DNA of 62,778 nt, the filler included. It is 9 parts of 9 records of this genome, joined end to end, with 100 filler letters (N's around TTAATTAATTAA, not from the genome) between each part and the next. Parts side by side here need not be neighbours in the genome. Positions count along the whole stretch, not along the records: positions 39,365 to 48,113 come from DRR723986_13505; 8 more parts are not named here. One strand, given 5' to 3'. Of the stretch, positions 1 to 62,778 are shown piece after piece. Positions within the stretch are counted from its first letter, which is position 1, and the number at the start of each line of letters is the position of its first letter. The notes below the pieces were generated by a model. The model worked only from the letters and a program-made list of their open reading frames with translations, did not search any database and was not told the DNA's origin. A program made the position numbers and the translations under genes.

Positions 1-135
1 TTCCAGCGCCACACGGGCTTTGAACCCCGCGTCGTGGTTCCTGCGTTTCTTCATGTTCTGATCTCCTCGGTCTTGGAGACCAGCAGACGTCAGATCGTAG
101 ATTACGTCACTGTCCGATTTTCGGGAAGCAGCTCA
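1..135 (-). mobile_element. Left end of an IS3-family element (terminal IR plus start of transposase OrfA), truncated by the window edge
   Basis: The minus strand starts TGAGCTGCTTCCCGAAAATCGGACA at 135 (IS3-type 5'-TG end). An AGGAG RBS precedes the ATG at 54, which reads MKKRRNHDAGFKARVALE, a typical IS3 OrfA HTH N-terminus. Confidence 0.8.
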
Positions 136-145
136 GATCTCCTGA

Positions 146-1633
146 AGCTATTTCGCGCTTTGTGTGGGTTGGCTGGTTTCCAGTCATGCAGGGCGCTCAC
201 CAGATGTTGCGGTATAGGGTGAGGCTGGCAGGTGGCTGAGCTTGCCTGCGATCAGGTAGGCCATGAGGATGAGGTTCCGGGGGTTGCGATAGCCTCTGGC
301 GCGGGCCTTGGCCGCCTGGATCAGTCCGTTTATGGCTTCAACCGAGCCGTTGCTCAGCGCGCTGTCGAAGCCGTTTAGGATGCCGTCCCAATGGGCTTTG
401 AGGGTCATCGCCAGCTTCTTGAAGGGAGACAGCTTGCTGCGCCGCGCCCATCGGAACCAGGCGGAGAGCTGCGCCTCAGCATCCTCGCGCGTGGTCGCGG
501 TCATGAAGATGTACCGCAGGGTTTCCTTTAGCCGGAACGCGCGACCGGTTTTGAGATGCATGCGTGACAGCTCATGGTGTTGATGGATCTGCCGCTTGGT
601 CCAGCTGTGCTTCTCCTTCAGCCACATCCATCGGCTGTTTTTGAGCGCAGGTTTTTCGCGGACCTCGGCGCGCCGCGCCTCTTCGAGCGCAGCATTGGCC
701 AGCTGGATGACATGGAACCGATCGAAGGTGATGGCCGCTTCCGGCAGATGCCGACCCACGCCTGCGATATAGGACTTGCTCATGTCGATGCAGGCAGCTG
801 TGACGAGATCAGGGTCACCGCCACGCTCCCCGAGGTCTTTGGCGAATGCCCGGACCGTGTCCGCGTCGCGGCCCTCACAGGCAAAGAGCAACCTGCCGAC
901 GTTCAGGTCATGGAACAAGGTGATGTAATTGTGGCCCCGCCGCGATGCCGTCTCGTCGATCCCGACAGCCGTTACATCGCTGAAGTTCTCCTGAGCGCGC
1001 GCCGCGGGAATGTAGTGCTCGAGCACGCGCCATATCCGGTCGTCCCCGACCTCAAGCAGGTCAGCAATGGTCTTCACCGGCATCTCGCGGGCGAGCGCGA
1101 TCACGAAGGCGTCGAACAACTGGCTGAACCCGCTGCCGCTGCGCGCCCAGGGGACCGGCACCTGTCCGGTCTTCCCGCACTGGCCGCACGCGACGCGAGG
1201 TACGGCGGCATGGATAAAAGCCTTATGCTCGAAAAAGCGCAGGTGTTCCCAGGTCCTCGGCCTCGTGTCGTGCACCTACTGATCCGCCGCCCCGCAAGAC
1301 GGGCAGGCAAACCTACTCCCCGCTTTGAAGCGAACATCGAAGTGGATCTCCTTGAGCTTGGAGTCGAAACGCACGTCCGTGACACTCCTTGGGGCCTGAA
1401 GACCAAGCGCCATCGTGAACAAGCTCGTCTCGGGTCCCATCACTCCTCCGTGTCCTCAGGCATGCAAGCACCCACCGTCCCTTCACGCGGGCTGAAGCGC
1501 AACAGACCCGGCGCGCCTGGCGCTGCGATAAATACGGTCTCCGCGCCAGACGCGCCTCACGTCCCGACTACAACATCTGGTATACCTGCAGACCCGTCGC
1601 TCCCCATCAACCCACACAGATCGCGAAGGGACC
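146..1633 (-). mobile_element. Complete ISL3-family insertion sequence with imperfect terminal IRs and an 8-bp target-site duplication
   Basis: IRs are AGCTATTTCGCGCTTTGTGTGGGTTG (146-171) and, on the reverse strand from 1633, GGTCCCTTCGCGATCTGTGTGGGTTG. TCTCCTGA is duplicated at 138-145 and 1634-1641. Confidence 0.9.
184..1440 (-). pseudogene. ISL3 transposase with an in-frame TAG at 1276-1278
   Basis: GGAGG RBS and ATG at 1440 give MGPETSLFTMALGLQAP...FACPSCGAADQ*VHDTRPRTWEHL, in frame with the 184..1275 ORF. That ORF has the ISL3 motifs GIDE, CIDM, FDRFHV and SNGSVEAIN. The stop splits the CPxC...CxxC zinc finger. Confidence 0.85.
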
Positions 1634-1840
1634 TCTCCTGAGGGGGAACTCCTTAGTTGCCAAGATTCCCAAATCATTCGATTGACTTGAGGGTCTGGAA
1701 AACATCAGCTTTTCAGCGGATCACGACGGTTATGTGGTCACGCTGTAAACCACTTGTTCGAGCAGGCTGAGCATACTTGTGTCGGGGCCGAGGCTTGTCG
1801 GAGCAGCTTGGGCCGGTGCTGTATGCACTCCACTCCACCA

Positions 1841-2506
1841 TTAACCGCACTGCTTCATCGTAGGCGCAGCCCGGCGGCGGCTGGTGCGCGAATCCGGGGT
1901 GTTATCTGAGCCGACGCGGGAGATATTCTGAACATAGACGACGGAGCCGTGGCCTACATGGACCACGATACATGACCGGGGTTCGGCACCCATTCGTCGG
2001 TAGAAGTGATGCGCTGGCGCCAGCGCATCGCCGACCACAATGCGAAAAGCTCCTACTCCACAATCCCTGAAATGGCCGATGAGGGTGGAATAGAGCCGTT
2101 CGGCTACCCCGCTTCCTCGGACTTCGGGCGCGACGGCGATGCTGAGCAGCTCATACTCCGGCAGGGGATCTTTAGCTTCGGTCTTCTGCCCGCGTCCGTA
2201 CCGCAATATATCGAGAATGCCTATGATCTTGCGTGGATGTAGCAAGAGTGGAGCCAGCGCGGTTACCAGCGAGAAGGGATGGCGCAGCATTTGGCGGAAG
2301 ATCGGGCCCATCCCTCTGCCGCTTGCGACGAAGCCCACGACGCGGCCGTCGCGTTCCTCGACATGGAGGCTGCTGACCGGGCTTTCATCGATTGCGCAGT
2401 AAAGCAAGGTCAGCACCCGCGATCCCAATGTGGACAGAAATCCCTGGTCGAGACAGGCAGCATGAAGCAGCGCCACCTGTCGGTAGATTTCCTTGTCATG
2501 CGGCAT
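1841..2506 (-). CDS. GNAT-family N-acetyltransferase
   Basis: ELLSIAVAPEVRGSGVA acetyl-CoA motif and AHHFYRRMG. Overlaps the end of the sugar transferase. Confidence 0.8.
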   Translation of the reverse strand: MPHDKEIYRQVALLHAACLDQGFLSTLGSRVLTLLYCAIDESPVSSLHVEERDGRVVGFVASGRGMGPIFRQMLRHPFSLVTALAPLLLHPRKIIGILDILRYGRGQKTEAKDPLPEYELLSIAVAPEVRGSGVAERLYSTLIGHFRDCGVGAFRIVVGDALAPAHHFYRRMGAEPRSCIVVHVGHGSVVYVQNISRVGSDNTPDSRTSRRRAAPTMKQCG

Positions 2507-3188
2507 GGATTTCCCCAGTCCAGTTTACGTCCCGCGCTAATTCGGTTGGCGGCGCAGGCAGGTCGGCAAACAGTTTCCACACCGCCTGCGCCCGCGGAAA
2601 GACCACCACCCAGGCCGTCAGGGCAATCAGCTTCAGATACAATGCGATGCCCTGCCGCTGGACATACCATTCCTCAAGAAGTCCCTTGTAGGGCATGATG
2701 ACATGGTCGTAGAAATGATCCGGATCATTCGAAGCATGCATCATGTCTTCCTCGCCGCGGAAGACGATGGAACCGATGCCCGATAGACCTGGGCGGACTG
2801 TCTTGATCACCTCTTGCGACCTATGCGGGAAAGCGTCGAAGCAGCGTTGTGTCTGTGGGCGTGGACCGATGATGCTCATGTCGCCCAGGAAGATGTTCAG
2901 AAGCTGCGGCAGTTCGTTGATCTTGGTCTTGCGAAGGAAACGCCCCACCGGCAATATCCGAGGATCACCTTTGAGTGTCACTGTGCCCGTGCCAATATTG
3001 GGGCTGTTCTTCAGCATGGTGGCGAACTTCAGGAGCCCGAACATCTGCCCGTCCCTGCCCACACGGTTCTGACGGAAGAATACCTCGCCCTCGCCGGTGA
3101 TCCGCAGGAGGATCACCACCGGAACGAGAAGCGGCGAGAGAACCAGCAGCGCCGCGCCCGAGAAAAGGATGTCGAGAAGTCTCTGCAT
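2496..3188 (-). CDS. Bacterial sugar transferase (priming phosphoglycosyl transferase, PglC/WcaJ-like)
   Basis: QRLLDILFS..., KFATM, GRFLRKTKINELPQLLNIFLGDMSIIGPRP and RPGLSG motifs. Start re-placed at ATG 3188. Confidence 0.9.
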   Translation of the reverse strand: MQRLLDILFSGAALLVLSPLLVPVVILLRITGEGEVFFRQNRVGRDGQMFGLLKFATMLKNSPNIGTGTVTLKGDPRILPVGRFLRKTKINELPQLLNIFLGDMSIIGPRPQTQRCFDAFPHRSQEVIKTVRPGLSGIGSIVFRGEEDMMHASNDPDHFYDHVIMPYKGLLEEWYVQRQGIALYLKLIALTAWVVVFPRAQAVWKLFADLPAPPTELARDVNWTGEIHAA

Positions 3189-3193
3189 GGCGT

Positions 3194-4381
3194 TCACATC
3201 CGGCTGTCGAGGTAACGGCCAGTCTCCTTGTGGTCGAAATCCGGGACCATGGCGTTGAACAGCGCGACAATCTCGGGCTTGTCCCAAGTTGCGCCGGCCC
3301 GGATGCGAGTGATTTCGGTCTGGAAATGCTCGAGCGCCGCGTCGTCAAAGTCGGCTTCGTTGCGGATCACGCCTAGGTTTTCGAAGCGGTCCATGTCCAG
3401 TACTTCGCGCTCGGTAAAGAACTCCTCGAAATCCTTCTCGCCAGTGGTGTCCGAGGGGAAGAAATACACGGGCCATTTCCCCGCCGCGATCAGTTCCGTC
3501 GCACGGCCCCGTGCCTCGTCTTCAGTTTCGCATTCGTGGGGCTCGTAGCCGCGCGCGCGCAGATAGCGCACGGCGATATCGGAGAATTTTATCAGGTTCA
3601 GGGCATCGGACAGCTTGGGGAAAAAGATGTCGCGGTTTTCGCCCAGTATGCAGGACATCAGGCACAGCTCACCCGATTCCTGCGGTGTGACGAAATAGCG
3701 GCGAACATCGTTCGGCGCAGAAATCGGCTGGTTCTTGGCAAAGCGCTGGTTGAACCCGTGCAGGAGCGAGCCATCGGAGAAGGCGACATTGGCAAAGCGC
3801 GCGGTCGAAACCGTCTGGGTTAAGCTTTCGCGCCTCAGGAACATCTCCATGATGCGTTTCGAGGCCCCCATCATGTTGACCGGATTGGCAGCCTTGTCGG
3901 TGGAAACGCAGAAATACTTTCTTGCACCTTTTTCCCTTGCCGCGTGCAGGGTGGCAATCGTGTTAAGAATATTGACCTCGATCAGCCGCATCAGCGTGAA
4001 CGGATCCTTTTCCGAGCGCACATGCTTGAGGGCAGAAAGATTGAGCACGTAGTCATACCCTGAAGCGGCCTCCATAAGCGCCGTAAACTCGCGACTGCCG
4101 CAATCTATCGCGAAGGTGCGGAAATCGGCATCATTATAGCCAATGGTGCTGCGGATGTCGCGCACCAGTTCGACCATATTGTTCTCACTAATATCGACCA
4201 CATGCAGTACACGTGGGTTGCGCTTGAATATTTCACGTGTGACGGCTTGCCCGATAGACCCGGCTCCGCCAATGACCAGAAAACGCGATTTAGTGATAAG
4301 ATCACATAGCGTGGCCTCATGGCGCTTAATGTCGCTATCGAACAGCGCGCGGTCGCGGCCTATCACCTCAAGAATGTTCAT
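3194..4381 (-). CDS. UDP-N-acetylglucosamine 4,6-dehydratase (polysaccharide biosynthesis SDR, LegB/PglF-like)
   Basis: GGAGSIG, SALKHV, STDKAANPVNMMGASKR and RFANVAFSDGS motifs. Confidence 0.88.
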   Translation of the reverse strand: MNILEVIGRDRALFDSDIKRHEATLCDLITKSRFLVIGGAGSIGQAVTREIFKRNPRVLHVVDISENNMVELVRDIRSTIGYNDADFRTFAIDCGSREFTALMEAASGYDYVLNLSALKHVRSEKDPFTLMRLIEVNILNTIATLHAAREKGARKYFCVSTDKAANPVNMMGASKRIMEMFLRRESLTQTVSTARFANVAFSDGSLLHGFNQRFAKNQPISAPNDVRRYFVTPQESGELCLMSCILGENRDIFFPKLSDALNLIKFSDIAVRYLRARGYEPHECETEDEARGRATELIAAGKWPVYFFPSDTTGEKDFEEFFTEREVLDMDRFENLGVIRNEADFDDAALEHFQTEITRIRAGATWDKPEIVALFNAMVPDFDHKETGRYLDSRM

Positions 4382-5571
4382 GCTTCCAACCTATGAAATT
4401 CGCCGTCTGGTACGCTCGACGGCAGGTTTACAACGCGTTCGACAAGCCAACGAGACTGCTCCAATCCATCCGTCTCGCAAGCTGAGAAGGCATCCAATTC
4501 GCTCATCAGACGCCAGATGGGGCGGGTCATGATACCTTGCCCGTTGGTTTGCTCGACAAAGGCGTCCCGCTCAGCGCGATTCTTAAACCGAACAGCATTG
4601 AGCCAATTGTTTGCTCTGGCGCTATCGATCGGTTCTACAAAATGCAGACCATGCTGTGCACAAAACACTCGATATCGCGCAGCAATGTCTGCCTTGATCT
4701 CAAGCATTCGAGGTAATTTCTCCATCTGTGCGCAGCCTAATGCCGCATTCAGATTGGGCATTCTATAGTTGAACCCCACCTCATCATGTACGAACTCCCA
4801 AGGGTGCGGCACCTTAGCCGTTGTCGTTAGGTGCTTTGCACGCAAAGCGAGATCGGGGTCATTTGTCACGATCATACCACCCCCACCTGTGGTAATGATT
4901 TTATTCCCATTAAAGCTCAGGGTCGCCAGCCTGCCAAAGCTTCCAGTGTGTTTCCCACCGACATAGCTCCCAAGAGATTCTGCGGCGTCCTCTATTAGTG
5001 TGACACCGAATTCTTCGCATACGGATGCGATCTCCGCTATACGGCATGGCAGGCCAAATGTGTGCATCGGAACACAGGCCGCAACGCGCGCGCCAGTCTT
5101 GCGGTTGACAAGCATCCCATTTTTGCGCTCCGAATTCGCCCTGAGCCAGATACGCAAGGCTGCGGGGCTCATGCCCATCGTATCCGCATCTACATCCACA
5201 AAAACTGGCTTCGCGCCGATATAGCTGATGGCATTACAGGTAGCGACGAAAGTCAGCGCTTGGGAGATCACTTCATCCCCGCGTTCCACCCCGGCGACAA
5301 TGAGCGCGGTATGCAAGGCTGCAGTTCCGTTGACGGTGGCCACTGCCCGAGCTGTTCCCGTGAAAGTGGCAATTTGTTCTTCAAATTCTGTCACCCGAGC
5401 ACCTATTGAGGAGACGAAATTGGAATCAATGGTCTCAGACAAATATGAACGCTCGTTCCCTTGGAAAACTGGTCGGTGTAATGGCACGGGAGCCGGACCA
5501 TAGATCCCGCGCACCAAGTCGACCAAGGCGTTAATCGCCGGGTCTTTGTATTGCATTGAATTTGCAGTCAT
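4378..5571 (-). CDS. LegC-family (DegT/DnrJ/EryC1/StrS) sugar aminotransferase
   Basis: VNGTAALH, EDAAESLG, SFNGNKIITTGGGG (PLP lysine), GFNYRMPNLNAALG and NLPSS motifs. Confidence 0.9.
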   Translation of the reverse strand: MTANSMQYKDPAINALVDLVRGIYGPAPVPLHRPVFQGNERSYLSETIDSNFVSSIGARVTEFEEQIATFTGTARAVATVNGTAALHTALIVAGVERGDEVISQALTFVATCNAISYIGAKPVFVDVDADTMGMSPAALRIWLRANSERKNGMLVNRKTGARVAACVPMHTFGLPCRIAEIASVCEEFGVTLIEDAAESLGSYVGGKHTGSFGRLATLSFNGNKIITTGGGGMIVTNDPDLALRAKHLTTTAKVPHPWEFVHDEVGFNYRMPNLNAALGCAQMEKLPRMLEIKADIAARYRVFCAQHGLHFVEPIDSARANNWLNAVRFKNRAERDAFVEQTNGQGIMTRPIWRLMSELDAFSACETDGLEQSRWLVERVVNLPSSVPDGEFHRLEA

Positions 5572-5630
5572 TTTTGCTCCAGATCATGTGTAGTGGCTAT
5601 GTGTCACATCCCGTGAGGTAGTATGGCTGT

Positions 5631-5730
5631 NNNNNNNNNNNNNNNNNNNNNNNNNNNNNNNNNNNNNNNNNNNNTTAATTAATTAANNNNNNNNNNNNNN
5701 NNNNNNNNNNNNNNNNNNNNNNNNNNNNNN
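5631..5730. other. Artificial contig spacer. Equivalent spacers lie at 13726-13825, 20722-20821, 27025-27124, 33607-33706, 39265-39364, 48114-48213 and 57542-57641
   Basis: N-runs flank TTAATTAATTAA, which has stops in all six frames. Genes are truncated and composition changes at these junctions. Confidence 0.99.
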
Positions 5731-5731
5731 T

Positions 5732-6340
5732 TTCGATATTGCCTATCTGGCCAATTTGCCTGGCATGGTGGTGATGGCCGCAGCAGATGAGGCAGAATTG
5801 ATGCATATGGTGGCCACCGCTGCCGCCTATGACGGCGGGCCCATTGCCTTTCGCTACCCTCGCGGCGAGGGCGAGGGCGTGCAAATGCCAGATGCGCCCG
5901 AGCTGCTAGAGATCGGTCGCGGCCGCGTGCTGCGCCAAGGCAAACAAGTGGCGATTTTGTCATTTGGCACGCGGCTGGGCGAAACCCTGAAAGCAGCCGA
6001 GGCGCTAGAGGCGCGGGGCATTTCCCCCACAGTGGCCGATGCCCGCTTTGCCAAGCCGCTGGATCACGCCTTGATCTTGCAATTGGCGGCACAGCACGAG
6101 GCGCTGATCACCATTGAAGAGGGCGCTGTGGGCGGTTTTGGCAGCCATGTGGCGCAGTTTCTGGCCAATGAAGGTGTGTTTGACGGTGGGCTGAAATTCC
6201 GCTCGATGGTGCTGCCTGATGCCTTTATCGATCATGCCAGCCCCGCCGATATGTATGAAACCGCCGGGTTGAACGCCCCCCATATCGAGGCGCAGGTTCT
6301 CAGCCTTTTGGGCGCGGCCGTGTTGGGGCGGCGCGCTTAA
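5732..6340 (+). CDS. dxs: 1-deoxy-D-xylulose-5-phosphate synthase, C-terminal part (5' truncated)
   Basis: [29 protein letters not shown] and [14 protein letters not shown] motifs. Confidence 0.93.
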
Positions 6341-6346
6341 GCCGCG

Positions 6347-7204
6347 CTATTCGCCCGCAGCCAAGAGCGCGGCCAAACCCTGTTTGTAGGTGGGATAGGC
6401 CAGCGCTACGCCCAGTTCTTGCTTGATGCGTGCGTTGCAGACACGCTTGCTTTCGGCATAAAAGCTGCGCGCCATTGGCCCCAGATCCGCCTGATCAAAG
6501 GCAATTTCGGGTGGCATGGGCAGGCCTAGCAATTGGGCTGCGTGGCCAATCACATCTTGGGGCGGGGCGGGGTCGTCATCGCATAGGTTGTAGATACGGC
6601 CGGGGTTTGGATGCGCCATCGATGCGCGCAAAACCTGCACAATGTCATCACGGTGAATGCGCGAAAACACTTGCCCGGGTTTGACAATGCGCTGGGCAGT
6701 GCCGGCGCGCAGCTTGGCAAAAGGCCCGCGCCCGGGGCCGTAAATGCCCGCAAGGCGGAAAATATGCAGCGGTATGTCCGCGATGGCCTGCCATTCGGCC
6801 TCGGCTGCAACCCGCGCCTTGCCACGCGCTGTGCTGGGCGCCAGGGCTGTGGTTTCATCGACCCAACCGCCTTGGTGATCACCATACACCCCGGTGGTGG
6901 AAAGATAGCCCGCCCAGTGCAATTGCCGCGCGGCCTGCGAAATGGCGGGCCCAAAATCTGCCAAAACTGGCTCGCCCTGCGGGCCGGGCGCGGCCGAGGC
7001 CAACAGATGGCTGGCCTGCCCCAGTGCCGCACGAATCGCCCCCGCATCGGACCAAAGCAGCGGTGTCACCCCGGTTTTGGCCAATGCATCGGCGCGCGCG
7101 GCATCGCGCGTGGTGCCAAAAACCTGCCAGCCATCGGCCAGCAGCGCCTGCCCCAAAGCCTGCGCAACATAGCCATGACCAAAGGAAATCAATGTTTTGT
7201 TCAT
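6347..7204 (-). CDS. Atypical SDR / NAD-dependent epimerase-dehydratase family protein
   Basis: FGHGYVA, YLSTTGVYGD, FRLAGIYGPGR and FSRIHRDDI motifs. Confidence 0.85.
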   Translation of the reverse strand: MNKTLISFGHGYVAQALGQALLADGWQVFGTTRDAARADALAKTGVTPLLWSDAGAIRAALGQASHLLASAAPGPQGEPVLADFGPAISQAARQLHWAGYLSTTGVYGDHQGGWVDETTALAPSTARGKARVAAEAEWQAIADIPLHIFRLAGIYGPGRGPFAKLRAGTAQRIVKPGQVFSRIHRDDIVQVLRASMAHPNPGRIYNLCDDDPAPPQDVIGHAAQLLGLPMPPEIAFDQADLGPMARSFYAESKRVCNARIKQELGVALAYPTYKQGLAALLAAGE

Positions 7205-7234
7205 GCTCAATAGATGCGGGGCGGCGCATTCTTT

Positions 7235-7288
7235 GGCAAGTGTTACAAAAAACAGTTTTCGAATTCATGTTTGTAACATATACTTGCC
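7235..7288. promoter_or_regulatory. Spaced inverted repeat, candidate operator for the paa operon
   Basis: TGTTACAAA (7241-7249) and TTTGTAACA (7270-7278), flanked by GGCAAG/CTTGCC, in the AT-rich divergent region before paaA. Confidence 0.55.
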
Positions 7289-7309
7289 CCAGCGACAGGA
7301 GGAGCCCGC

Positions 7310-8293
7310 ATGTATTCCCAAGGATTGATCGGTGCTGATGGCACCACCACCGAAACGCCCGAATTCTTGCAAGCGTTCCAGGCCCGTGTGGATGCCGAAG
7401 AAAAGATCGAGCCGAACGACCCGATGCCCGAGGGCTATCGCCGCACCTTGGTGCGCCAGATCGGCCAACATGCGCATTCTGAAATCGTGGGCATGCTGCC
7501 CGAAGGCAATTGGATTACCCGCGCGCCAAGCCTGAAGCGCAAAGCCGCACTTTTGGCCAAGGTGCAAGACGAAGGCGGGCACGGGCTGTATTTATATTCG
7601 GCCGCCGAAACGCTGGGTGTAAGCCGCGAACAGATGACCGAAGAATTGCTGTCTGGCAAAGCCAAATATTCGTCGATCTTCAACTACCCCACATTAAGCT
7701 GGGCCGATATCGGCATCATTGGCTGGCTGGTCGATGGCGCGGCGATTATGAACCAGATCCCGCTGTGCCGGTGCTCTTATGGCCCCTACGCGCGTGCCAT
7801 GATCCGCGTGTGCAAAGAGGAATCATTCCATCAGCGGCAGGGGTATGAAATTGTAATGACCCTGGCCCAGGGCACGCCTGCGCAAAAAGCCATGGCGCAA
7901 GATGCGTTGAACCGCTGGTGGTGGCCCGCGCTGATGATGTTTGGCCCCCATGATGCCGACAGCCAGCATTCTGATCAATCGATGGCCTGGAAGATCAAGC
8001 GCTTTACCAACGATGAATTGCGGCAGAAATTCATCGATGCGACCGTGCCGCAAGCCGAATACCTGGGCCTAACCCTGCCCGACCCGGCGCTGCGCTGGAA
8101 CGAAGAGAAGGGCGGTTATGACCATGGCCCGATCGACTGGGACGAGTTTTGGGCCGTGGTCAAGGGCAATGGCCCAATGGCACGCGACCGCATAAAGGCG
8201 CGCCGCAAAGCTTGGGACGACGGCGCCTGGGTGCGCGAGGCCGCATTGGCCCATGCCGAAAAACGCCGCGCGCGGAAAATGGCCGCAGAATAA
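7310..8293 (+). CDS. paaA: Phenylacetyl-CoA epoxidase catalytic subunit A
   Basis: [35 protein letters not shown] and [11 protein letters not shown] di-iron motifs. AGGAGG RBS. Confidence 0.96.
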
Positions 8294-8327
8294 CCCGCCT
8301 CGGCGCTTTTTGGTGCCGGTGGGATAT

Positions 8328-8349
8328 GAGTATTTGCAGCAAGATGAAG
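8328..8349 (+). repeat. Rhodobacteraceae REP-like motif GAGTATTTGCAGCAAGATGAAG
   Basis: Near-identical to motifs at 39072-39093, 39235-39254 (inverted), 58154-58174 and 58241-58261 (inverted). Confidence 0.6.
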
Positions 8350-8358
8350 GAAAGCGCC

Positions 8359-8655
8359 ATGACACAGGCCACCAGCGGGGCCATGCCCCTGTGGGAAGTT
8401 TTCATTCGCCCGCGCAACGGGCTGTCGCACAAGCATGCCGGCTCGTTGCATGCCGCCGACGAGGTGATGGCGCTGCAGGCGGCGCGTGATGTGTATACGC
8501 GGCGGGGCGAGGGCAATTCGATCTGGGTGGTGCGCTCGGCCGATATTGTGGCCAGTGATCCGGTGCAGGCGGGCGAGAATTTTGAGCCTACCGCCGATAA
8601 GGTTTATCGCCACCCGACCTTTTACGAGATACCCGAAGACGTGGGGCATATGTGA
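8359..8655 (+). CDS. paaB: Phenylacetyl-CoA epoxidase subunit B
   Basis: PLWEVFIR, HAGSLHAAD, ARDVYTRRGEG and DKVYRHPTFY motifs. Start re-placed at ATG 8359. Confidence 0.95.
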   Translation: MTQATSGAMPLWEVFIRPRNGLSHKHAGSLHAADEVMALQAARDVYTRRGEGNSIWVVRSADIVASDPVQAGENFEPTADKVYRHPTFYEIPEDVGHM

Positions 8656-9404
8656 TGGCGGTTTTCGAGGCGGTTCTAGAGCTGGCCGATGACCATCTGG
8701 TTTTGGGCCACAGGATCAGCGAATGGTGCGGGCATGCGCCGATGCTAGAGGAAGATCTGGCCATGCCGAATATGGCGCTGGATCTGATCGGATCGGCGCG
8801 CACGCTTTATGCGCATGCTGGCGCATTAGAGGGGCAAGGCCGGGGCGAGGATGAGCTGGCCTATTTGCGCGGCGAGCGCGAGTATCGCAACTGCCTGCTG
8901 GTTGAACGGCCCAACGAAGACTTTGCCCACACGATGCTGCGCAGCCTGTATTTTGCAGCCTTCATGCGGCCCTATTGGCTGGCTGTTTTGGCGCAGAGCA
9001 GTGATGAGGTGTTGCGCGGTGTGGCGGGCAAGGCCGAAAAGGAAATGGCCTACCATATTCGCCATGCGGGCGAGTGGGTGGTGCGGCTGGGGGATGGCAC
9101 CGAGGAAAGCAGTGCGCGTATGCGGGCTGCGGTAGAGGCGCTGCATCTTTATACCGAAGAGCTGTTTGAAAGCTCGGATGTGGCGGCTGCGGCCGAGGCT
9201 GCGGGCCTGTTGCCCGAGCGCGCGCAGATGCGGGCGCCCTGGCAGGCGATGATTGCCGAGATTTTTGAGCAGGCGTTTTTGGCTGTGCCGCAGGGTGGGC
9301 CTGTGTTGCGCGGCGGGCGCCAGGGGCTGCATGGCGAGGGTTTGGGCCATATGTTGGCCGAGATGCAGGTGTTGCACCGCGCCCATCCGGGGGCGCGCTG
9401 GTAA
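8652..9404 (+). CDS. paaC: Phenylacetyl-CoA epoxidase subunit C
   Basis: LADDHLVLGHRISEWCGHAPMLEED and LAEMQVLHRAHPGARW motifs. Confidence 0.95.
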   Translation: MMAVFEAVLELADDHLVLGHRISEWCGHAPMLEEDLAMPNMALDLIGSARTLYAHAGALEGQGRGEDELAYLRGEREYRNCLLVERPNEDFAHTMLRSLYFAAFMRPYWLAVLAQSSDEVLRGVAGKAEKEMAYHIRHAGEWVVRLGDGTEESSARMRAAVEALHLYTEELFESSDVAAAAEAAGLLPERAQMRAPWQAMIAEIFEQAFLAVPQGGPVLRGGRQGLHGEGLGHMLAEMQVLHRAHPGARW

Positions 9405-9892
9405 TGGCCGTGCTTGCGCTGCAGGAGGCCCGCGCCTGGGCGGCCGCCGCTGCGGTGCCCGACCCCGAAGTGCCCTGTGTGACTGTGGCAGATTTGGGTA
9501 TTTTACGCTGGGTGCGGCTGCAAGATGGGCTGGCCGTGGCGGGCGTGTCGCCCACCTATTCGGGCTGCCCGGCTGTATTGGCGATCGAGCTGGCCATCGA
9601 GGCTGCTTTGCGCGATGCCGGGTTTGAGCCGCGGATCGAACGGCTGTTATCGCCGCCCTGGACCACCGATTGGATCACCGCCGAGGGCCGCGAAAAGCTG
9701 CGCGCCTATGGCATTGCGCCGCCAGTGGCGGGGGCGGGTAAGGCCAGCCTGTTTCAGGCGGCCCAGGTGGCCTGCCCGCGCTGTGGCAGTGGCGATACCG
9801 AACGCCTAAGCGAATTTGGCTCGACCGCATGCAAGGCGCAATACCGCTGCTGCGCATGCCGCGAGCCTTTTGATTATTTCAAATGTATCTGA
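9404..9892 (+). CDS. paaD: Phenylacetyl-CoA epoxidase subunit D (PaaD/PaaJ)
   Basis: VPDPEVP, PTYSGCPA, CPRCGS and FGSTACKA...C..CREPFDYFKC motifs. Confidence 0.94.
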   Translation: MAVLALQEARAWAAAAAVPDPEVPCVTVADLGILRWVRLQDGLAVAGVSPTYSGCPAVLAIELAIEAALRDAGFEPRIERLLSPPWTTDWITAEGREKLRAYGIAPPVAGAGKASLFQAAQVACPRCGSGDTERLSEFGSTACKAQYRCCACREPFDYFKCI

Positions 9893-9901
9893 GGGGGCTT
9901 T

Positions 9902-10942
9902 ATGTTTCACCAGCTGAAAATCCGCGACGTACGGCCTGAAACCGCCCATGCGGTGGCCGTAACATTCGATGCGGATGGCACCGATTTCGCCTGGCAGCCG
10001 GGCCAATATTTGACCCTGCGCGCCACTGTCGATGGGCAGGACATGCGCCGCTCGTATTCGATTGCCAGCCTGCCAGGCCAGCCGGTTTCAGTGGGGATCA
10101 AACATGTGCCGGGTGGGGCTTTTTCCGCTTGGGCGCAGGGGCTTAAGGCGGGTGATCTGCTGCAGGTGATGCCGCCCGAGGGCCGGTTTACGCTGGGCCA
10201 AGAGGGCAATATCGTTTTGGTGGCTGCCGGTTCTGGCATTACGCCTATGGTATCGATTGCGGCGGCGGCCTTGGCCCGGGGGGCGCGGGTGTGCCTGATT
10301 TATGGCAATCGCAATCATGATAGCATTATGTTCCGCCAAGTGCTGGATGATTTGAAAGACCAATATTTGGATCGCCTGACGCTGATCCATATTCTAAGCC
10401 GCGAGCCGCAAGATGTTGCGGTGTTGAACGGGCGGATTACGGGCGAAAAGCTTGCCGCGCTGGCAGCCTCAGGGGCGGTAGATCTGGCGGGGGCCGATGG
10501 GGTTTTTCTATGTGGCCCGGGTGATATGATCGATGATGTTTGCGCCACTTTAAATGAGCTGGGCATAGATCAGGGCCTGGTTCATTTCGAACGGTTTTTC
10601 CAGCCTGGTGATGCCCCGCGCGCGCCCCGTTCGGCGGCGGCGGCAGAGGCGGCAGAGCAGGGCGCCATTGTTGAGGTGGTGCTTGATGGTGCGCGGCGCC
10701 AGTTTAGCATGCAGGCGGGCGATGACACCGTGCTGGATGCCGCTGCGCGCAATGGGCTAGAGCTGCCTTATTCCTGCAAAGGTGGCATGTGCTGCACCTG
10801 CCGCTGCAAGGTGGCTGATGGGCAGGCCGAGATGGCGGTGAATTATTCGCTAGAGGCGTGGGAATTGCAGGCAGGTTTTGTGCTGGCCTGCCAGGCGCGG
10901 CCGACAACCGATAAGCTGGTGCTGGATTTTGATGCCAGCTAG
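9902..10942 (+). CDS. paaE: Phenylacetyl-CoA epoxidase reductase subunit (FAD/NAD, 2Fe-2S)
   Basis: RRSYSI, AAGSGITP, FLCGP and C-terminal PYSCKGGMCCTCRC ferredoxin motifs. Confidence 0.93.
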   Translation: MFHQLKIRDVRPETAHAVAVTFDADGTDFAWQPGQYLTLRATVDGQDMRRSYSIASLPGQPVSVGIKHVPGGAFSAWAQGLKAGDLLQVMPPEGRFTLGQEGNIVLVAAGSGITPMVSIAAAALARGARVCLIYGNRNHDSIMFRQVLDDLKDQYLDRLTLIHILSREPQDVAVLNGRITGEKLAALAASGAVDLAGADGVFLCGPGDMIDDVCATLNELGIDQGLVHFERFFQPGDAPRAPRSAAAAEAAEQGAIVEVVLDGARRQFSMQAGDDTVLDAAARNGLELPYSCKGGMCCTCRCKVADGQAEMAVNYSLEAWELQAGFVLACQARPTTDKLVLDFDAS

Positions 10943-10945
10943 CGC

Positions 10946-11689
10946 TTAGGCGCTGCCAGGTGCGGCCTGTGGCAGCGGCTGCCGGCCCTGTGGGGTTAGC
11001 TGCCACACTTGGCCGTTTTCAAAAACAGCCGCGCTGATGGGGCGGCCATATCCTGCGCCACTGTCCAGGTTGATGCGGTTGCCGTAATGGGTGGCGTGAT
11101 CGACCGGGGTGTGGCCATGTACAACCAAGGCGCCGTGATCGCGCGTGTCGGTGTGAAACACCTCGCGGATCCACAGCATATCGGTTTCGCTTTGCTGGCC
11201 TAGCGGCACGCCGGGGCGAATACCTGCATGCACGAAAAACAGCCCCTCTATGTGATGGCACAGATGCAAGCCACGCAAAAAGGCCGCGTGATGGGGTGGC
11301 ACCTTGGCCAGAATTTCACCGCCCAGTTCAAACAGGCGCCGGCCCTCGATTTCGGTGATGCCGTAGGCGGCCAGCGTCTGGGCGCCGCCAATTTTGGGGC
11401 TGAACCAATGCATGCCCACCAGCATATAGGGGTCGTGCCGCGGGGGTGTTTCCAGATACCATTCAAACATGCGGTCGTGGTTGCCTTTTAGGCACACCCA
11501 ATTGCGCCCGGCCTGCAGCCCCTGGGCCAAGGTTTCCACCACGGCACGGCTATCTGGGCCGCGATCCACGTAATCGCCCAAAAATACGATTGCGGCATCG
11601 GTGCCGCCGTCTTTTTCAATCAGCGCCAGGGTATCTTCCAGCATGGTGTTTTGGCCGTGAATATCGCCAACGGCATAGATTGGTTGCAT
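10946..11689 (-). CDS. Calcineurin-like metallophosphoesterase (Ser/Thr phosphatase family)
   Basis: GDIHG, GDYVDRG, GNHD, VHAG and VHGHT motifs. Start re-placed at ATG 11689. Confidence 0.9.
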   Translation of the reverse strand: MQPIYAVGDIHGQNTMLEDTLALIEKDGGTDAAIVFLGDYVDRGPDSRAVVETLAQGLQAGRNWVCLKGNHDRMFEWYLETPPRHDPYMLVGMHWFSPKIGGAQTLAAYGITEIEGRRLFELGGEILAKVPPHHAAFLRGLHLCHHIEGLFFVHAGIRPGVPLGQQSETDMLWIREVFHTDTRDHGALVVHGHTPVDHATHYGNRINLDSGAGYGRPISAAVFENGQVWQLTPQGRQPLPQAAPGSA

Positions 11690-11785
11690 CAGATCCCCGC
11701 AAATTTCTGGCGCTACAGGGGGCACATGGGCCCGCGCCACAGGCATAGCGGTTTGGGGGCGCGGTGAAAAGCGGGCAGTCAGGCC

Positions 11786-12388
11786 CTAGCTGGCCAGGGG
11801 CACTAGCGGGTCATCCAGCATACGGTAATTTTGGGTGCTGACATCGCCTGACCAGCGCCACATGGCCAACACGCCCTGCCGCCCGGTGCGAAAGGCATGG
11901 GCCAGCATGCTGGGGTGGTGGATCATATCGCCGGGGTGTTTCCATGTGGTGGTATCGCCCGCTGTCCAATGGGCGCTGCCGGCCAGAATGGTATAGGTTT
12001 CATCGGCGGGGTGGTCGTGCAGGCCGTAATAGGCATTGGCGGTTTGATAAAACAGGCCCATGCGCAGGTTTAGCGCGGCAATGGGCGCGCTGTCGCCCAG
12101 CAGTTCGGCCACGGCAAAAATGGGCTGTGCGGGCCCGGTGCTGACAGGGTTTGTGCCCCAGGGGATGGTGTGAAACCCCTGCAACAGGGCCTGTGCGGCG
12201 GGCAGGGGCGATTGCTCCAAAAGGGCGCGCATTTCTGCGTGAAACGGGCCGGCCTGCTGGGGCGTGGCCAGCGCATCGGGGCCAAGGCCGGCCAGCAGCT
12301 GGGCGGTTTGCGTGGCCTCTGGCCGGTTTTCGCTGTGCAGCAAATCGGCCAAGGCGGTGATGGCGTTTATATGCGTGCTATGGCCCAT
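11786..12388 (-). CDS. Cupin of the DMSP lyase (DddQ/DddL-like) family
   Basis: YYGLHDHPADETYTILAG cupin motif 1 and PGDMIHHPSMLAHAFRT...LAMWRWSGD motif 2. Start re-placed at ATG 12388. Confidence 0.72.
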   Translation of the reverse strand: MGHSTHINAITALADLLHSENRPEATQTAQLLAGLGPDALATPQQAGPFHAEMRALLEQSPLPAAQALLQGFHTIPWGTNPVSTGPAQPIFAVAELLGDSAPIAALNLRMGLFYQTANAYYGLHDHPADETYTILAGSAHWTAGDTTTWKHPGDMIHHPSMLAHAFRTGRQGVLAMWRWSGDVSTQNYRMLDDPLVPLAS

Positions 12389-12476
12389 ATTGGCCCCCGG
12401 TAACATTTGGGCCAATGCTGCGCGGGTTTTGCCCTGCGGTCTGTGCACGCGCCGACATGGGCAGGTCGCAAAATGC

Positions 12477-12505
12477 AAAGGGGCACCGCTGGGGTGCCCC
12501 TTTTT
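12477..12505. terminator. Intrinsic terminator downstream of serA
   Basis: AAAGGGGCACC-loop-GGTGCCCCTTT hairpin with A/T tails. Confidence 0.7.
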
Positions 12506-12524
12506 GTGGGTTCTGGTGGGCCGC

Positions 12525-13725
12525 TTAAGCCACGTCAAATTCCAGTGGCTTGATTTGCTGGAACAGGCCGGTTGCGGCCAGTTCGCTCAGCACGGGTGCG
12601 GCTGGGGCGGCATCGAGATAAAGCAGCGCAATCGCCTCGCCGCCCGCTTTGGCGCGCCCAAGGGTAAAGTTGGCAATATTGACGCCATGTTTGCCCATGC
12701 TGCCGCCCAAGGCACCGATGATGCCGGGCACGTCTTCGTTGGTGGTATATAGCATATGCGCACCCACCTCGGCATCGATATTGATGCCCTTGATCTGGAT
12801 AAAGCGCGGTTTGCCATCCGAGAAACAGGTGCCCGCAACCGAGCGTTCGCGCTTGCCGGTGACAACGGTTACTTTCACATACCCATCAAAGGCGCCCGAT
12901 TTATCCTGGTTGGTGGTGCTGATCTTGATACCGCGTTCCTTGGCGATCACGGGTGCCGACACCATGTTTACGTCGGGGTTGGCGCGGCTCATGATGCCGG
13001 CCACAACGGCACAGTTCAGCGCGGCCAGGTTCATATCGGCCACAACGCCATCGTAGAGAATATTGATGGCTTTGATCGGTTCGTCGGTCATCTGGCCGAT
13101 GAAGCTGCCCAAATGGCCGGCCAGTTTCACCCAAGGGCCCATAACCTTGGCTTCTTCGGCCGTCATCGAGGGCATGTTCAGCGCGTTTTCCACTGCCCCA
13201 TCCAGCAGATAGTTCGACATCTGTTCAGCCACTTGCAGCGCCACGTTTTCCTGCGCTTCGGTGGTGGCGGCGCCCAGATGCGGGGTGCACACCACGTTTG
13301 GCAGGTTAAACAGCGGGTTTTCGATGGCCGGCTCGACGCTGAACACATCAAAGGCGGCGCCGGCCACATGGCCCGATTTCAGCATATCTGCCAGCGCCTC
13401 TTCGTCTACCAGCCCACCGCGGGCACAGTTGATGATGCGCACGCCTTTCTTGGTTTTCTGCAGGTTCTCGCGGCTTAGAATGTTGCGGGTGCCATCGGTC
13501 AGCGGCACATGCAGCGTGATGAAATCGGCGCGTGCAAGCAGCTCGTCCAGCTCTACTTTCTCGACGCCCATTTTCTCGGCCTTGTCATTGGACAAAAACG
13601 GATCATACGCCACCACCTTCATGCGCAGCCCGCGGGCACGGTCGCACACGATGCCGCCGATATTGCCAGCCCCGATCACGCCCAGGGTTTTTGCCGTCAG
13701 CTCGACCCCCATGAATTTGGATTTT
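12525..13725 (-). CDS. serA: D-3-phosphoglycerate dehydrogenase (5' truncated)
   Basis: GVIGAGNIG, INCARGG and TPHLGAATTEAQ motifs, with C-terminal ASB and ACT domains. Confidence 0.95.
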
Positions 13726-13825
13726 NNNNNNNNNNNNNNNNNNNNNNNNNNNNNNNNNNNNNNNNNNNNTTAATTAATTAANNNNNNNNNNNNNNNNNNN
13801 NNNNNNNNNNNNNNNNNNNNNNNNN

Positions 13826-13961
13826 TGAACTGGTTCATCCCCGCGTTGGTAAACAACAGCGTGGGGTCGTCATGCGGCACCAGGGAGCTGCTGGCTACCC
13901 GGGTATGCTCGTGCGTCTCGAAGAAAGCAAGGAAAGCCTCGCGGATCTCACCGGTTTTCAT
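13826..13961 (-). CDS. alaS: Alanine--tRNA ligase, N-terminus (3' truncated)
   Basis: [10 protein letters not shown]...[22 protein letters not shown]. Confidence 0.93.
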
Positions 13962-13991
13962 AGTAATTCTCAGTCAGTGTCAGGGGCGGGA

Positions 13992-14339
13992 TCAGCCCAC
14001 CATGTGGCCTTCGGCGAATTCGCGCCCGGCAATAATGTGCAGGTGAAGGTGAAACACGGTCTGTCCGGCGCCGGCGCCGTTGTTCACGATCAGTCGGAAC
14101 GCGTCTCCCACCCCCAGCTGTTCGGCTACCCTGCCCGCCGCCAGCATGAGATGACCCAGCAGGGCCTGGTCATCCGGCTGTGCATCCACCAGGCGCGGGA
14201 TGCCGCGCTTGGGAATCACCAGCACGTGTACCGGCGCTTGCGGATTGATATCGTTAATCGCGATGCAGTGCTCGTCCTCGTAGAGGAATTCGCTGGGAAT
14301 ATCGCCGCTGATGATCTTGCCAAAAATAGTGTCGGACAT
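13992..14339 (-). CDS. HIT (histidine triad) nucleotide-binding protein
   Basis: DINPQAPVHVLVIPK and GQTVFHLHLHII motifs. Confidence 0.93.
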   Translation of the reverse strand: MSDTIFGKIISGDIPSEFLYEDEHCIAINDINPQAPVHVLVIPKRGIPRLVDAQPDDQALLGHLMLAAGRVAEQLGVGDAFRLIVNNGAGAGQTVFHLHLHIIAGREFAEGHMVG

Positions 14340-14351
14340 GATCCCGGCCTC

Positions 14352-14537
14352 CTAGCCCAGTTTTTCGTCGGCGGTGAGCTGGCGAGCCTCGCTCTCCAGC
14401 ATGACCGGAATACCGTCACGCACCGGGTAGGCGAGGCCACTGGCCTTACAGATCAGCTCGTCTTTGGCCTCGTCATACTCCAGCGGCGCCTTGGTCACCG
14501 GGCACACCAGGATACTCAGCAGTTTCTTGTCAATCAT
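14352..14537 (-). CDS. Trm112-family protein (YcaR-like)
   Basis: [14 protein letters not shown]...[27 protein letters not shown]. Confidence 0.92.
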
Positions 14538-14580
14538 GGCCGTGGGCACTCCTTGCGGGGGCGCCATTATACGGATTTTT

Positions 14581-15444
14581 TCAGGGCGAGGGCAGCAGCT
14601 CAGCCATCGGCGGCACCAGCAATTGCGGGTCGATGCGCTCGTCGCGCCAGCTCATCCGCCAATCCAGATGCGGACCGGTGGCGCGGCCGGTGGCACCCAC
14701 TTCACCGATAACGTCGCCGGTGGCCACTTCCTGTCCGGGGGTCACCCTGACCTTGCTCAGGTGCAGGAAGGAGGATGACAGGCGATAGCCGTGATCGAGG
14801 ATGATCGTACCGCCGGAATAGAACAGGTCCGACTCCGCCAGGGTCACGATCCCCGGAGCCGGCGCACGAACCAGCGTGCCGGTGGGTACGGCCACATCCA
14901 CGCCGTAATGCGGACTACCGGGCCGGCCATTGTAGATGCGCTGGCTGCCGTAGACGCCGGATATCGGGCCGATCGCCGGCCAGCTGAAGCCGCCGATGGC
15001 CGCCGCCAGCAGGTCCGGCCGCTGGTAGCTGCGTGCCTTGGCCGCCCTGACCAGCTCCCGCTCGCGAGCAATCCGCTCCTGGTCCGCCGGGTCCGGGGTT
15101 ACCGTGCGCTGGGGAACCCCCTCGACCCGCTGGATATTGTACTGGCGCGGCGCAATTCGCACAGTGCGCGAACAATTCACCGGCCCTGCGAGAGTCAGCT
15201 GGAAGCTCAGCTGCGCATCCCGGCCGAGACCGAACAGCACCGTGCCGTCCGCCAGTACGTCCAGCGGCTCGCCGTCCAGGCTTAGCTTTGTGCCAGGTGC
15301 CAGCTGCGCCCATACCAGGCCACCCTGGGTGAGATTGCCGTCGAGTTGCACACAGTCGCGGCCAGTCGGCTGCGTACCGGCATCTGTGGCAGCGGCCAGG
15401 GCTGAAAAAAAAGTGCACAGTAACAGCAACACGCGGCCAGGCAT
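14581..15444 (-). CDS. M23-family metallopeptidase with signal peptide
   Basis: HYGVD (HxxxD) and TGPHLDW motifs. Hydrophobic N-terminus from ATG 15444. Confidence 0.88.
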
Positions 15445-15592
15445 GACAGGGAGGCTCCAGGTTCGGTAATTGACGGCCACAAGTGTAACGCCTGCTGCCC
15501 TCGAATAAGAACCCATAGCGACCACCGTGAACGAAAACAGTGGTCGGGCTGACCGGCTTTCACGCACGGGTTTTCGCGCTACACTGCCGCGC

Positions 15593-16093
15593 ATGGGACG
15601 CTACCGACCACCGCGACGCCGCGGCTCTACCTACATCACCCCCGAGGGTGAGGCGACCCTGCGCGCGGAACTGCACCAGCTGTGGAAGGTCGAACGGCCG
15701 GTAGTCACCAACGCGGTACACGAGGCGGCCAAGAACGGCGACCGCTCGGAAAACGGTGACTACATCTACGGCAAGAGACGGCTGCGGGAAATCGATTCCC
15801 GGGTGCGCTTCCTCAATAAGCGCCTGGACGAACTACAGGTGGTAGATCGTCCGCCAGGGGACACCGGCAAGGTGTTCTTCGGTGCCTGGGTGACGCTGGA
15901 AGACGAGGACGGCACTGAGGTCTGCTGGCGGATCGTCGGCCCCGATGAGTTCGACCTCGGCAAGGGCAAACTCAGCATGGATTCACCCATGGCCCGGGCC
16001 ATGCTGGGCAAACGCCTCGATGACGAGGTACAGGTGCACAGCCCCTCCGGCGATCGGTGCTACTACATCACCGCCATCCGCTACGGCGAGTAA
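15593..16093 (+). CDS. greB: Transcription elongation factor GreB
   Basis: YITPEG, GDRSENGDYIYGKRRLREIDSRVRFL and SMDSPMARAMLGK motifs. Confidence 0.95.
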   Translation: MGRYRPPRRRGSTYITPEGEATLRAELHQLWKVERPVVTNAVHEAAKNGDRSENGDYIYGKRRLREIDSRVRFLNKRLDELQVVDRPPGDTGKVFFGAWVTLEDEDGTEVCWRIVGPDEFDLGKGKLSMDSPMARAMLGKRLDDEVQVHSPSGDRCYYITAIRYGE

Positions 16094-16110
16094 GCGGCGG
16101 TCCGGGGCAT

Positions 16111-16140
16111 AAAAAAGGCGGCCTTCTGCCGCCTTCTTTC
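16111..16140. terminator. Bidirectional intrinsic terminator between convergent greB and the TonB receptor
   Basis: AAAAAAGGCGGC-CTTCT-GCCGCCTTCTTT. Confidence 0.75.
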
Positions 16141-16159
16141 TCGCCCTTCCCGGACGGGA

Positions 16160-18274
16160 TCAGAATACCCACTCCAGCCCGACCGAGGCCGTGCGCGGCT
16201 TATTGGGTCGCGCGCCGTCCGGCTGGCGCGAGACGATTGACTGCTCGTCCATCAGGTTCTCAACCTTGAGGAACAGCACCGCATCGTTCGCCAGCGTGTA
16301 GCGGCTGATGTAATCGATTACCAGCAGGTCTTCGCTGCGTGCGAAACGATCACTGCTGTTATTGCAACCGATATCCATGCACATCTCGTCGATGTACTTG
16401 GCTACCGCGTAATTGTCCCAGCCGAAGCTGGTCTCCAGCCCCATGCGCAGGCTGAATACATTCTCCGGGACGGACGCCAGCTGGTCGCCATCGAGGAAAC
16501 CCTGCTCGGCGTTGTCTGCACTGATTTGTGCCTCGGTATAGGTGTACATCATGTCCAGCGGCAGGGAGAGCCCCGCAAACTCCAGGGTAGTACCGGCCTG
16601 CAGTTCCAGGCCGGCGATGATCGCCTCCCCGGTATTCAGCGAGCCGGAGGTTGCCCCGTTGCTACAGGGGCTGGCGTTGGAGCAGTTCTCCGTTTTGTTT
16701 TCGAAGTCACTATAAAAACCAATAGCCTCGACAAACCAGCTTCCGCGATAGCGAACTCCGGCTTCCCAGTTGGTGCTGGTCTCCGGGTCTTCGTTCTCTT
16801 TGGCCCCGCCGCCGAGCGGGGAAAAGCCACGGTGGACGCCGGCAAGTACCTGCCAGTTGTTACTGAGGTCATAGGTGAAAGAGGCACCCGGCAGCCATTC
16901 AGCGGAATCATTAGCCAGCCGGCTCGGTAATTCATCGCGAGCGGGATCGGCGTACTGGCGCCGGGAGGACTCCACATCCTCGTAGCGCAACGCCAGGTTC
17001 AGGTTGAACGCGTCGGTCAGCTGCCAGCTGTCCACTGCCCAGAAACTGAGTGCGTCCGCAGATTCGAAGCGATTGTCGCCGCCGACGGGCAGTTTGACAC
17101 CGGTGAATACCAGCTCGCCGTCGACCTGGTCATACAGGTCCACCGGCTGGTAGCGGTCCATCTCGTCTTCGTGCACCCGGCCACCGAGTGCCAACTGGTG
17201 GGCGCCGAGATCCAGATCAACGTTCAGGTCGAAGCCGCGGCTCTGGTACTCGCGGCTGTTGTGCTTGTAGGACAGGCCCTGCACGTCCACCGAACCATCG
17301 AGGATACCCTGTGCCAGCGTATCACCCGCGTTGGCGGCGGTGATATAGCTGTTGCCGCCGCTCAGCTTGAACCAGTCCCGCGCAAACTCGTTCTGGTAGG
17401 CGATAGCGGTCAGTCTCACCTCATCTGTCAGGCTGAGCCTGTAGGTCAGGTTATAGCCCTGGTGATCGTTATCCATCTCGTCGATAGACGACAGGCCATA
17501 GCGCCGGTTCTCGTCCCGTTTGAAGTCCGCATCGGTCAGCCCGAGGTAGGTTTCATCGGATGTCTCACGGGAATACTGGGCCTTCAACAGCAGGCTCTGG
17601 CTGTCCCCTTCCCAGCCCAGCTTCACCACGTAGTCCTGGATGTCGTAGCCGGTGTCCCGGCTGCTGCGATCGATGTCCTTGAAGCCATCGCTGCGCCGCT
17701 GGGCAGTTTCTACCAGGAAACCGAGCTCACCCGCGCGTCCACCGTAACTGGCCAGCAGGTCCATTTCGTTGTTCTGGCCATAGCGCAGATTCAGGCTGCC
17801 AGCATTCTCGGTCGGGATCGGCGTGGACACGAGATTGACCACCCCACCGGTGGTCTGCGGCCCGTAACGCAGCAGGGGAGCACCCTTCAGAATCTCGATC
17901 GACTGCATCCGCAAGGTAGTGGGGAAGTAATAGGCGGCGGGATTGGAGTACGGTGCCGGCGCGATCATGACTCCGTCTTCCATCAGGGTGACCTTGGAAG
18001 CCCGCTCCGAGGTGGCGCCGCGAATGCCGATATTGGGGCGCAGGCCGTAGCCGTCCTCCTCCTGGATGTACACCCCCGGTACCGTCTTGAGCAGCTGGTT
18101 GATGTCGCCGGCGGCCTCAATCCTGATCTGCTGCTCATCCACCACCGCACCGGAGCCGGCCAGCGCTCGCGCCGCCTCCTGGTCCCCGACAATGGTGATC
18201 TCCTCCAGCGCAGAGCCATAAGCAACTGCACTGGCAGCGGCGGTGACGGCCGCGACGATAAGGTGGCGCTTCAT
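16160..18274 (-). CDS. TonB-dependent outer-membrane receptor (FecA-like, probably iron-related)
   Basis: Signal peptide, LEEITIVG TonB box, plug PGVYIQEEDGYGLRPNIGIRG and C-terminal Phe. Fur-like boxes upstream. Confidence 0.9.
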   Translation of the reverse strand: MKRHLIVAAVTAAASAVAYGSALEEITIVGDQEAARALAGSGAVVDEQQIRIEAAGDINQLLKTVPGVYIQEEDGYGLRPNIGIRGATSERASKVTLMEDGVMIAPAPYSNPAAYYFPTTLRMQSIEILKGAPLLRYGPQTTGGVVNLVSTPIPTENAGSLNLRYGQNNEMDLLASYGGRAGELGFLVETAQRRSDGFKDIDRSSRDTGYDIQDYVVKLGWEGDSQSLLLKAQYSRETSDETYLGLTDADFKRDENRRYGLSSIDEMDNDHQGYNLTYRLSLTDEVRLTAIAYQNEFARDWFKLSGGNSYITAANAGDTLAQGILDGSVDVQGLSYKHNSREYQSRGFDLNVDLDLGAHQLALGGRVHEDEMDRYQPVDLYDQVDGELVFTGVKLPVGGDNRFESADALSFWAVDSWQLTDAFNLNLALRYEDVESSRRQYADPARDELPSRLANDSAEWLPGASFTYDLSNNWQVLAGVHRGFSPLGGGAKENEDPETSTNWEAGVRYRGSWFVEAIGFYSDFENKTENCSNASPCSNGATSGSLNTGEAIIAGLELQAGTTLEFAGLSLPLDMMYTYTEAQISADNAEQGFLDGDQLASVPENVFSLRMGLETSFGWDNYAVAKYIDEMCMDIGCNNSSDRFARSEDLLVIDYISRYTLANDAVLFLKVENLMDEQSIVSRQPDGARPNKPRTASVGLEWVF

Positions 18275-18348
18275 AGATGGCGAAATCCCTGTTCCTGAGG
18301 GCACCGGGTCACGGGCCCCTTGAGCTATGGTCTGCCGAGGATACTAAT

Positions 18349-18391
18349 AGGAATAATTCTCATTTGCAATAACAAGTGAGAATGATTCGCG
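18349..18391 (-). promoter_or_regulatory. Two Fur-box-like sites upstream of the TonB receptor
   Basis: The reverse strand of 18349-18367 reads GCAAATGAGAATTATTCCT. A second site CAAGTGAGAATGATTCGCG lies at 18373-18391. Both resemble GATAATGATAATCATTATC. Confidence 0.75.
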
Positions 18392-18405
18392 TTGCTTGTG
18401 ACGGC

Positions 18406-19623
18406 TTACTCCAGCGCAGCGTAAACCAGGGATTCCAGCTGGCCGCGGAAGTTGAAGGTGCTGGAGGGAATCAGCTGGGTCATGAAAATAACGATCAGGT
18501 CCTCAACCGGGTCGACCCAGAACAGGGTGCTGGCCAGGCCACCCCAGTAGAAGGTGCCCTCGGACGCGGGATAGCCATTGGCAATCGGGTCGACCTTGCT
18601 GGCAAAGCCCAGGCCAAAGCCCGCACCCTGGTAGGCGGTCTCGCTGAAGCTGCCGACCGCATAGGCCGACATATCGGCGCCACCGGGGATATGGTTGGCC
18701 GCCATGAATTCCAGAGTGCGCGAGCCGAGCACGCGCTGACCGTCGAGGCTGCCGCCGTTGCCCAGCATGCGGCAGAATTGCAGATAGTCCGCCACGGTCG
18801 ACACCAGGCCGCCACCGCCGGAGAAAAAGGTGCGGTCCCGGTAGCGGCTATCCTGGCCGTCATCCTGTAATTCCAGTTCCTTGGCAAAGTTGCGCTGGTA
18901 GCAGGAGGCAAAGCGCGGTAGCTGGTCATCGCGGATGTTAAACCCGGTGTCGACCATGCCCAAGGGATCAAACAGGGTCTCCTGCAGGTAATCGGGAAAC
19001 GACTTGCCGCTGATCACTTCGACCAGGTAGCCCAACACATCGGTGGCAATCGAGTAGTTCCAGCACTCCCCCGGGGAAAAAGCCAGCGGCAGCTCGGCGA
19101 GCTGCCCGATCATGTCCTTCAGGGTGCTGCCGGGAACCGGGTTGCCCACCTGCAGCTTGCGATAGGCATAGTCAATGTTCCCCGCCCGCAGGAAATCGTA
19201 GGTCAGGCCGGAGGTGTGCATCAGCAGGTCACGCACCGTCATCGGCCGGTCACAGGGCCGGGTGTCAAACAGCGGATAGCTGCCCGCGCGCCACACCCGC
19301 AGATCGCGCCACTCGGGGATGTAGCGGTGTACCGGGTCTTCCAGCGCCACCAGGCCGCGCTCGAACAGGGTCATCAGCGCTACCGAGGTAATCGGTTTGG
19401 TCATGGAGTAGATACGGAATACCGTATCCTCGGTCAGGGTCGTACCGCGCTCGCGGTCGCGCAGCCCGGCAGCCTCGTGGAAACAGACCTGGTTGTCCCG
19501 CGCCACAAGCACCTGGTAGCCGGGAATCTTGCCCGGCTGCAGGTAACGGGACTGCAGATGCTGGCTGATGCGCGCCAGTTGTTGCCCGTTGAGGCCGACT
19601 GACTCAGGTGTAACGATTTCCAT
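18406..19623 (-). CDS. Serine hydrolase, beta-lactamase class C / family VIII esterase-like
   Basis: FRIYSMTKP (SxxK), [16 protein letters not shown] and GGGGLVST motifs. Start re-placed at ATG 19623. Confidence 0.88.
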
Positions 19624-19878
19624 AGGGTATCCCCGGCTGTGCAGGGCGCAGAGTGTCACCCGCCGGGCGCTTTCAGGCAAGTTCAGGCAAACGCCTGTGC
19701 CATCCGTGCGCGCAGCGGCGCAAGTGCGCCACCAGCTCTACCAGCGTCAGGGTACTGTAATCGGGCTCAGACACTGGTCACTATCCGTACAATCAATTGC
19801 CCGCGCACGGCGTCACTGCTAATATCGCGGCCTTGCCAGTCACCCCTGATTTACCTCGTTTCGCGCGCCGGAGACCCT

Positions 19879-20721
19879 ATGAGCCGCCCGTCCCTGTTTG
19901 AGCTGGAAAACCACGCCGATTTCATCCGCAGGCACATCGGCCCAACGGCACGGCAGCAGCAGGAAATGGCCCAGGCCATCGGCTACGACAGCCTCGATGC
20001 CCTGATCGACGACACCGTTCCGGCTGCAATCCGCCGCCCACAGCCGATGGACCTGCCGGGTCCGCAAACCGAGCAGAGCGTAATCGCCCGGCTGCGCGCG
20101 ATCGCTGCAAAGAATGTGATCAACCGGTCCTACATCGGTACCGGCTACTACGACACCTATACTCCGGCGGTGATCCAGCGCAACGTGCTGGAAAACCCGG
20201 GCTGGTACACCGCCTACACGCCCTACCAGCCGGAGATTTCCCAGGGCCGACTGGAAGCGCTGCTGACCTACCAGCAGATGATCATGGACCTGACCGGGAT
20301 GGCACTGGCCAACGCTTCCATGCTGGACGAAGGCACCGCCGCCGCCGAAGCCATGACCCTGCTGCACCGGGTGAACAAGAAGAATCGGAGCAATGTGTTC
20401 CTGGTGGCGCAGGACTGTCACCCCCAGACGATCGCGGTGGTAAAGACCCGCGCCCACGCCCTGGATATCGAGGTGATCGTCGGTGATCCCGCGCAGCTGC
20501 TGGCAAGCAACGAGGCTTTCGGACTGCTGGTGCAATACCCGGGAACCTACGGCGACGTCCACGATATCCAGCCGCTGATCGAGCGCGCCCACGACGTGAA
20601 TACCCTGGTCACGGTAGCCAGTGACCTGCTGGCCCTGCTGATGCTGAAATCGCCGGGTGCCATGGGCGCTGATGTCGTGGTCGGCAACAGCCAGCGCTTT
20701 GGCGTCCCCATGGGCTTTGGC
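19879..20721 (+). CDS. gcvP: Glycine dehydrogenase (decarboxylating) P protein, N-terminal part (3' truncated)
   Basis: [41 protein letters not shown] and [11 protein letters not shown] motifs. Confidence 0.96.
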
Positions 20722-20821
20722 NNNNNNNNNNNNNNNNNNNNNNNNNNNNNNNNNNNNNNNNNNNNTTAATTAATTAANNNNNNNNNNNNNNNNNNNNNNN
20801 NNNNNNNNNNNNNNNNNNNNN

Positions 20822-21449
20822 CGGCCCCAACGGGGCCGGCAAAACCACGGTACTGGACCTGATTTGCGGCAAGACCAAGGCGACCTCGGGTTCCATCAAG
20901 TTTGATGGCAAGGAGCTGACCAGGCTCAAGGAGCACCAGATTGTGCATTCCGGCGTTGGTCGCAAGTTCCAGACCCCGTCGGTGTTCGAGGACCTGACGG
21001 TGTTCGAGAACCTGGAGGTGTCATATCCACAGGGCCACAGCGTGATGGGGGCGCTGGCCTTCAAACGCTCGGCTGAGGTGGTGGCTGCGGTGGAAGACGT
21101 GGCCGAGACCATCTTCCTGAAAGATGCCCTGGACCAGCCGGCGTCGCTGCTCAGTCACGGCCAGAAGCAGTGGCTGGAGATTGGCATGCTGCTGATCCAG
21201 AAGCCGGACCTGTTGATGCTGGATGAACCGGTGGCCGGCATGTCGGTGGCCGAGCGCAAGAAAACCGCTGAACTGCTGCGGCGCATTACCAAAGACCACA
21301 CGGTGCTGGTGATTGAGCACGACATGCAGTTTGTCGGGGATATCGCAGACCGGGTCACGGTGATGCACCAGGGCAAGGTTCTGTCTGAGGGGTCCATCGA
21401 GCACGTGAAGTCGGACCCGAAAGTCATCGAAGTCTACCTGGGGCATTGA
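20822..21449 (+). CDS. urtD: Urea/short-chain amide ABC transporter ATP-binding protein UrtD (5' truncated)
   Basis: GPNGAGKTT, GRKFQTPSVF, LSHGQKQWLEIGMLL and EVYLG motifs. Confidence 0.88.
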
Positions 21450-21451
21450 TC

Positions 21452-22141
21452 ATGCTGAGCGTCAAACAACATTCGGTGGCCTATGGCCAGAGCAGCATTA
21501 TCCAGGACCTGAACCTGGAGGTGGGCAAGCAGGAAATCGTGGCGGTGGTAGGCCGCAACGGTATGGGTAAAACCACCCTGATGAAATCCCTGGTGGGTAT
21601 GACCCCGAGCCGCGGTGGCCAGGTCACGCTGGATGGCACGGACCTGTCGAACCTGAAGAGCTTCCAGCGGGTGAGGGCCGGCATCGGGTTTGTGCCCCAG
21701 GGGCGGATGATTTTCCCGACCCTGACGGTGAAGGAAAACATCGAGACCGGTCTGGCCGCGGTGGGCGAGAAGAAAATTCCGGAAGACCTTTATGAGCTGT
21801 TTCCGGTGCTGAAGGAAATGCAGCACCGCCGGGGCGGCAACCTTTCCGGCGGGCAGCAGCAACAACTGGCCATTGCCCGGGCCCTCGCGACCCGGCCCAA
21901 GGTGCTTCTGCTCGATGAGCCGACCGAGGGCATCCAGCCCAACATCATCAAGGACATTGCCAAGACCCTTCGGCGCATTCGCGATGAGCGGGGGCTGTCG
22001 ATTGTGGTGTCGGAGCAGGTGTTGAGCTTTGTGATGGATGCGGCGGACCGGATTCTGGTGATCGAGAAGGGGGAGATTGTGCACGAGGAGCTTCGGGAAG
22101 AGGCGGATCAGGACAAGATTGCCAGCTATCTGGCCGTTTGA
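21452..22141 (+). CDS. urtE: Urea/short-chain amide ABC transporter ATP-binding protein UrtE
   Basis: GRNGMGKTT, LSGGQQQQLAIARAL and DEPTEGIQP motifs. Confidence 0.88.
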   Translation: MLSVKQHSVAYGQSSIIQDLNLEVGKQEIVAVVGRNGMGKTTLMKSLVGMTPSRGGQVTLDGTDLSNLKSFQRVRAGIGFVPQGRMIFPTLTVKENIETGLAAVGEKKIPEDLYELFPVLKEMQHRRGGNLSGGQQQQLAIARALATRPKVLLLDEPTEGIQPNIIKDIAKTLRRIRDERGLSIVVSEQVLSFVMDAADRILVIEKGEIVHEELREEADQDKIASYLAV

Positions 22142-22220
22142 TTATGGGGTTTGGTGCAAGTCCCCGCCCCATCGGCCCGAACTTTAGAGATAACCCGTAA
22201 AGAACCTTGGAGTAAGAAGT

Positions 22221-23267
22221 ATGAGACACGGTGATATTTCCAGCAGTAACGATACCGTCGGCGTGGCGGTGGTGAACTACAAGATGCCCCGGCTGCATAC
22301 CAAAGCCGAGGTGCTGGACAACGCCCGCAAGATTGCGGACATGATCAAGGGTATGAAGGTGGGGCTGCCGGGGATGGATCTGGTGGTGTTTCCGGAATAC
22401 AGCACCATGGGGATCATGTACGACAACGACGAGATGATGGAGACCGCCGCCACCATTCCCGGAGATGAGACAGCGATTTTCTCGGCGGCCTGCCGGGAGG
22501 CGAATACCTGGGGAGTGTTTTCGCTCACCGGCGAGCGCCATGAAGATCATCCCAACAAGGCGCCCTACAACACCCTGGTGCTGATCAACAACGAGGGTGA
22601 GATTGTCCAGAAATACCGCAAGTGCATTCCCTGGTGCCCGATTGAGGGCTGGTACCCCGGCGATACCACCTATGTGACCGAGGGGCCGAAGGGGATGAAG
22701 ATCAGTCTGATCATCTGTGACGACGGCAACTACCCGGAGATCTGGCGCGACTGCGCCATGAAGGGGGCGGAGCTGATTGTGCGGTGCCAGGGTTACATGT
22801 ATCCGGCCAAGGAACAGCAGATCATGATGGCCAAGAGCATGGCCTGGGCCAACAACTGTTACGTGGCGGTGGCTAATGCCTCCGGCTTTGACGGGGTGTA
22901 TTCGTACTTCGGGCACTCCGCCATCATCGGCTTTGATGGTCGTACCCTGGGTGAATGTGGCGAGGAGGACATGGGGGTGCAGTACGCCCAGCTGTCTGTC
23001 AGCCAGATCCGCGACGCCCGCGCCAACGACCAGTCCCAGAACCACCTGTTCAAGCTGCTGCACCGGGGCTACACCGGCGTTCACAACTCCGGTGATGGCG
23101 ACAAGGGCGTGGCCGATTGCCCGTTCGAGTTCTATCGCACCTGGGTGATGGACGCCCAGAAAGCCCAGGAAAACGTCGAGGCCATGACCCGCAAAACCGT
23201 GGGCACGGCGGAGTGCCCGGTGGGTGAACTGCCGTTCGATGGCAAGGAAAAAACTGCAGGGGCCTGA
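22221..23267 (+). CDS. amiE: Aliphatic amidase (nitrilase superfamily)
   Basis: [28 protein letters not shown]-terminus. Catalytic FPEYS, YRK and [15 protein letters not shown] motifs. Confidence 0.96.
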
Positions 23268-23282
23268 GCCCGGGAGACCGCG

Positions 23283-24326
23283 ATGCCGTTTATCAATGAG
23301 CGGCTGGAAGCCAACCGGGAAACGCTGGCAAGGAACCGGGCCGATTCAGGCCCGGTTCGTGTTTCCCGGTTCCGCTTTGAGCCGGATGCCGTAATGGCGA
23401 GCCTGCGGGCCAATATCGTGGGCCAGCAGCACGCCCTGGAGGCGATGGAATCCATGCTGGTTCGGGTCAAGGCCGACATCGGTGAAGAGAACCGCCCGCT
23501 GGCGGTTCACTTGTTTCTGGGGCCGACCGGGGTGGGCAAGACTGAAACCGTACGGCTGATTGCCGAGGCCATTCATGGCAGCCGCGATGCCCTGTGCCGA
23601 ATCGACATGAACACCCTGGCCCAGGAGCACTACGCGGCGGCGCTGACCGGCGCGCCGCCCGGTTATGTGGGCAGCAAGGAAGGCCACAGCCTGTTTGATC
23701 TTGAGAAGGTTCAGGGGTCGTTCAGCAAACCGGGCATCGTCCTGTTCGACGAACTTGAAAAGGCCAGCAAGGAGGTCACCCGGACCCTGCTCAATGTGCT
23801 CGATACCGGTCGGCTGGTGTTCCCCTCCGGCAACCGGGAAATCGACTTCCGCAACACGCTGATCTTTATGACCAGCAACGCCGGAGCCCTGGAAGCGGAA
23901 GCGCACCATCATCGCTATCAGCGAGGCTGGCGCCGCTGGCTGGGGCTGGAGCCGGGCCCGCAGGAGAACCTTCGGGACAAGGCCCTGCGCCGCCATTTCG
24001 ACCCGGAGTTCCTGAACCGGATTGACCAGATTCTTACGTTCAACCCCCTGACAGACCAGTGGCTGTATGCCCTTCTGGAGATCGAACTGGCCGGGTTGAA
24101 CAAGCGCCTGGCCCGCAAACAGGCCTCGCTGGATTTGTCGGTGGAGCTGCGCAGTGTGTTGTGCCGCGATTACGACAGCCGCTATGGCGCCCGCGAGATG
24201 CTACGGGCGTTCCGCCAGAAACTGGAGCCGGCGCTGGCCCGTGCGTTGCTGGCGCATCCCGAGCATTCCTCATTTCTGGCCGAGCTCAAGGGGCAGGAGA
24301 TAGTGGTGCGCCAATACGTCGAATGA
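23283..24326 (+). CDS. Single-module ClpB-D2-like AAA+ ATPase (AmiB-type)
   Basis: GPTGVGKT, GAPPGYVGS, LFDELEKA, PEFLNRID and YGAR motifs. Directly follows amiE, as amiB does in Pseudomonas. Confidence 0.82.
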   Translation: MPFINERLEANRETLARNRADSGPVRVSRFRFEPDAVMASLRANIVGQQHALEAMESMLVRVKADIGEENRPLAVHLFLGPTGVGKTETVRLIAEAIHGSRDALCRIDMNTLAQEHYAAALTGAPPGYVGSKEGHSLFDLEKVQGSFSKPGIVLFDELEKASKEVTRTLLNVLDTGRLVFPSGNREIDFRNTLIFMTSNAGALEAEAHHHRYQRGWRRWLGLEPGPQENLRDKALRRHFDPEFLNRIDQILTFNPLTDQWLYALLEIELAGLNKRLARKQASLDLSVELRSVLCRDYDSRYGAREMLRAFRQKLEPALARALLAHPEHSSFLAELKGQEIVVRQYVE

Positions 24327-24461
24327 CGTAGGTGCCGGGGGCAATTCGCGAATACCGCGCCGGTGGCGTATCGCGGATAGTGAAACGGTCAGCGCAGGCG
24401 CCGTCGGGCACTGCGTTCCCAAGCTTAGACGCCGAACGCCAAGAACCAAGGAGCGACCGCT

Positions 24462-25694
24462 ATGGCCGAAACACTCATCAAGATCGATTTGAGCAAATCC
24501 GCGTACGAGAACGAGAATATCCACAACCGCTGGCATCCGGACATTCCCATGGCGGCGACGGTCAAGCCCGGGGACGATTTCATCCTCGAGTGTTACGACT
24601 GGACCGGTGGCCAGATCAAGAACAACGACAGCGCCGACGACGTGCGCGATGTGGATCTGACCCAGGTTCACTTCCTGTCTGGCCCGGTGGGCGTGGAGGG
24701 CGCAGAACCCGGCGACCTGCTGGAAGTGGACATCCTCGACATCGGTGCCTTCAAGGACAGCCAGTGGGGCTTCAACGGTTTCTTCTCCAAGAAGAACGGC
24801 GGCGGCTTTCTGACCGAGCACTTTCCGGAGGCCCAGAAATCCATCTGGGACTTCAACGGTATGTTCACCAAATCCCGCCACATCCCCAACGTTGAATTCG
24901 CCGGCATGATCCACCCGGGCCTGATCGGCTGCCTGCCGTCCAAGGAAATGCTGGCGGAGTGGAACAAGCGCGAGAAAGAACTGTACGACACCGAGCCGGA
25001 TCGGGTGCCGGGCCTGGCGAACCTGCCCTACGCCGACACGGCCCACCTGGGCAAGCTGGCCGGTGATGCCGCCAAAGAGGCAGCGCTGGAAGCCGCCCGC
25101 ACCGTACCGCCCCGGGAACACGGTGGTAACTGCGACATCAAGGACTTGTCCCGTGGTTCCAAGGTGTATTTCCCGGTCTATGTGAAGGGGGCAGGCCTGT
25201 CGGTGGGCGACCTGCACTTCAGCCAGGGCGACGGCGAGATCACCTTCTGCGGCGCCATCGAAATGGCCGGCTGGATTCACCTGCGGGTGAACCTGATCAA
25301 GGACGGTATGGCCAAATACGGCATCAAGAACCCGGTCTTCAAACCCAGCAGCATCAAGCCGCGCTACGAGGACTATGTGATCTTCGAGGGCATCTCGGTG
25401 GATGAAGAGGGCCAGCAGCACTACCTGGACGTGCACGTGGCCTACCGCCAGGCCTGCCTCAACGCCATCAACTACCTGACCAAGTTCGGTTACACCCCGG
25501 CTCAGGGTTACGCGTTGCTCGGCTGTGCGCCGGTGGAAGGCCACATCAGTGGCGTGGTGGATGTGCCCAACGCTTGCGCCACCCTGTGGTTGCCGACCGA
25601 GATCTTCGACTTCGACATCAACCCCACGGCGGAAGGACCGACCAGGAAGGTCACGCCGGGCACCGACGTACCCCTTTCACCGGACAAGGAGTAA
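24462..25694 (+). CDS. fmdA: Formamidase (FmdA/AmdA family)
   Basis: HNRWHPDIP, PPREHGGNCDIK and GDLHFSQGDGEITFCGAIE motifs. Confidence 0.93.
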   Translation: MAETLIKIDLSKSAYENENIHNRWHPDIPMAATVKPGDDFILECYDWTGGQIKNNDSADDVRDVDLTQVHFLSGPVGVEGAEPGDLLEVDILDIGAFKDSQWGFNGFFSKKNGGGFLTEHFPEAQKSIWDFNGMFTKSRHIPNVEFAGMIHPGLIGCLPSKEMLAEWNKREKELYDTEPDRVPGLANLPYADTAHLGKLAGDAAKEAALEAARTVPPREHGGNCDIKDLSRGSKVYFPVYVKGAGLSVGDLHFSQGDGEITFCGAIEMAGWIHLRVNLIKDGMAKYGIKNPVFKPSSIKPRYEDYVIFEGISVDEEGQQHYLDVHVAYRQACLNAINYLTKFGYTPAQGYALLGCAPVEGHISGVVDVPNACATLWLPTEIFDFDINPTAEGPTRKVTPGTDVPLSPDKE

Positions 25695-25697
25695 GCC

Positions 25698-26051
25698 ATG
25701 CCACTGTACGACTACAAATGCCGGGAACACGGGCTGTTCCAGGAACTGGGCGCCATGGCCGAAGCCGGTAACCCGGCCCATTGCCCTACCTGCAAGGCGC
25801 TGTCACCCCGGGTGATTGTGCTGCCGCCGGAGCTCCTGGCCATGGACCCGGCCCGCCGCAACGCGGAGGCGCGGAATGAAAAGGCGAGCCACGAGCCCAT
25901 CATCTCCACCGCCGACCAGCGGGCCCGGGACGCCGAGCACCGCAAGAGTTGTGGCTGCAAGAAAAAGTCGGACGGTAAACACATGCTGTTCTACACCGCC
26001 GACGGCAAGAAGATGTTCCCGTCCATGCGGCCCTGGATGATCAGCCACTGA
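25698..26051 (+). CDS. FmdB-family zinc-ribbon protein
   Basis: MPLYDYKC..HG.F...CPTC and C-terminal FPSMRPWMISH. Follows fmdA. Confidence 0.88.
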   Translation: MPLYDYKCREHGLFQELGAMAEAGNPAHCPTCKALSPRVIVLPPELLAMDPARRNAEARNEKASHEPIISTADQRARDAEHRKSCGCKKKSDGKHMLFYTADGKKMFPSMRPWMISH

Positions 26052-26070
26052 CCATTGCTTTCACGTGTTT

Positions 26071-26094
26071 GGCCCCCTTGAGGGGCCTTTTTTT
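26071..26094 (+). terminator. Intrinsic terminator of the amide operon
   Basis: GGCCCC-loop-GGGGCC followed by T7. Confidence 0.75.
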
Positions 26095-26102
26095 ATGGCC
26101 GA

Positions 26103-26831
26103 TCAGCGGTTTTGCTCCAGGGTGAGATCGCCATACCAGGCCGTGGCCTGCTCGCCGGTGTTGTCGGCGTCGGTCATGATGGCCACGCCCACAATGGCGG
26201 GCGGTTCTTCGCCGAAGGCCTGCCGGTAATCTGCCACCAGATCCCGGGTAACGGTCACCCATTCGCCCATCTGCGACGGCCCGGAGTTGACGGCAATCAT
26301 CATGGTTTTGTCGGTGTAGGCGTTGGCGACCATGCTCTGCTCTGGTAGCTGATTGGCCCAGATGTAGTTCAGGGCGTTGCCGGGCAGGGTCTCGCCGAAC
26401 AGCACTTCCACGGTCTTGCGCTTGGCCCGTTCAAAAAAACCGGCCTTGTCCGGCTGAAACTCAAAGGCGACGTAGATGCGGGCAGGGTAGTCATCACCGG
26501 ACTTTTCGCGGGCGTTGCCGGCTTCGTAGATGTTCGACACCTTCCAGCGCCATGACAGCGTAAGCGAGTCGCCGGGCACCAGCTCAACACGGGCAATCAG
26601 CCCGGAGGCGCTGGCGTCTGCGTCGGCACGGACCACCTGCTGGCCGTCGTCCGTGTCCAGGGTGTAGCGGGTGTGTGTCTCGATGTTCGGAAAGGTCAGA
26701 GGTTCCCAGCCGTCTTCCAGTGAGGCCATGGTGGAGAACCGGGTTAGCCGGTCTGTGTCTGCCCACACCGGGCTGGCGGCGAGACCGAGCATCAGGGTAC
26801 TGGCCAAAAGCAGCGAAATTCTCACATTCAT
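26103..26831 (-). CDS. Exported DUF3047-like protein
   Basis: Signal peptide, LSWRWKV, GDDYPARIYVAF, ALNYIWAN and AIMTDADNTG motifs. Confidence 0.8.
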   Translation of the reverse strand: MNVRISLLLASTLMLGLAASPVWADTDRLTRFSTMASLEDGWEPLTFPNIETHTRYTLDTDDGQQVVRADADASASGLIARVELVPGDSLTLSWRWKVSNIYEAGNAREKSGDDYPARIYVAFEFQPDKAGFFERAKRKTVEVLFGETLPGNALNYIWANQLPEQSMVANAYTDKTMMIAVNSGPSQMGEWVTVTRDLVADYRQAFGEEPPAIVGVAIMTDADNTGEQATAWYGDLTLEQNR

Positions 26832-26897
26832 TCCTCAAATCCGGTGGTCTGGAGATGGACAGGCTCTGTTGCAAAAAGTGCCTTGTCTTGGCGTATT

Positions 26898-26945
26898 CGG
26901 CCCTATATAGTGACCGGGTCCTTGGTTAACTACCATATATTGTGA
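26898..26945 (+). promoter_or_regulatory. Tandem NrdR boxes
   Basis: CGGCCCTATATAGTGA (26898-26913) and CTACCATATATTGTGA (26930-26945), 32 bp apart, match the NrdR consensus acaCwAtATaTwGtg. Confidence 0.72.
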
Positions 26946-27024
26946 TCAAACTCTGATCATCTTGATCACAGGGTAGTCGGGAATCCGGTGAGAATCCGGA
27001 ACTGACGCGCAGCGGTATTGGGGA
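26941..27024 (+). ncRNA. Cobalamin (B12) riboswitch, 5' part, truncated by the contig end
   Basis: The core GGGAATCCGGTGAGAATCCGGAACTGACGCGCAGCGGT matches the GGGAA-cGGTG-AA-tCCg-CTG-c-GCA-C-GT pattern. It is preceded by a TGTGATCAA...TTGATCACA hairpin. Confidence 0.8.
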
Positions 27025-27124
27025 NNNNNNNNNNNNNNNNNNNNNNNNNNNNNNNNNNNNNNNNNNNNTTAATTAATTAANNNNNNNNNNNNNNNNNNNN
27101 NNNNNNNNNNNNNNNNNNNNNNNN

Positions 27125-27847
27125 GAGCCGTTCGCTGACCACCTGGTCAATGGCTTCGTGCACGCTCTGGGGCGGTGTACCCAGAGCATCCGGGTCGTCG
27201 ATCAGATTACGTACCGCCTTGCGCAGATCGGTGGGGGTTTTCCAGTGGCTCAGGGCTTCGTCCATAAGGGCCGGTGGTAACGGGTAAACGAAGGTACGCC
27301 AGTAATCCCTTGCCACCTCGTCCAGCAGTTCGCTCTGGTCCGTTTCCAGGGTGAGCTTGAACAGGCTGCCGCTGTCGAAGGCGTGTTCGCTGAGCATGCG
27401 GTTGCAGAAACCGTGAATGGTGGATACCGCCGCTTCGTCCATCCATTCGGCGGCCAGCAGCAGTTTCTTGCGGCAGTCAGGCCACCTGGCCGGGTCCGGA
27501 TAACTGTCATCCCGCAGCTTGTGGATAAGTGCGGTTTCCGGGGTGGGTTCGAGGTGGTCAGCGGCGTCGGAAAACACCTCGGCGGCCTGGGTCAGCCGGG
27601 TGCGGATGCGGTCCCGCAGCTCCTTGGTGGCGGCGTCGGTAAAGGTGACCACCAGCAGGTTTGGTGGCAACAGGTTCTGCAGCGGGCTGTCTTCTGCCTG
27701 GCCATGGCCCAGCACCAGGCGCACATACAGGATGGCGATGGTGAAGGTTTTGCCGGTGCCGGCGCTGGCCTCGATCAGCGCGCTGCCATTCAGGGGCAGG
27801 GCCAGCGGGTCCAGGTTCGGGTTTCGGTTGGTTCTCTGTTCCGTCAT
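27125..27847 (-). CDS. recB: Exodeoxyribonuclease V beta subunit, N-terminal part (3' truncated)
   Basis: LIEASAGTGKTFTI, VVTFTDAATKELRDRIR and STIHGFC motifs. ATGA overlap with the recC stop. Confidence 0.95.
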
Positions 27848-30800
27848 TCCATACTCCCGATTTGCTCCGCCGCCGACTTGCCCTGTTCGGCCTCCCACAG
27901 AGGCACATAAAGCTGGTGCAGCAGGGCTTCAAACTCGCCGCTCGCCATCAGTGCCTCGGGACTTTCGAAGGCACCCAGCAGGTAGCCGGTGTCCCGGTCC
28001 AGGGCGGTGGAATAGGCCTGTTCTGCTTCGCTAATGGCCCGTTCGTGGTCGCCGACAGATTTCTTGCCGCCATAGAAACTGGTGATCCAGGCAAAGCCGG
28101 CTTCGCAGTGAATGGGCAGGGTCCGGGTGGTGGCTTCCATCCAGCGGCCCAGAATGGCTTCGAAGTGCTTTTGTGCCTGCTCCGGGGCCATGACCGGGAA
28201 GTGGAATTTACGGCCTTCTTCCTTGCCCAGGATCACGGTTTCATAGGGCTGGCAACTGAGTTGCCCGGCCAGGTGAACCAACCAGTCCCGCAGCAGATTG
28301 GCGTAGCGGACTTTTTTCGAGTAACCGGAGCCGGTCAGCAGACCGGAGTTGGCGATCACCAGTCGGCACAGTTGTCCTGAAGGGTTGCAGCGCAGATTGT
28401 CGATTAAATCGACCACCTCCACTGCGCCTGTGCTATCCGAGTACCGAAACTCGAACGGTAAGGGCTCGGCCACTGCTTCCGGCCACTCGGCCAGCGCGCC
28501 GCGGTAGCGTTGAAACAGGTCTGGCAGGCGGCCGGCCAGCTCGGTGCGCAGGCGATGTTCGGTCACCCCCATACCCAAATCGCCCCGCCGGGCCATACGG
28601 TCCAGAGTGGCTTCCAGGCGTTCGTGCAACTCCTCTTCACTGGCCGCTTTGACGACACCCTCATGGATCAGCTCGTTGTCCAGGCGCCAGCGGTCCAGGC
28701 CGTTCAGGTCGAAGTTTTCGTTATCGGTGTCGTCTTCTTCCACCGTTTCAAAGCGCACCTGCAGCCGGCGCTGGTAGAAGGTGTCGATGGGCTTTTTCAG
28801 GAAATTCGCCAGCTCGGTCAGGCTGATGGGCTCTTCGGGCGTCTGGTACGGCAGCGCTTCCCGGCTCTGCTCCGGGTTATCCACTGCATGAGCGCTGCGC
28901 CATTCCCGTTCATAGGTGAACAGTCCCCGGGCCTGCAGCACATCGGCCAGGGGTTTGGGTTGGGTCTCTTCACCGTCGCCCACGCCGTTGGTTCTGGGGA
29001 AATAGTCCCGGCTGAAAGGCTGCAGCGGATGCTGGGTGGTCAGAGCCTTGGTAACAGAACCATCCGGTTGCCCCGCTACTGTCCACAGACTGTTCAGATG
29101 GTCCTGTAACTGGCCGATGAGCACCGAGGGTGGCCGTTCAGAGTCGTCCCTGATACTGCGCCCCACCCAACTGATGTACAGCTGTTCCCGGGCGGACAAC
29201 AAGGCTTCCAGAAACAGGTAGCGGTCGTCTTCCCGGCGGGAGCGGTCCCCCGGCCGGTAATCCTGGGCCATCAGGTCGAAATCCACCGGCGGCCGGGAGC
29301 GAGGATAGTCGCCGTCGTTCATGCCCAGCAGGCATACCTTGCGGAACGGAATGGCCCTCATCGGCATCAGGGTGGCGAAGTTGACCTTGCCGGCGAGGAA
29401 ACGCTGGTTCAGGCCGCCCTCATCCAGGCCCTGCAGTAGCACATCCTTGACGATATTCAGGGGCAGCGGTTGCTGTTCCAGTCCGGCGGCCAGGGCATCG
29501 TCCAGCCACTGCTCCAACTGACGGCGGAAGCGGTTCAGCAACAGCAGGTCCTGGCCTTCCACCTTGTGGAAAAACTGCTCCAGCATGGCGGAGAACAGGG
29601 CTTCCCATTCCCCGGGCGTGCGGGTGGCCTGCAGTGCCTGCCACAGGGCTTCCAGCTGGTGCACGAATTCGCCCAGGCGACCGGCCAGGCTGGCTTGCAG
29701 GCCGCCGATTTCACCATAGGGCTCTACCCCGCCCCAGGGCTGGTCATCGCCCATGCCATAACCCAGCAACATGGCGCGCAGCCCTGCTTGCCAGGTGTTG
29801 CGTTCCAGCTCTGCCGGCAGGTCCAGGCTTTCCCGGTGCTTGCCATGCAGGCCCCAGCGAATGTTGGCGCCTTCCACCCAGCGCCGGGCCAGAGGGATGT
29901 CGTCTTCGCTGATGTCAAAGCGGTCGCGGATGCCGGCTACTTCCAGCAAGCTGATGATTTCGCTCACACCGAAGCGGCTTCGGGGCAATGACATCAGGGT
30001 TTCCAGGGCAATCAGCACTGGTTCGTGGTGGCGCTGTCCCTGGTCGGAAATGGTGAACGGAATGTGGCGCTTGCGGCCCGGCGAGTAGCGACCGAACACC
30101 GCCTGAATATGAGGCGCGTACACGTTGATGTCAGGCACTATCACGATCACATCCCGGGGCCGCAGTGTCGGATCGGCATTGAACGCAGCCAGCAGCTGGT
30201 CGTGCAGAATTTCCACTTCCCGCTGGGGGCCGTGGGCGTCGTGGAACACCACGGAATGGTCGCGGGTCAGATCCACCGTGCGCTGCTGCTGGCGGATTTC
30301 CTGCAGCGGCGTCAGGTTGTGGATATCGTTCTGCAACTGGTGCAGCAGGCAGGGGTTATCCACATCGCCATGGTCGGTGAAGATGTCGATCTTCTGGCCC
30401 GGCGTCTGGAAACTGGCGCGGTAGTCGTCCGGGTTGTCGAACTCATCCAGCAGGCGGATGTAGTCCCGGCCCTGTTTCCCCCAGGCCGCCAGCAACGGGT
30501 TGGCGTGCTGGTGTAACTGGTCCGGGTCGTCAATTTGCGACAACACCGGGTGTGCTGCGCCCCGCTTGCGTTCGGCTTTTAACAGTTCACGGTCGCTGAT
30601 GATGTCGGCCCAGTAGAACTGGCAGGGGTTGTGCACGCACAGCACCACCTGGCTGAACCGGCTCAGTACATACAGGGCTTCCAGCGCCTGCCTGGGCAGC
30701 GACGATACTCCGAACACCACGATGCGCTTGGGCAAGCGACTGGCATTGGCCGGTTCGCTGATGCGCTGGCCCTGGGTCATAAAGCGGGTGTGGATTTGCG

Positions 30801-31437
30801 AACGGCTGGTGTGGGCCTCGTTGCCCACGTCCTCGACCAGCTTGCGCCAGAGCAGGGGCTGCCAGCAGGCTTCCGAATCCAGCGCTTTTTCCTCGCCCCG
30901 GGCCGTGATCACCACGTCCTTGCCCTGCTCCCAGGCCGCGAGCCAGTCGGCCCGGAACACCTGGTACTGGTCGAACAGATCCGCCACTTTCTCCGCCAAC
31001 TGGAAATTGCGCAGATCGGTATCGCGGCCGTCCAGGAATCGCGCCAGTGGTGTGAACGCCTCATCCTGCCCCACCAGCTCCGGCAACAATCGGTACAGCC
31101 GCCAGACCAGACGGCGCTTGTCGAAGGGGGACTGCTCCGGTACTTCGCCGTCGGGCAACACCGCCCGGTAGGCCTGCCAGATGAACCGTGCCGGAAACAG
31201 GAAATCCATGCCGGCGGCAATGCCCAGGCCGCCTTCTACGCCATCCTCGGTGCGCTTCTCCGCCAGCGCCAGCTTCAGCCACTGGGCAATGCCGTTACTC
31301 TGCACCAGAAAGGTCTCGCTCTGTAGCGGCGGCATGGGGTTCTGCCGGCAGATATAGACCACGGCGCGGCGCAGGTCTTCCAGATGGTTGGCATGGATGG
31401 CGTGAAAGCCGGGTTCAATGGCTGTGGAGTCGGCCAT
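27844..31437 (-). CDS. recC: Exodeoxyribonuclease V gamma subunit
   Basis: LVQSNGIAQWLKL, LFDQYQVFR, NPLLAAWGKQGRD, TLMPMRAIPF and HPLQPFS motifs. 1197 aa. Confidence 0.96.
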   Translation of the reverse strand: MADSTAIEPGFHAIHANHLEDLRRAVVYICRQNPMPPLQSETFLVQSNGIAQWLKLALAEKRTEDGVEGGLGIAAGMDFLFPARFIWQAYRAVLPDGEVPEQSPFDKRRLVWRLYRLLPELVGQDEAFTPLARFLDGRDTDLRNFQLAEKVADLFDQYQVFRADWLAAWEQGKDVVITARGEEKALDSEACWQPLLWRKLVEDVGNEAHTSRSQIHTRFMTQGQRISEPANASRLPKRIVVFGVSSLPRQALEALYVLSRFSQVVLCVHNPCQFYWADIISDRELLKAERKRGAAHPVLSQIDDPDQLHQHANPLLAAWGKQGRDYIRLLDEFDNPDDYRASFQTPGQKIDIFTDHGDVDNPCLLHQLQNDIHNLTPLQEIRQQQRTVDLTRDHSVVFHDAHGPQREVEILHDQLLAAFNADPTLRPRDVIVIVPDINVYAPHIQAVFGRYSPGRKRHIPFTISDQGQRHHEPVLIALETLMSLPRSRFGVSEIISLLEVAGIRDRFDISEDDIPLARRWVEGANIRWGLHGKHRESLDLPAELERNTWQAGLRAMLLGYGMGDDQPWGGVEPYGEIGGLQASLAGRLGEFVHQLEALWQALQATRTPGEWEALFSAMLEQFFHKVEGQDLLLLNRFRRQLEQWLDDALAAGLEQQPLPLNIVKDVLLQGLDEGGLNQRFLAGKVNFATLMPMRAIPFRKVCLLGMNDGDYPRSRPPVDFDLMAQDYRPGDRSRREDDRYLFLEALLSAREQLYISWVGRSIRDDSERPPSVLIGQLQDHLNSLWTVAGQPDGSVTKALTTQHPLQPFSRDYFPRTNGVGDGEETQPKPLADVLQARGLFTYEREWRSAHAVDNPEQSREALPYQTPEEPISLTELANFLKKPIDTFYQRRLQVRFETVEEDDTDNENFDLNGLDRWRLDNELIHEGVVKAASEEELHERLEATLDRMARRGDLGMGVTEHRLRTELAGRLPDLFQRYRGALAEWPEAVAEPLPFEFRYSDSTGAVEVVDLIDNLRCNPSGQLCRLVIANSGLLTGSGYSKKVRYANLLRDWLVHLAGQLSCQPYETVILGKEEGRKFHFPVMAPEQAQKHFEAILGRWMEATTRTLPIHCEAGFAWITSFYGGKKSVGDHERAISEAEQAYSTALDRDTGYLLGAFESPEALMASGEFEALLHQLYVPLWEAEQGKSAAEQIGSME

Positions 31438-31599
31438 GGTTTTCCTTGTCTGATGAACAATTCAATCCTCGGGCCACAGCTTACCGCAGTTGGCCGAGAA
31501 TACGGACCGTCAGGCGCACTCCATCGTAACCTGACGGAGCGACGCGGGCAGTCGTAATTGTTCAAAAGACAGACGTTGCGAATCCGGATGTCTGCAGGC

Positions 31600-31827
31600 T
31601 CAGGAATGCCGCAGACAAGCCAGAAGCAGATGACGAACCAGGCTCTGGGAGGACGCATCCAGACAAGAGAAATCCTCGGCGTGCAACTGCCTGTTTTGCA
31701 TTAGCCTGGCCAGACTTTTGGTATCAATGCTGATGCAAACCCGATCATGATGCCGGCTCTCCAGCCAGCTCAGATCTTCAATCTTGTGCGCCTGAACCGG
31801 GTTCGGGCGTGTGAAGGGCATACCCAT
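31600..31827 (-). CDS. Small hypothetical protein (75 aa), second gene of the Fur-boxed operon
   Basis: GGAGGAG RBS immediately upstream. Start lies 18 nt after the previous stop. Contains LHAEDFSCLD. Confidence 0.65.
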   Translation of the reverse strand: MGMPFTRPNPVQAHKIEDLSWLESRHHDRVCISIDTKSLARLMQNRQLHAEDFSCLDASSQSLVRHLLLACLRHS

Positions 31828-31845
31828 AGCTCCTCCGTAAACCTG

Positions 31846-32313
31846 TCAGTGCATGGCCATCGCCGGGCGTGTTGTCGGCGTTGTGAACGGGAACGAGGGC
31901 CAGTTCAGGTACTCGGCAAAGAATTCCGAATGACGACGATGATCCAGCAATACCTCCAGACACTCATCGGTGCTGCATCGACCGGTTATACCCGGGCAGG
32001 GCTCGCTGGATTGCAGGCTGTCCAGAGCCCGGAAAAGCACATGCTCGGCGGCGCTGATGTCGCCACGGTCGCGCAGCGCCCGGCATACCAGTATCGCCGC
32101 CAGGGTCAGCTCTACCTGCATGCAGTCCGGGTGATGTTTGCGGGCCAGGCACGCCAGATCGAAAGCACTGCCGGTGGCGGCCACCAGCTTGTCGGAATCG
32201 TGGTTTTCGCTGAAGGTAAAGGCATATTCCATCCAGAGCAGCCATAGATCATTTTTCTCGTTCAGGGAAAGACTGGCAAACATCCGGCGGTGGCGTGGGC
32301 AGAGAAATTTCAT
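31846..32313 (-). CDS. Hypothetical Cys/His-containing helical protein (155 aa), first gene of the Fur-boxed operon
   Basis: AAGGAGG RBS before ATG 32313 (MKFLCPRHRR...). The longer ORF call from 32565 overlaps the divergent gene and the Fur box, so it was trimmed. Confidence 0.7.
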   Translation of the reverse strand: MKFLCPRHRRMFASLSLNEKNDLWLLWMEYAFTFSENHDSDKLVAATGSAFDLACLARKHHPDCMQVELTLAAILVCRALRDRGDISAAEHVLFRALDSLQSSEPCPGITGRCSTDECLEVLLDHRRHSEFFAEYLNWPSFPFTTPTTRPAMAMH

Positions 32314-32333
32314 GGCGTCCTCCTTGTCTTGAT

Positions 32334-32355
32334 GCAAATGATAATAGTTATCATT
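32334..32355. promoter_or_regulatory. Fur box
   Basis: GCAAATGATAATAGTTATCATT, which contains the palindrome AATGATAA-TAG-TTATCATT. Confidence 0.85.
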
Positions 32356-32469
32356 AAATGAATTGGCAAGGCTCGTGATGATTAATTTTTGTGCATGGAA
32401 CAGGTTTGAGCCTGCCCGCCTTCCGGCGTAAAGTTTGTGCCTCTCTGCCAATCCAACGTCTGCATTCCT

Positions 32470-33606
32470 ATGATCAAGCACCGACCGGTTCCCGCCAGCC
32501 TGGATGATCCGCTCTATTATCTGGAGAACATGGATATTCTGGTGGCCTGGGTCGCGAACCACCACGCGGACCTGTTAACGGAACAGGAGCGAAACCGGCT
32601 GGCGGCCTTCAGCGGCCTGGCCACCGGGCCCCGTGCGCTGCTGACCCGAATGGTAATGCGTACCGGAGAGCTGTTCCGGGCCGACAAGCTGCGTTATCCC
32701 GAACTGCCGGTGCCGGAATCGGAAGCACTCAGGACACTGGTGCAGGCGGGCTGGCTGGATCCTGCGCCGGAGCTAAGCCTGGACGACCTGTTCCGGTTGT
32801 TTACCCTGGCCGAATTACGGCCGGTGTTCGCCGATTGGTTGCAACAGCAGGGTCACCCGAAAACTCTGGGCAAGGCCCGGATGCGGGCGCTGCTGGCGGA
32901 ACCGTTCAATGCACCAAGAGCCCTGGGGGCTTGGCTGCCTGGTGGCGGTGAGGCTTCGACTGTGGTCCGGTTGCAGGACATGGCCCTGTTCGACCGCATC
33001 CGCCTGATGTTCTTCGGCAACCTGCGCCAGAGCTGGACCGACTTTGTACTGGTGGAACTGGGCGTACAGCAGTTCGAGTCTGTGCCATTTACCCCGGCAT
33101 CCCGGGCCTTCCAGCAGCGGGCAGAGGTGGATTGCTACCTGCAGATGCACCGATGCCGGGAACGGCTCGACAACGGCGAACCGGCGGTCGACGTCTGGCT
33201 CGATGTCCCGGGCCCTGTGGATAATCCCTGGCTTTCCAGCCGACGGGACCGTTTATTGCTGGAACTGGGCCGGCAGGCTGAGCGCCAGGGTGAACGGGAA
33301 CTGGCACTTGAGGTCCTGGAAAACAGCGGGCACCGGGAAGCACGGCTGAAACAGCTTCGCTTACTGGAACGGATGAAGCGTTTTCAGGAGGCCTGGGGCA
33401 TTGCCTGTCAGTGGCGAACCAGTGAGCTGAGCGACGCCGAAGCCCAGGGCCTGGCCCGGTTGCTGAAGCGGCTGGCGCCGAAGGTAGGGGCCGACCAGCC
33501 CAAGCCTGTGGATAACCCCCCACTGCAGGAATTCACCCTCACATTGCCGAAGCCGGACACGGGTACGGTGGAGTGGGCAGCGCTGCAGCATCTGGCCACG
33601 GATGAC
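32470..33606 (+). CDS. FAN1-like (VRR-NUC family) nuclease, N-terminal part (3' truncated)
   Basis: DPLYYLEN...LLTRMVMRTGELFRADKLRYPE and RLMFFGNLRQSWTDFVL motifs. The nuclease domain itself is cut off. Confidence 0.78.
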
Positions 33607-33706
33607 NNNNNNNNNNNNNNNNNNNNNNNNNNNNNNNNNNNNNNNNNNNNTTAATTAATTAANNNNNNNNNNNNNNNNNNNNNNNNNNNNNNNNNNNNNN
33701 NNNNNN

Positions 33707-34786
33707 ACGCTGAACCAGCTGCTGGTGGAAATGGATGGTTTCGAGGCAAACGAAGGCGTTATCATCGTGGCCGCAACCAACCGCCGCGATGTGCTAGACC
33801 CGGCGCTGCTGCGCCCGGGCCGCTTTGACCGCCAGGTGACTGTGCCCAACCCCGATATCAAGGGCCGCGAGAAAATCTTGGGCGTGCATGCGCGCAAAAC
33901 CCCGCTTGGGCCCGATGTTGATTTGCGCATCATCGCGCGCGGGACCCCGGGCTTTTCGGGCGCCGATCTGGCCAACCTGGTGAACGAGGCCGCGCTGATG
34001 GCTGCGCGTGTGGGCCGGCGTTTTGTGACGATGGAAGATTTCGAAAGCGCCAAAGACAAGGTGATGATGGGGGCCGAGCGCCGTTCGATGGTGCTGACCG
34101 CCGATCAGAAAGAAAAGACTGCCTATCACGAAGCGGGCCATGCTGTTGTGGGCTTGGCCTTGCCGAAATGCGACCCCGTTTACAAAGCCACCATCATTCC
34201 GCGTGGTGGGGCCTTGGGCATGGTTGTCAGCCTGCCGGAAATGGACCGCCTGAACTATCATAAATCAGAATGCGAACAGCGGCTGGCCATGACCATGGCC
34301 GGTAAAGCGGCAGAAATTCTGAAATATGGCGAGGACGAGGTTTCCAACGGCCCGGCTGGCGATATTCAACAAGCCAGCCAGCTGGCGCGCGCCATGGTGA
34401 TGCGTTGGGGCATGTCTGACAAAGTGGGCAATATTGACTATGCCGAGGCGCATGAAGGCTATTCTGGCAACACGGCGGGGTTCTCGGTGTCGGCCCATAC
34501 CAAAGAGCTGATCGAAGAAGAGGTCAAACGCTTGATCCAGAGCGGCTATGAGCTGGCCCATAAAATTCTGGTCGAGCAGAAAGACGAATGGGAACGTTTG
34601 GCCCAAGGGTTGTTGGAATACGAAACCCTGACGGGCGAAGAAATCAAACGCGTGATGAAGGGCGAACCGCCCCAATCTGGCCCAGACGATGATGGCGAGG
34701 CGCAGCCGGTTGCATCGGTGACGGCGATACCGAAAACCAAGCCAAAGTCGAAGCCATCGGGCGATCTTAGCGCTGATCCGGCCTGA
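33707..34786 (+). CDS. ftsH: ATP-dependent zinc metalloprotease FtsH, C-terminal part (5' truncated)
   Basis: [21 protein letters not shown] and AYHEAGHA motifs. Confidence 0.96.
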
Positions 34787-34807
34787 TCTGGCCCAAAACC
34801 CACGAAC

Positions 34808-34847
34808 AAAACCCCGCGGGCCCCGTGCCACGCGGGGTTTTTATTTT
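34808..34847 (+). terminator. Intrinsic terminator after ftsH
   Basis: AAAACCCCGCG...CGCGGGGTTTTTATTTT. Confidence 0.75.
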
Positions 34848-34885
34848 GCGCCCACTCCGATGCCCATGCGCGGGCCAAGAGGGCC

Positions 34886-34925
34886 AAAAAAAACGCGCCC
34901 CTTGGGGGGCGCGCGTTTGCTTTTT
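34886..34925 (-). terminator. Intrinsic terminator after the fatty-acid oxidation gene
   Basis: GC-rich hairpin followed by T8 on the minus strand. Confidence 0.65.
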
Positions 34926-34940
34926 GGCGTGGGCCATGCC

Positions 34941-37142
34941 TTAGGCGGCCTGCGCCCCATTGGGGTTGAAACGCTGGTAAAAGCTTTCGCCGTTTTCCGC
35001 CATTTCACGCAGCAGCGGCGGGCAGGCGAACCGATCGCCAAAGGCTGCTTGCAGCTGGTCGCAGCGTTCGGCCGCATAGGCGGCGCCCAGCATATCGAGA
35101 TAGGCAAAGGGCCCACCGGACCAGGGCGCAAAGCCCCAGGCCAGAATAGCGCCCACATCCCCCTCGCGGATATCTTCCAGCACGCCCTCTTCCAGCGCGC
35201 GCACGGCCTCTAGCACTTGGGCAAACATCAGCCGGTCTTTGACATCTTGCAGCGCGGGCAGCGTTTCGGCGGCGGGGAATTTATCGGTGACACCCTGCCA
35301 ATAGCCCAGGCGCTTGCCCGCCGCGTCATAATCGAAGAACCCCGCTTTTGATTTGCGCCCCAAACGCCCCTGCTCTTCCATCCAGAAAATCAGGTCGTCT
35401 GCGGGGCTGGCCGGATAGGCATTGCCCATTGCGGCCTTGGTGGCGCGGGCAATCTTTGCGCCCAGATCGATCGAGGTTTCATCGGTCAGCTGGATTGGCC
35501 CCACCGGAAAGCCCAGCTGCTGTGCGGCATGATCTACCATGGCAGCCGGCGTGCCTTCGGTGACGATGCGCATCGCCTCGTTCATATAAGGAATGATGCA
35601 GCGGTTGCAGTAAAAGAAGCGCGCATCATTCACAACGATCGGTGTTTTGCGGATCTGGCGCACGTAATCCAGCGCCTTGGCCACCGCCCGCGCGCCGGTT
35701 TCTTTGCCCTTGATGATTTCCACCAGCAACATCCGCTCGACGGGCGAGAAGAAGTGAATACCGATAAACTGATCTGGCTTGTCTGATGCCTTGGCCAAAT
35801 CGGTAATCGGCAAGGTGGATGTGTTTGACGCATAAATGCAATCCTCCGGGATCACCGCCAGCGCCTTTTTCGTCACCTCGGCCTTCACGCCCATATCCTC
35901 GAACACCGCCTCGATGATCAGGTCACAGCCCGCCAGCGCCGCATAATCGGTGGTCGGGGTGATCTGGCCCAAAACGGCGGCTTTCTTTTCTGCCGTCACG
36001 CGGCCGCGTTTGATGCCCTTGTCCAAATAGGCCTCGCTATAGGCGCGCCCCTTTTCGGCAGCCTCTTGCGTGGCATCGATCAACACCACCTCGATACCCG
36101 CCATGGCACTGACCAGCGCAATACCGGCCCCCATCATGCCAGCGCCCAAGACGCCCAGCTTTTTCACCGATTGATCGGCAATACCCTGCGGGCGCACGGC
36201 CCCTTTTTCCAACGCTTCTTTATTCAGGAAAAGCGAGCGGATCATCGCCGCTGACGAGGGGTTCATCAGCACATGGGTGAACCAGCGCGCCTCGATTTTC
36301 AGCGCTGTGTCAAAGGGCACCAAAGCGCCCTCGTAAACCGCAGATAGCAGCGCTTTGGGCGCGGGAAAGGCGCCCTTGGTTTTGCCATTCACCATGGCGC
36401 TGGCGCCCACAAATGTCATGAACCCTGCGGGGTGATAGGGGGCACCGCCGGGCATTTTATACCCCTTTGCATCCCACGGCTTGACCAGATCAGCATCGGT
36501 GGCGCCCAGCACCCAAGCGCGGGCTGCCGCCACCGGGTCTGCGACCACCTCGTCGATGATCCCGGCTGATTTGGCTTTCTTGGGGTCAACCATCTTGCCT
36601 TCCAGCAAAAAGCCAGATGCCGCCATCGCGCCCAGTTTTCGAACCAAACGCGTGGTGCCGCCGGCGCCCGGGAAAATACCCACCAGAATTTCCGGCAGCC
36701 CCAGCTTGGCCTTGGGGTTATCGGCTGCGAAAATGCGATGCGTGGCCAAGGGCAATTCCAGCCCAATGCCGGCCGCCGTGCCGGGCAGGGCCGCAGCGAT
36801 GGGTTTGCCGCCCTTTTTGGTTTTAAAATCCATCCCCGCCAGTTCGATTTTACGCAGCAGCGCATGCATTTGCATAATGCCGTCAAACAGCCCCTGCGCG
36901 GGGTTGTCGCCCGCCTGTGCGCGCATATCGGCCAAAACGTTTAAATCCATCCCCCCGGCAAAATCTTTCTTGCCCGAGGTGATCACAACGCCTTTTACCG
37001 CCGCATCGGCCAGGGCATCATCAATGCAGGCATCCAATTGCAACAGCGCCTCGGCGCTCATCACATTCATGCTTTTGCCAGGGCAATCCCAGGTGATCGT
37101 GGCAATGCCTTCGGCGTCTTTTGTAATGCTGAAATCGGTCAT
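34941..37142 (-). CDS. Multifunctional enoyl-CoA hydratase / 3-hydroxyacyl-CoA dehydrogenase (FadB/FadJ-like)
   Basis: Crotonase motifs FAGGMDL and GLPEILVGIFPGAGGT. Dehydrogenase motifs GAGMMG, EAVFE, SNTSTLPI and GIHFFSPV. Start re-placed at ATG 37142. Confidence 0.92.
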   Translation of the reverse strand: MTDFSITKDAEGIATITWDCPGKSMNVMSAEALLQLDACIDDALADAAVKGVVITSGKKDFAGGMDLNVLADMRAQAGDNPAQGLFDGIMQMHALLRKIELAGMDFKTKKGGKPIAAALPGTAAGIGLELPLATHRIFAADNPKAKLGLPEILVGIFPGAGGTTRLVRKLGAMAASGFLLEGKMVDPKKAKSAGIIDEVVADPVAAARAWVLGATDADLVKPWDAKGYKMPGGAPYHPAGFMTFVGASAMVNGKTKGAFPAPKALLSAVYEGALVPFDTALKIEARWFTHVLMNPSSAAMIRSLFLNKEALEKGAVRPQGIADQSVKKLGVLGAGMMGAGIALVSAMAGIEVVLIDATQEAAEKGRAYSEAYLDKGIKRGRVTAEKKAAVLGQITPTTDYAALAGCDLIIEAVFEDMGVKAEVTKKALAVIPEDCIYASNTSTLPITDLAKASDKPDQFIGIHFFSPVERMLLVEIIKGKETGARAVAKALDYVRQIRKTPIVVNDARFFYCNRCIIPYMNEAMRIVTEGTPAAMVDHAAQQLGFPVGPIQLTDETSIDLGAKIARATKAAMGNAYPASPADDLIFWMEEQGRLGRKSKAGFFDYDAAGKRLGYWQGVTDKFPAAETLPALQDVKDRLMFAQVLEAVRALEEGVLEDIREGDVGAILAWGFAPWSGGPFAYLDMLGAAYAAERCDQLQAAFGDRFACPPLLREMAENGESFYQRFNPNGAQAA

Positions 37143-37152
37143 TTTCTGCCCC

Positions 37153-38364
37153 TTACACCCGTTCAATGATTGTCGCGGCACCCATGCCCGACGCAATACA
37201 CAGCGTGGCCAGCCCCGTGCCCTTGCCGGTGCGCTCTAGCTCGTCAAGCAACGTGCCGATAATGATGGCGCCCGTCGCCCCCAGCGGGTGGCCCATGGCG
37301 ATAGAGCCGCCATTCACATTGACCACGCTTGGATCAACATCAAAGGCCTGCATGAAGCGCAGCACAACGGCGGCAAAGGCCTCGTTTACCTCGAACAGGT
37401 CAATGTCGCTGATCGACATGCCGCTGTCGGCCAAGATTTTCTCGGTCACAGGCACCGGGCCTGTCAGCATGATGGTGGGGTCGGTGCCAATCTTTGCCGT
37501 GGCGCGAATGCGTGCACGCGGCTTGAGCCCCCATTTTTCGCCAAATTCCTTGTTGCCAATCAAAACACCCGCCGCACCATCCACAATGCCCGAGCTGTTG
37601 CCGGCATGGTGAATATGCTCGATCCGCTCTAGATGGGGGTATTTCAGCAGCGCCACCGCATCAAAGCCGGGCATCACCTCGCCCATATCTTTGAAACTGG
37701 CCTTCAACGCCCCAAGCGACTGCATATCGGTGCTGGGGCGCATATACTCGTCATGGTCCAAAATGGTCAGGCCGTTTTGGTCAAGAACCGGCACGACAGA
37801 TTTGGCAAAACGGTTCTCCGCCCAAGCCTGCGCCGCACGGCGCTGCGATTGCACCGCCAGGGCATCGGCCTCGTCACGGCTAAAGCCATATTCGGTGGCG
37901 ATAATATCGGCTGAAATGCCTTGCGGCACGAAATATTTCTCCATCGCCAGGCTGGGATCTACCGCGATGGCCGCGCCATCGCTGCCCATGGCCACGCGCC
38001 CCATCATTTCCACCCCACCGGCGATATAGGCCTGGCCCGCCCCACCGCGAATTTGGTTGGCGGCCAGGTTCACAGCCTCCATCCCGCTGGCGCAAAACCG
38101 GTTGATTGCCAGGCCCGGTATGCGCTCGTCCAGATCCGAGGCCAAAACCGCGCTGCGCGCCAAACAGCCCCCTTGCTCCATCACTTGGGTCACATTGCCC
38201 CAAATCACGTCTTCCACCGCATGGCCCTGCAACCCATTGCGGCTTTGCAAAGCGTTTAACACATGCGCAGACAGGCGCAGCGATGTCACCTCGTGCAGGC
38301 TGCCATCCGGGCGCCCCTTGCCGCGTGGCGTGCGCACGGTGTCGTAAATATAGGCCTCAGTCAT
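37153..38364 (-). CDS. Acetyl-CoA C-acyltransferase (thiolase)
   Basis: INRFCASG, NEAFA, GHPLGATG and LCIASGMG motifs. Confidence 0.94.
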   Translation of the reverse strand: MTEAYIYDTVRTPRGKGRPDGSLHEVTSLRLSAHVLNALQSRNGLQGHAVEDVIWGNVTQVMEQGGCLARSAVLASDLDERIPGLAINRFCASGMEAVNLAANQIRGGAGQAYIAGGVEMMGRVAMGSDGAAIAVDPSLAMEKYFVPQGISADIIATEYGFSRDEADALAVQSQRRAAQAWAENRFAKSVVPVLDQNGLTILDHDEYMRPSTDMQSLGALKASFKDMGEVMPGFDAVALLKYPHLERIEHIHHAGNSSGIVDGAAGVLIGNKEFGEKWGLKPRARIRATAKIGTDPTIMLTGPVPVTEKILADSGMSISDIDLFEVNEAFAAVVLRFMQAFDVDPSVVNVNGGSIAMGHPLGATGAIIIGTLLDELERTGKGTGLATLCIASGMGAATIIERV

Positions 38365-38378
38365 AGCGTTCTCCTTGC

Positions 38379-39011
38379 TCAGGCGCGATCAGATGGGTTG
38401 CCGGGCATCAAATCATACGGATGCGCCCAGCCTGGCATCGCAGCGATATTATCCAGCCAGCGGTTGATATTGGCCCAGTCGCCGCGGTCAAACCCGAAAG
38501 GTTCGGGGTAAAACAGATAGCCGCAACAGGCGATATCGGCATGGGTTATCGCATCACCCACCAGCCAGTCACGCCCCGCAAGTGCCGCGTCCAAAGTGGC
38601 AAAGGCGGCCTTTAAACGGCCTTGCGAAAAGGCAATAACCTCTTGCGGGCGCTTTTCGGGCGGCAGAAAATTCATCAAAAACCGGGTCATACCCGCCTGC
38701 GAGGACATCTTGTGATTGTCCCAAAACATCCAGCGCATCACATCGCGCGCCTCGGCCGGGGTTTGCCCACCAAATTTCCCGGTTTTTTCCGTTACATACA
38801 GCTGGATTACCCCCGATTGCGTCAGAACCGTGTCGCCATCTTCCAGCACAGGCACCTCGCCCATCACGTTCTTTTGGCGAAAATCCCCGCCACGGGTTTG
38901 GCCGCCGAAGAAATCAACATATTCGGCCTCCCATGGCAGCCCCGACAGTTGCAGCGCCAAAGCCGCCTTATAGGCATTTCCGCTTTCGCCAAAACAATGC
39001 AGTTTCATCAT
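38379..39011 (-). CDS. Glutathione S-transferase family protein
   Basis: ESGNAYK, NVMGEVPVL, TQSGVI and ITHADIA motifs. Start is one of three tandem ATGs (39008/39011/39014). Confidence 0.9.
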   Translation of the reverse strand: MMKLHCFGESGNAYKAALALQLSGLPWEAEYVDFFGGQTRGGDFRQKNVMGEVPVLEDGDTVLTQSGVIQLYVTEKTGKFGGQTPAEARDVMRWMFWDNHKMSSQAGMTRFLMNFLPPEKRPQEVIAFSQGRLKAAFATLDAALAGRDWLVGDAITHADIACCGYLFYPEPFGFDRGDWANINRWLDNIAAMPGWAHPYDLMPGNPSDRA

Positions 39012-39041
39012 CATCCTCTCCCTCGCGTTTTGATGTCGCCA

Positions 39042-39264
39042 GCGGGGGTTTTGCACCCCCGCACCCCCGCAGAGTATTTTGGGCAAGATGAAGGGCTGAT
39101 CTTCATCTGTCCTTAACCCCTTGTGGTGATCCTTTCCCTTGCGCAACAGGCTGGAGAGCCGATGGGCGCGCAAGGTGAAGCCCCACCACCGGACTGAAGC
39201 AAGCCTGCCCGTGCCGGTGGTGGGGTGTTTGGTTTTCATCTTGCCCAAATACTCCCGCCGGAGG
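39042..39264. repeat. Composite REP-like intergenic element: inverted copies of the GAGTATTT-GGGCAAGATGAA motif plus hairpins
   Basis: Hairpin GCGGGGGT-TTTGC-ACCCCCGC. Motif at 39072-39093 and inverted at 39235-39254. A 12-bp stem CCCCACCACCGG/CCGGTGGTGGGG spans 39181-39225. The contig breaks inside the element. Confidence 0.7.
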
Positions 39265-39364
39265 NNNNNNNNNNNNNNNNNNNNNNNNNNNNNNNNNNNN
39301 NNNNNNNNTTAATTAATTAANNNNNNNNNNNNNNNNNNNNNNNNNNNNNNNNNNNNNNNNNNNN

Positions 39365-39458
39365 TGTGTGTGTGTGTGTGTGTGTTCAAGGGGGAGGGGG
39401 TCGGCTTGTCCCTGGTGTGTTGTTCCATGTGCTCACCCTCCCCCTCCTCCACGCACAG
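39365..39458 (+). other. Eukaryotic intron 3' end with a (TG)10 microsatellite
   Basis: (TG)n at 39365-39384, branch-like GCTCAC at 39431-39436, polypyrimidine tract and CAG acceptor at 39456-39458. Protein-like sequence starts exactly afterwards. Confidence 0.7.
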
Positions 39459-42400
39459 GCACCACCACGACCGCGTCGCTGTACGTGGATGGTCACTTGG
39501 AAGGCAGCGTGGCCAGCTCCAGCGTGCCTGCCGCAGGGGCGTCCGTGCACTTTGGCGGCGGCGCGTGGGGCGGGGCGAGCGCGTCTGGGGTGCTCGCGGA
39601 CGTTCGCGTGTACGACGCGGCCCTGTCGCCAACCAGCGTGCTGTTCGTGGCGCAGGTGTCGTCCAGCGACGGCACGGCGTGCGACCGCACCACCACGGAC
39701 GGGGTGTCGTGGGGCGTGTGGGGCTGCGGGACCGCCGCCACGCCGTCGTACCGGTGCGGCTCGCTCAACCAGCGCGCAAAGGTGGAGACGAGCGCGGAGC
39801 TGGGCGCGACGTGGGACTTGGGCGACGACGGCGTGTGGGAGGCGAACAACGTGGCCAAGTCCGGGCACGCGAACGGCGGCGTGCTGTGCTGCCTGGAAGA
39901 CCCCGCCACCGCGCACTTTGTGGACGTGTCCATCACCGAGCTGGTGGAGAACAAGCGGTACGAGGTGAAGGCCGAGTTTGTGGTGGACGGGCAGTACACG
40001 CTCAGCATCCGCGACCGGGCGCTGGAGGACAACGCGGGCAACAAGCTGGTGGGCGACACCGCAGACCTTCCCGCCCACGTGGACACCACCGCGCCCACGC
40101 TGCAAGTGGAGCTGCTGACCATGCCGGGCCCCACCGACGACACGCACCTCGAGTGGCTGGTGACGGCGAGCGAGGTGCTCAAGGACTTCTCGGTGCAAGA
40201 CCTGGCGCTCCTCACGGCGTCGCTGGCCACGGCGCAGGACCAGCCCACCGTCAAGACCGTGGTGCAGGCCAACCTCGAGTACGTGGTGCAGGCGGACGTG
40301 CAGTTCGACGACGACTACACGCTGACGGTCGTGGAGGAGGCCGTGACCGACCTCGCGAGCCTGCCCAACCCCGCCACCGCCTCTGCCGACCGCTCGGCCC
40401 TCATCGACACCGCCACGCCGTCGCTCTGGGTGGGCCTGGCCAGCTCCAGCGGGCCCATCAGCGACCCCGTGATCAAGTACAACGTGTACAGCAGCGGCGA
40501 GAGCGCGGAGCCCACGCCACGGCGCTTCGGCGCGGGCCTGCTCGCGCGGTGGACCTTCGACGGCGACGCGGACGGGGACGGCTGGTTGGCCGACCGCGCG
40601 TCGGACACGTTCCACGGCAGCGTGCGAGGGGTGGGCGTCGCGCGGCCGGGCGGGGTGGCCGGGTCGCTGGGGCTCGGGCTGGGCGGGCTGGCGGCCGTCA
40701 GCGTGGGCCAGCACTCGTACCTCACCGCCACCACCACGCTCACCGTCTCGCTGTGGGTCAAGCTCACGGACACCACGGGCGAGCAAGTGTTCTTCGGGTC
40801 GCAGGGCGCGGCGAGCTTCGCCACGGTGGGCAAGACCGCCGCGCACCTCCTGTTCGTGGACTCGCCCGCGGCCGCCACGGCGTCCGGCGGCGGGCCGACG
40901 ATGGAGCAGGACCGCTGGTACCACGTGGCGCTCGTCAACGACGACGGCGCGCGCAAGGACCTGTTCGTGGACGGCGCGCTCGTGGAGAGCTTCCCCGCCA
41001 CGGCGGTGTCCGGCCCCGACGGGTTCGACCTGTTCATCGGGTCCGACGGCACGGCGTCCACGCGCGTGCGCGGCGTGCTGGACGACGTGCGCTTGTGGGA
41101 CCGCGCCCTTGCGCCCCTCGAGGTGGCCGGGGTGTTCGCGGAGACGGCCAGCCTCGGCGCCGAGGTGCCGGCCTCCGCGCTGGCCGTCCACTTCAACGCC
41201 TCGGCGCAGTCGGCGGCCGCCGTCGACGCGGGCACCGCCGTGGACAGCGCGGGCGGGCTGGCGCTGCTGGCGCTGCTGCCCTCGGCGGCGTCGTACCACG
41301 GCGTGCACCACGGCGTGCCGAGCTGGGACCTGAGCAGCGGCGCGAGCCTGCAGCAGCAGGCGGGCGGCGGTTCCACCACGCACGCGCTCCCCGCGACGGC
41401 GTACACGCACGCCTACTGGGTGTTCTTCGACGACGGCACCACCAGCGCGTTCCTGTTCGAGTCGGACACGCACGTGCTGGCCGCGGTGGTGGGGGGCGAG
41501 CTGGGCCTGTGCACCACGGCCGCGTGCGACGCCGGCTCGTTCGTGGGCTCGGGCCACCAGCTGGTCACCGGCCAGTGGCACTTGGTGGTGGTCGTGGTGG
41601 ACGCCTCGAGCGCGCCCGGCACGTCCACGTTCCTCGTCGGGACGGGCCGGGTCGGGCCGCGCGGCACGGCGGCGGTGGGCGTGGCGCCGTCCGGCGCGCT
41701 GCGGTCGCTGGGCGCGGGCACGGGCGGCGGGGCCGGCAGCGGCGCGTTCGTGTCGCAGGCGCTGCTGTGGGACAAGGCGCTCTCCGCGGTGGAGGTGCAG
41801 CAGCTGTGGGACCAGTCCAAGTTCGAGCACTTTGGCGGCTTCTGCGACGTGGAGTGCCAGTGGTCGTCCGAGTTCGCGTCGGTGCCGCACCCCAAGGCGC
41901 TGTGGGCGTTCGACGTGGCCGGCGACAGCGTGGGCACGGACACGAGCGTGATGCTGAACCACATCGGCGCGTTCGGCACGGCGCAGTTCGCGGCGCAGGG
42001 GCGCTTCGGGGGCGGGCTCAGCCTCCCCGACGCGTCGTCGGCCTTCCTCGCCCCCACCACCACCACCAACGTCGTGTACCCGCCCGTCACCACCGAGTAC
42101 AGCGCCAAGGTGCCCACGGGCGTGCCCACCGGCACCGCGCACTTCACCGTGGCGGCGTGGTTCCGCACGGACGCGGCCAGCGCCTCGGACAGCGTGCTGG
42201 TGAGCTGGGGCCAGGGCACCACGGGCGCCAACGTGGTGGGCGTGCTGGCGGACGGCGCGGGCGTGTTCCACTCGTTCAGCGACTCGCTCAGCGCGGTGAC
42301 GGCGGGCATTCCCTCCTCGTCTTCGTCGTCGCCGTCGTCGCGGTGGTCGGGCACGCTCGCGGACGGGGCGTGGCACCACGTGGTCGTCTCGCGCGGGGCC

Positions 42401-45400
42401 GCGCTCGTCACGCTGCACCTGGACGGTGACCTGGTGGCGTCGGCGGCGCACAGCGGGCAGAGCGTGGCGAACAAGAACTTCCGGGTGGGCAAGCCGGCGG
42501 CCGCGGCCTTGCAAGGCTTCCAGGGCGTCGTGGACGACGTGGCCGTGTGGAACACGGCGCTCGCGCACGACGACTGCCACAAGCTGTACCGCGCGTGGGG
42601 GGTGGACGCCACGTGGGCGCTGCTGGCGGACGTGGCCCCAGGGGACGTGGCGGACTCGGCGTTCTGGCAGGGCGTGTGCACCGCCGCGGAGGGGCTGGGC
42701 ATGGCCACGGCGAGCGGCGGCGGGGCCGGCGGGTGGGTGGTGCGCGTGGAGGCGGGCGCGCACGCCGACCACTTCCGCGCCCTGTCGGAGGACGTGGGCT
42801 TGTGCGACATGCTCGGCGCGTCCACCGGCCACGCGTGGAGCCCGGCGCGCTACTCGAGCGGCTTTGCGCGCGCGTCCACGGTCGCGTCGGCGTCGGGCCA
42901 CCTCGGGGGAAGCGCCGCCCAGCCCGACGCCGCCTACGGCCGCACCGTTCTGCCGTTCTGGGGGAGCGACAGCGGCGACGCGGCGTTCTCGGGCGCGTGC
43001 ACGGGGCAGTTCGGCGACTGCGAGGCGGCGGCGGTGGCCGGGGTCGCGGCGGCGTGGGGCGAGCCGTTCCGCGTGTGGCTGCAGACCATCCCCGTCGTCG
43101 TGCACGCGGCCACGGGCAGCCTGCTGACGTTCACGGTGCCCGTGGTCAACAACACGGTTGTGAGCAACAGCGGCAGCAGCGGCAGCGGCAGCTTCTACAC
43201 GGCGGTGTTCTTCACGTCGGTGGTGGACGACACGTTCGGGGCGTCGGTGGAGGCGGGGGCGTGGCAGGACGCGGCGGGGCACGCGACGGGCGCCGTGGCG
43301 GCGGCGGACAAGACCGTGCAGGTGGACTCGGTGTTCCCGTCGGTGGTGGTGACGCTGCTGACGGGGGCCGGGCCCACGAACGTGGCGACGATGCAGTGGA
43401 ACGTCAGGTTCTCGGAGCCCGTGACGGGGTTCCTCGCGTCCAAGGCCACGCTGTCCACCACGGCCACGTACGAGGCCAAGCGCATCCAGTCCACGGTCAC
43501 GAGCTTCCGCGAGTACGTGGTGCAGGCCACGGCGCTCAGCGACGGCAACTTCACGCTGATCATGGCGTCGGGGGCGCTGACGGACGTGGCGGGCAACCCG
43601 CTGATCCCGTCCAACACGGACCAGACCGTGCTGATCGACGTGACGGCGCCCACGGCCACCGTGGCCCTGCTCACGAGCACGCCGCTGCAGACGCTGTACG
43701 TGACGCAGCGCGAGCAGGTGACCATGCGGTGGCTGATCACGTTCTCGGAGCCCATCGTGGGCTTCAACACCTCCGAGCTGGACCTGACGTCGCGCACCGT
43801 CAACTCGGCGCCCTTCAACTCCACGCTGGCGCTGGTGGCGTCCAGCGCCGACCGCTACTTCACCGTGGAGCTCAACACGACGGTGTCCGGCAGCTTCCGC
43901 GTGCGCGTGATGAGCGGCACGGTGACCGACCGCGCGATGCTGCCCGTGGGCGACTCCAACGTCAACCAGTTCGCCCAGGTGCAGTGGGACGCCACGCTGA
44001 CGGCGCTGTCGTTCTCGCCCACCATCGCGCTGACGCCCGGCTTCTCGGCGTCCAAGACCGCCTACTCGGGCGTGCTGGGCGTGCTGTACGACTCGTTCAC
44101 GGTGTCGCTGACGTCCGCCGACCCGGGCGCCGCCGTGGTGGTCAACGGCGAGGTGGTGCCGAGCGGCGGCACGTCCAGCCCCATCAGCCCGCCCGTGGGC
44201 AACAGCGAGTGGGCGATCGCGGTGACCGGCGCGGACGGCTACAGCTCCGAGACGTACACGCTGAGCCTCGTGCGCGAGGTGGCCGAGGACGCCGCCGAGC
44301 GCGCGGCCATGGACGCGGCCTGCGCGAGGGGCGCGCTGTTCCCCGAGGCTTCCGGGTGGTGCGACGACGCCACGAAGATGTGCTTCTGGGAGGGCGTCAC
44401 GTGCTCCAGCCCCCTGGGCATCGTGCAGGCCATCGCGCTGCCCAACCTCGGCCTGACCGGCACCATCCCCTCGGAGCTCGGCGCGCTGTCCGAGCTCGCC
44501 GTGCTGCAGCTCAACGACAACCAGCTGGAGGGCGAAGTGCCCGCCGCGCTGGCCGGCGCGCCCCTCCTCACCCTGCAGCTGCAGAACAACTACCTCGCGG
44601 GCGAGCTGCCGGACGCCGTGCTGGACCTGATCACCCTGGACACGCTGGTGTGCTACAACACCTGGCTCACCACCGCGGAGTGCGCGCCCGCGCGCGTGCA
44701 GGGCGCCGTGTCGTACACGCTGAGCTCCGAGGTGGAGATCATCCTGTCCCTGGACGGTCCGCTGGACGAGGGCGCGCTGCGCGCCGCCATCGTGGGTGCC
44801 GTGGACGCCGACCTGGACGACGCGGACGTGTCCATCACCTCGGTCGAGCTCGTGGGCAAGAAGGACTACATCGTGGCCTTCTCGGTGGAGGCCGGCGACG
44901 AGGACGAGCTGGCCGTGATCACCGACGCGCTGACCTCGGCGCTGTCCGACGACGGCGGTGCGGTGCTCGTCACCGAGCTGCGCAAGCAGGGCATCACCGC
45001 GGCGTCGCTGGAGGTGACCTCGCAGCCGACGCAAGGCAGCACGGTCCGACTGGAGCCGCCCGGGGCGGTGAGCGCGTGGGCGGACTCGAACACGGGCTAC
45101 CGCCGCGTCACGGGCACGCTGCGCTGGGCGCGCGCCGCGAACGAGGACAGCATCCTGCGCTACCTCGTGTTCCTCGCCAACGACAAGGGCGAGAGGCTGA
45201 GCGCCACGGAGCTGGCGTCGGTGCCCGTGGAGGCCGGCTCGCTGGAGATCACGCTGACCGACGCGGACGTTGGCGCGGCGACGCAGTTCCTGGTGTACTC
45301 GGCGGCGGGCGACCTGCGGGGCGGGCCCGTGTCGGTCGCCATCGGAGACCTGGTGGCGCCCACGTTCACGCTGCAGCCCACCACCACGGACCTGGTGCAC

Positions 45401-47728
45401 GGCGGCTCGGGCACGCTGACCGTGTCGGTGCAGGCGGGCGACACGTCGAGCGGCGTGGTGTACGACTGGCTCAAGTGGGACGGCGCGCAGTTCGTCAGCA
45501 TCGGCGTGGCGTCGAGCAAGCTGGACCTCGGCCAGATCGGCTTTGCCGACGCGGGGACGTACAGGGTGCGCGTCTCGCTGGCGTCCAACTCGTCCGTGTC
45601 CACCGTCTCGGGGGACATCTCTGTGCAGGTGTTCGGCGAGCCCTCCCTCGCGGACTCGCTCAGCGCGAGCACGCAGATGACGCGGGTGGGCGACGTGGTG
45701 GAGCTGTCGGTCAACGCGACGCGCGTGGTGGCGGACACGGCCGTGGTGGCCAAGGCGGAGGCGGCGGCGGGCCACAAGGCCAACGACGCCTCGGGCCTCA
45801 CGTTCCAGTGGTACAAGGACAACTCCCCCCTGGACGGGGAGGTGTCGTCCACGCTGGTGGTCAGCAGCTTCGACTTTGACAACGTGGGCACGTACACGTG
45901 CTGCGTCAGCGACGGGCCCGCCAAGGCGTGCAGCGCGGCGTACAAGCTCCTGGCGGACTACTGCACCGCCGACGCTTGCAGCGGCAACGGCGAGTGCGTC
46001 AGCTTCGGCAACGGCTTCTACTGCAGCTGCAACGAGGGGTACTCGGGCTCGGACTGCTCCGTGGAGCCGCCGCAGGACACGGGGTGCGCGGACGGGTCAC
46101 GCGAGGGGTTCGCGGACGCCGCGCTGTTCCCCAACGTGGCGGCGTGCGCCGGGTCTTTCGCGGACCACGTGGCCGCGCGCGACGCGCAGGCGATCTGCGC
46201 CAGGGGCTTCCACGTGTGCTCGGGGGCGCTCCGGGTGGACGCGGAGACGCTGGCGGGCGTGTCCATCGACGACGCGCTGGGCTTCGACGGGTGCTTTGCA
46301 ATGGACGCGGCGCACAACAACGGCGGGTGCGCGGCGTGCGCGGCCAACCGCCAGCAGGACCAGATGGGCGCGGTCGGGCGCGACTGCCCCCGCGCGGCGG
46401 CCGCGGGCGAGGACACGTCGTGCCTGGGCAGCGGGCGCGTGGACGCCGTGGCGTCGTCGGGCGACTACCTCACCGGCACGGCGTGCGCCTCCAAGCCCTG
46501 GGTCACGGGCGTGGTGTGCTGCGCCGACAGCCACGAGCACGCGCCCGCGCCCGTCTCGCGCCTGGCGCTGTTCGCGTCGCTGCAGTCCGGGTGGGGCGAG
46601 CGCGTCAACGACGACGACGAGCCCAACTTGCCGCCCATCATGTTCCGCAACGACCACTTTGCGTTCCTGCAGGGCGCCATGGAGGGCGGCGACTTTGGGC
46701 GCGAGAACCCCGTGCTGCAGCTGGAGGCCGGCTACGAGCCCCTCGCCGCCCACGGCGGGCACGTGTTCGTTGCCACCACCGCCGCGGACGAGGCCGACCG
46801 CAACCACGCCACCGCGCGCCTGCTCGTGCACGTGACCAAGTCCGGGCTCGTGTTCGTCGACATGGAGCCCGTGCTCAAGGTGGCGTCCGTGTCGCTGGAC
46901 GGAGTCCGCTTCGCCCACGCCGACACCGCCGCCGAGTTCTCGCCGCTGGCGCTGCGGGGCGGCCTGGTCGCCGCGGACGCGGTCCAGTACGCGTCGCCGT
47001 CGTTCTACCGCAGCGCCGACGGCGTCGTGTTCCTGGCGGGCGTGGTGCGGGTCTCGGACGAGGCCGCGTGCGCGTCCGGCGGCACAACGACGTGCGTGGT
47101 CGCGGACGTGCCCGCCGCCGCCATGCCGCCCAACTGGAGCGCCGGGTCCGCCTACTTCCCCGTCGTGGCGTCGTCGCCGGGCGTGCACCTCGAGTGGCAC
47201 GGCGGCAACAGCACGCTGACGCTGTCCCCGGGCGCTGCGACGGGCGACCTGCTGTTCCTGGACTCGGTGTTCGCCGTGCCCCTCGGCCCGTCCACGCCGA
47301 ACGCGATGGACGTGGTGTCGCTGTCGCCGCCGTGGTTTGCCGACGTGGCCGCGGTGCGCGCCGTGCGCCTGTCGGACAACAGCGTCGTGCTGGGCGGGCG
47401 CGCGTTCTTCGACCCGACGTCCGGCGGCTCCAACCCGCGCACAGTGTCGTTGGGCACCCTGGCACAGGCCTTCCGCCCCACTTTCGTGGTCAAGCGCCCC
47501 GTGGCGTGCCAGGTCGGGCCGACGCGCGACGCGTGCACCCTCACCCTCCTGCCCGACGGCACGATGTGGGTCGGCGTGGGTGACGCGTACGGCAGCGACG
47601 CCAGCGACGGGTTCTGGGTCGCTGTGGACGGCGTGGCGTTTGGTGGGTACGTGCACCAGACTTCTGTTGAGGTGTCCGGCTCGGCGACCGTTTCCGTGCT
47701 GGGCGCTGCAGCGATCAACTTTTCGTGA
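39459..47728 (+). CDS. Large exon of a giant eukaryotic extracellular mosaic protein (LamG, bacterial-type Ig-like, cadherin-like beta-sandwich, LRR, Ig, EGF, Cys-rich, phage tail-fibre-like repeats). N-terminus missing
   Basis: About 2750 open codons with strong G/C third-position bias. LamG: DDVRLWDRAL, DGAWHHVVV. Big: DTTAPT...FSEPVTGF...DVAGN. LRR: LTGTIPSELGALSELAVLQLNDNQLEG. EGF: CSGNGECV...CSCNEGYSGSDC. Confidence 0.85.
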
Positions 47729-47744
47729 GAGATACAGCGTGTAC

Positions 47745-48113
47745 GAGAGCGAGAGAGAGCGTGTGAGAGTGAGTGTGTGTACAAGTGTGCGCGTGTGTGT
47801 GGGTGTGTGTTCTTCCTTGGTGGTTGCTGCCGGCTGATTGTGGTGTGAAGTTCGGAATTGCAACTTTCAACCACGACACACAACGTGGTCTGTTCGCAAA
47901 ATACTGTGAGATTGTTGTCGATTCTCCTCGATTCAACACACCCACAATCCCACGCGCACAGCACACCACGCCACGCCATCGCGTACCAACACCAACGTGC
48001 GGGAAGGGGGGCTTTCCAGGAAAATTGAATTCCACAGAGGAGTATTCGAGAACACCGGCGAGAGAGAGGGTGGGCAGTGTGTTGTGTGTTGTGTGCCGTG
48101 TGCCGTGTGCTGT
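47745..48113 (+). repeat. Low-complexity (GA)n/(GT)n microsatellite-rich intron or UTR sequence
   Basis: GAGAGAGAG and GTGTGTGT runs, an abrupt GC drop after the exon, and no credible ORF. Confidence 0.75.
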
Positions 48114-48213
48114 NNNNNNNNNNNNNNNNNNNNNNNNNNNNNNNNNNNNNNNNNNNNTTAATTAATTAANNNNNNNNNNNNNNNNNNNNNNNNNNNNNNN
48201 NNNNNNNNNNNNN

Positions 48214-48364
48214 CCCGGGCCGCGATTGTCTCGAAGCGGTCGGGCGCGATCCAGTACATCTCTTCGCCCGGCTCGCGGCGCTGCGGCTGTGTCCCGATGC
48301 CGTGAAAATTCAATATGACGTATCGCATGGGGGCGCGGGGCCGCTCGGTAATTGTTTCGGGCAT
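48214..48364 (-). CDS. Polysaccharide deacetylase family protein, N-terminus (3' truncated)
   Basis: VILNFHGIG...EPGEEMYWIAPDRF is typical of the region preceding a NodB domain. EPS context supports the call. Confidence 0.6.
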
Positions 48365-48429
48365 CCTTATGGGATAACGCTGCCCCGGTCAAAAGATCCC
48401 TTTACGCCGCCGCCGCGAGAGCCATTGAT

Positions 48430-49413
48430 ATGCCAGACAATTTTCCGGAACTCTCGGTCATCGTGGTCAGCTACAACACGCGGCAGATGACACTAGAGTG
48501 CCTTGCCTCGCTTTATGCGCAGACAGAGGCCCGGATCGAGGTGGTGGTGGTCGACAATGCCTCGGACGACGGCTCCGCCGAGGCCATCGCAGAGGCCTTT
48601 CCGCAGGCCGTGCTGATCGCCGAGACGGTCAACCACGGTTTCGCCGCCGCGCATAGCATCGCGCTGCCGCATTGCCGGGCCGACTGGCTTTTGCTTCTGA
48701 ACCCCGACACGGTGGTTCTGGACGGGGCCATCGACCGGCTCTTGGCCTTCCGCGACGCCCGTCCCGGGGCGGGGATCTGGGGCGGACGGACGCTTTTCGC
48801 GGACGGGCGGCTCAACCCGGCCTCCTGCTGGCACCGCATGACGCCGTGGTCGCTGGCCTGCCGCGTGGTCGGGCTGAACGCCCTCTTTCCGCGGTTGGAA
48901 TGGATCAACCCCGAGCCCTACGGCACCTGGCCACGCGACAGCGTGCGCGAGGTCGACATCGTGAGCGGCTGCTTCTTCCTGATCGCGCGCGAGACATGGG
49001 ACCGGCTGGGCGGTTTCGACCCGGTCTTCGTGATGTACGGCGAAGAGGCCGATCTCTGCCTGCGGGCCAAGGCGATGGGCTGGCGCCCGGCGATCACGCC
49101 GGATGCGGTCATCGTGCATTACGGCGGCGCTTCGGAGAAGGTCCGGTCCGACAAGATGGTCCGCCTGCTGCGCGCCAAGGCGGAACTGGTGAAGCGACAC
49201 TTCGCCCCCGGCACGCGAAGGCTGGGGCTGGCCCTGCTGGCACTCTGGCCGTGGTCGCGGGCGCTGGCCTGCCGGGTGCTCGCGCTGGCCGGACGCGAGG
49301 GCTTCGCCACGCGCGGCGCCGGCTGGCGCGAGATCTGGCAGCGGCGCTCGGAATGGCGGAACGGCTTCGCCGCCGCCCCGCAGGGCACATCAGACCCGGT
49401 CACGCCGACCTGA
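48430..49413 (+). CDS. Glycosyltransferase family 2
   Basis: SVIVVSYN, VVDNASDDGS, LLLNPD and GGFDPVFVMYGEEADLC motifs. Confidence 0.92.
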   Translation: MPDNFPELSVIVVSYNTRQMTLECLASLYAQTEARIEVVVVDNASDDGSAEAIAEAFPQAVLIAETVNHGFAAAHSIALPHCRADWLLLLNPDTVVLDGAIDRLLAFRDARPGAGIWGGRTLFADGRLNPASCWHRMTPWSLACRVVGLNALFPRLEWINPEPYGTWPRDSVREVDIVSGCFFLIARETWDRLGGFDPVFVMYGEEADLCLRAKAMGWRPAITPDAVIVHYGGASEKVRSDKMVRLLRAKAELVKRHFAPGTRRLGLALLALWPWSRALACRVLALAGREGFATRGAGWREIWQRRSEWRNGFAAAPQGTSDPVTPT

Positions 49414-49492
49414 TCCAGCCCGCGCTGGACGCATCCCGCCCCGATCCTGTATCCCGGGCAACGACCCCAGAGCCGCGAGGAGGCCGCAAGAG

Positions 49493-50869
49493 GTGGTTTC
49501 GATAGACCGCGCCCCCGCAACGGCCGCCACCCCCCTGCCGCCCCTGTCGGACAGGGGGCCGGGCGCGCATGGGCTGATCGTGCTCTTCGTGGTGCTTTTG
49601 CTGATCCCGCTGTCCTTCGACCTCGGCCCGATGCGGCTGACGCCCTATCGTGTGCTGCTGCTGCTGCTCTGCGTGCCCTATGCGCTGCGCGTGCTGGGCG
49701 GCCGGGTCGGCGGGGTGACGATCACCGACATCCTCATGGTCCTCTACGGCATCTGGATGTTCGTCTCGCTCTTTGCGGTGCACGGGACGGAGCGTGTGGC
49801 CTTTGCCGGGATCTCTTCGGTGGAACTGCTGGGCGGCTACTTCGCTGGCCGGGTGCTGATCCGCGGGCCCGGGGATTATCGCTTCTTCTTCAAGGTCCTC
49901 TTCGTGGCGCTGCTCTGCCTTCTGCCCTTCGCGCTGATGGAGGCGGTCAGCGGAAAGCTGATCATTCCCGACCTCCTGCGCCCGCTGGGCGAGACGCCGG
50001 TCCGCGCTCGGACCGCCTATGGCCGCATGGGGCTGGAGCGGGTCTACCTCGTCTTCGACCACCCGATCCTCTACGGGCTGTTCTGTTCGGTCCTGATGAC
50101 CAACCTCGTGCTGATCGCCCGCAACGGCTTCGGCATGGTGGTGACGGGGGGCGTCGCACTCCTTGCCGCCGGGCTGTCGCTGTCGGCGGGACCGCTTCTG
50201 GCCTGCATGCTGCAGATCATCATGCTGGGCTGGTTCTGGGTCATGAAGGGCCGCTGGAAGCTGCTGATCCTACTGACCGGCCTGCTGTACCTGCTCTTCG
50301 TCATCGCCGCCGAGCGCAGCCTTGCCTCCTTCGTGATCGAGAAACTGACGTTCAATTCGAACACCGGCTGGATCCGGCTGGCGGTCTTCGATCACGCCTG
50401 GCGCAACGTGTGGCAGCATCCGGTCTTCGGGCTGGGCTTCAACGATTGGGCCCGTCCCGGATGGCTGACCAGTTCGATCGACAACTTCTGGCTTCTGAAC
50501 GCGGTGCGCCATGGGCTGCCCGCCATGGCCGTCGCGATCGCGATCTACGCCACGCACATCCTGCGGACCGCCCTGAAGCCGCTGACCACGCCCGAATGGA
50601 ACCGGCTGCGCGTGGCCCACCTGATCCCCCTCGTGGCCACCGGCTTCACCCTGACCACGGTGCACATCTGGGGCTCCCTCTTGGTTTTCGTGATGTTCTA
50701 CATCGGCGCCGGAGCCTGGCTCTACACGGCGGCCGAGCCCTCGGCGGAAGGAGAGGCCGCCGCGGCGCCCGTCGAAGGGCAGGGCCGGGCGCCGCGCTAC
50801 ACCCGCTTTCCCGCCGCCGGGGCACCCGCCCGCAGGCCTCCGCTGCCGGTCCGGCCCGGTCCCGCATGA
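49493..50869 (+). CDS. O-antigen ligase / Wzy-like polysaccharide polymerase
   Basis: Many TM segments, FDHPILYG, HPVFGLG and SIDNFWL motifs. Confidence 0.8.
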   Translation: MVSIDRAPATAATPLPPLSDRGPGAHGLIVLFVVLLLIPLSFDLGPMRLTPYRVLLLLLCVPYALRVLGGRVGGVTITDILMVLYGIWMFVSLFAVHGTERVAFAGISSVELLGGYFAGRVLIRGPGDYRFFFKVLFVALLCLLPFALMEAVSGKLIIPDLLRPLGETPVRARTAYGRMGLERVYLVFDHPILYGLFCSVLMTNLVLIARNGFGMVVTGGVALLAAGLSLSAGPLLACMLQIIMLGWFWVMKGRWKLLILLTGLLYLLFVIAAERSLASFVIEKLTFNSNTGWIRLAVFDHAWRNVWQHPVFGLGFNDWARPGWLTSSIDNFWLLNAVRHGLPAMAVAIAIYATHILRTALKPLTTPEWNRLRVAHLIPLVATGFTLTTVHIWGSLLVFVMFYIGAGAWLYTAAEPSAEGEAAAAPVEGQGRAPRYTRFPAAGAPARRPPLPVRPGPA

Positions 50870-51768
50870 GCGGCGCTGGCGACCCATCGCAGAGCCCGCG
50901 CGTCTGCGTCGTCGTGCCCTGCTTCAACCGCGCCGACACGGTGGCCGAGGCCATCGAAAGCGTGTTGGGGCAGGGGTTTCGGGACCTCGAGGTGATCGCC
51001 GTCGACGACGGCTCGACCGATGACAGCCGGGCGGTCATGGACGCGCTCGACGATCCCCGGCTGCGCTGCCTGCAAAACCCCGGCAAGGGGGTCTCTGCGG
51101 CCCGCAACCATGGCGCCGCCGCAAGCCGCGCGCCGTGGATCGCCTTTCAGGACAGCGACGACCTCTGGCTGCCGGACAAGCTGGAAAAGCAGATGGCCCG
51201 GCTGGAGGGCAGCGATTGCGTCGCCGCCTATTGCGGCATGGCGGTCAAGCCCGACACCGACCCCGCCACCCCGGTGATGCGCCGCTACCCGGACCCCGCC
51301 GCCCCCGCGCCAGAAGGCGACATCCTGTCCGCGCTGCTGCGCGGCAGCTTCCTGTCGACGCAGATGCTGGTGATCCGCCGCGACGTCTTCGAGGCGGTGG
51401 GCGGCTTCGACGAGGCCTTGGGCGCGCTGGTCGACTGGGAGCTGATGCTGCGCGTGGCGCAACGCGGCCCGGTGGCCTGCGTCGACGAGGATCTGGTGGT
51501 GCAGCGCATGTCGCCCAATTCCATCACCCGCTCGTCCCGCAGGCGGCTGGAGGCGCAGGAATACATCCTCGCCAAACACGCCGCCCTGCTGGACCGCTTC
51601 CCCGGGGCGCGCGCGCATCACCACCACCGGATCGCCGGGGCCTACCGGCTCGCCGGAGAGATCCGGCCGGCCCTGCCCCATGCGATGCGCGCGCTCCGGA
51701 TCGCCCCGTTCACGCCACGCTACATGCTCACCCTGCTCCGGCTCTGCCTGCTTCGCGCGGTGCGCTAG
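50866..51768 (+). CDS. Glycosyltransferase family 2
   Basis: VVVPCFNR, VDDGSTD, AFQDSDD and GGFDE motifs. ATGA coupling to the previous gene. Confidence 0.92.
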   Translation: MSGAGDPSQSPRVCVVVPCFNRADTVAEAIESVLGQGFRDLEVIAVDDGSTDDSRAVMDALDDPRLRCLQNPGKGVSAARNHGAAASRAPWIAFQDSDDLWLPDKLEKQMARLEGSDCVAAYCGMAVKPDTDPATPVMRRYPDPAAPAPEGDILSALLRGSFLSTQMLVIRRDVFEAVGGFDEALGALVDWELMLRVAQRGPVACVDEDLVVQRMSPNSITRSSRRRLEAQEYILAKHAALLDRFPGARAHHHHRIAGAYRLAGEIRPALPHAMRALRIAPFTPRYMLTLLRLCLLRAVR

Positions 51769-51801
51769 AGCCACGCCGCACCCCTGTCACAAAGGACCGC
51801 C

Positions 51802-52998
51802 ATGCCCCTTCCGCCGATCCCGAACCGCGCCCAGATCCGGTCCGTCCTGCTTGCCGTCCTGCTGGCTCTTGGGGGACCGGCCCTTGCCCGGGATCACGCG
51901 GTCTCTCCCGGTGACGACATCGCGGAACTGCTGCACGGTGGGCAGGTGCGGCCCGGAGACCGGCTGATCCTGAAGGACGGCAGCTACGGGGGGCTGAAGA
52001 TCCGCAACGTCTATTTCAAGGCCCCGGTGGAGATCCGCGCCGAGAACGCCGGGAAGGCCGTGTTCCACGGCATCTACATCGACAAGAGCCGCAACCTGAC
52101 CCTGCACGGCCTGAGCGCATGGGAGCACAAGGCCGACAACGAACGGGTCCTCGTCATGGCCGGCAGGCAGTCCGAGGATATCCGCTTCGTCGGTCTCGAC
52201 GTCCGCGGGCACCCGGATGCGCCCGGAACCTATCAGGGCTGGAGCGCAAAGGACTGGAAGACATGGGCCGCCTCGGGTGTCCGGCTCTACGGTGTCCGCA
52301 ACGCGCTGGTCGACAGCACGATCACCGCCACGAGCTTTGCCATCACGGCCAACAACAGCCATGCCGAGATCATCGGCAACCGCGTGGAGGGCTTCAGCGG
52401 CGACGCGATCCGGGCCCTTGGCGATCATGCGCGGGTGATCGGCAACCGCGTCAGGGACTGCGTCAAGATCAACGGCAACCACGACGACGGCTTTCAGTCC
52501 TGGGCCGGGAAGGACAAGGATGGCAAGATCCGCGCCCAGCGGGATCTGGTGCTGCGCGACAACGTCATCGTCGAATGGACCGGTCCCCGGGATGCGCCGC
52601 TGCGCTGCTCGCTTCAGGGGATCGCGCTGTTCGACGGCCCCTACGACGGCGTGGAGATCGTCAACAACATCATCGCCGTCAGCGCCTACCACGGCATCGC
52701 CGTCTATGGCGGCCAGAACGGCCGGGTGACGCACAACACCGTGGTCACGCCGGACGGCATGCCCGCCAAGAGCCCATGGATCCTCGTGCGGGACAGCAAG
52801 AACGGCAAGGTCAAGCCCGAGAACATGGTCGTCTCGAACAACATCGCCATGGCGCTCAAGGGGCTGGCCGCGAAATCGCGGAGCAATGCCGTCTCCCGCT
52901 ATCCGGCCCGCGTGTTTCTGGATCCGCTGAACTTCGACTACCGCATACGCCCGGACGGGCCGCTGGCCGGGCTGGACATGGGCGCCCATGTGCCCTGA
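51802..52998 (+). CDS. Secreted right-handed parallel beta-helix protein (pectin-lyase-like fold)
   Basis: Signal peptide ending ALA, PGDRLILKDGSY, Asn-ladder repeats, NHDDGFQ and FLDPLNFDYR motifs. Confidence 0.8.
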   Translation: MPLPPIPNRAQIRSVLLAVLLALGGPALARDHAVSPGDDIAELLHGGQVRPGDRLILKDGSYGGLKIRNVYFKAPVEIRAENAGKAVFHGIYIDKSRNLTLHGLSAWEHKADNERVLVMAGRQSEDIRFVGLDVRGHPDAPGTYQGWSAKDWKTWAASGVRLYGVRNALVDSTITATSFAITANNSHAEIIGNRVEGFSGDAIRALGDHARVIGNRVRDCVKINGNHDDGFQSWAGKDKDGKIRAQRDLVLRDNVIVEWTGPRDAPLRCSLQGIALFDGPYDGVEIVNNIIAVSAYHGIAVYGGQNGRVTHNTVVTPDGMPAKSPWILVRDSKNGKVKPENMVVSNNIAMALKGLAAKSRSNAVSRYPARVFLDPLNFDYRIRPDGPLAGLDMGAHVP

Positions 52999-54289
52999 CA
53001 CGTCCGGCGCAGCCCCCACCCGGGCGCCGCAGGAGGCCGATGCTCCCTCCGGCTCGGCGGGGGCCGGGGCGAAACCGCGTCTGGCCATCGTCACCGCGCA
53101 ACTCGGTATCCCCTCCGAGGTCTGGATGATGCGGCAGGCGGCGGCGCTGACCGCCTTCTCGCCGCATCTTCTGGGCTGGAGCCGCACTCCCGACAGCCCC
53201 GCCTCCGCCCTGCCGGAAACCCTGCTGGGCCGGGATTTCCCCGCCCCGCGCGGGCCATGGCCGCGTCTGCTGCGCAAGCTTGGCAGCGCCCGCGCCCTTG
53301 CCCTGCCCGAGGCCGAGAGGCGCGTGCTGCAACAGGCGTTGGAGGCGCTGGCCCCGGATCTGGTCCTCGTGCATTTCGGCTGGACCGCCATCGCCGTGGC
53401 GCAGGCCCTGCCGCCCGGGGTGCCGATGGTGCTGCATGTGCATGGCCGCGACGTCTCTGTGATGATGCGGCAAAGGGCCTACCGGCGGGCGCTGGCCCGG
53501 GCGCTGAAACGCTGCGCCGCGCTGGTCGCGGTGGGGGCGCATCAGATCGACCGTCTGAGGCCCCTCGGCCTGCCCGAGAGGACCGCGCTGATCCCCTGCG
53601 GCGCGCCGCTGGACCTCTTTGCCGCCGCTCCGCTGCCGGCCCAACCCGCCGCCACGGCGGAGACGCCGCTCCGTTTCCTGTCGGTCGGGCGGCTGTCCCC
53701 GGAGAAGGGCATGATGGAAACCCTGCAGGCCTTCGAGGCGCTGCTGCCCGACTGCCCCGGGGCCGAGCTGGTGCTGATCGGCTACGGCCCGCAGGAGGCC
53801 GCGCTGCGCGCCCGCATCGCCGGCGCCGGACTGGAAAGCCGGGTCCGCCTGTCCGGTCGCCTGTCGCCCGAGGGGATCGCCGCCGAACTGGCGCGGGGCC
53901 ATGTCTACCTTCAGCATTCCCGGCAATACGGCGGTGCCCTCGAAGGCTTCGGCGTCACGCTGACAGAGGCGGGGGCCGCCGGGCTGCCGCTGCTGGCCTC
54001 TGCCTCGGGCGGGCTGAAGGACCAGATCGTCGAGGGCGAGAACGGCTGGCTTTTCCCCGAGGGCGACGTGGCGGCGCAATCCGCCCTGATGCTGCGACTG
54101 GCCCGGGATCCCGCCCTGCGCGCCCGCATGGGGGCGCGCGCCCGCGTGCTGGCTGGGCGCTTCGACAGCACCGTGATGGCCGGGCGCCTGCAGGCCCTGC
54201 TGCTGGACGTCGGCCGGGGGGCCGATCCCGACCGGGCCGGGCACGGTCGAAAGGGTCCGGCCGTCCCCGATCAGACCGGGGGCGCGTAG
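52988..54289 (+). CDS. Glycosyltransferase family 4 (GT-B)
   Basis: LSVGRLSPEKG and EGFGVTLTEAGAAGLP (Ex7E) motifs. Confidence 0.9.
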   Translation: MCPDTSGAAPTRAPQEADAPSGSAGAGAKPRLAIVTAQLGIPSEVWMMRQAAALTAFSPHLLGWSRTPDSPASALPETLLGRDFPAPRGPWPRLLRKLGSARALALPEAERRVLQQALEALAPDLVLVHFGWTAIAVAQALPPGVPMVLHVHGRDVSVMMRQRAYRRALARALKRCAALVAVGAHQIDRLRPLGLPERTALIPCGAPLDLFAAAPLPAQPAATAETPLRFLSVGRLSPEKGMMETLQAFEALLPDCPGAELVLIGYGPQEAALRARIAGAGLESRVRLSGRLSPEGIAAELARGHVYLQHSRQYGGALEGFGVTLTEAGAAGLPLLASASGGLKDQIVEGENGWLFPEGDVAAQSALMLRLARDPALRARMGARARVLAGRFDSTVMAGRLQALLLDVGRGADPDRAGHGRKGPAVPDQTGGA

Positions 54290-54975
54290 CCGAACATCTC
54301 GTAGTCGCGCCGGTACAGGCGGTGGACGAGGCGCGCCTCGGCGGGGTCCAGCCCCCGCGCGGTGCGGGGGCGCCCTGTCCTGCGGGCATGGGGCAGGCCG
54401 GACCACGGGATGTCCAGCCTCTCGCAGACGCGACGCGCGCCTGTCTCGAGCTCCTCGAAACGGAAGACGTCGTCGAGCCTTGCATGGCCACGCCCGAACC
54501 CCAGCCGCAGGTACTGGTGCTGCGGCCAGAAGAAGGGCTGCGACATCACCACCGAGCGGTACAGCGGATTGCGCCGCATCCGGTCGAGGAATTCGGCGTA
54601 GTCGAGCCCCTTGAGGTGCTTGGCGGCCCAGGCCATCTGCAGCGGCCAGTCGGTCTTGTCCCGCAGGAAGTGGAAGGCCGAATCCAGCCGGCTCGCCGGA
54701 TCGCGGACGAAGGTGAACCGATAGGCCGAGGCCCAGAGTTCGGGATACATGCGCCGGTAGACGGCGGCGGTGGCATGGGTCATGTAACCAATCGGCGGGT
54801 CGACCTTCATGACCTGCAGAAGGCTGGTTCCGGCGGTCTTCGGAATGTGGATGAAGATCGCGTTGTTCTGAAAGTTCCACGGCAGGGTGCAGGCGTAGCG
54901 GCCGGAATGCCACTGCCGGTCGTAGCGCCGGTTCAATTGCCCGGTCAGGCGGTAGACGGGTTCTGGGATGCGCAT
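54271..54975 (-). CDS. Sulfotransferase family 2 protein
   Basis: 5'-PSB FIHIPKTAGTS, 3'-PB FVRDPASRLDSAF and C-terminal YRRDYEMFGY motifs. Confidence 0.88.
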   Translation of the reverse strand: MRIPEPVYRLTGQLNRRYDRQWHSGRYACTLPWNFQNNAIFIHIPKTAGTSLLQVMKVDPPIGYMTHATAAVYRRMYPELWASAYRFTFVRDPASRLDSAFHFLRDKTDWPLQMAWAAKHLKGLDYAEFLDRMRRNPLYRSVVMSQPFFWPQHQYLRLGFGRGHARLDDVFRFEELETGARRVCERLDIPWSGLPHARRTGRPRTARGLDPAEARLVHRLYRRDYEMFGYAPPV

Positions 54976-55024
54976 GGAGGTCTCGGGGTAGGGGGCAGGA
55001 GCCCCGGAACGGGGCCGCGTTGCG

Positions 55025-55999
55025 TCAGGTCACGCGCGGGCGCCAGCGGAACCTGTGGTTCTGCGGGCGGAGGAGCGCAAGCAGGGGGATGAACAGCAGT
55101 TTCAGGGCCTTTTTCCGGCGCCCCTGACGCCACAGGATGCCGAAGGCCCCCTGACGCAGCAGCAGGCGGTACCCCTCCCTTCCCCATCCATCGTAAAAGA
55201 GCACGTGTATCCAGAAGCCCATGACATCGGCGAAGCTGGCTTCCAGCCCCGGCGTGATCGGGCCGTAGCGGCCAGAGCGCCGAGCGGCCATCAGGAAATC
55301 CAGCCCCTCGATCACTGACGGCATGTTCCGCGTCAGGGAATCCGCGTTCGAAGTCCGCTGCCCGACGGGCGTGGGATGGGTCAGCACCATGAACGGGCCA
55401 TCGCCTGCCATGCGGTAAAAGAGATCGGTGTCCTCGGCCCCCTTTAGCGCCTCGACGAAACCGCCCCTCGCAAGGTAGGCCTCGCGCCGCACGCCGAAGT
55501 ACCCCGCGCCCAGCACCGTGGGGGCCGGGCGGATGCGGGTGATCTCGAAGAAGTCCCGGCACAGCAGCTCTGCGCGCGCGGTGTCGACGTAGCCTTCGAG
55601 TTCCCCGGGCTGCCCGAAAGGGCGGACGCCGAGGAAGACGGCAAGGATGCCGGGATTGGAGGCGAGGGCCCCTTGCAGGGCCTCGCCCGACCAGTCGAAC
55701 CACAGATCGTCGCTGTCGAGAAAGACCAGCCAGTCGCCGCGCGCGGCCTCGGCGCCGGTGTTGCGCGCCGCGCCCGGGCCGGCGTTCGGCTGCTCGATCA
55801 GCCGGATCCTGTCGCCCACCCCCAGCTCCGCGATGGTCCGGCGGACCGCCTCGGGGGTCTGCCCGTCGGTCGAGCCGTCGTCCACCACGATGACCTCTTC
55901 GAGAAAGGGCAGAGAGGGCGGCAGGCTGCGCAGGCAATCAGCGATCATCTGCGGGCGGTTGTAGACCGGAATGATCAGGCTGATGGTCGGCTTCGGCAT
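55025..55999 (-). CDS. Glycosyltransferase family 2
   Basis: LIIPVYNR, VDDGSTD, ARNTG and FLDSDD motifs. Confidence 0.9.
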   Translation of the reverse strand: MPKPTISLIIPVYNRPQMIADCLRSLPPSLPFLEEVIVVDDGSTDGQTPEAVRRTIAELGVGDRIRLIEQPNAGPGAARNTGAEAARGDWLVFLDSDDLWFDWSGEALQGALASNPGILAVFLGVRPFGQPGELEGYVDTARAELLCRDFFEITRIRPAPTVLGAGYFGVRREAYLARGGFVEALKGAEDTDLFYRMAGDGPFMVLTHPTPVGQRTSNADSLTRNMPSVIEGLDFLMAARRSGRYGPITPGLEASFADVMGFWIHVLFYDGWGREGYRLLLRQGAFGILWRQGRRKKALKLLFIPLLALLRPQNHRFRWRPRVT

Positions 56000-56077
56000 G
56001 AAATCCCCGGGACTTGGCAATCGGCGGCAGATGGTCACAGCCGTCCCGTCAAGTCAACGCGGCACCCCCGGCCCGCG

Positions 56078-57088
56078 CTACTCCGGCAGCCCCCGCTGAC
56101 CGCGCAGCTTGGCGAGGAAGACCCCGGCAAGCACCGCCCCGTTGCGCCGGTCCTTGCGCAGCCAGCGCCAGAGCAGGCCCCATTCCCCCCGCCTGAGCAG
56201 CGTCCAGCCATAGATGCGGTTCAGGCGCAGGCTGCGTGCCCTGCGGTCGTCGATCAGCGCACCAAGCGCGGGGTCCGCCGCGATCTCTGCCGCCAGAAGG
56301 CCGTGCAGCCGGTCGCATTGCGCCGCCACCGCGCGGTAATCGACGTCGGTGACAGAGCCCGACGAGCGCTTGCCGCTGACCGCCCCGATCCGCGTCGAAT
56401 AGATGTAATAGGCCTCGTGCAGAACGCCGAAGGCCACGCCCTGCTGCGCAAGCGAGACGAAGAGCGCATGGTCCTCGCCGTGGCGCAGGCCGACCGGATA
56501 GGTCAGCCACCCGCGGTCGTGCAGATCGCGGCGGAACAGCGGCTGCAGAAGGCCCGGATCCAGCGGCCCGAGCGCATCGGCCCTCAGGAAATCACGCAGG
56601 CCCAACCGCTGCACCCGCCCCGAGGCAGGCAGTTGCATCGCCTCGGGCGCGGGGCAATCCGCGTCGAGGTCGTAGTAGATGGGCAGGTCCGCGATCACCG
56701 CGAGGGCGTTCTCTTCCGCCACCGCCAGAAGCCGCGCCAGCCGCCCGGGGGCAAAGGCATCGTCGGCGTCGAGCACCGCGATCCAGTCGCCCCGGGCCAG
56801 CGCGATCCCGTCGTTGCGGGCGGCGGCGGGGCCTTCGTTCCGGGTCTTGCGAAGGGCGGTGACCTGCGGCACCGAGGCTTCGAGGTCGGCGATGACCTTT
56901 GCCGTGCCATCGCCCGAGGCATCGTCGACGATCACGATCTCGACCTCTCCGGCAAGCCCCTCCTGATCCAGCACGGAGCGGACCGCGCGGCGCAGGATCC
57001 GCTCTGCGTTGTAGGCCGGGATGACGACCGAGACGGCCGGGCGCGGGGCGGGATCGTCCGCGTCGGCGTGCATCTGCAAGTCATTCAT
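56078..57088 (-). CDS. Glycosyltransferase family 2 (ExoO/ExoU-like)
   Basis: VVIPAYNA, VDDASGD, GPAAARN, VLDADD and LRHGED motifs. Confidence 0.88.
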   Translation of the reverse strand: MNDLQMHADADDPAPRPAVSVVIPAYNAERILRRAVRSVLDQEGLAGEVEIVIVDDASGDGTAKVIADLEASVPQVTALRKTRNEGPAAARNDGIALARGDWIAVLDADDAFAPGRLARLLAVAEENALAVIADLPIYYDLDADCPAPEAMQLPASGRVQRLGLRDFLRADALGPLDPGLLQPLFRRDLHDRGWLTYPVGLRHGEDHALFVSLAQQGVAFGVLHEAYYIYSTRIGAVSGKRSSGSVTDVDYRAVAAQCDRLHGLLAAEIAADPALGALIDDRRARSLRLNRIYGWTLLRRGEWGLLWRWLRKDRRNGAVLAGVFLAKLRGQRGLPE

Positions 57089-57511
57089 GTCCCGTCCCTT
57101 TCCGCATGCCGCGTGGATCCTCCCGAAGACCGGAAGACACCGACGCAGGTCCGAGGATCACCGTTGCTCTGGCACGTCGGCCTGCACCCATCAAGCCGGC
57201 TGTGATCCGCCCGCCGGGAGGCTGGCACCGGAGAGGTGCCTCACGGCGCTATCGTGGTCTGCGCGCGCCACCTCATGCCTTGTGAGAGGTTTCCCGGACA
57301 AGTGCCTTTCATGGCTGGAAAATACCCCAGCTAACCCGCGCACGCGTCGTAGCGGCGCGAAGGAGACTACAGACGCTGACCCTTGGAAATACCTTCGGGC
57401 GATACATCAGGATTCATTCGAAACGCATTGAAAATAAGATGAATAATATTCCAAAGCACTTCTTTTGAGCAACATAACCCTCATTACCGGATAGACGCTT
57501 GCGCCGGGGGG

Positions 57512-57531
57512 AAGCGCCTTCGAAGGCGCTT
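57512..57531. repeat. Perfect 20-bp palindrome AAGCGCCTTCGAAGGCGCTT at the contig end
   Basis: Read directly from the sequence. Followed by a partial second TTCGAA-centred unit. Confidence 0.6.
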
Positions 57532-57641
57532 TCGAAAGGCCNNNNNNNNNNNNNNNNNNNNNNNNNNNNNNNNNNNNNNNNNNNNTTAATTAATTAANNN
57601 NNNNNNNNNNNNNNNNNNNNNNNNNNNNNNNNNNNNNNNNN

Positions 57642-58125
57642 CCGCGTGGCCGCCGAGGCGCAGGCGGCCAGCGCCGAGTTCGCCAACGTCTCGAACCTGC
57701 GCGTGACCCGAGACGTCTTCCGCGAAACGCTGCGGCTCTATCCGCCGGTGCCGATGATGGTCCGCGAGACCACCTGTCCCGAACGCTTCCGCGACCGCGC
57801 GATCCCGAAGGGCGCGCAAATGGTCCTGAGCCCGTGGCACCTGCACCGCCACGAACGCCTGTGGGATAACCCCGACGCCTTCGACCCCGCCCGCTGGCAG
57901 ACCGAGAACGGCAAAACCTGCGCGCGCGAGGCCTACATTCCCTTCAGTGCCGGTCCGCGCGTCTGCACCGGCGCGGGCTTCGCCATGGTCGAGGGCGTGC
58001 TGCTTCTGGCGCTCCTTCTTCGGGATTTTCGCGTGACACCGGCCCCGGACCGCCCCCCGGTTCCCGAGGCGCATCTGACCGTCCGCGCGCGCGACGGCAT
58101 CTGGCTGCGAGTCGAGAAACGCTGA
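57642..58125 (+). CDS. Cytochrome P450, C-terminal part (5' truncated)
   Basis: ETLRLYPP (ExxR), FDPARW and PFSAGPRVCTG heme-Cys motifs. Confidence 0.93.
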
Positions 58126-58153
58126 GCGGCGCGCTCGAGGTGACCGAGCATTT

Positions 58154-58261
58154 CGGTATTTGAGCCAAGAAGAAACAGAAAGGCGGCTCTACGGGGGAGG
58201 CCTTGGTGTCCCACGCGGAGGACCTTGCGCTGACCTGTGCTTCTTCTTGGCCCAAATACCG
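58154..58261. repeat. Inverted pair of REP-like motifs
   Basis: CGGTATTTGAGCCAAGAAGAA (58154-58174) and TTCTTCTTGGCCCAAATACCG (58241-58261), 20 of 21 positions complementary. Confidence 0.75.
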
Positions 58262-58409
58262 TAAAGCAAGGACGCAGCGCAGGGCGACATCGGCGTTCCA
58301 TGAACCGTCCGCCACATTTAGCGGTAACACTCTGCGGCGCCTCTATACCAGCCCTGTCCAACGCGGTATCGACCATGTCGAGAGATTTCACCGTTGCGAG
58401 GGAGAGCAC

Positions 58410-59306
58410 ATGGCACAGACCGATTTCGAGAAGATGAAGGCCCAGATGGCGGGCGGCAAGGGTTTCATTGCCGCGCTCGACCAGTCCGGGGGGTCCACCC
58501 CCAAGGCGCTGGGACTCTATGGCGTCACCGAGGACATGTACGATGGCGAAGAGGCCATGTTCGCGCAGATCCACGAGATGCGGACGCGCATCATCAAGGC
58601 ACCGGGGTTCACCGGCGAGAAGGTGATCGGCGCGATCCTGTTCGAACGCACCATGCGGGGCACCGTCGATGGCACGCCGGTGGCCGAGTATCTCTGGAAC
58701 ACCCTGTCGGTGGTGCCCTTCCTCAAGATCGACAAGGGGCTCGAGGACGAGGCCAACGGCGTCCAGATGATGAAACCGATCCCCGGTCTCGAAGCCTCGC
58801 TGAAGGAGGCCGCCGGTCTCGGCATCTTCGGCACCAAGGAGCGCTCGGTGATCCACGAGGCCAACGCCGAGGGCATCAAGGCGGTCGTGGCGCAGCAGTT
58901 CGAGGTCGGGGCGACCGTCGTCTCCTGCGGGCTGGTGCCGATCCTCGAACCCGAGGTCTCGATCAAATCCGCCACCAAGGCCGAGGCCGAGGCGATCCTG
59001 AAGGACGAGATCCTCGCCGGGCTGAACGCGCTGCCCGAGGGCCACGACGTGATGCTCAAGCTGACGATCCCCAGCGAGGACGGTCTTTACGACGCTCTCG
59101 CCGATCATCCGCGTGTCGTGCGCGTGGTGGCGCTGTCCGGCGGCTACAGCACCGACGAGGCCTGCGAGCGCCTTGCCCGGCAGCCGAAGATGATCGCCTC
59201 CTTCAGCCGCGCTCTGGCCGAGGGCCTGTCGAAGCAGCAGTCGGACGAGGCCTTCGACGCGGCGCTTGGCGCGAACATCGACAAGATTTACCAGGCCTCG
59301 CTGTAA
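58410..59306 (+). CDS. Fructose-bisphosphate aldolase class I (bacterial type)
   Basis: GFIAALDQSGGSTPKAL, PFLKIDKGL, GTKERSVI, MLKLTIP and ALSGGYS motifs. Start re-placed at ATG 58410. Confidence 0.92.
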   Translation: MAQTDFEKMKAQMAGGKGFIAALDQSGGSTPKALGLYGVTEDMYDGEEAMFAQIHEMRTRIIKAPGFTGEKVIGAILFERTMRGTVDGTPVAEYLWNTLSVVPFLKIDKGLEDEANGVQMMKPIPGLEASLKEAAGLGIFGTKERSVIHEANAEGIKAVVAQQFEVGATVVSCGLVPILEPEVSIKSATKAEAEAILKDEILAGLNALPEGHDVMLKLTIPSEDGLYDALADHPRVVRVVALSGGYSTDEACERLARQPKMIASFSRALAEGLSKQQSDEAFDAALGANIDKIYQASL

Positions 59307-59357
59307 GGCTAGTTTTCTGCTTCACCCGCCCGGACGCCATGGCACCGGGCGGGCCTC

Positions 59358-60020
59358 TCACGTCCCGCGAAGCGCCTCGAAATCCGCGAGCCGCTTGCCG
59401 GGTTCGTCGACGAAGAGACCGGGCAGGGGCGTCAGCGCCTCGATGCGGTCGATGCGCAGCGTCGCGAAATCCCCCTTGCTCTCGTCCCAGGCCACGCAGG
59501 TCCAAAGGCGCCCCCAGTAGTCGATGTGCAGCGGGCGGATGTCATGCGTCTTTCCGCCAAGCGTCACGCGCAGCTTCTGGCGGGCCCGGATCGCCGCGCG
59601 GATCGCGGGCATGTGGGTGAAGCCGCGCGCCGCCTCGGCGAAGGCATCGGTGGCGAAACCGAAGGGGGCGGGCGCGCTTCCGGTATCCTCGGGCAGCACC
59701 GTGTCGATCTTGCGGGCGAGGCTGCGGGCGGCGGCGGCATGATCCTCCATCCCCGAGGCGCCGAGCGCCGCCAGCGCGAGATGCAGCGCCTCGAGTTCCG
59801 CCTCGGTCAGGTTCAGCGGCGGCAGGGTGATCGCCGCCTGAACGGTATAGCCATAGCCGCGCGCGCCCTCGACCGGCACGCCGGAGGCGGCCAGTACCTC
59901 CATGTCGCGATAGATCGTGCGGACCGAGACCTTCAGATCCTGTGCCATGGCTTCGGCCGTGTGCAGCCGCCCGTCGCGCAGGCGCTGCATCAGGGCATAA
60001 AGCCGGTCCTTCCTGTTCAT
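59358..60020 (-). CDS. HTH-WYL (YafY-type) transcriptional regulator
   Basis: VSVRTIYRDMEVL...GVPVEGARGYGY wHTH and the WYL-like IRPLHIDYWGRLWTCVAW...FATLRIDRI. Start re-placed at ATG 60020. Confidence 0.88.
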   Translation of the reverse strand: MNRKDRLYALMQRLRDGRLHTAEAMAQDLKVSVRTIYRDMEVLAASGVPVEGARGYGYTVQAAITLPPLNLTEAELEALHLALAALGASGMEDHAAAARSLARKIDTVLPEDTGSAPAPFGFATDAFAEAARGFTHMPAIRAAIRARQKLRVTLGGKTHDIRPLHIDYWGRLWTCVAWDESKGDFATLRIDRIEALTPLPGLFVDEPGKRLADFEALRGT

Positions 60021-60045
60021 GCGCCATCCTCTCCGCCGGGGGCAA

Positions 60046-60087
60046 ATTTCTTCGAAGAAATCTGGAAGGATCTTGCAAGATCCTTCC
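60046..60087. repeat. Double palindrome element
   Basis: ATTTCTTCGAAGAAAT (60046-60061) and GGAAGGATCTTGCAAGATCCTTCC (60064-60087), both perfect. Confidence 0.7.
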
Positions 60088-60102
60088 GCGCCGCCCCGGC
60101 AT

Positions 60103-60138
60103 ACTGACAAAATCCTGACAACTGACAAGCACATGACA
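60103..60138. promoter_or_regulatory. Four TGACA direct repeats, candidate operator of the WYL regulator
   Basis: TGACA at 60105, 60116, 60123 and 60134, forming two TGACA-N6-TGACA pairs with 11-bp phasing. Confidence 0.55.
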
Positions 60139-60251
60139 CACGCGATGCTGCGGAGCGGCGCTTTGGCGCTTTTGTCGGGCCGCGCGAGGGGGTAGAACCC
60201 GGTCTCGGAATTCATGCGCCGCGACGGGCGGCGCCGGACAAGGAGACCGCC

Positions 60252-60488
60252 ATGTTGAACAATATCGGCCTTCCGGGCCTTCTGCTGATCGCCGTCGTCG
60301 TGCTCGTGCTGTTTGGGCGGGGCAAGATCTCCTCGCTGATGGGCGAGGTCGGCAAGGGCATCACCGCCTTCAAGAAGGGCGTGAGCGAAGGCGGCCAGGA
60401 ACTCGAGGAGCAGAAGGCGGAGGAGGCGCGCGACGTCACCCCCAAGGCGCCGGTCCACAATCCGGCCGAAGAAAAGGACAAGGTGTAA
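60252..60488 (+). CDS. tatA: Twin-arginine translocase subunit TatA
   Basis: TM segment, [33 protein letters not shown]. Confidence 0.95.
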
Positions 60489-60494
60489 TCCGCC

Positions 60495-60983
60495 ATGTTC
60501 GATCTCGGCTGGAGCGAGTTGATGGTCATCGGGGTCGTGGCGTTGATCGTCGTCGGCCCCAAGGACCTGCCGATGCTCTTCCGCAATGTCGGCCGTTTCA
60601 TGGGCAAGGCCCGTGGCATGGCGCGCGAATTTTCCAAGGCGATGAACGACGCGGCGGATGAATCCGGCGTGCGGGACGTGGCCAAGACCTTCAAGACCGC
60701 GGCCAACCCGATGGGCAGCGCCATGGACGGGGTGAAGGACGCGGCGAAGTCGCTGACCGACTTCAATCCCGAGGCGCCCCCCGAGAAGAAGCCCGAGGGC
60801 GAGACCGCCAAGCTTTCGAAGGAGCGCGAGGAGGCCCGTCGCAAGATCGAGGCCAATGCCGCCCGCGCGGCCGCAGAGCGCAAGCGGCGCGAGGCGGAGG
60901 ATGCGATGAAGAAGGCCGAGGCGCTGGAAGCCGATCTGGCCCGTGACCGGGTCGAGGACAGCCCCAAGGGGACCGACGCATGA
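60495..60983 (+). CDS. tatB: Twin-arginine translocase subunit TatB
   Basis: [26 protein letters not shown]. Confidence 0.95.
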
Positions 60984-61909
60984 GCCGCACCGACGACGAC
61001 ATAGAGGACAGCGCGGCCCCGCTGATCGAGCATCTGGCAGAGCTGCGCACGCGGCTGATCCGTTCCGTCATCGCGCTGCTGATCGGCATCGTGCTGGCCT
61101 TCACCGTGGCCGAGCCGATCCTGCAATTCCTGCTCAAACCCATCGAGGCCACGCTGCGCGATCTGGGCGACCCGGCACCGACGCTGCAGTATACCTCGCC
61201 GCAGGAATACCTCTTTACCCTGTTCCGGATCTCCATGGTCTTCGGGCTGGGGCTCGCCTTCCCGGTGATCGCCCACCAGATGTGGCGCTTCGTGGCGCCG
61301 GGGCTCTACCGCTCCGAAAAGGCGGCCTTTCTGCCCTTCACCATCGCCTCGCCGATCATGTTCCTGCTGGGGGCGAGCTTTGCGCATTTCGTCGTGACGC
61401 CGCTGGCCATGGCCTTCTTCCTCGGCTTCGCGGACGTCAGTTCGATCTTCGCCAACCTGTTGGCGCAGACCACCGACGCCGTGCCCGAGACCGCCGCCGT
61501 GGTGCCCACCACCAGCGAGGGGCTGCGGATCACCTTCTTCGGCAAGGTCAACGAATCCCTCGACATCACGCTGAAGTTCATCATCGCCTTCGGCCTGTGC
61601 TTTCAGCTGCCGGTGCTGCTGACGCTGATGGGCAAGGCGGGGCTGGTCTCTGCCGCGGGCCTTGGCGCGGTGCGCAAATACGCCGTCGTGGCGATCCTGC
61701 TGCTTGCCGCTCTGGTAACGCCGCCGGACGTGATCACGCAGATGATCCTCTTCACGGTGGTCTACGGCCTCTATGAGATCTCGATCTTCCTCGTCGCCCG
61801 CGTCGAGAAGAAGCGCGAGGCGCAGCTGCGGGCCGAGGGCCTGTGGTTCGAGGAGGAGAACGGCGAGGAAGACCCGCTGAAGAAGGACTTCGAGGAAGAC
61901 AAGACGTGA
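60980..61909 (+). CDS. tatC: Twin-arginine translocase subunit TatC
   Basis: [25 protein letters not shown] and TPPD motifs. Confidence 0.96.
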
Positions 61910-62754
61910 CGAAGACCCTGAAACGCATCGCGACGGCGCTGGAACGCATGGCGCCGCCGCCGCTCGACGCGCCCGACTTCTCCGCCGCCGAGGCCTTTGT
62001 CTGGCATGTCTCGCCCGACGCGCTGGCCCCGGTGCCGCAGGTCAGCCGGGTCCCGCTGGAGCTGCTCATCGGCATCGACCGGGCGCGCGACACGCTTTAC
62101 GCCAACACCCTGCAATTCGCGAAGGGCCTGCCGGCCAACAACGCGCTGCTCTGGGGCGCGCGGGGCATGGGGAAATCCAGCGTGGTCAAGGCGGTGCATG
62201 CCGCCGTCCGCGCCGAGGGGCTGGACCTGAAGCTGGTGGAACTGCAGCGCGAGGATCTGCCTTCGGTCGGTCGCCTGCTGGCCCTGATGCGGCAGGCGCC
62301 TTACCGCTTCGTGCTGTTCTGCGACGACCTCAGCTTCAGCCACGACGATCAGCATTACAAATCGCTCAAGGCCGTGCTGGATGGCGGCGTCGAGGGGCGG
62401 CCCGACAACGTGGTGCTCTATGCCACCTCGAACCGGCGCCACCTGATGCCGCGCGACATGATCGAGAACGAACGCTCGTCCTCGATCAACCCCTCCGAGG
62501 CGGTGGAGGAGAAGGTCTCTCTGTCCGACCGCTTTGGTCTGTGGCTGGGCTTCCACCCCTGTTCGCAGGACGACTACCTTGCGATGATCCGCGGCTATTG
62601 CGACCGCTACGGCGTCGGGATCGACGACGAGACGCTGCGCGCCGAGGCGGTGGAGTGGCAGGCCACGCGGGGCGCACGGTCCGGCCGGGTGGCGTGGCAG
62701 TTCTTTACTGATCTCGCCGGGCGCAGGGGTGTGGCGCTTCAGGGCGCCGGCTGA
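61906..62754 (+). CDS. DUF815-family AAA+ ATPase
   Basis: LLWGARGMGKSS, FCDDLSF, YATSNRRHL, SLSDRFGL and RSGRVAWQF motifs. GTGA overlap with tatC. Confidence 0.88.
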   Translation: MTKTLKRIATALERMAPPPLDAPDFSAAEAFVWHVSPDALAPVPQVSRVPLELLIGIDRARDTLYANTLQFAKGLPANNALLWGARGMGKSSVVKAVHAAVRAEGLDLKLVELQREDLPSVGRLLALMRQAPYRFVLFCDDLSFSHDDQHYKSLKAVLDGGVEGRPDNVVLYATSNRRHLMPRDMIENERSSSINPSEAVEEKVSLSDRFGLWLGFHPCSQDDYLAMIRGYCDRYGVGIDDETLRAEAVEWQATRGARSGRVAWQFFTDLAGRRGVALQGAG

Positions 62755-62778
62755 TCCTGCCGCCGGGGGTTAAGGGGG

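Follow-up and report, generated by a model that had tools for sequence, protein, structure and literature searches.

The locus raises the question of whether a giant protein, apparently eukaryotic, ends in receptor-binding domains of the kind that phages carry at their tail tips, and what three such domains in one chain could do there. The first-pass annotation had read the C-terminus in this way, as phage-type receptor-binding repeats in a eukaryotic giant protein, and the analysis described here supports that reading for the most part. The window, i.e., the whole stretch of DNA that was analysed (62,778 nucleotides), is a concatenation of nine unlinked contigs with only N spacers between them. 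Eight of the nine are bacterial and encode a TonB receptor, RecC, PaaA, FadB/FadA and a Wzy-like protein. Rfam and tRNA scans of the whole window found nothing.

The giant protein and its domain order

The ninth contig (DRR723986_13505, positions 39365-48113, ~8.7 kb) carries the gene for the giant protein and no other gene. Up to the repeat units, and in its 3' flank, it contains:

39365-39458, plus strand: probable 3' end of an intron, read from the sequence as a (GT)n run followed by ctcac, a polypyrimidine stretch and a cag acceptor
39459-47728, plus strand: single exon encoding a giant multi-domain protein, 8.27 kb, about 2,756 codons, 5'-incomplete
39464-42571, plus strand: Laminin_G_3 / ConA-like lectin domains, a fragment at aa 33-91 and then aa 442-587, 671-811 and 913-1068
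43997-44278, plus strand: cadherin-like beta sandwich, aa 1544-1637 (PF12733, E 2.2e-7 and 3.8e-9)
44350-44750 (approximate), plus strand: Cys-capped leucine-rich repeats, weak LRR_1 match (E 5.5e-4)
45359-45931, plus strand: two immunoglobulin domains, aa 1998-2070 and 2143-2188 (PF13927, PF13895)
45962-46051, plus strand: EGF domain, aa 2199-2228 (PF00008, E 1.1e-4 and 3.3e-6)
46082-46537, plus strand: cysteine-rich domain of no known family, aa 2239-2390
47729-48113, plus strand: 3' flank, 54% GC, containing low-complexity runs of (GA)n/(GT)n type

The open frame runs from 39368 to 47728 in frame 1, and its full translation is referred to as P0001. Pfam assigned four stretches of it to Laminin_G_3 (PF13385, overall E 4.7e-54), and the Ig-like spacers that separate these domains are unassigned. 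The first of the four matches begins at profile position 90 of 151, which places the first half of this domain in an upstream exon off the contig. Since the N-terminus is off the contig, a signal peptide or membrane anchor is not visible. The leucine-rich repeats, which may be of the plant-type class, are more readily assigned in two relatives of the protein, P0002 and P0007, in which the same region matches LRR_1, LRR_4 and LRR_8. The cysteine-rich domain had no Pfam match at E <= 10 and is conserved in P0002. The ESM Atlas gave no usable match for the region from the leucine-rich repeats through the Ig and EGF domains to the cysteine-rich domain.

Three tandem units at the C-terminus

The remainder of the protein consists of three units and a short tail, and the borders of the units are model-based:

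46559-46936, plus strand: repeat 1 (R1), predicted phage RBP-head-like beta domain, model residues 1-126
46937-47293, plus strand: repeat 2 (R2), predicted phage RBP-head-like beta domain, model residues 126-245, the most divergent of the three
47294-47656, plus strand: repeat 3 (R3), predicted phage RBP-head-like beta domain, model residues 245-366, the best conserved
47657-47725, plus strand: C-terminal tail of ~23 aa with the pattern v.vsG.a.v...g.s.I

These units are three tandem, highly diverged copies of one domain at the C-terminus of the giant protein. Every string that the first-pass annotation had quoted for them is present in frame 1 of the open frame: SLQSGW at 46577 and VSLDGVRF at 46889-46912 in R1, LALRGG at 46946 and LFLDSVF at 47252-47272 in R2, and SLSPPW at 47318 and VAVDGVAF at 47618-47641 in R3. 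Its count of three units stands, and its unit length of ~110 aa has to be revised to nearer 125 aa. R3 contains two conserved cysteines. The C-terminal tail was aligned in all five module-bearing relatives and is also seen by eye in two fragmentary ones (P0005 and P0006). Between the module and the stop codon there are 23 residues, and the module is C-terminal in 5/5 relatives.

From the three segments by themselves a repeat structure cannot be demonstrated, since pairwise BLASTP between R1, R2 and R3 gave nothing significant (E 0.18, 8.4 and 21) and a plain three-way MAFFT alignment puts R3 out of register. Profiles of the single units, built from 5-6 family members each, were compared with hhalign, which aligned R1 with R3 (96.1%, E 2.9e-9, 99 columns) and R1 with R2 (92.1%, E 6.1e-7, 78 columns), and weakly R2 with R3 (8.7%, score 22.7), at identities of 14-22% between units. 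All six real profile comparisons, including those with a profile of the bacterial unit described below, scored 22.7-55.3, against a maximum of 16.7 in 30 column shuffles per pair and 10.9-15.3 for reversed profiles. The repeats thus align with each other, as the first-pass annotation required for its reading, at the profile level and in the AlphaFold models as well.

AlphaFold2 predicted the same 9-10-strand beta domain for each unit, in models of middling confidence that rest on a 5-row alignment (pLDDT 72-73, pTM 0.70-0.76; the other four models of each run were lower, at 44-68). The C-terminal tail had a low pLDDT of 35-54. AlphaFold may, moreover, arrange three heads as a trimer simply from the viral trimers it has learned.

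Phage, bacterial and viral relatives of the module

When the AlphaFold2 models were used for structure searches, the best matches of all three units were phage receptor-binding or tail domains, as had been predicted from the letters. R3 matched gp15 of Listeria phage PSA (6r5w_A, Z 12.6, rmsd 2.5 over 107) as well as 2fsd_B (Z 10.9) and 2wzp_A (Z 10.3), with the heads of bIL170, p2 and TP901-1 at Z about 10-11. R1 matched the same PSA protein (6r5w_A, Z 11.2, rmsd 3.1 over 108) and 2fsd_B (Z 10.0), and R2 matched the tail needle of Pseudomonas phage Pa223 (9nxp_A, Z 10.4, rmsd 2.2 over 101). All three units are therefore predicted to share the fold of phage RBP heads and viral fibre heads. The siphophage RBP heads PSA gp15 (6r5w), bIL170 (2fsd), p2 (2wzp/1zru) and TP901-1 (2f0c/4ios) have the same beta fold of ~100-120 aa and superpose on R1 and R3 with Z 8.6-12.6 and rmsd 2.4-3.1 over 95-108 residues, at 5-13% identity between these heads and the window units. 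Like the window module, they are C-terminal and distal in a long protein. The phage heads have saccharide-binding sites. They differ from the module in occurring as one copy per chain that forms a homotrimer on the virion, whereas the window protein has three diverged copies in a cellular-type single chain. The fibre heads of eukaryotic viruses belong to the same fold class and are likewise homotrimeric and virion-borne, but they are less similar than the phage heads: Zav_19 of the virophage Zamilon (7qrj) reached Z 9.1 and 7.9, and NMV_189 of Noumeavirus (7qrr, Z 6.5 and 7.1), adenovirus knobs and the reovirus sigma1/sigmaC heads followed at Z 5-7. Jeudy et al. (10.1101/2023.01.23.525297) describe the fibre-head fold as the common receptor-binding fold of non-enveloped viruses, i.e., of phages, adenoviruses, reoviruses, virophages and marseilleviruses.

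Other structure searches gave a less uniform picture. In BFVD, 29 matches were found at E <= 1e-3, and most of the named ones are phage tail proteins or uncharacterised phage proteins. Foldseek with the whole three-domain model against the PDB found none at E <= 1e-3, with the p2 RBP only at rank 41; the top rows of that search were beta-propellers, at TM 0.1-0.2, and were treated as repeat artefacts. No C1q/TNF domain was among the best 50 matches listed in either solved-structure search. Among the matches listed (48,161 representatives) no solved chain aligned beyond a single unit over more than 120 residues, and a solved single-chain triple head was therefore not among them. The ESM Atlas gave module scores of 0.87-0.88 with low recognition, which serve as leads only.

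Seven credible relatives were found among 1.84 billion representatives. The eukaryote-type module family consists of the window protein, P0002, P0003, P0004 and P0007, with P0005 and P0006 as fragments that match R3 only. In phmmer searches the matches were colinear over the three units and the C-terminal tail (E 7.4e-51, 3.4e-29 for P0003, 6.5e-17 and 1.1e-5). The family alignment (A3) has 26 invariant columns, and P0007 was among the matches listed in a protein search with it. In P0003 and P0004 a whole F5/8-type-C (galactose-binding-like) lectin domain is inserted between R2 and R3, and R3 is retained. A lectin context is given by the four ConA-like domains of the window protein and by this galactose-binding-like insert of its relatives. 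One further candidate, P0009 (E 5.7e-4), is a CBM6/Ig repeat protein with a 40-residue match; it was judged spurious and left out of all alignments.

The module is homologous to phage tail-tip domains, and the phage motif that the first-pass annotation had named reflects real sequence homology. R1 of P0003 is 38% identical over 115 columns to the last 99 aa of the tail fiber protein of Aeromonas phage vB_AspA_Lolek (UOW66336.1), with a tblastn E of 3e-7 against 2.3 Gb and a pairwise E of 4e-16. The two have the motifs W..atGs...PSYyk.d..VyLrG, LPaGFRPS and LD.I.F in common, and the phage domain stands alone at the end of its podophage fibre, versus three copies in the window protein. For the window units themselves the matches to the Lolek fibre are local only, with pairwise E 0.007 for R1 and 0.002 for R2, the latter a BLASTP match of the stretch YASPSFYRSADGVVFLAG to the fibre tip. 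Members of the family, among them P0003 (E 3.7e-5 and 1.5e-4) and P0007 (E 0.0016-0.0024), match the minor-tail PHROGs 16877, 3639, 11445 and 3285, and P0008, a secreted three-repeat protein, matches phrog_3285 at E 2e-24. Every link of the window units, to one another as well as to other proteins, depends on an intermediate, which is a relative, a shallow profile (of 5-9 sequences) or a predicted structure. The window module and its single units matched no PHROG family at E <= 0.01 (best phrog_37524, of unknown function, E 0.036), the units and the last 552 aa matched no Pfam family at E <= 10, a sequence search of the PDB gave no more than two rows, both at chance level (E 0.11 and 0.13), and tblastn of the module against phages gave a single row (E 6). 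No metagenome contig was matched by the C-terminus of the window protein or by P0002, each used as a single query.

P0008 and its eight relatives are proteins of 316-400 aa without a Pfam family, which have three tandem head-like units. They consist of a signal peptide and the three units only, in contrast to the giant multi-domain window protein, and the family is taken to be bacterial on the strength of this signal peptide and of an NCBI contig of 454 kb. P0008 had no tblastn match among phages at 1e-3 and none among genome contigs. The bacterial family matches 30 phage records, and its profile aligns with the eukaryotic module profile over 306 columns (96%, E 2e-9); R2 aligns with the bacterial unit a over 89 columns (hhalign, 92%).

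Origin and arrangement of the triple head

We consider it probable that the locus encodes a eukaryotic giant adhesin-like protein that ends in three phage-type head copies, likely forming one pseudo-trimeric recognition knob. The contig would carry the terminal exon of the gene, which is very long, and the protein would be extracellular, with ConA-like lectin/LamG, Ig-like, cadherin-like, LRR, two Ig, EGF and Cys-rich domains preceding the triple head, and the last ~390 residues would be three tandem diverged copies of the phage RBP/tail-fibre 'head' domain. A virion component would be encoded among tail or structural genes; here the head domain shares one giant ORF with LamG, LRR, Ig and EGF domains, next to a probable intron acceptor and eukaryote-like flanks. 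The extracellular location is presumed, as the N-terminus is off the contig. In viruses, the head domain is a homotrimer that binds saccharides on the host surface. With three copies packed in one chain, a monomeric protein could display a complete head at its distal end, and this triple head may serve as a lectin-like tip that recognises a carbohydrate or another ligand on a cell surface; the lectin context would fit sugar binding.

The gene's contig is apparently eukaryotic (protist or algal), an assignment made from contig features and one database label and not from a marker gene. Such an origin was already claimed in the first-pass annotation, and this contig does not look bacterial or chimeric, the joining of nine contigs being a property of the whole window. 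The frame begins inside a LamG domain and is preceded by a (GT)n run and an acceptor of canonical appearance, and (GT)n runs are found at both contig ends. The exon has a GC3 of 97.4%, as against 54% GC in a 3' flank with dinucleotide microsatellites, a combination that does not resemble the intergenic DNA of bacteria. The complete ORF of P0007 comes from EukProt, a eukaryotic transcriptome collection, and N-x-S/T sequons are abundant in the relatives (by eye). These observations argue against a prokaryotic contig, from a high-GC bacterium, phage or prophage, with the protein as a bacterial giant adhesin that has a prophage-derived tip. That possibility, which we regard as very unlikely, would agree with the bacterial nature of the other eight contigs, with the secreted three-repeat family that bacteria have of their own and with the occurrence of LamG, cadherin-like and Ig domains in bacterial giant proteins. 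The last 1,242 aa of the window protein, searched against 185,579 prokaryotic species (one genome each), gave Ig-domain matches only, Verrucomicrobia and Flavobacterium among them, and neither the module nor the Cys-rich domain was matched in any of these species representatives. A different source of the module, i.e., a giant virus or virophage of the kind found with eukaryotes, or an old cellular family that viruses borrowed, seems unlikely too, if less so. Marseilleviruses and virophages do use the fibre-head fold, as the Zav_19 and NMV_189 matches illustrate, a Pithovirus protein appeared in BFVD at E 1.7e-3, and the choice between common origin and transfer of the fold is left open by Jeudy et al. 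(10.1101/2023.01.23.525297). Against this, the sequence-level links found lead only to tailed-phage and bacterial proteins, phage heads score 1.5-3.5 Z units above Zav_19 for R3 and R1, the best match of R2 is a phage tail needle, and a scan of IMG/VR viral contigs with A3 found none.

The three copies most likely pack into one pseudo-trimeric knob, as judged from models and copy number. The model of the 389-aa three-domain chain had a pTM of 0.76 and that of R1-R2 alone 0.70. The whole module superposes on a predicted model of the minor tail protein of Microbacterium phage Truong (BFVD A0A6M3SZL4; TM 0.68, rmsd 4.2, 379 columns, E 4.5e-13), a 700-aa virion protein with 13% identity to the module and the sole match over all three units, in a comparison of two predictions. 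Since this model covers all three units, a single-chain triple head may already exist in phage. Copy number is exactly three in 5/5 module-bearing eukaryote-type proteins and in 9/9 bacterial proteins, and P0003 and P0004 have kept their third unit despite the lectin domain inserted before it. A single ancestral triplication was considered, and a positional correspondence between R1/R2/R3 and the bacterial units a/b/c was looked for and not found. The bacterial units are mutually alike (scores 175-192, versus 26-52 to any eukaryotic unit), and with units closer to each other and no such correspondence the triplications look independent, the bacterial one being separate and either more recent or homogenised. 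This recurrence of three, together with the pTM of the three-domain chain and the global superposition, speaks against the units being independent lectin-like beads, as in tandem CBMs, with three merely the copy number of this lineage. The top solved relatives, moreover, are all heads of trimeric fibres, and heads of this fold are obligate trimers according to Jeudy et al. (10.1101/2023.01.23.525297). Independent beads would agree with the divergence of the units to 14-22% identity, which a separate ligand for each would lead one to expect, and with the absence from R2 of the W that is conserved in the N-terminal motif; overall we find this arrangement rather improbable.

If the pseudo-trimeric knob is eukaryotic, it would be a recognition device taken over by cells, and the first case of a cellular eukaryote using a fold that is regarded as a virion hallmark. 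We found no description of a cellular eukaryotic homologue or of a single-chain pseudo-trimeric head in the open-access papers searched. A three-in-one chain would remove the need for trimerisation and give a compact, monomeric and evolvable binder, in which each of the three faces is free to diverge, as the window units have done. A wider reading, which we offer tentatively and hold to be doubtful, is that eukaryotes domesticated a viral or phage head as a monomeric pseudo-trimer on giant adhesins, as a lectin for glycans of bacteria (prey or symbionts) or other microbes, and that the single-chain design arose independently in phages, bacteria and protists. The fragment of 390 residues should be expressible and would offer a route to what protists recognise. 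The module also points to single-chain triple heads that are so far unstudied, in minor tail proteins of actinophages and among secreted proteins of bacteria, where they form a small family.

Origin of contig 7 and of its neighbours

The repeats under study lie on contig 7 (39365-48113, 8,749 bases), where a single frame, encoding the protein P0001, is open from the first bases to 47728 (2,786 codons). The contig starts with (TG)10, and the stretch ...ctcaccctccccctcctccacgcacag|GC at 39432-39458 reads like an AG acceptor with a pyrimidine tract and a branch-point-like ctcac ahead of it. The first Pfam domain past this acceptor-like site, Laminin_G_3, starts at position 90 of the 151 positions of its profile, and therefore the first half of the domain must be located in an upstream exon. 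The GC content at third codon positions is 97.4%, whereas the 385 bases 3' of the stop have 54% GC and are rich in GA/GT dinucleotide runs. One relative, P0007, is a complete open reading frame from the EukProt transcriptome collection. When the last 1,242 residues were compared with 185,579 prokaryotic species, each represented by a single genome, the Ig domains were matched at 7 loci (26-53% identity), but the Cys-rich domain and the three repeats had no match. On the basis of the acceptor-like site, the cut Laminin_G_3 domain, the contrast between third codon positions and flank, the EukProt relative and the prokaryote scan, it is very probable that contig 7 is eukaryotic.

The 62,778 bases of the window consist of nine contigs separated by eight N44-TTAATTAATTAA-N44 spacers (5631-5730, 13726-13825, 20722-20821, 27025-27124, 33607-33706, 39265-39364, 48114-48213 and 57542-57641). 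Since these are separate contigs joined by spacers, their adjacency carries no meaning, and no physical link was found between contig 7 and its neighbours. All 13 large ORFs scanned on contigs 1-6 belong to typical bacterial Pfam families, including DegT aminotransferase, PaaA, TonB-dependent receptor, beta-lactamase-fold, ClpB-like AAA, formamidase, RecC, FadB and thiolase. The translations of contigs 8-9 are bacterial-looking by eye; one of six ORFs scanned gave a weak Wzy_C match and the other five had no Pfam match. Contig 7 has a GC content of 71.6%; that of contigs 1-6 is 58-62%, and contigs 8-9 have 67-69%. Contigs 1-6 and 8-9 probably derive from at least two organisms, and contig 7 looks to be the sole eukaryotic one in the window. 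By eye, the bacterial contig at 48214-57541 resembles a gene cluster for surface polysaccharide: several of its ORFs look like glycosyltransferases, and a membrane protein looks like an O-antigen ligase. The only match obtained there was Wzy_C (E 9.7e-7), which is under the curated cut-off.

Domain architecture and the three repeats

Features of P0001 (residues; Pfam unless window positions are given)
33-91: Laminin_G_3, C-terminal fragment
442-587, 671-811, 913-1068: Laminin_G_3, full domains
1544-1637: Cadherin-like beta sandwich
about 1660-1790: leucine-rich repeats (LRRs)
1998-2070, 2143-2188: Ig domains
2199-2228: EGF
2239-2390 (window 46082-46537): Cys-rich domain of ~150 residues between EGF and repeat 1
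window 46559-46936, 46937-47293, 47294-47656: repeats R1, R2 and R3

The picture is that of a giant extracellular adhesin-type protein, as judged from its domain content; its N-terminus lies off the contig, along with any signal peptide or anchor. The Cys-rich domain (GCADGSREGF ... GFHVCS ... TGVVCC) matches no Pfam family at E <= 10; it is kept in the relative P0002 and missing from P0003, P0004 and P0007. The C-terminal 389 residues, which hold the repeats and are referred to here as the module, likewise gave no Pfam match at E <= 10. Modules of ~100 residues with the pattern D.TAP...V.LLT..GPT......W.V.FSE.V.GF recur at about 40050-40650 and 43300-43990; they have no Pfam family other than a weak Big_12 match (E 0.003) and are probably Ig-like spacer domains. 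A stretch of ~200 residues (44750-45350) that follows the LRRs and precedes the first Ig domain has no family match and is, by eye, kept in P0002.

Every string quoted by the first-pass annotation, which had proposed three tandem repeats resembling phage tail or receptor-binding proteins (RBPs) in a eukaryotic giant protein, was found where it had placed it. BLASTP between the units of the window gave E-values of 0.18, 8.4 and 21, so that no similarity is detectable from these sequences alone. When 1.84 billion representative proteins were searched by phmmer with the module as query, 8 had E <= 1e-3; one of these, P0009, a CBM6 repeat protein (E 5.7e-4), was discarded as spurious. The family is thus tiny, with 7 credible matches.

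Relatives of the module (phmmer E-values)
P0002: 1,708 aa, same architecture as the window protein; E 7.4e-51
P0003: 579 aa, signal peptide; E 3.4e-29
P0004: 573 aa, signal peptide; E 6.5e-17
P0005, P0006: fragments, unit 3 only; E 5.5e-7, 4.5e-6
P0007: 537 aa, LRR and module; E 1.1e-5
P0008: 385 aa, bacterial-looking; E 1.1e-4

Units were excised from the relatives, aligned and compared as profiles. The probability was 96.1% for R1-R3 (E 2.9e-9), 92.1% for R1-R2 (E 6.1e-7) and 8.7% for R2-R3 (score 22.7); against the bacterial unit it was 93.9% for R1, 94.4% for R3 and 63.5% for R2, and with a deeper bacterial alignment R2 matched bacterial unit a at 92% over 89 columns. Real pairs scored 22.7-55.3 versus 10.9-15.3 for reversed profiles, and 30 column shuffles for each of six pairs gave scores that averaged about 10.5 and went no higher than 16.7. 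The three repeats are therefore real but old, which bears out the original observation at the level of profiles.

Fold and relationship to phage tail proteins

AlphaFold2, run on a 5-row family alignment, predicted the module with pLDDT 73.0 and pTM 0.76, and R1-R2 alone with pLDDT 72.2 and pTM 0.70; every unit is modelled as a beta domain of 9-10 strands. The models were compared with 48,161 PDB representatives using VIA-align, in which models without a true match typically peak at Z 7-8. R3 matched best the RBP gp15 of Listeria phage PSA (6r5w_A, Z 12.6, rmsd 2.5 over 107), followed among phage proteins by the bIL170 head (Z 10.9), the Pa223 tail needle (10.4) and the RBPs of p2 (10.3) and TP901-1 (9.9-10.3); among eukaryotic viruses it matched Zamilon Zav_19 (Z 9.1) and then adenovirus and reovirus heads (Z 5-7). 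R1 matched 6r5w_A (Z 11.2) and 2fsd_B (Z 10.0), and R2 matched 9nxp_A (Z 10.4, rmsd 2.2 over 101). For all three units the best Z thus exceeds the no-match level, and the first seven or eight rows are filled by one kind of protein. Foldseek with the whole three-unit model was uninformative against PDB; against BFVD it gave 29 matches at E <= 1e-3, the named ones coming mostly from phages, as tail, minor-tail or uncharacterised proteins. In the first of these, the minor tail protein of Microbacterium phage Truong (A0A6M3SZL4), all three units aligned together (E 4.5e-13, TM 0.68, rmsd 4.2, 379 columns).

The sequence link to phages runs through the relatives. Against 50,697 phage records (tblastn), P0003 matched the final 99 residues of the tail fiber protein of Aeromonas phage vB_AspA_Lolek (E 3e-7), and its unit 1 aligns over its whole length with this tip (38% identity, pairwise E 4e-16). 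In PHROG, minor tail families were matched by P0003 unit 3 (phrog_16877, 3.7e-5), P0003 unit 1 (phrog_3639, 1.5e-4), P0007 (phrog_11445, 0.0016-0.0024) and P0008 (phrog_3285, 2e-24, in three stretches that all fall at the C-terminal end of the profile); P0003 also matched phrog_26792 and phrog_5339. P0008 and P0010-P0017, a small bacterial family of secreted proteins, match 30 phage records, among them the tail protein of Streptococcus phage Dp-1 and minor tail proteins of Streptomyces phages. The window's own module matched no PHROG family at E <= 0.01 and nothing significant in the phage genomes, and its R2 and R1 aligned with the Lolek tip only locally by BLASTP (pairwise E 0.002 and 0.007). 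The phage resemblance, which the first-pass annotation had pointed out, therefore reflects true homology, but reached through relatives only and not from the window sequence directly. In its structural and evolutionary core that interpretation is supported, by the fold matches and by this homology.

The fold and the phage family were already known. What is new is that the fold occurs in a family of multi-domain proteins that are cellular and apparently eukaryotic, and that three heads share a single chain; the literature searched held no description of either. Passages of PMC13252515 contain nothing relevant, and Jeudy et al. (10.1101/2023.01.23.525297), in the portion consulted, assign the fibre-head fold to the viral world, with cellular homologues unmentioned. 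Transfer may have gone from phage or bacterium to eukaryote, from giant virus to eukaryote, or in the reverse direction.

Three units in one chain and their possible role

Exactly three units and a conserved tail of ~23 residues are present in all five module-bearing eukaryote-type proteins. P0003 and P0004 retain unit 3 despite a complete F5/8-type-C (NedA-like galactose-binding, PF22633) domain between units 2 and 3 (aa 286-415, E 2.1e-16, and aa 286-398, E 1e-7, respectively); here the triple head is split naturally. The nine proteins of the P0008 family (316-400 residues) also have exactly three units each and no Pfam family; a signal-peptide-like start is found in all seven with an intact N-terminus, the other two being N-terminally truncated. 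Eukaryotic and bacterial module profiles are colinear (96.2%, E 2e-9, 306 columns). Unit by unit, R1 pairs best with c, and R2 and R3 with a, so R1/R2/R3 and a/b/c do not correspond by position. Eukaryotic-bacterial scores are 26-52, whereas bacterial units score 175-192 among themselves. The triplications in the two lineages therefore look independent. The protein of Truong, an actinophage, would be a third single-chain triple head, judging from its modelled match across the three units; among the matched PDB representatives there was no solved one, and no chain had more than 120 residues aligned over more than one unit.

It is well established, and stated by Jeudy et al., that solved heads with the fibre-head fold are trimers (10.1101/2023.01.23.525297). 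The simplest reading is that the three units in one chain rebuild a trimeric knob of presumed pseudo-threefold symmetry; this fits both the high pTM values and the superposition of all three domains at once. The giant protein would then be a monomer, secreted or at the surface, whose distal C-terminal end carries an entire pseudo-trimeric head of the phage type, as a recognition tip for carbohydrate or a cell surface. The units are 14-22% identical in profile alignments. Because they are encoded separately, the three faces have diverged, and asymmetric or multiple specificities would be possible.

Among the solved relatives, the heads of PSA, p2 and TP901-1 bind saccharides. This role, together with the four ConA-like domains and the galactose-binding-like insert of P0003 and P0004, suggests by analogy that the head may act as a lectin. 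Glycans of bacterial prey or symbionts are one of several possible ligands; the head could instead serve self-adhesion, mating or the matrix. The tail after repeat 3 (47657-47725) is conserved in all relatives, including the fragments P0005 and P0006, and its model has low confidence; it might serve in sorting, anchoring or strand donation.
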